Assembly: GCA_041640655.1 (NCBI GenBank)
Contig: JBEPZV010000047.1
Location: 1-17,950 of the forward strand
Source of the DNA: a bacterium
GTDB taxonomy: Bacteria > Acidobacteriota > Blastocatellia > HR10
Length of the DNA stretch: 17,950 nt
Direction of reading: 5' to 3'
The stretch's first letter is position 1. Each line of letters starts with the position of its first letter. The notes beneath the pieces are model-generated. The model did no database searches. It was given only the letters and a program-made list of their open reading frames with translations, and was not told the DNA's origin. Positions 1-17,950 of the stretch are shown piece by piece. Both the position numbers and the translations under genes were made by a program.

Positions 1-614
1 GCGCCGCCCGCAATGCACGGCCCCATGACGGCCGCGATCTGCGGGACCTTCAGATACCGCCGCATGATCGAGTTGTAGTAGAAGATGCGTCCGGCGCCGT
101 ACTGTCCGGGGAAGACGCCGCTTTGATATGGCAAGTTGACGCCCGCCGAATCCACCAGGTAGACGATCGGGACGCGATTGCGCATGGCGATCTCCTGCAT
201 GCGCAGGATCTTCTTGATCGTCTCCGGCCACCAGGCGCCCGCTTTGACCGTCGCGTCGTTGGCGACGATGACGATCGGACGACCGTGAACGAGGCCGATG
301 CCAGTGACGACGCCCGCTGCCGGCGCTTCCCCGCCATATTGGTCGTAGGCGACCAAGAGGCCGATCTCCAGGAAATCGCTGCCCGGGTCCAGCAACCGCT
401 CGATGCGCTCGCGCGCCGTCAGCTTACCCTGCTGATGCTGGCGCGCGATCTTCTCCGGACCCCCGCCCAGGCGCAGACGCGCTTCTAACGCGCGCAGCTC
501 CTCGACCCGCTGACGCAAGGTCAGGGGCCCGGTCGAAGACACCGGGACGCGATCAGCCGCACCGCGCGAGGGCGGGGCCACGTCCGCGGAGCGCTCTCGA
601 TGGCGTTCGGTCAT
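1..614 (-). CDS. Acyl-CoA carboxylase carboxyltransferase (beta) subunit, methylcrotonyl/propionyl-CoA carboxylase-like; 3' end lies outside the window
   Basis: Absent from the ORF track; translated by hand from ATG at 614, with GGAGAGG upstream: MTERHRERS...LRLGGGPEKIARQHQQGKLTARERIERLLDPGSDFLEIG...APAAGVVTGIGLVHGRPIVIVANDATVKAGAW...IVYLVDSAGVNLPYQ...AVMGPCIAGGA. GKLTARERI, ANDATVKAG, DSAG and GPCxAGGA are typical carboxyltransferase motifs. The frame stays open to base 1. Confidence 0.92.
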   Translation of the reverse strand, partial: MTERHRERSADVAPPSRGAADRVPVSSTGPLTLRQRVEELRALEARLRLGGGPEKIARQHQQGKLTARERIERLLDPGSDFLEIGLLVAYDQYGGEAPAAGVVTGIGLVHGRPIVIVANDATVKAGAWWPETIKKILRMQEIAMRNRVPIVYLVDSAGVNLPYQSGVFPGQYGAGRIFYYNSIMRRYLKVPQIAAVMGPCIAGG

Positions 615-618
615 ATGC

Positions 619-1398
619 TCACCTCTCCGTTCGCCGCACCTTCAGGGGGACGACCGGCGCGATCTGTTTCCCCTCGCGCACGGCGAAGAACCGGCGGACT
701 TCCTCCGGCGTCAGGTATCGCCACATGCCCGGCTTCAGCCCTTCATCGGTGAGAAATCCGATCGCCACCCGCCGCAGCTTGATGACGGAGTGGCCGATCA
801 GATCGAACATCTTGCGAATCTGGCGGCTGAGCCCTTGATAGAGCGTCACAGCATACCAGGCATTCGTCCGAGTCCGCTCGATCTCGATGATCTCGCACGG
901 AGCCGTGCGCTTGCCATCAATGACGACGCCGCGCTGCAGGCGCTTGATCGCTTTCTCATCCGGGATGCCTTTGACCTTCACATGATAGACCTTGGGGATG
1001 TGGAACTTCGCCGAGGTGATCAGATGGGTGAACTCCCCGTCATTGGTGAGCAGCAGCAGCCCTTCCGTGTTGAAGTCCAGGCGCCCCACCGGATGCACGC
1101 GCGCCGGCAGTGGCGGCAGGAGCTTCGTCACCAGCGGTCGCCCTTGCGGATCATAGAGGCTCGAGAGATACCCCTTCGGCTTGTTGAGCAGGATGTAGAC
1201 CTTCTTGCGCGAGCGCAGGAGCGGGTTGATGAGCTTCCCCTGGACCTTGATGTGATCCCGTTCGGGATCGGCCTTCGTCCCCAGCTTCGTGACGACGTGT
1301 CCGTTGACGGTCACCAGGCCCAGACGGATCAATTCCTCGGCCTTTCGCCGAGAGGCGATCCCCGCTTCCGCGATCAGTTTTTGCAGGCGCACCTCCAT
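619..1398 (-). CDS. rluB: rRNA pseudouridine synthase, RsuA/RluB family, with N-terminal S4 domain
   Basis: S4-like start RLQKLIAEAGIASRRKAEELI, then LLNKPKGY and the catalytic motif VGRLDFNTEGLLLLTNDG. It sits directly after scpB, the usual position of rluB. Confidence 0.9.
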   Translation of the reverse strand: MEVRLQKLIAEAGIASRRKAEELIRLGLVTVNGHVVTKLGTKADPERDHIKVQGKLINPLLRSRKKVYILLNKPKGYLSSLYDPQGRPLVTKLLPPLPARVHPVGRLDFNTEGLLLLTNDGEFTHLITSAKFHIPKVYHVKVKGIPDEKAIKRLQRGVVIDGKRTAPCEIIEIERTRTNAWYAVTLYQGLSRQIRKMFDLIGHSVIKLRRVAIGFLTDEGLKPGMWRYLTPEEVRRFFAVREGKQIAPVVPLKVRRTER

Positions 1399-1404
1399 AG
1401 CCGT

Positions 1405-1956
1405 TCACGAGGCTGAGGCTCCTTCGGTCAGTTCCTCGAAGTCCTCGATCGTCGGCAGCTCGCTCAGGTCATTGAGTCCGAATTGGATCAGGAACTCTCG
1501 CGAGGTGCCGTAGAGGATCGGGCGGCCGACGACCGGCTTTCGCCCCTTCGGCTCGATGAGCCGTCGCTCCAGGAGCGTTCGCACTGCGCGCGCGGAGTTG
1601 ACGCCTCGAATCTCCTGAATCTCCGGCAGCGTGATCGGTTGTTTGTACGCGATGACGGCCAGCGTCTCCAGGGCGGCCATCGAGAGGCGGGCCGAAGGTC
1701 GGGTCTTCAGGTATCGCCGGATATACTCGTGATGCTCCGGACGCGTGCAGATCCGATACCCCCCCGCGATCCGCCGCAGCTCCAATCCGCGCCCCTCGGC
1801 CGCGTAGTCGCGCCGCAGCGCCTCCAGGGCCGCCGCCAGAGTCGCCCGATCCGCCTCCGGCAGGATCTGCGCCAGCTCCTCCTCGGTGATCGGTTCCGAG
1901 GCCGTGAAGATCAGCGCCTCCAGGATCGGCTTCAGCTCCTCAATCCGCATGGTCAT
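1405..1956 (-). CDS. scpB: SMC-Scp complex subunit ScpB
   Basis: LEALIF, LSMAALETLAVIAYKQPIT..EIQEIRGV, GRPILYGTS.EFL..FGL..LSELP. The start could be ATG 1956 or 1950. Confidence 0.95.
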   Translation of the reverse strand: MTMRIEELKPILEALIFTASEPITEEELAQILPEADRATLAAALEALRRDYAAEGRGLELRRIAGGYRICTRPEHHEYIRRYLKTRPSARLSMAALETLAVIAYKQPITLPEIQEIRGVNSARAVRTLLERRLIEPKGRKPVVGRPILYGTSREFLIQFGLNDLSELPTIEDFEELTEGASAS

Positions 1957-1962
1957 CCCGCG

Positions 1963-2772
1963 TCATCCGGCCGCATCCTCCTCCTGGTCCACGTCGGAGG
2001 CCCGGAGCGCCAGGATGCGACCGAACCGCTCCGTCTGCACAAGTCGAATGAGCGCGACTCGTACTAATTCTAGCACGGCCAGAAAAAGGATCAGCAATTC
2101 GCGCCGCGAGCGTGCCGTTTCGAAGAGCGCCGTGATGTCCACGCGCTCCCGCTCCTGAAAGAGCGCGCGCAGCTCGGCGATCTTCTCGGCCAGCGTGATC
2201 TGCTCGCGGGCGATCACCAACTCTCGCCGCTCCTTGAGCCGCTCCATCGCCCGTTGGAACGCGCGGAAGAGATCGAACACCGTGGCGTTCACCTCGGGAT
2301 TCGCCTCGTCCGTCTCCAATCGCCCGCGCGTGAAGGCGGCCTGCTCCCGCTCGGCTCTCGACCAGAGGAGTTCAGCCGCCGCCTTGTACTTCTGGTATTC
2401 GAGGAGGCGTCGGACGAGCTCCCGCCGCGGATCCTCCTCTTCCGCCTCATCCGCCGCGCGCGCCGGTGCTGGCAGCAGCATCTTCGACTTGATGTAGATC
2501 AGCGTCGCCGCCATGACCAGATACTCGCTCGCGATCGTCAAATCCAGCGCCTCCATACGGCGCAGATAGTCGAGATATTGCTCGGTGATGCGCGCGATAG
2601 GGATGTCGTAGATGCTCACCCGCTCCTGCTTGATGAGATGGAGCAGAAGGTCGAGCGGGCCTTCGAAGACATCGAGTTTGACCGTGTAGCGGGGGGAGGC
2701 GGCGCGCTCCGGCTCTCGCTCGTGAGGAGGGATCTCCTCACACCGGTCCGGCCATTCGTCCTCTCGCACCAT
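1963..2772 (-). CDS. scpA: Segregation and condensation protein ScpA (kleisin)
   Basis: FEGPLDLLLHLI, IYDIPIARITEQYL, EYLVMAATLIYIKSKMLLP, DPRRELVRRLLEY, FLAVLEL. Start placed at ATG 2772 (GAGGAGG upstream, 8 nt after the trpS stop), not at the track's 3132, which overlaps trpS. Confidence 0.95.
   Translation of the reverse strand: MVREDEWPDRCEEIPPHEREPERAASPRYTVKLDVFEGPLDLLLHLIKQERVSIYDIPIARITEQYLDYLRRMEALDLTIASEYLVMAATLIYIKSKMLLPAPARAADEAEEEDPRRELVRRLLEYQKYKAAAELLWSRAEREQAAFTRGRLETDEANPEVNATVFDLFRAFQRAMERLKERRELVIAREQITLAEKIAELRALFQERERVDITALFETARSRRELLILFLAVLELVRVALIRLVQTERFGRILALRASDVDQEEDAAG
2067..2097 (-). promoter_or_regulatory. Candidate internal sigma70 promoter (extended -10) inside the 3' end of scpA
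   Basis: Minus strand reads TTGCTG-N16-TG-C-TAGAAT (-10 at 2072-2067) in a locally AT-rich patch of atypical codons (CTA GAA TTA GTA CGA). Confidence 0.45.
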
Positions 2773-2780
2773 GGCCTCCT

Positions 2781-3764
2781 CTACACCGCTATTCGCATGG
2801 CCGCGCGCACACGTTCCATCGTCTGAGCGGCGCGCTGACGGGCTCGACGTGATCCCTCGATCAACAGCTCCCGCACCTCTTCGGGGCGACTCTCGTAATA
2901 CGCGCTCTTGTCGGCGATCGGGGCGAGCCGCTCGCGCAGGTTCTCGTAGAGGAGGCGCTTGCACTCCACACACCCGATTCCGGCCCGGCGGCACTCCACG
3001 TTCACCTGTTGTTGATGCTCCGGTGGACTGAAGACCCGGTGCAGCGCGTAGACGGGGCATACGTCCGGATTCCCTGGATCTGTCCGCCGCACGCGGGCTG
3101 GATCGGTCACCATCGTCCGCAGCTTCTCCCACATGACGTCGGGGGGATCGGTCAGGCGGATGTCGTTCCCGTAGCTCTTGCTCATCTTCCGGCCATCGGT
3201 GCCGGGCAAGCGCGGAGCCTGCGTCAAGAGCGCTTGCGGCTCCGGGAAGACCTCCCCGTAGAGCTTGTTGAATCGCCGCGCGATCTCGCGCGTCAGCTCG
3301 ATGTGCGGCACCTGATCTTCCCCCACCGGGACGAACTGCGCTTGATAGATCAGGATGTCCGCCGCTTGCAAGACCGGATAGCCGAGGAAGGCGTAGTTCC
3401 CCAAATCCTTGTCCCGGATGTTCTCCCGCTGTTCCTTATAGGTCGGGACGCGCTCCAGCCACCCGAGCGGCGTCACGCAGGACAGCAGCAGATGCAGCTC
3501 GGCATGCTCTGGCACGAGCGATTGGACGAAGAGCGTGGCCCGATTCGGATCCAATCCCGCCGCGAGCCAATCCCCGACCATCAGCAGCGTGTTCGGGCGA
3601 ATCTGCGAGGGATCCGCATAATCGGTCGTGAGCGCATGCCAATCGGCGACGAAGAAGAAGCAGTCGTATTCGTGCTGAAGCCGATTCCAATTCTTCAGCG
3701 CGCCCTCCAGATGCCCGAGGTGCAACTTTCCCGTCGGTCGCATTCCGCTCACCACGCGCGGCAT
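2781..3764 (-). CDS. trpS: Tryptophan--tRNA ligase
   Basis: SGMRPTGKLHLGH (HIGH motif), YPVLQAADIL, VPVGEDQ..HIELTR, KMSKS, and a C-terminal C-x21-C-x6-C-x2-C. Confidence 0.97.
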   Translation of the reverse strand: MPRVVSGMRPTGKLHLGHLEGALKNWNRLQHEYDCFFFVADWHALTTDYADPSQIRPNTLLMVGDWLAAGLDPNRATLFVQSLVPEHAELHLLLSCVTPLGWLERVPTYKEQRENIRDKDLGNYAFLGYPVLQAADILIYQAQFVPVGEDQVPHIELTREIARRFNKLYGEVFPEPQALLTQAPRLPGTDGRKMSKSYGNDIRLTDPPDVMWEKLRTMVTDPARVRRTDPGNPDVCPVYALHRVFSPPEHQQQVNVECRRAGIGCVECKRLLYENLRERLAPIADKSAYYESRPEEVRELLIEGSRRARQRAAQTMERVRAAMRIAV

Positions 3765-3774
3765 ATCGCCTCCT

Positions 3775-4449
3775 TCAGTGCACGAGGAGATAAAGTTCGG
3801 TCACCGGCCGAATGGTCGTGATCATCCAGAAGACGGGGGCGAAGACGAGCCGCAGCACGCCCAGCAGCATCAGCCCGTACAACAGGAAGATGCCCAGGGG
3901 ACGGATCTGATCCAGCACGTCGGCCGCGCCCTCCGGCAGCAGATGATACAGGACCCAATGCCCATCCAGCGGCGGGATCGGGATCAGGTTGAAGACCGCC
4001 AAGGCGACATTGAGGATGAGGCCGATGAGTAGCATCTTCCCCAGAGGCACGAAGAAGTGCCCGAGCGCCCGCGCCGTCGCCTCCCAGTTGGTGCCCAGAA
4101 GCAGAATGAGCGTGAGGAAGCCTCCGGCCAGCAACAGATTGCTCCCCGGACCGGCCAGCGAGACCAAAATGTGATGCTTCCGCGTCTCCCGCAGATGCAG
4201 GGGATTCACCGGAACCGGCTTCGCCCAGCCGATCAACGGCACGCCCGAGAAGAAGCTGAAGATCGGGAAGAGGATGGTCCCGAACAGGTCCACGTGCGCG
4301 GCCGGATTGAGCGTCACCCGGCCCAGATAATACGCCGTGTAATCGCCGAAACGGTTCGCCGTCCACGCATGCGCCGCTTCATGCAGCGAGAGGGAGAAGA
4401 GGAAGACGACGAACCAGAGGATGAAGTCGCCCAGGCTTCGTTCCAACAA
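3775..4449 (-). CDS. Site-2 protease family (peptidase M50) intramembrane zinc metalloprotease
   Basis: HEAAH zinc motif after a hydrophobic helix, GWAKPVPVNP, VSLAGPGSN, FNLIPIPPLDG, and several TM segments. TTG start with GAGGA upstream. Confidence 0.93.
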   Translation of the reverse strand: MLERSLGDFILWFVVFLFSLSLHEAAHAWTANRFGDYTAYYLGRVTLNPAAHVDLFGTILFPIFSFFSGVPLIGWAKPVPVNPLHLRETRKHHILVSLAGPGSNLLLAGGFLTLILLLGTNWEATARALGHFFVPLGKMLLIGLILNVALAVFNLIPIPPLDGHWVLYHLLPEGAADVLDQIRPLGIFLLYGLMLLGVLRLVFAPVFWMITTIRPVTELYLLVH

Positions 4450-4484
4450 CGTTCCTCACTCCTTTTCTCGTCGTCGCGTTTGAC

Positions 4485-5519
4485 TCACCACAGCTCGAGC
4501 AAATACCCCCGGATTCCGATGGGGAGAAGGTAGATCTCCCCTTGCGTACTCGCTAGGATCATGTGGCCCGCATCGTCGAAGGCCAGCCCGACCAGGGTCT
4601 TCCCCGCCACGAAGAGGCTCGCCTCCCCTCGCGGCGTGATCTTGACAATACCCCGACGCCCTCGCCAACTAGCCGCCACGTAGAGATTCCCCTCCACGTC
4701 GAAGGCGAGCCCTTGCGGTCGCCCGAGTCCGGTGAAGAAAGCGCTCACCTCGCCTTCAGGCGAGATCCGATAGACGGATTCGTTGCTGGAGGCCGTCGGC
4801 CCCGTCACGTAGAGATGATCGTCCGGGCCAAACGCCAGGTGATACGCGGAGACGCTCGGCTCCAGTTCGACGAAGGGCTTCGCCTCGCCAATCTCGTTCA
4901 CGGCGAAGATCGTCCCACTGCGATCGCCGACGAACATGCGACCGTGGCGGTCGAAGGCCAGACCCGTCGCGATGCCCAAGTCGCGCGCGAACGGCTCCGC
5001 CTCCTTGAAGGGCGAGATCCGATAGACCGTGCCGTCATATCGGCTCGTCACGAACATCATCCCCTCGCGATCGAAGGCGATGGCCGTCGCGTTCATGATG
5101 TCATGCAGGAATTCGCTCTTCTCCCCCAAGGGCGAGATGCGGTAGATCGAGCAGGGGACCTTCTGCCCGCGACTGCCACTGTAGGTGACGTAGATGTACC
5201 CGCTCTCGATGTCGTAGGCGGGGTTGGTCACCGGATGCAGTTCGGTGGCGATCAGGCGGCCGACGAGGAAAGGGACGCTCGGGCTGCGCTCGCCCTCAAC
5301 TTCGATCACCAGGGGGACCGGCTGCGGTTCTCGCCCGGCCTCGCCCGGGACAGCCACCGTTACCCGGTGGGGCGAGGCGCCGATGATGCGCCCCTCCACG
5401 TCGCCGAAAAGGACGCGAAAGCGCCCGAATCGGCTCGTGTCCAAACCCCGACATGTGATGATCACCTCACCGCCCTCAACGCCCGCCGACGGTGAGACGT
5501 CCAAGATCACCGGTCTCAT
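4485..5519 (-). CDS. IPT/TIG domain plus six-bladed beta-propeller protein (SMP-30/gluconolactonase/NHL-like)
   Basis: N-terminus PVILDVSPSAGVEGGEVIITCRG...VLFG...VTVAVP resembles IPT/TIG. Six blade motifs follow about 40 aa apart: TNPAYD, TAIAFDREG, TGLAFDRHG, YHLAFGPDD, QGLAFDVEG, VGLAFDDAG. Confidence 0.8.
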   Translation of the reverse strand: MRPVILDVSPSAGVEGGEVIITCRGLDTSRFGRFRVLFGDVEGRIIGASPHRVTVAVPGEAGREPQPVPLVIEVEGERSPSVPFLVGRLIATELHPVTNPAYDIESGYIYVTYSGSRGQKVPCSIYRISPLGEKSEFLHDIMNATAIAFDREGMMFVTSRYDGTVYRISPFKEAEPFARDLGIATGLAFDRHGRMFVGDRSGTIFAVNEIGEAKPFVELEPSVSAYHLAFGPDDHLYVTGPTASSNESVYRISPEGEVSAFFTGLGRPQGLAFDVEGNLYVAASWRGRRGIVKITPRGEASLFVAGKTLVGLAFDDAGHMILASTQGEIYLLPIGIRGYLLELW

Positions 5520-5573
5520 ACTCGCGCCATCGGCACCGGGTCTCCCGTGCAGGAATCTCCGATGCGACGTATA

Positions 5574-5603
5574 ATCATACGGCGAAGGTTCCGCCTTTGT
5601 CTA
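5574..5603 (-). promoter_or_regulatory. Candidate sigma70 promoter of the leftward operon
   Basis: Minus strand TAGACA (5603-5598)-N18-TATGAT (5579-5574), 54 nt upstream of the ATG at 5519. Confidence 0.6.
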
Positions 5604-5613
5604 CGGGAGAGCC

Positions 5614-5642
5614 TTTTGCGCATCGCCCCCTCGCGCTATAAT
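5614..5642 (+). promoter_or_regulatory. Candidate sigma70 promoter of dnaB
   Basis: Perfect TATAAT at 5637-5642, with TTTTGCGC at 5614-5621 in the -35 region, 22 nt before the ATG. A second TATAAT lies at 5570-5575. Confidence 0.55.
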
Positions 5643-5664
5643 CCCACTGCCAGAGCGTCAACTC

Positions 5665-7002
5665 ATGTCGGGAGTGTACGAAGAGCTTCTGGACCGCTCG
5701 CTGCCGCACTCGGCCGAGACCGAGCGCTCGATCCTCGGCCTCATCTTGCTGGACAATGCGGCGCTCAGCCAGGTGTTGGGGGTGCTCGATCGCGATGACT
5801 TTTATGTGGAGGCGCATCGGCGCATCTTCGAGAAGATGATCGCCCTCTACGAGAAGGGGCGTCCGGTGGATCCGATCACGCTGCGGGAGGAGCTGGAGGC
5901 GGCGGGCGAGCTGGAGCAGGTCGGCGGCGTAGCGGCGATCGCCGCGTTGATGAGCGGATTGCCGCAGCTTCAGAACGTCGAGCATTACGCCCGCATCATT
6001 CGGGAGAAGTCGCTGCTCAGAAAATTGATCCGCGCGGCCCATCAGATCGTCACCGATTGCCTCGCCGCGCCGGAGGATCCGGAGGACGTCCTGGATCGCG
6101 CGCAAGCCACGATCCTGCGCATCGCCGAGGAGCGTCTGACGCGCGGATTCGTCGGCATCGGCGAGATCGCGCGGCGGCAACTGGATGCGGTCGAACAGAT
6201 GGCCGGTCGGCCGCAGATGATCACGGGGTTGCCGACGGGATTCACGGACCTGGATCAGATGACCTCGGGGTTGCAGCCCGGCGATATGATCGTCGTCGCC
6301 GGACGGCCGAGCTCGGGGAAGACGAGCTTCGCCCTCTCGATCGCTCAGAATGTCGCCGAGAAGGGATACGTCGTGGGGATCGCCAGCCTCGAGATGAGCA
6401 AGGAGCAACTGGTGCAGCGCATGTTGTGCTCGGCCGCGCGGATCAATCTGCACCGCTTTCGCGGCGGATTCCTGAGCCGGGAGGAATGGGGGCGCTTGGC
6501 CGAAGCGCTCGGGCGCCTGGCCGAATGCCGGATCTTCATTGATGATACGCCCGCCATGACGGCGCTGGAGTTGCGCGCCAAGGCCCGACGCCTCAAGCAC
6601 GAGAAGGGCCTGGATCTGCTCATCGTGGACTATCTCCAGATGATGACCACGCGCGGGCGCTTCGAGAACCGCCAGCAGGAGGTCTCCCACATCTCGCGCG
6701 AGTTGAAGCAGATCGCCAAAGATTTGAACGTACCCCTGGTGGCCGTCAGCCAACTCTCGCGCGCGCCTGAGACGCGCACGAGCCACCGCCCGCAGCTCTC
6801 GGATCTGCGGGATAGCGGTTCCATCGAGCAGGATGCCGATGTCGTCCTCTTCGTCTACCGCGAGGAGATGTATCATCCGACCGAAGAGAATGAGGGCATC
6901 GCCGAGATCATCATTGGGAAACAGCGCAACGGGCCTACCGGCAGCGTGCAGCTCGCCTTCGTGAAGGAGTTCACGCGCTTCGAGAATCTCTGGCAGGAGT
7001 GA
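5665..7002 (+). CDS. dnaB: Replicative DNA helicase
   Basis: LPHSAETERSILG, DFYVEAHRRIF, TGLPTGFTDLD, Walker A GRPSSGKT, SLEMS, LIVDYLQ, SQLSR, RPQLSDLRDSGSIEQDAD, KQRNGPTG. 445 aa with no intein. Confidence 0.98.
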   Translation: MSGVYEELLDRSLPHSAETERSILGLILLDNAALSQVLGVLDRDDFYVEAHRRIFEKMIALYEKGRPVDPITLREELEAAGELEQVGGVAAIAALMSGLPQLQNVEHYARIIREKSLLRKLIRAAHQIVTDCLAAPEDPEDVLDRAQATILRIAEERLTRGFVGIGEIARRQLDAVEQMAGRPQMITGLPTGFTDLDQMTSGLQPGDMIVVAGRPSSGKTSFALSIAQNVAEKGYVVGIASLEMSKEQLVQRMLCSAARINLHRFRGGFLSREEWGRLAEALGRLAECRIFIDDTPAMTALELRAKARRLKHEKGLDLLIVDYLQMMTTRGRFENRQQEVSHISRELKQIAKDLNVPLVAVSQLSRAPETRTSHRPQLSDLRDSGSIEQDADVVLFVYREEMYHPTEENEGIAEIIIGKQRNGPTGSVQLAFVKEFTRFENLWQE

Positions 7003-7014
7003 CCCGCGCGCGGA

Positions 7015-7043
7015 TGGTCAGTCAAGGGAAGGCGTGCTACAAT
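7015..7043 (+). promoter_or_regulatory. Candidate sigma70 promoter of the VWA gene pair
   Basis: TGGTCA (7015-7020)-N17-TACAAT (7038-7043), with an extended -10 TG at 7035-7036. Confidence 0.6.
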
Positions 7044-7125
7044 ACCCTTCGGGTCAATCGCCGCGCCGGGGGGAGGGCAGCCGGCGACGCCGATTGATCG
7101 CGCGTGAGCGAGGGGGAGAGGGGAG

Positions 7126-8157
7126 ATGAAGCATACCCTGCGCGCCGCCATCGGCTTTCTCCTCGGATCGGGTGTCGGCATCCCGTGGCCCTTCATCCTG
7201 TGGCTCCTGACCACTATGGGCGCTTCAGCCAGCCTGTGGATCAGCCGGGGATTCTGTCCGATCGCCTTCGCACAGGACGTCGGCGCGCGGAGCCAGCACG
7301 CTTCGGCTGAGCAGGTCCCGGCCGTTCGGCTCGGCACCAATCTCGTCATCGTCCCCGTCACGGTCATGGATCCCTACGACCGGTTCGTCACCGGACTGCG
7401 GAAAGAGCATTTCGAGATCTACGATGAGAAGGTGAAGCAGGAGATCGTCTTCTTCAGCGAGGAGGACGCGCCTATCTCGATCGGTATCGTCTTCGATGTC
7501 TCCGGGAGCATGCGGGAGAAGATCACGCGGGCTCGCACGGCCTTGCGGCGGTTCCTGGACACAAGCCATCCCGATGATGAATTCTTCGTCATCGCCTTCA
7601 ATCACGAGGTGCAGCTGGTTCAGGACTTCACCACGAGCGCCGAGACGATCATGTCCAAGCTGATGCTGATCGCACCCGAGGGCCGCACGGCTCTCTATGA
7701 TGCCGCGTATCTCGGGATCGAGAAGGTGCGGCAGGGCAAGCACGCGCGCAAGGCCGTGCTCATCATCAGCGATGGGCAGGACAATTCCTCGCGATACACC
7801 TACGGCCAACTGCGCGAGCTGGTGAAAGAATCCGAGGTGCAGATTTACGCCATCGGCATCTTCGGCTTGAACGAGCGCGCGACCTCCAACGAGGCGCTCG
7901 GGCGCTCGATCCTGGAGGAGATCACCTCGCTCACCGGAGGGCGAGCGTTCTTCCCCGATACGCCCGTCGAACTCGATGACGTGCTCACGCGTATTGCGCT
8001 CGAGCTGCGCCACCAGTACAGCCTCGGCTTCTATCCGACGAACGCCTCGCGCGAGGGCGAGTGGCGCCGCATCCGCGTGCGCGTCAATCCCCCGCGCGGC
8101 CTTCCCCGGCTGACCGTTCGAGCGCGCGAGGGGTATTATGCGATTCCGCCACAGTGA
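7126..8157 (+). CDS. VWA domain protein, acidobacterial VWFA-related type, exported or membrane-anchored
   Basis: Hydrophobic N-terminus, LVIVPVTVMD...FVTGLRKEHF, MIDAS DVSGS...GRTALYDA...ISDGQD, TGGRAFFP, ELRHQYSLGFYP, VRAREGYYA. RBS GGGGAG. Confidence 0.9.
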   Translation: MKHTLRAAIGFLLGSGVGIPWPFILWLLTTMGASASLWISRGFCPIAFAQDVGARSQHASAEQVPAVRLGTNLVIVPVTVMDPYDRFVTGLRKEHFEIYDEKVKQEIVFFSEEDAPISIGIVFDVSGSMREKITRARTALRRFLDTSHPDDEFFVIAFNHEVQLVQDFTTSAETIMSKLMLIAPEGRTALYDAAYLGIEKVRQGKHARKAVLIISDGQDNSSRYTYGQLRELVKESEVQIYAIGIFGLNERATSNEALGRSILEEITSLTGGRAFFPDTPVELDDVLTRIALELRHQYSLGFYPTNASREGEWRRIRVRVNPPRGLPRLTVRAREGYYAIPPQ

Positions 8158-9238
8158 TTCGAGCCTGAGAGGCGAGCAGACGCAGCGGCGTCTCCGCGCG
8201 GGGCGCTGGCCGTCGCGCGGGGGGGTATTCGTGGCGGCCCTCGTTCTCTGGGTCGGCGCGAGCCTCGCGGTGCGGCCGCAGCAGGCACCCTCTCAGAAAC
8301 CGCAGCCTCAGCCGCGCGGCGAGGAAGCCGGGGATGTCGTCGCCCTGACGGCCGAACTGGTCATCCTCGACGTCACGGTCGTGGATCGCCGAAATCACGC
8401 GGTCGCCGATCTGGAGAAGGATCGGTTCCTCGTCTACGAGAACGGTGTGCGTCAGGAGATCGCCTTCTTCAGTCGAGAAGAGACGCCGGTGAGCCTCGGC
8501 CTGGTGCTCGATACCAGCGGCAGCATGCGGCGCAAGCTCAGCCGGGTCATCGCCGCCGCCAAGAGCCTCATGCGCCAGAGCCATCCCGAGGACGAGTATT
8601 TTCTGGTGGCATTCAAGGGAGAAGCGGAGCTGCTGGAGGACTTCACGCAGGATGTCGCCCTCATTCATGATGCCCTCGATAACCTGATCGCGAGCGGGCA
8701 GACGGCCCTCTTAGACGCCATCTATCTCTCGGTCGAGCACGCGCAGAAGTACGGAAAGCATCGGCGCAAGGCGATCGTCGTCATCACCGATGGGGAGGAA
8801 CGCAACAGCTACTACACGCGGGAGCAGGTGCTCGAGCGGTTACGCGGATCCGAGGTGCAGGTCTATGCCGTCGGATTCACCGAGGGCCTCGGCGAGGCCG
8901 CGATCTTCCGACAGACGGAGAGTCGCCGCCTGAGCGGCCAGGAGAAGAAAGCGCGCAAGCTTCTGGAGGACTTGGCTCGCGAATCCGGCGGGCGCGCCTT
9001 CTTCCCGCAGAGCCTGGACGAATTGGACACGATCGCCAGCACCATCGCGCGGGAGCTGCGCACGCAATATGCCATCGGCTACTATCCGAGCCATCCCGAG
9101 CGCGACGGGAGCTGGCGGACCGTTCGCGTCGAGGTCCTCTCGGATAAAGAGCGCGGGCCGCTCACGGCGCGAACGCGCGCCGGGTATTATGCCCTCAAAA
9201 GGGGCGCTTCCCCTCCGACGAAATCGCCGCCTCGATGA
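8138..9238 (+). CDS. Second VWA domain protein, acidobacterial VWFA-related type
   Basis: LVILDVTVVD, MIDAS DTSGS...GQTALLDA...ITDGEE, SGGRAFFP, ELRTQYAIGYYP, RTRAGYYA, plus a signal-like hydrophobic stretch. Start is uncertain: ATG 8138 overlaps the upstream gene by 20 nt, and an in-frame GTG lies at 8231. Confidence 0.88.
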   Translation: MRFRHSDSSLRGEQTQRRLRAGRWPSRGGVFVAALVLWVGASLAVRPQQAPSQKPQPQPRGEEAGDVVALTAELVILDVTVVDRRNHAVADLEKDRFLVYENGVRQEIAFFSREETPVSLGLVLDTSGSMRRKLSRVIAAAKSLMRQSHPEDEYFLVAFKGEAELLEDFTQDVALIHDALDNLIASGQTALLDAIYLSVEHAQKYGKHRRKAIVVITDGEERNSYYTREQVLERLRGSEVQVYAVGFTEGLGEAAIFRQTESRRLSGQEKKARKLLEDLARESGGRAFFPQSLDELDTIASTIARELRTQYAIGYYPSHPERDGSWRTVRVEVLSDKERGPLTARTRAGYYALKRGASPPTKSPPR

Positions 9239-9289
9239 GGCGATCCCTCACTCCGCTGCGCGTGGCGGGCCGATCTCACTCCCCCGGAT

Positions 9290-9796
9290 TCACGTCCGAG
9301 GCTCATCGGCCGTCGGCCCGTAGATCCACGGCAGCGGGACGTTCTGCATCCGGAGATAGACCGAGAGCTGTCCGCGATGATGGACGCTGTGATTGAGGAC
9401 GAGCGTGCGGAGGAAGGATAGGCGCGGCATCTCGTAGAGCACCTGCCCGCCGCGAAGAAGTCGCCATGAGGCGAGCAGATGCTCGTCGCTCGGCCCCTTC
9501 AAAGCCGCTTCCGCTCGGCGGATGTTCTCATCGTAGACGCGAAGCAGCTCGGCGACGTTCGTCGCCACATAGGGCGTGAATCCGGCAGTCACGAAGTCGA
9601 ACTCCGGCTGGGTCACGATCGCTTCCACCAGACCGGGCAACTCCGCTAAGTGTCCGGCCAATCGCCCCAACGTCATGGACCTCTCATGAGGAGCCCAGGT
9701 GAGGGCCGCTTCCGGCACTCGCTCCAGGAGTCTTCGCGTCGTTTGAGCTTCCTGCTGCAACTCGGTGAGGAAGAGATCGCTCAATCGCATCTTCAT
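9290..9796 (-). CDS. DinB/YfiT superfamily protein (putative metal-dependent thiol transferase fold)
   Basis: EAQTTRRLLERVP, W.PHERSMTLGRLAGHLAE, NHSVHHRGQLSVYLR...P.IYGPTAD (His triad). Start placed at ATG 9796 after GGGAGGGA; the track's extension to 10018 overlaps the PhzF gene. Confidence 0.88.
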   Translation of the reverse strand: MKMRLSDLFLTELQQEAQTTRRLLERVPEAALTWAPHERSMTLGRLAGHLAELPGLVEAIVTQPEFDFVTAGFTPYVATNVAELLRVYDENIRRAEAALKGPSDEHLLASWRLLRGGQVLYEMPRLSFLRTLVLNHSVHHRGQLSVYLRMQNVPLPWIYGPTADEPRT

Positions 9797-9858
9797 TCCC
9801 TCCCAGACGATGATCTGTGCGTCGGGTTCGCTCCCATGTGCCTCTGCATCATGAGGAC

Positions 9859-10659
9859 TCACCACAGCAACTCTCCGCGCCATACGGTGACGGCGCGCCC
9901 GCCCAGATGCACGCGCTCGCCCGCTACACGAACGCGGATGACACCTCCACGCGGGGAGGCCTGGTAGGCGAGAAGCTCCGTTCGCCCCAGTCGCTGGCTC
10001 CAGAACGGCCCCAAGCAACAGTGCGCCGATCCCGTGACCGGATCTTCAGGAACACCGACGCGCGGGGCAAAAAAGCGAGAGACGAAATCAAACGGCGGCG
10101 TGGCCGCTCGACTCGTGACGATGATGCCGCGCGTCGGGATCCTCTCCAGAGCGGCGAAGTTCAGAGCGAGCTGTCGCACCGCATCTTCGGATTCGACCTC
10201 CACGAGATAATCGAATCGGCTCCGCCCCACGAAAACCGGCGTCACGTTTAATCCCTCCAGCAGGGCGGGGGGAGCGGCGACCGGTTCAGCTGGCGTCGCC
10301 GGAAAATCCAGCTCGATCCATTCGCCGTGACGTATGGCCGCGAGCACGCCGCTCCGCGTCGCGAAGCGAATCGGCTCGTCCGATCGGACGTACCCCTCGG
10401 TCCAGAGGATGTGCGCGCTCGCCAGCGTCGCATGGCCGCACAGCTCGACTTCGGTGACGGGCGTGAACCACCGGAGCTGAAATCCCCCTTCGCTCGGCCA
10501 GAGGAAGGCCGTCTCCGAGAGGTTCATCTCTCGCGCGACGTGCTGCATCCACGCCTCATCGGCCGGCTGCGAGAGAACGCACACGGCTGCGGGATTGCCC
10601 GAGAACGGCGCCTCCGTGAACGCATCAACCTGAAAGAGAGGCACGCCCATCACCTTCAT
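9859..10659 (-). CDS. PhzF family isomerase/epimerase
   Basis: QVDAFT..PFSGNPAAV, EMNLSETAF, RWFTP..EVELCGHATLA, SRFFAP..GV.EDPVTGSAHC. RBS spacing suggests the real start may be 10653 or 10650. Confidence 0.93.
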   Translation of the reverse strand: MKVMGVPLFQVDAFTEAPFSGNPAAVCVLSQPADEAWMQHVAREMNLSETAFLWPSEGGFQLRWFTPVTEVELCGHATLASAHILWTEGYVRSDEPIRFATRSGVLAAIRHGEWIELDFPATPAEPVAAPPALLEGLNVTPVFVGRSRFDYLVEVESEDAVRQLALNFAALERIPTRGIIVTSRAATPPFDFVSRFFAPRVGVPEDPVTGSAHCCLGPFWSQRLGRTELLAYQASPRGGVIRVRVAGERVHLGGRAVTVWRGELLW

Positions 10660-10687
10660 CCTCCATGTGGCCTCCGACAGAAGAGGA

Positions 10688-10716
10688 AAATTAGCCGAAT
10701 CCCTTCCTGCAGTCGA
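10688..10716 (-). promoter_or_regulatory. Candidate sigma70 promoter of the PhzF-DinB pair
   Basis: Minus strand TCGACT (10716-10711)-N17-TAATTT (10693-10688). Confidence 0.35.
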
Positions 10717-10890
10717 GACACCGCGGGCGATTCAAATGAGACGTTCCAGAGCGCACGTGACATCTCAGCCTCCCTCGTGGCGTGTCGCGCCACCGGCGTG
10801 GGCGCAGTCGCCTCGAGCAGGACCGAAGCGGACAACGGGCGTCCGGTTCCGAACATCCCTATGGGCGTGAGACTCGAGGAGGAGGGAACA

Positions 10891-12348
10891 ATGAGAGAGC
10901 ATCCGTGGTCTCGTCTTCTCGGTGTCGGCGTGCTCTGCGCTTCGGTGGGGAGGGTTCCATCCCCCCTCGCCCTGTCTCAGAGCGTCACCACGATGCAGGA
11001 GGATCGGCAGCGCGTCACACTGACCATCTACAGCAACGACGTCGGCCTCGTGCGCGAGGTGCGCCGTCTGCGCGTGCCGCGCGGGATCGTGCGCATTCAC
11101 GTTCAGGACATCGCCAGCACGCTGGATCCGGCGACCGTCGTCGTGACGGTACGTGATCGCGAGGGTCCCTTCGCGGTGCTGGAGCAGGAGTACGCGCACG
11201 ATGTCCTCAAGCCCGAGCGGTTGCTCGAACGGTCGGTGGGGAAAGAGCTGACGCTCGTGCGCCGCCTCATGGCGAACGGTGTGGAACAATTGGTCCCGGT
11301 CAAGGCCGTGCTGCTCGCCTACCGCGACGGCCAGGCTGTGTGGAAGATCGGCGATGAGGTCGTCATTCAACCGGCGATCGCGGAGATCCGCTTCCCCTCC
11401 ATCCCGGAAGGATTACGGGCTCAGCCAGCGCTCATCTGGACCGTGAGGAACGAAGCCGGGAGCGAGCGCGAGGTGGAGTTGTCCTATCTGGCCAGCGGTC
11501 TTCGATGGGAGGCGCATTACGTCCTGATGGTGGACGAGGCCGAGCGCGCGGCCGATCTGAGCGCCTGGGCGACGGTCACCAACCAAAGTGGCATCGCCTT
11601 CCGTCAGGCCGAGCTGCGGCTACTGGCCGGCGAGATTCAGCGCGTCGGCCCTTCGCGTCCGCGCGGCGTCGAGGTGTACGCGCTCGCTCGCGAGGCACAG
11701 GTTCAACAGCCCGAGGCGCGGGAGCAGGAGGTCTTCGAGTACCACCGCTACACGTTCGATCGCCCGGTGACGCTCGAACAGAACGAGACGAAGCAGCTGG
11801 CTCTGGCCGCCGCTCGCGGGGTGACCCTGCGGAAGGAGTACGTGGTGACCGGACAGGCGTATTATTATCGCCAGCCGATCGAGCCCGGACAGCCAATCCG
11901 GGAGCCCGTGCGCGTGACGCTCAGCTTCAAGAACGCGAAGGACGCAGGCCTGGGACTACCTCTGCCGGCTGGCATCGTGCGAGTATATAAGAGGGATCCG
12001 CAGGCGGGCCCGCAATTCCTCGGCGAAGATCGCATCGCGCACATCCCCCGCGACGAGTGGGTGCGGGTGACCGTGGGGAGGGCTTTCGATGTGATCGCCG
12101 AGCGCCGACAGACGGCGTTCCAACGGATCGGTCGCGACGTCTACGAATCCGAGTACGAGCTGCTCCTCCGCAATCGCAAGGATGAGGACATCACCATCAC
12201 GGTCCTCGAATCCGTCGGCGGAGATTGGGAGATCGTGCATTCCACCTTCCCGTGGGAGCGGGCGGGAGCCTTCGCCATCCGTTTCACCGTCCCCGTGGCA
12301 CGCGGCGCTGAAGCCAAACTCGTCTATCGGGTGCGAGTGAGATCGTGA
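10891..12348 (+). CDS. DUF4139 (DUF4140/DUF4139-type) exported protein
   Basis: Start placed at ATG 10891 after GAGGAGGAGGG. Signal-like N-terminus, VTLTIYSNDVGLVREVR, LSYLASGLRWEAHY, LSAWATVTNQSG, EYHRY, GLGLPLPAGIVRVY, FLGEDRI.H.P, and a beta-rich C-terminus ending in YRVRVRS. Confidence 0.8.
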   Translation: MREHPWSRLLGVGVLCASVGRVPSPLALSQSVTTMQEDRQRVTLTIYSNDVGLVREVRRLRVPRGIVRIHVQDIASTLDPATVVVTVRDREGPFAVLEQEYAHDVLKPERLLERSVGKELTLVRRLMANGVEQLVPVKAVLLAYRDGQAVWKIGDEVVIQPAIAEIRFPSIPEGLRAQPALIWTVRNEAGSEREVELSYLASGLRWEAHYVLMVDEAERAADLSAWATVTNQSGIAFRQAELRLLAGEIQRVGPSRPRGVEVYALAREAQVQQPEAREQEVFEYHRYTFDRPVTLEQNETKQLALAAARGVTLRKEYVVTGQAYYYRQPIEPGQPIREPVRVTLSFKNAKDAGLGLPLPAGIVRVYKRDPQAGPQFLGEDRIAHIPRDEWVRVTVGRAFDVIAERRQTAFQRIGRDVYESEYELLLRNRKDEDITITVLESVGGDWEIVHSTFPWERAGAFAIRFTVPVARGAEAKLVYRVRVRS

Positions 12349-12351
12349 TCG

Positions 12352-13584
12352 TTAAGCCGCCAGTGGCGCGCTCTCCGGCGTCGCCTCTTCAAGAAGCGGA
12401 CAGCCAGGCGGCAGCGCGGCGAGCTTGCGCCGGATGATGTCGGGCGAATATTTCCCGACGTAGTGCACGATCGTCTCAACGCGAATCTTGATGCTGCCAG
12501 CTGGCTTGGTCGCGTCCAGATCGCCGAACTTGAAATAGAGCGTGCCCGAAGCCTCCACGATCTTCTGCGTCGGGGTGTAGGTCGGCTGATCCATCCCGCA
12601 TTCGTAGCTGGAGAATCGGATGACGCACGTGATCCACGGGAAGCGAGCCGCGACTTTCGCCCCCCAGAGGATCTCGTTCGTGTTGCTGCTGTAGGAGGAG
12701 GGCCACACGTCCGAGATGTCGAAGGGACTCTTGATCCGCCCGGCGCGGATCTCTTCGCCGAAGAGCCACTGCATGAGGTCATCGTCAATGGGGAAGTACT
12801 GCATCCAGAGGATCGGGAAGCCGTGCGCTTGCAGTTCGGCCTCGATCTCATGCCCGATACCAGGGTCCATGTGATACGGGCGCGCCAGCACGAGGATACA
12901 CGGACGATCATGGCGCGCGCACCAGGTGAGGATCTCCCGACTCTTCTGCCGCATCTTCTGATTGAAGGCTTCCAGGGCGCGGTATCCCGCCTCGACGGCG
13001 CGCGCCGTCTCTTCTTCGCTCAGATCGAGCGCGTCCTTCAGCGCCAGATAGAGTTGCTTCGGGACCTTCTGCGGCTCTCCGAGCGAGACAAACGGCGAGA
13101 CATAGCGAATCCCATTCTCGGCGAAGACGTCGCGCTCTTTGAGGAAACCCGCCTTGATGTTCTCCGGCCCGGCCATCACGCGCGTGCAGGTGAGGGTATC
13201 GAGCACATGCCCGCGCAGGAAGGAGGGGAGGGAGTAGATCATCGGGCTCAGCAGGATGTCAATCTTCTTCTTCTGCCCAAAGATCAGCTCCCCATAGTGC
13301 CCGCTCATGCATTTGACCGGGTAACAGCAATCCACCGTGCCGCGCCCCTTGCCGTACTCACGATATTGCTCCTCGGAGGTGTCCGAGCTGAAGACGATGT
13401 TCTCCGGGGCGATCCCCAGAGCCGTCAGAAAGCCCACCCAGAATTGATGCGTGCTCCAGATGTTGAGGACCTTCGGGATCCCCACCCGAAGGTGCGAGCG
13501 GTCCGGACGCGCGTCCTCAGACCGCGTGGGGGATGCGCCGGAAGCCCTCTTTCCGAACCAGGTCCGCAATATTGGGATACGCAT
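12352..13584 (-). CDS. DUF2229-type CoA-enzyme-activase-associated Fe-S subunit (equivalent to the central region of PlsA)
   Basis: RVGIPKVLN..FW..F..LG, DCCYPVK..GH, LARPYHMDPGIGH, SYECGMD, DLDATKPAGSIKIRVET. The start is doubtful because of a 68-nt overlap with the upstream gene. Confidence 0.8.
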   Translation of the reverse strand: MRIPILRTWFGKRASGASPTRSEDARPDRSHLRVGIPKVLNIWSTHQFWVGFLTALGIAPENIVFSSDTSEEQYREYGKGRGTVDCCYPVKCMSGHYGELIFGQKKKIDILLSPMIYSLPSFLRGHVLDTLTCTRVMAGPENIKAGFLKERDVFAENGIRYVSPFVSLGEPQKVPKQLYLALKDALDLSEEETARAVEAGYRALEAFNQKMRQKSREILTWCARHDRPCILVLARPYHMDPGIGHEIEAELQAHGFPILWMQYFPIDDDLMQWLFGEEIRAGRIKSPFDISDVWPSSYSSNTNEILWGAKVAARFPWITCVIRFSSYECGMDQPTYTPTQKIVEASGTLYFKFGDLDATKPAGSIKIRVETIVHYVGKYSPDIIRRKLAALPPGCPLLEEATPESAPLAA

Positions 13585-15700
13585 CTTTGGTCTTCTCCAA
13601 TTCGGCTTTGATGACCTTCATCTCGTTGACGTCTTCCACAAGCCCCTTGGGGCAGGAGTTGTTGACGATCACTCGCTCCCACCCCTCGGGGAGAGGGACT
13701 TTGCTCCAGGGACGCCCCTTCCCGCCCGGCAGCTCCACATCGATGAAACTGCGCTGGCAATTCACCGGACACCACTTGCAGACCGTGTCGGGAGAGGTCG
13801 TCGTCTTGTAGGTGAGGCTCTCGATGACGTCGAAGCCGCGGAATCGCGTGCGCCCGCCGCGCTCCCACCATTCGTGGGCCAGCAGCGCCGCGCCGATCGC
13901 GCCCGCCTCGCCCGAATAGGGATGGACGACGATCTCGGCATCCGGGACCTTCGACTTGATGAAGTCCACCTGCGCTTTGACGACGGCCAGGTTCTTGTGG
14001 GTCCCTCCCTGCAGGATGAATTTCCGACCGATCTGCGCGAGATTGTTCAGCCCCCCCGCGTAAATCCACACGTTCAGCGGGAGAATGGCGCAGAGCCCAG
14101 CGAGAATCTCCTCCGCCTGCCAGCCCTTGCGCTGCTGGTTGACGATGTCGCTTTGCAGGAAGACGCCACAGCCCATCGTCAATTGCGGCATCGCCTGCGC
14201 GCGAAAGGCGTAGTCGGCGATCTGATCAAGCGGGATCCCGAAGCGCTCCGCCACCCCCTGAAGGAACGCGCCGTTGCCCGAGGAGCATTGCGAGTTGAGC
14301 CGGAAGTCCGAGACCGTGCCGTTTTTGAGGATCATGATCTTGACGTCCACGCCGCCGACATCGCAGATGCAATCGGCATCGGGGAAGAAATAGAGGCCGG
14401 CCGTCGCATGCGCGATCGTCTCCACAATGGCGCAGTCGGCGCCGATGATCTCCTTGAGCAGGTCCTTCCCATAGCCGGTGATGCCGACGGCCAGAACCTC
14501 TCCCTCGCCGATCGCTTCGCGAATCTGGCGAAAGAGCGCCTTCGCGTCTTCGATGGGATTTCCTCGACTGAGGGCATAGCAGGAGAAGACCAGTTCTTTC
14601 TCCGGGGAGAGGCAGACGGCCTTGGCCGTGGTCGAGCCGAAATCGCAGCCGAGGATCACGCGCGAGAGGTCGGGCGCCGCGCGCCGGGGTGCGAGCCGCG
14701 AGGCGGCCCGGCCATTAGTCCCATTCCCGTACGCGCGCGCGAACGCCTCTAATTCCTCCGGCGTCGTCCACAGCCCCTTTCGCCCCTCCCGCTTCTTCTC
14801 CTCATACTGTCCCTCCTCGATCCACCATCGGAGCTTCTCCGTGCCTTGGTAGACCCCTGTCTCTTCCGGTTCGCGTCGCGCGATCTCGATACATCCAAGG
14901 GCCGCATAGTAGAGCGCATCTTTGGGGACGCAGATGAGCGAGGCCGGATCGCGATCCTCCGGCAGTGGGACCTTGCGCTCCTCCCAGATCTTGATCAGGT
15001 GATGGCGCCACGCCTCCTGCAGGCCCTTGAAGAAGAGGTTCGGTCCGCCCAGAAGCAGGACTTCGGGCATCGGCGTATTGCCGCGCGTGAGCGTCGCCAG
15101 ATTCTGATAGACGACGGCCTCGAAGAGCGAGGCGATGATCTCCTCGACCGGGACGCCCGCCTTGAGCAGCGTGTTGGCATCCGCCTCGGCGAAGATGCCA
15201 CATTTGCTGCTGATCTTGTGGAGCGGATATCCCTCGTAGCGCATCTCCGCGAGTTGTTCCAAGGGGATCTGCAGTTTCCGCGCCGTCTTCTCGATGAACG
15301 TGCCGGTGCCGCCCGAGCACGCGCTCTGCATGAGGACCTGCTTTCCCTTGGACTGTCCATCGCCGGTGAAGAAGATCGTCTTCATGTCCTCGCCGCCGAT
15401 CTCGCTGACGAATCGAACGGCTGGATGCAGCCGCTCGACAGCCGCCGCCACGGCGACGACTTCCTGGACAACCCGAGCGCCCACGAGCGAGGCGATCAGC
15501 CCCGCGCCGGAACCCGTGAAGAAGACGCGATCCCGCCCCGGTGTCAGTCCGTGCTCGCGCTCCAAGCGGGTGAGGAATTCGAGAACCTTCTCCGCTTGCC
15601 GCGTGTTATGTCGCTCGTAGGCGTGGGCGAGAAGGTCGCCCTCGGATGAGGCCAGGACATACTTGCACGTCGTGCTGCCGACATCAATGCCACAGATCAT
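13517..15700 (-). CDS. Tandem BadF/BadG/BcrA/BcrD (HgdC-like) ATPase activator with a C-terminal Cys cluster (equivalent to the N-terminal half of PlsA/Ger)
   Basis: Two ASKHA activator domains: GIDVGSTT/TGSG/EIGGEDMK/SACSGGTG/KCGIFAE/GGP and GCDFGSTT/TGYG/DVGGVDVK/SQCSSGNG/GCGVFLQSD/QGGT/GAIGAAL, followed by C-x2-C-x3-C-x34-C. RBS GAGGAGGGGAGG. Confidence 0.92.
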   Translation of the reverse strand: MICGIDVGSTTCKYVLASSEGDLLAHAYERHNTRQAEKVLEFLTRLEREHGLTPGRDRVFFTGSGAGLIASLVGARVVQEVVAVAAAVERLHPAVRFVSEIGGEDMKTIFFTGDGQSKGKQVLMQSACSGGTGTFIEKTARKLQIPLEQLAEMRYEGYPLHKISSKCGIFAEADANTLLKAGVPVEEIIASLFEAVVYQNLATLTRGNTPMPEVLLLGGPNLFFKGLQEAWRHHLIKIWEERKVPLPEDRDPASLICVPKDALYYAALGCIEIARREPEETGVYQGTEKLRWWIEEGQYEEKKREGRKGLWTTPEELEAFARAYGNGTNGRAASRLAPRRAAPDLSRVILGCDFGSTTAKAVCLSPEKELVFSCYALSRGNPIEDAKALFRQIREAIGEGEVLAVGITGYGKDLLKEIIGADCAIVETIAHATAGLYFFPDADCICDVGGVDVKIMILKNGTVSDFRLNSQCSSGNGAFLQGVAERFGIPLDQIADYAFRAQAMPQLTMGCGVFLQSDIVNQQRKGWQAEEILAGLCAILPLNVWIYAGGLNNLAQIGRKFILQGGTHKNLAVVKAQVDFIKSKVPDAEIVVHPYSGEAGAIGAALLAHEWWERGGRTRFRGFDVIESLTYKTTTSPDTVCKWCPVNCQRSFIDVELPGGKGRPWSKVPLPEGWERVIVNNSCPKGLVEDVNEMKVIKAELEKTKDAYPNIADLVRKEGFRRIPHAV

Positions 15701-15729
15701 CGCCTCCCCTCCTCACCGAACCGTCTGCA

Positions 15730-17262
15730 TCACGCGGCGACCGAGCGCCCCATCTTCCGCGCCAAATGGCTGACGTAGTTCGCCGCCGTGCCCGCGTATC
15801 CGTAATGAGGGATACGATAGGTGCTGCATTGGACCTCCGGATGCCGCTCTTCGTAGCGCCGAATCGCCTCCAGGGTGAGGCCGGTCTTGGCGAGCACCTC
15901 CTCGAATTCCGCCTGCGCGCGTCGCTTGGCCTCGGTCAGGATCATCTGGCATCGGGAGAGCGCGTGCACCTCCGCATCCCCTTTCACCTCGATCGGCGCG
16001 TAGAGCAGATCCGGATAGCGTCCGAGCACATTGGCCATCGCTCCGATGGACATCGTGTTCGGCATGCAGGAATAGGGCGACAGCTCGCAAATCATGTGCG
16101 CCTTCTTGTGCCGATAGGCGTAGAGCGCTTTCCCCACGAGCATGTGTCCCTCCCCGCCCCGCAGCTCGTAATGATAGAAGGGCTTCGCCAACTGCTTGAG
16201 CTCCTCCTGATCGGGAAGTTCGTAAGGGAGACCTCCAAGCGCCTTGCGAAAGCGATTGTAGACGAAATGATAGATGTGCTCCAACGCGCGGATGAGCGCG
16301 ATCTTCTTGCGATCGCGCTCGGCGCCCTTCCATTCTTCGGAGGTGATCGGCGAGTGCAACAGATAGTCGAGCCAGACGGCGATCGGCGGCGGGATGACCT
16401 CGGCGCCCTCCTGCTCGAGCCAGCGCTTGATGTTGTAATTACCCTCTCCCTCGTGCGTCTGAAGCCAGAACTCGCCGGTGATCTTCACCTTCGGTTTGAC
16501 CCGGAGCCGATCCACCCGAATGCTCGCCCATCGCTTCCTGACCTCGCGCAGGGCCTCAGTGAAGTAATCCGTCAGGACGTGCCAGGCGAAGATCTTCAGC
16601 TTCCCCCCTCGGAGCTTCGCCTGAGGCCGATTCCGAAAAACGTCGTAGAGGTACTCGATGCTCTCCCTCAGGACGCGATCCGTCTCTCCAGGAATGACCT
16701 CGTACGGGCGCGTCATGTACTCCAGATCGGTCAACACATCGGCGCACAGGATGGCCCAGACCAACCCCAAGCTCAGCGGGAGGTTGATCTCCAATCCCCC
16801 ACCATGGGTCGCCCCTTGATCCAGCTGGTTCTGCGCCAGGAGAAAGAGGCGGAAGTCTCGCAATCCGAGCCCATCGAGCGCCATCGTGTACGATTCGTGA
16901 TACTGACCGAAACGGCACGGACCGCACGCCCCCGCCGTCAAGAAGACATACCGCTTCACGACCTCATCTCGACCGTGCGCGGCCATCTCCGACTTGAGGA
17001 AGTTCACCAGATTCCCCGTCGTGAAGATCGTCGGACAACACGCGCCGACGTCAATCAGCTCCTTCCCCGCGTCCAGATCCGCCCGCGTGATGTTCGGAAG
17101 CGGCTGGGCCTTGTAGCCCAAGTTGTGCATCACCCCTTGAATCAACCGCTCATGCTTCCACGTCAGCCCTCCGAAGAGGATCGTCACCGTCGCGCGCTCC
17201 TCGCGCGTGAAGGGACGCGGTCGGTAGGCCGTGTAATGGTTGATCCTCGTGATCGTCTCCAT
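15730..17262 (-). CDS. 2-hydroxyacyl-CoA dehydratase-like Fe-S subunit (PlsR-like)
   Basis: GACCPTIFTTGNL, TAGACGPCRFGQY, KVKITGEFW..GNY...WLEQEGAEV, GGEGHM, SPYSCMPN. Start placed at ATG 17262 after AAGGAGGGG; the track's 17292 start lies inside the palindrome. Confidence 0.8.
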   Translation of the reverse strand: METITRINHYTAYRPRPFTREERATVTILFGGLTWKHERLIQGVMHNLGYKAQPLPNITRADLDAGKELIDVGACCPTIFTTGNLVNFLKSEMAAHGRDEVVKRYVFLTAGACGPCRFGQYHESYTMALDGLGLRDFRLFLLAQNQLDQGATHGGGLEINLPLSLGLVWAILCADVLTDLEYMTRPYEVIPGETDRVLRESIEYLYDVFRNRPQAKLRGGKLKIFAWHVLTDYFTEALREVRKRWASIRVDRLRVKPKVKITGEFWLQTHEGEGNYNIKRWLEQEGAEVIPPPIAVWLDYLLHSPITSEEWKGAERDRKKIALIRALEHIYHFVYNRFRKALGGLPYELPDQEELKQLAKPFYHYELRGGEGHMLVGKALYAYRHKKAHMICELSPYSCMPNTMSIGAMANVLGRYPDLLYAPIEVKGDAEVHALSRCQMILTEAKRRAQAEFEEVLAKTGLTLEAIRRYEERHPEVQCSTYRIPHYGYAGTAANYVSHLARKMGRSVAA

Positions 17263-17285
17263 AGGCGCTCCCCTCCTTCTTCGGA

Positions 17286-17319
17286 TCCCCACTAGACTGA
17301 CATGTCAGTCTAGTGGGGA
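17286..17319. promoter_or_regulatory. Perfect 34-bp palindrome, probable operator of the adjacent TetR protein
   Basis: TCCCCACTAGACTGACATGTCAGTCTAGTGGGGA is its own reverse complement. It lies between the tetR stop and the RBS of the next gene and is flanked by A10 (17323-17332). Confidence 0.75.
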
Positions 17320-17333
17320 GGCAAAAAAAAAAT

Positions 17334-17948
17334 TCACGATGTGGCCGAGCGAGCGAAGACTCCCCGCAAGCCGAAGTTGAAGAGCTCCTCGACGACGGTC
17401 TCCAGCGGAGGCATGTCCTCGCGACGCGTCGTCAGTTGATCCGCCACTTCTTTCATCGTCCCCAAGATGCAGGACGCGACGATGCGCGTTTGACAGGGGC
17501 GCACCAGGCCCATGCGAATGCCGTGTTCCAATGAACGCTCAATGAGCGAGAGGACACGGTCATAAAAGGCTTGCAAGACAGCCGCCGAGCGTTCGTCCAA
17601 GCCCGCCGCCTGATGGAGGAGAATCTTGGTCAGTTCCGGGTCTCGAACCAGAAATTCCAGAACGCGACCGATGTTCGCTTTGACCTGCTCCAGAGGATCC
17701 GGCGCGCCCGGGTTGAGATCAATCGGCTTGATCCGCTGGCGCAACTCTTTGAGGACCTCCTCCAGGAGGCTATCGAAGATGTCACGCTTGCTCGTGAAAT
17801 AGAGATAAAACGTGCCGCGCGCAATCCCGGCGCTCTCGATGATGTCGGAGACGCTGGCGTTGTGATAGCCCTTTTGCGAGAAGACGTGCTTAGCGAAGAA
17901 GAGGATCTGATTCCGCCGCGCTTCCTTCAGCTCTTTCTGAACAACCAC
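17334..17948 (-). CDS. TetR/AcrR family transcriptional regulator; the start may lie outside the window
   Basis: RRNQILFFAKHVFSQKGYHNASVSDIIESAGIARGTFYLYFTSKRDIF is a TetR HTH. About 204 aa with a helical C-terminal domain. GTG at 17948 is 2 nt from the window edge. Confidence 0.93.
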   Translation of the reverse strand: MVVQKELKEARRNQILFFAKHVFSQKGYHNASVSDIIESAGIARGTFYLYFTSKRDIFDSLLEEVLKELRQRIKPIDLNPGAPDPLEQVKANIGRVLEFLVRDPELTKILLHQAAGLDERSAAVLQAFYDRVLSLIERSLEHGIRMGLVRPCQTRIVASCILGTMKEVADQLTTRREDMPPLETVVEELFNFGLRGVFARSATS

Positions 17949-17950
17949 CC

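Follow-up and report, generated by a model that had tools for sequence, protein, structure and literature searches.

Gene content and layout of the locus

The window analysed here is an entire 17,950-bp contig from a hot-spring acidobacterium (MAG 89.8% complete), and its visible sequence stops just upstream of a set of four minus-strand genes, which run in the order TetR, R, ActAct and DUF2229. The first gene (17334..17948) encodes a TetR-family, Bacillus FadR-like repressor of 204 aa (PF00440 1.4e-15, TetR_C_24 5e-08), with a GTG start two bases off the contig end that is identical in the relative L015. It is followed by R (15730..17262), a PlsR-like catalytic subunit without a Pfam family that was assigned by fold and module homology; its ATG start downstream of an AAGGAGG site gives 510 aa, and an alternative GTG start (520 aa) falls within the palindrome described below. 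ActAct (13517..15700) is a double activase of 727 aa with two BcrAD_BadFG ATPase halves and a C-terminal CxxCxxxC...C motif, and the DUF2229 subunit (12352..13584; PF09989 8.2e-44) is a second catalytic-type subunit of 410 aa. TetR and R are separated by 71 nt and R and ActAct by 29 nt, and ActAct and DUF2229 overlap by 68 nt, in agreement with the original prediction of four co-oriented, tightly spaced genes that hold the activator-activator-Cys motif, DUF2229 and R modules in a permuted, split arrangement. One RNA library yielded contigs that overlap part of each of the four genes, although such coverage does not prove transcription. Among related loci, the flanking genes showed no conservation and no recurring lipid gene.

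Between TetR and R lies a perfect 32-bp palindrome, CCCCACTAGACTGACATGTCAGTCTAGTGGGG (17287..17318), which is present in a single copy in the genome (search with the 20-mer core, up to 3 mismatches). We found that its 24-bp core recurs between the same two genes in three relatives (exact in L015, with exact half-sites in L085 and with one mismatch in L070), and that 59 of 120 metagenome loci have the motif next to a TetR-like gene. Eight of 96 related loci carry a TetR orthologue (40–68% identity) beside the corresponding enzyme genes. Judged from these sequences, the conserved 24–32 bp palindrome is probably the TetR operator. Just ahead of the palindrome, in minus-strand reading, is a run of ten T (17323..17332), and a T-run also occupies the equivalent position in L015, L070 and L085. 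The length of this T-run differs among strains, and runs X3, X5 and X9 lack two bases at 17323.

The regulator resembles Bacillus-type FadR (YsiA) over its full length (residues 8–195): four of its six top PDB sequence matches are Bacillus FadR structures (5gpa, 5gp9, 1vi0 and 3whb; 8e-15 to 2.5e-13), and both systems place a palindromic operator ahead of the controlled genes. Its best NCBIfam match is likewise FadR-Bac, but the score of 71.6 bits is under the equivalog cut-off of 200, and the palindrome sequence differs from the FadR box. A TetR-family regulator also adjoins plsA in facultative anaerobes, including E. faecalis, where the TetR gene lies upstream (PMC9702350).

Fold and predicted pairing of the enzyme subunits

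ActAct matches PF01869 twice (2.2e-76, Pfam) and TIGR00241 with 241 bits, over the cut-off of 125 (NCBIfam). Its cysteines C128, C167, C472, C511, C641, C644 and C648 are invariant in all 72 subfamily and 23 Ger-type rows of the alignment, and C683 is invariant in the 72 subfamily rows. In most relatives, ActAct and DUF2229 form one ORF, and the division into three genes could mean that this copy is inactive and in decay. We regard decay as very improbable: the split point lies in a linker of roughly 35 residues and is shared with an order-level relative whose three enzyme proteins are 72–81% identical to those of the window, all frames are open, every conserved cysteine is retained, and contigs from four of four other runs have no indel in 13517–13584. 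The recurrence of the split and the absence of an indel also led us to reject an assembly error.

Profile and sequence searches with R returned zero Pfam, NCBIfam or PDB sequence matches, so that its earlier description as dehydratase-like could be tested by fold only. The predicted structure (pLDDT 90, pTM 0.91) resembles the catalytic subunits HadC (3o3m_D, VIA Z 10.6), BzdNO (8s02_B, 10.1) and DCCP (7yyl_D, 9.9) over ~285 aligned residues, and this fold bears the description out. The DUF2229 model (pLDDT 88) gave VIA Z of 13.3 (8s02_B), 13.1 (3o3m_D) and 11.9 (6eno). Both models therefore share the catalytic-subunit fold of 2-hydroxyacyl-CoA dehydratases, benzoyl-CoA reductases and DCCP (Z 10–13 over ~270–290 residues), and the next unrelated structures reach Z 7–8. 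R is strongly conserved (71–99% identity among the best 120 of 4081 matches), and DUF2229 is the sole copy in the genome. The conserved cysteines are C75, C113, C116 and C399 in R and C87, C133 and C329 in DUF2229.

Foldseek ranked DCCP first for R (7yyl_A, E 2.1e-4), the Z scores of DCCP are 9.5–9.9 with R and 11.1–11.9 with DUF2229, and in the relative P0155, R is joined in one protein to a GltD-like NAD(P)H oxidoreductase that carries ferredoxin domains. We therefore considered an enzyme that, like DCCP, reduces small unsaturated molecules and acts on neither a lipid nor a CoA substrate. DCCP is a homodimer with a separate reductase and reduces acetylene. The two subunits here are instead different proteins with 4 and 3 conserved cysteines, HadBC and BzdNO tie with DCCP in Z, and the gene context holds no pointer to small-molecule metabolism; we consider such an activity improbable.

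The predicted DUF2229-R complex reached an ipSAE of 0.74 (0.74, 0.69 and 0.76 in three runs) versus 0.00 for the best control. Of 157 solved complexes, 116 reach the mark that we used, as do 2 of 215 mismatched pairs. The runs had at least 83% of contacts in common, with partner pLDDT of at least 85, and the predicted interface contains the conserved-cysteine stretches. R and DUF2229 are thus predicted to pair via their conserved cysteines. We know of no solved structure of PlsA; as HadBC and BzdNO heterodimers have been solved, the complex score may partly reflect likeness to those.

The system shares with the dehydratases, class I benzoyl-CoA reductases and DCCP (3o3m, 8s02, 9g87, 6eno/7yyl) the fold of both catalytic subunits, a heterodimer with clusters near the interface (as predicted here) and an ATP-driven activase of the BcrAD_BadFG family. 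It differs from them in its fused double-domain activase with an extra cysteine motif and in lacking a PF06050 (HGD-D) signal, for which R, ActAct and DUF2229 gave no match at E≤0.01 in the Pfam search. Those enzymes are known to act on CoA thioesters or on small molecules.

Relationship to PlsA/PlsR, Ger and the Solibacter usitatus genes

Sequence searches link each of R, ActAct and DUF2229 to Act-Act-DUF2229-R proteins of ~1400 aa (1e-12 to 1e-52; 22–30% identity to those of Acidobacteria and Thermodesulfobacteriota), with R homologous to the C-terminal module of the fused proteins. Relatives of these ~1400-aa proteins, mostly from Thermodesulfobacteriota, carry PF01869+PF06050+PF09989, the same domain make-up that has been described for Ger (PMC13159169 section 10). 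Natural fusions join the same modules in different orders, as R-Act-Act-DUF2229 (P0151, 1623 aa), Act-Act-DUF2229-R (P0178, 1579 aa) and DUF2229-R (P0147), and R comes first in 60 of 70 complete subfamily loci. In FastTree analysis, the branch between the subfamily and the Ger-type group is about 2.8 changes per column long, and the window's pair forms the deepest branch of the subfamily. The activase cysteine pairs and the CxxCxxxC motif are common to both groups, whereas the catalytic cysteine sets are not the same: R has an invariant C113 in the subfamily but N or S at this position in Ger-type proteins, which have Cys at the positions of R L48 and T78, plus one extra in DUF2229. On sequence grounds, the system is a separate, widespread subfamily and is not orthologous to the Ger/PlsA-type proteins of ~1400 aa. 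The original prediction therefore stands in its modules, its mechanism class and its kinship to PlsA/PlsR and Ger over HgdAB/BcrBC at the sequence level, but not in grouping the system inside Ger/PlsA or in treating the R-first order, the rule in this subfamily, as a peculiarity of the locus.

Links to named systems were set by published sizes, domains and BLAST values. Ger (T. maritima AGL49404.1, D. alkenivorans SHJ90043; PMC13159169) is also built from a pair of activase domains, DUF2229 and a catalytic module at the C-terminus, but these lie in a single ~1400-aa protein in which R comes last and PF06050 is present as weak pieces (BBDHDDH). C. perfringens PlsA/PlsR (CPE1195/CPE1194; a single-gene PlsA in E. 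faecalis) likewise pairs an Act-Act-DUF2229 protein with a separate R, yet plsA precedes plsR, and PlsR has 420 aa versus 510–600 aa here. By gene size, order and domains, the subfamily is that of the 'BBD' Ger homologues described elsewhere and that of Acid_0921/Acid_0922 of Solibacter usitatus Ellin6076 (PMC10087280). Acid_0921 has 589 aa and Acid_0922 has 1188 aa (PF01869 x2 + PF09989), and the published identities of the pair are 30.2% to PlsA and 20.9% to PlsR. This pair also has R, without a Pfam domain, ahead of Act-Act-DUF2229; its sizes agree with those of Bryobacteraceae/Solibacteraceae relatives (R of 582–602 aa; a fused partner of 1188 aa in L097 and L046), and S. usitatus is an oxygen-respiring acidobacterium, also with Tes homologues. 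The window differs in its separate Act-Act and DUF2229, its shorter R (510 aa) and the TetR and operator in front, and its proteins are about 41–48% identical to the Bryobacteraceae forms.

Both families occur together in 3 of 301 genomes of the phylum (G239, G147 and G010), which suggests that the subfamily and the Ger type are non-redundant. Tes above cut-off was found in 22 of 32 Ger-type genomes, 6 of 20 subfamily genomes and 16 of 249 genomes with neither (counted by hand, with related genomes not independent), a co-occurrence that is strong for the Ger type and weak for the subfamily.

Proposed mechanism and substrate

The conserved modules fit ATP-driven electron injection through Fe-S clusters, the class originally proposed. 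One [4Fe-4S] cluster would be held between the double-activase halves (C128/C167 and C472/C511), and ATP hydrolysis would drive a low-potential electron, probably routed via a second activase site (C641, C644, C648 and C683), into the DUF2229-R heterodimer, where the conserved cysteines at the interface should bind the catalytic clusters. By analogy with PlsA/PlsR and Ger, the only tested relatives, the substrate would most likely be a membrane glycerolipid, with its ester carbonyl reduced to an alkyl or alk-1-enyl ether. The FadR-like TetR may sit on the palindrome ahead of R and be released upon binding an acyl-CoA or lipid-like ligand.

A FadR-like repressor suits an acyl-CoA substrate equally well, and the same machinery could be a reductase or dehydratase of acyl-CoA or another activated carbonyl, induced via an acyl-CoA-sensing repressor. 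The two catalytic subunits fold like HadBC/BzdNO, the nearest solved relatives and top NCBIfam match of the repressor are FadR, which in Bacillus binds acyl-CoA, and the subfamily, which branches off deeply, has a cysteine set of its own and is weakly linked to Tes, is present in lineages without an ether-lipid record (for example Dehalococcoidia, Planctomycetota and Ignavibacteria). However, sequence similarity is solely to the PlsA/Ger-type architecture and not to HGD-D, a canonical cluster (2 activases, 2 HGD-D, SDR and amidohydrolase) lies elsewhere in the genome, beta-oxidation and CoA-ligase genes are not recurrent beside the operon, and very high conservation across soil lineages fits a core envelope role better than niche catabolism. 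We thus hold an acyl-CoA substrate to be possible, if on balance unlikely.

Several observations count against a lipid ester substrate as well. Enzymes of this ATP-driven Fe-S class are oxygen-sensitive, and four haem-copper oxidase matches indicate that the host respires oxygen. The separate branch, the differing cysteine sets, the weak Tes link, the rarity of genomes with both families and the unconserved flanks with no recurring lipid gene weigh in the same direction, as does an elb-like cluster in the host genome. In favour of a lipid role, the host has a Tes homologue (576 bits, over the curated cut-off of 450). The role in ether-lipid or brGDGT synthesis that we infer is already in print for S. 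usitatus: in their Geobiology paper, Halamka et al. propose that the 'PlsAR homologues' Acid_0921/Acid_0922 turn ester into ether bonds during brGDGT synthesis, in an organism that makes iso-C15 ethers and brGDGTs and for which ElbD is given as absent (PMC10087280 section 4.4, supplementary Table S6). E. aggregans is another ether former with a 'BBD' Ger homologue (PMC13159169 Table S21). Taken as a whole, the four genes may be an operon under repressor control that encodes a three-subunit, ATP-driven Fe-S radical reductase of the PlsA/PlsR-Ger superfamily, likely acting on lipid ester carbonyls, a reading to which we give about an even chance.

Gene organisation and the R module

Gene calls together with Pfam and NCBIfam searches confirmed the four co-oriented genes of the original prediction, all on the minus strand: a TetR repressor (17334–17948; 204 aa, TetR_N), a PlsR-like protein here termed R (15730–17262; 510 aa, no Pfam family), a double activase termed ActAct (13517–15700; 727 aa), and a DUF2229 protein (12352–13584; 410 aa). 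Of the profile searches proposed with that prediction, those for BcrAD_BadFG and DUF2229 found PF01869 twice in ActAct and PF09989 in the last protein at 150.3 bits versus a cut-off of 29.4. The TetR-R and R-ActAct gaps measure 71 and 29 nt, and ActAct and DUF2229 overlap by 68 nt. A 520-aa R from a GTG start was rejected in favour of the 510-aa form, which begins at an ATG downstream of AAGGAGG. The remaining genes of the contig are housekeeping (accD-like, rluB-like, scpA/B, trpS, dnaB, two VWA, DinB, PhzF, and DUF4139), and a neighbourhood comparison found no conserved flanking genes around the system. The DUF4139 ORF (10327–12348, plus strand) is convergent with the operon; translated from the GTG at which it is listed, it has a long N-terminus of low complexity, and a later start before a signal-peptide-like stretch (MREHPWSRLLGVGVLC...) looks more likely. 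Within 12100–17950 no sigma-70-like promoter was found and the terminator count was not above chance. Each of the four genes is covered in part by contigs from a single RNA library, which says nothing on transcription, strand or level, the uncovered stretches being uninformative as well. The window is one complete contig of 17,950 bp from a MAG (3.13 Mb, 128 contigs, completeness 89.8%), and near-identical DNA occurs in hot-spring- and sediment-labelled runs (20 rows from 17 studies; two may themselves be the source DNA).

R has no match in Pfam, NCBIfam, or, by sequence, the PDB, and the DUF2229 protein has no meaningful PDB sequence match. A protein search with R gave 4081 matches among 8000 scored candidates, the best 120 being 71–99% identical; across the 120 best matches of a Bryobacteraceae R, identity was 86–93%. 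These relatives are 500–540 aa long and are named at most ‘hypothetical’ or ‘predicted nucleotide-binding protein’, and an ESM Atlas search returned only unnamed or loosely named clusters. Against 1.84 billion cluster representatives, R matched 1836 clusters at E ≤ 1e-3, including 222 at E ≤ 1e-30. R is PlsR-like in being homologous to the C-terminal third of fused superfamily members: it matches residues ~1010–1400 of ~1400-aa proteins at 1e-14 to 1e-24. Natural fusions among the cluster-search relatives join the same modules, namely R-Act-Act-DUF2229 by Pfam in P0151 (1623 aa), in the order of the operon, Act-Act-DUF2229-R in P0178 (1579 aa; 37% identity to R), in the canonical order, and DUF2229-R in P0147. 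In P0155 (1271 aa), R is joined to a GltD/NfnB-like NAD(P)H oxidoreductase module (Fer4_20, Pyr_redox_2, and two Fer4), an arrangement hinting that some lineages draw electrons directly from NAD(P)H.

Predicted folds of R and DUF2229 point to catalytic subunits. The AlphaFold model of R (40-row alignment; pLDDT 90, pTM 0.91) had DCCP (E 2e-4), BzdNO, and HadBC as top Foldseek matches, and VIA-align gave Z 10.6 to HadC 3o3m_D (rmsd 4.8, 288 residues aligned), 10.1 to 8s02_B, and 9.9 to 7yyl_D. These alignments span ~285 residues (20–448), with the next unrelated rows at Z 7.6. The DUF2229 model (pLDDT 88) matched the same PDB entries at Z 13.3 (rmsd 4.3, 273 aligned), 13.1, and 11.9, the row after these scoring 8.1. 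Since both proteins match the same catalytic-subunit folds, both are catalytic-subunit-like; because a profile comparison between them was not significant (probability 0.7%, E 0.08), the argument for their paralogy is one of fold alone. They share this fold with the HgdAB, HadBC, BcrBC, and BzdNO subunits without belonging to the PF06050 family of those enzymes: the HGD-D search proposed with the original prediction gave no PF06050 match at E ≤ 0.01 for R or DUF2229, unlike many Ger-type relatives (~1400-aa Act-Act-DUF2229-R proteins). An acyl-CoA or another carbonyl as the substrate is a serious rival to a lipid ester.

R and DUF2229 are also predicted to form a complex, with an ipSAE of 0.74 (runs of 0.74, 0.69, and 0.76) versus 0.00 for the best control; of solved complexes 116 of 157 reached the mark used, and of mismatched pairs 2 of 215. 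The runs agree in at least 83% of contacts, and partner pLDDT is at least 85. The predicted interface comprises DUF2229 residues 82–86, 131–135, and 328–334 and R residues 71–75, 113–117, and 398–401, which in the model are the neighbourhoods of conserved cysteines. Because the HadBC and BzdNO heterodimers have been solved, the score may in part be likeness to known structures, and the natural fusions are the stronger argument for the complex.

Two families of three-module systems

R matches occurred in 52 of 301 genomes of the phylum, a sample that includes three unpublished genomes (G152, G024, and G049) on which no separate claim is based, and fell into two classes without intermediates. 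In 20 genomes the match was full-length at 38–73% identity; in the other 32 it covered R residues ~40–410 at 24–31%, in ORFs of ~1400 or ~440 aa. When the four window proteins were mapped on 16 loci, those of the first class held R, ActAct, and DUF2229 at 33–81% identity, and those of the second the order Act-Act-DUF2229-R at 22–29%. Relatives of one second-class protein (from locus L028; 1413 aa) are ~1400 aa long, carry PF01869, PF09989, and often PF06050, and bear names from Thermodesulfobacteriota or Deltaproteobacteria MAGs. This architecture is the one published for Ger (BBDHDDH and variants, in the accessible text of PMC13159169). Both families reside together in three genomes (G239, G147, and G010).

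The original prediction described a PlsA/PlsR/Ger-like system. The proteins fall outside the clade of the ~1400-aa Ger-type proteins: a FastTree phylogeny of the joined modules (95 rows, 1615 columns) separated 72 rows of the window's subfamily from 23 Ger-type rows by a branch of ~2.8 changes per column, at support 100. These Ger-type rows are unnamed relatives and not characterised enzymes. The deepest branch of the subfamily consists of the window and an order-level relative (G291), a point in the tree where the tool warns of long branches meeting.

The cysteines of the same 72 and 23 rows follow this division in part. ActAct C128, C167, C472, C511, C641, C644, and C648 are invariant in both groups; its two tandem ATPase domains each hold two cluster-type cysteines (C128, C167, C472, and C511, in 95 of 95 rows), and the first pair has residue numbers close to those of the HgdC cluster ligands. 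C683 of ActAct was seen only in the subfamily, as the Ger-type segments stop short of it, and no ActAct cysteine specific to the 23 Ger-type rows was seen. In DUF2229, C87 and C133 are invariant in both groups and C329 (97%) belongs to the subfamily only, with one extra cysteine in the Ger-type rows. In R, C75, C116, and C399 are invariant in both groups and C113 is restricted to the subfamily, and the Ger-type rows have cysteines at the positions of R residues L48 and T78. DCCP, which ties with HadBC and BzdNO as a fold match of R and DUF2229, is a homodimer in which a single subunit supplies the cysteines for an [Fe8S9] cluster, whereas the window system has four and three conserved cysteines on two different subunits, a comparison of ligand pattern and not of aligned residues. 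That the operon encodes a reductase of the PlsA/PlsR-Ger superfamily is well supported, and we hold this assignment with high confidence.

The permuted order noted in the original prediction is real here, with R first and DUF2229 last and separate, yet it is not particular to this locus: R is first in 60 of the 70 loci with a complete set of modules, which makes R-first the subfamily's normal order. In the other 10 loci R is last (seven Chloroflexota, two Planctomycetota, and G002), and with the fused P0178 these make up a single clade (support 99). Most members carry ActAct and DUF2229 in one ORF of ~1190 aa; in the window and in G291 this is cut within a linker of ~35 residues. An assembly frameshift at the overlap was rejected, given the same cut in G291 and the absence of an indel in contigs of four other runs.

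A species-level genome collection contained at least 595 matching loci, the best 80 of which are all from MAGs. The named carriers among these best 80 are Bryobacteraceae, Bryobacterales, Terriglobia, Blastocatellia, Solibacteraceae, Candidatus Solibacter, and Candidatus Sulfopaludibacter, together with Dehalococcoidia/SAR202, Planctomycetota, Ignavibacteria, Poribacteria, Dadabacteria, Zixibacteria, Nitrospirae, Thermoleophilia, Spirochaetia, and Krumholzibacteriia. The window system is 38–50% identical to Bryobacteraceae members, with an R lacking a Pfam family directly beside Act-Act-DUF2229.

A FadR-like repressor and its putative operator

The window TetR is nearest to Bacillus-type FadR, yet it scored 71.6 bits against NCBIfam FadR-Bac (NF053878), below the equivalog cut-off of 200. 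Four of its six best PDB sequence matches are FadR entries (5gpa, 5gp9, 1vi0, and 3whb; 8e-15 to 2.5e-13, full-length). In 8 of 96 related loci (five Dehalococcoidia, two Poribacteria, and G291), orthologues at 40–68% identity adjoin the system.

The interval from the TetR stop to the R start contains a perfect 32-bp palindrome (17287–17318), which is preceded by a run of ten Ts and is unique in the genome. G291 and the two Poribacteria loci also have its 24-bp core, ACTAGACTGA-N4-TCAGTCTAGT, in the TetR–R interval, and beside this operon the site was seen in two phyla; one more match, with 5 mismatches in 1.18 Mb, is probably due to chance. The motif also occurs in at least 120 metagenome loci. 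Among those listed, a TetR-like gene adjoins it in 59 of 120, R or ActAct in 11 of 120, and both in 6 of 120, with flanks of only 300 nt in 40 of the 120. Most of these motif-linked TetRs (loci L120–L239) belong to a different subfamily with TetR_C_6 or TetR_C_17 C-terminal domains, start 20–45 nt from the motif, and in the DNA-binding part are 40–47% identical to the window TetR. Patatin-like phospholipases (6 loci), EamA, Rce1-like, YflT, and HAD proteins are among their neighbours. We rejected the idea that the palindrome is specific to this operon, as its half-sites stand mostly before other TetR paralogues with other neighbours. The recurrence of the same half-sites before other TetRs argues that a TetR group with a common DNA-binding head and varied ligand domains very probably uses the palindrome as its operator.

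DNA contigs of three sequencing runs (X3, X5, and X9) end or start at the palindrome (17286–17319), and the adjacent T-run differs in length by two bases between strains. The end of the window's contig 2 nt past the TetR start may have a similar assembly cause.

Ether-lipid context and predicted function

Among terrestrial palaeoclimate proxies, branched GDGTs rank with the most widely used. To our knowledge no enzyme has been proven to form their ether bonds in Acidobacteria, and the published candidate is the PlsAR-like pair of S. usitatus. According to the accessible text of Halamka et al. (PMC10087280), Acid_0922 (1188 aa, two PF01869 and PF09989) is 30.2% identical to C. perfringens PlsA and Acid_0921 (589 aa) 20.9% identical to PlsR, the two are proposed as ester-to-ether enzymes toward brGDGTs, and S. 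usitatus is without ElbD. We liken the window system to this pair by published lengths, order, and domains and by Solibacteraceae and Candidatus Solibacter MAG loci (L097 and L088). As far as the accessible text of Sahonero-Canavesi et al. (PMC13159169) goes, the ether-forming E. aggregans has a ‘BBD’ Ger homologue (their shorthand for Act-Act-DUF2229) and H. foetida a BBDHDH one, and no Ger homologue is given for S. usitatus or in SD4 strains. The accessible part of a 2026 sponge-symbiont preprint (10.64898/2026.06.23.733905) reports only ‘BBD’ partial matches in Acidobacteriota, Chloroflexota, Proteobacteria, as well as Latescibacterota, and reads the absent second reduction domain as a feature of the protein; our results suggest that the missing part is the adjoining R gene. 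In the literature library searched, no paper on the subfamily architecture turned up under DUF2229, and no experimental test of the subfamily under PlsA, PlsR, plasmalogen, and glycerol ester reductase.

The window genome also encodes a Tes homologue, a 577-aa radical SAM protein on the minus strand of another contig (G000:C6:61313-62782; L114:748-2481) that scored 576 bits against NF045702 (cut-off 450). A longer, 750-aa paralogue (G000:C26:19625-21184; L119:763-3015) scored 323 bits, below the cut-off, and belongs to a class widespread in the phylum. The two are similar in size to the Tes homologues of S. usitatus (545 and 714 aa; accessible text of PMC10087280). Tes above the cut-off was present in 44 of 301 genomes of the phylum: 6 of 20 subfamily carriers, 22 of 32 genomes with the Ger type only, and 16 of 249 with neither (14 of them in family f24), counts that were combined by hand over related, non-independent genomes and serve as a description, not a test. 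Tes goes clearly with the Ger type and weakly with the window's subfamily. In family f24, 14 of 20 genomes have Tes above the cut-off and no R match of either family, and its use of Tes needs no PlsAR/Ger-like enzyme detectable with the R query.

A second, oxygen-compatible ether-lipid route in the same genome is possible, in the form of an elb-like cluster (G000:C3 ~97994-106864; L111:994-9864) with a PlsC-type acyltransferase, a DAG-kinase-like protein, an AMP-binding enzyme, a carrier protein, a polysaccharide deacetylase, a Fer2 protein, and a divergent HAD-hydrolase/fatty-acyl-reductase fusion (NAD_binding_4 and Sterile domains). Four haem-copper oxidase matches in the genome indicate aerobic respiration. 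A canonical BCR/HAD-type cluster (G000:C2:3261-8990; L112) with two single-domain activases, two HGD-D proteins, an SDR, and an amidohydrolase sits in this same oxygen-respiring acidobacterium.

Reduction of lipid esters to ethers is our best single guess at the function of the operon, a prediction already published as a hypothesis for the same subfamily and one to which we give an even chance. More tentatively, and with the odds somewhat against it, the subfamily might be the missing ether-bond enzyme in Acidobacteria that respire oxygen and in many other bacteria of soils, sediments, and sponges, which together with Tes would lead to brGDGT-type lipids and whose own ligand set (C113 in R) would give it a chemistry or oxygen tolerance unlike that of Ger/PlsA. 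Such a subfamily would be under-counted in genome surveys because R is without a family model and ‘BBD’ alone looks incomplete.

What this analysis adds is the separation from Ger/PlsA, the finding that an unannotated R gene is generally present, the form with three genes, a FadR-like repressor whose operator is conserved, and the co-residence with Tes in a thermophile. The window locus is a thermophile's version of the S. usitatus-type subfamily, in the same genome as a Tes homologue, and its three-subunit enzyme is convenient for biochemistry. The separateness of the subfamily from Ger/PlsA, its weak co-occurrence with Tes, and the FadR-like repressor and conserved operator that accompany it in several phyla all bear on tests and genome screens, in which the third module is to be sought as a gene without a family model before or after an annotated ‘BBD’ protein.
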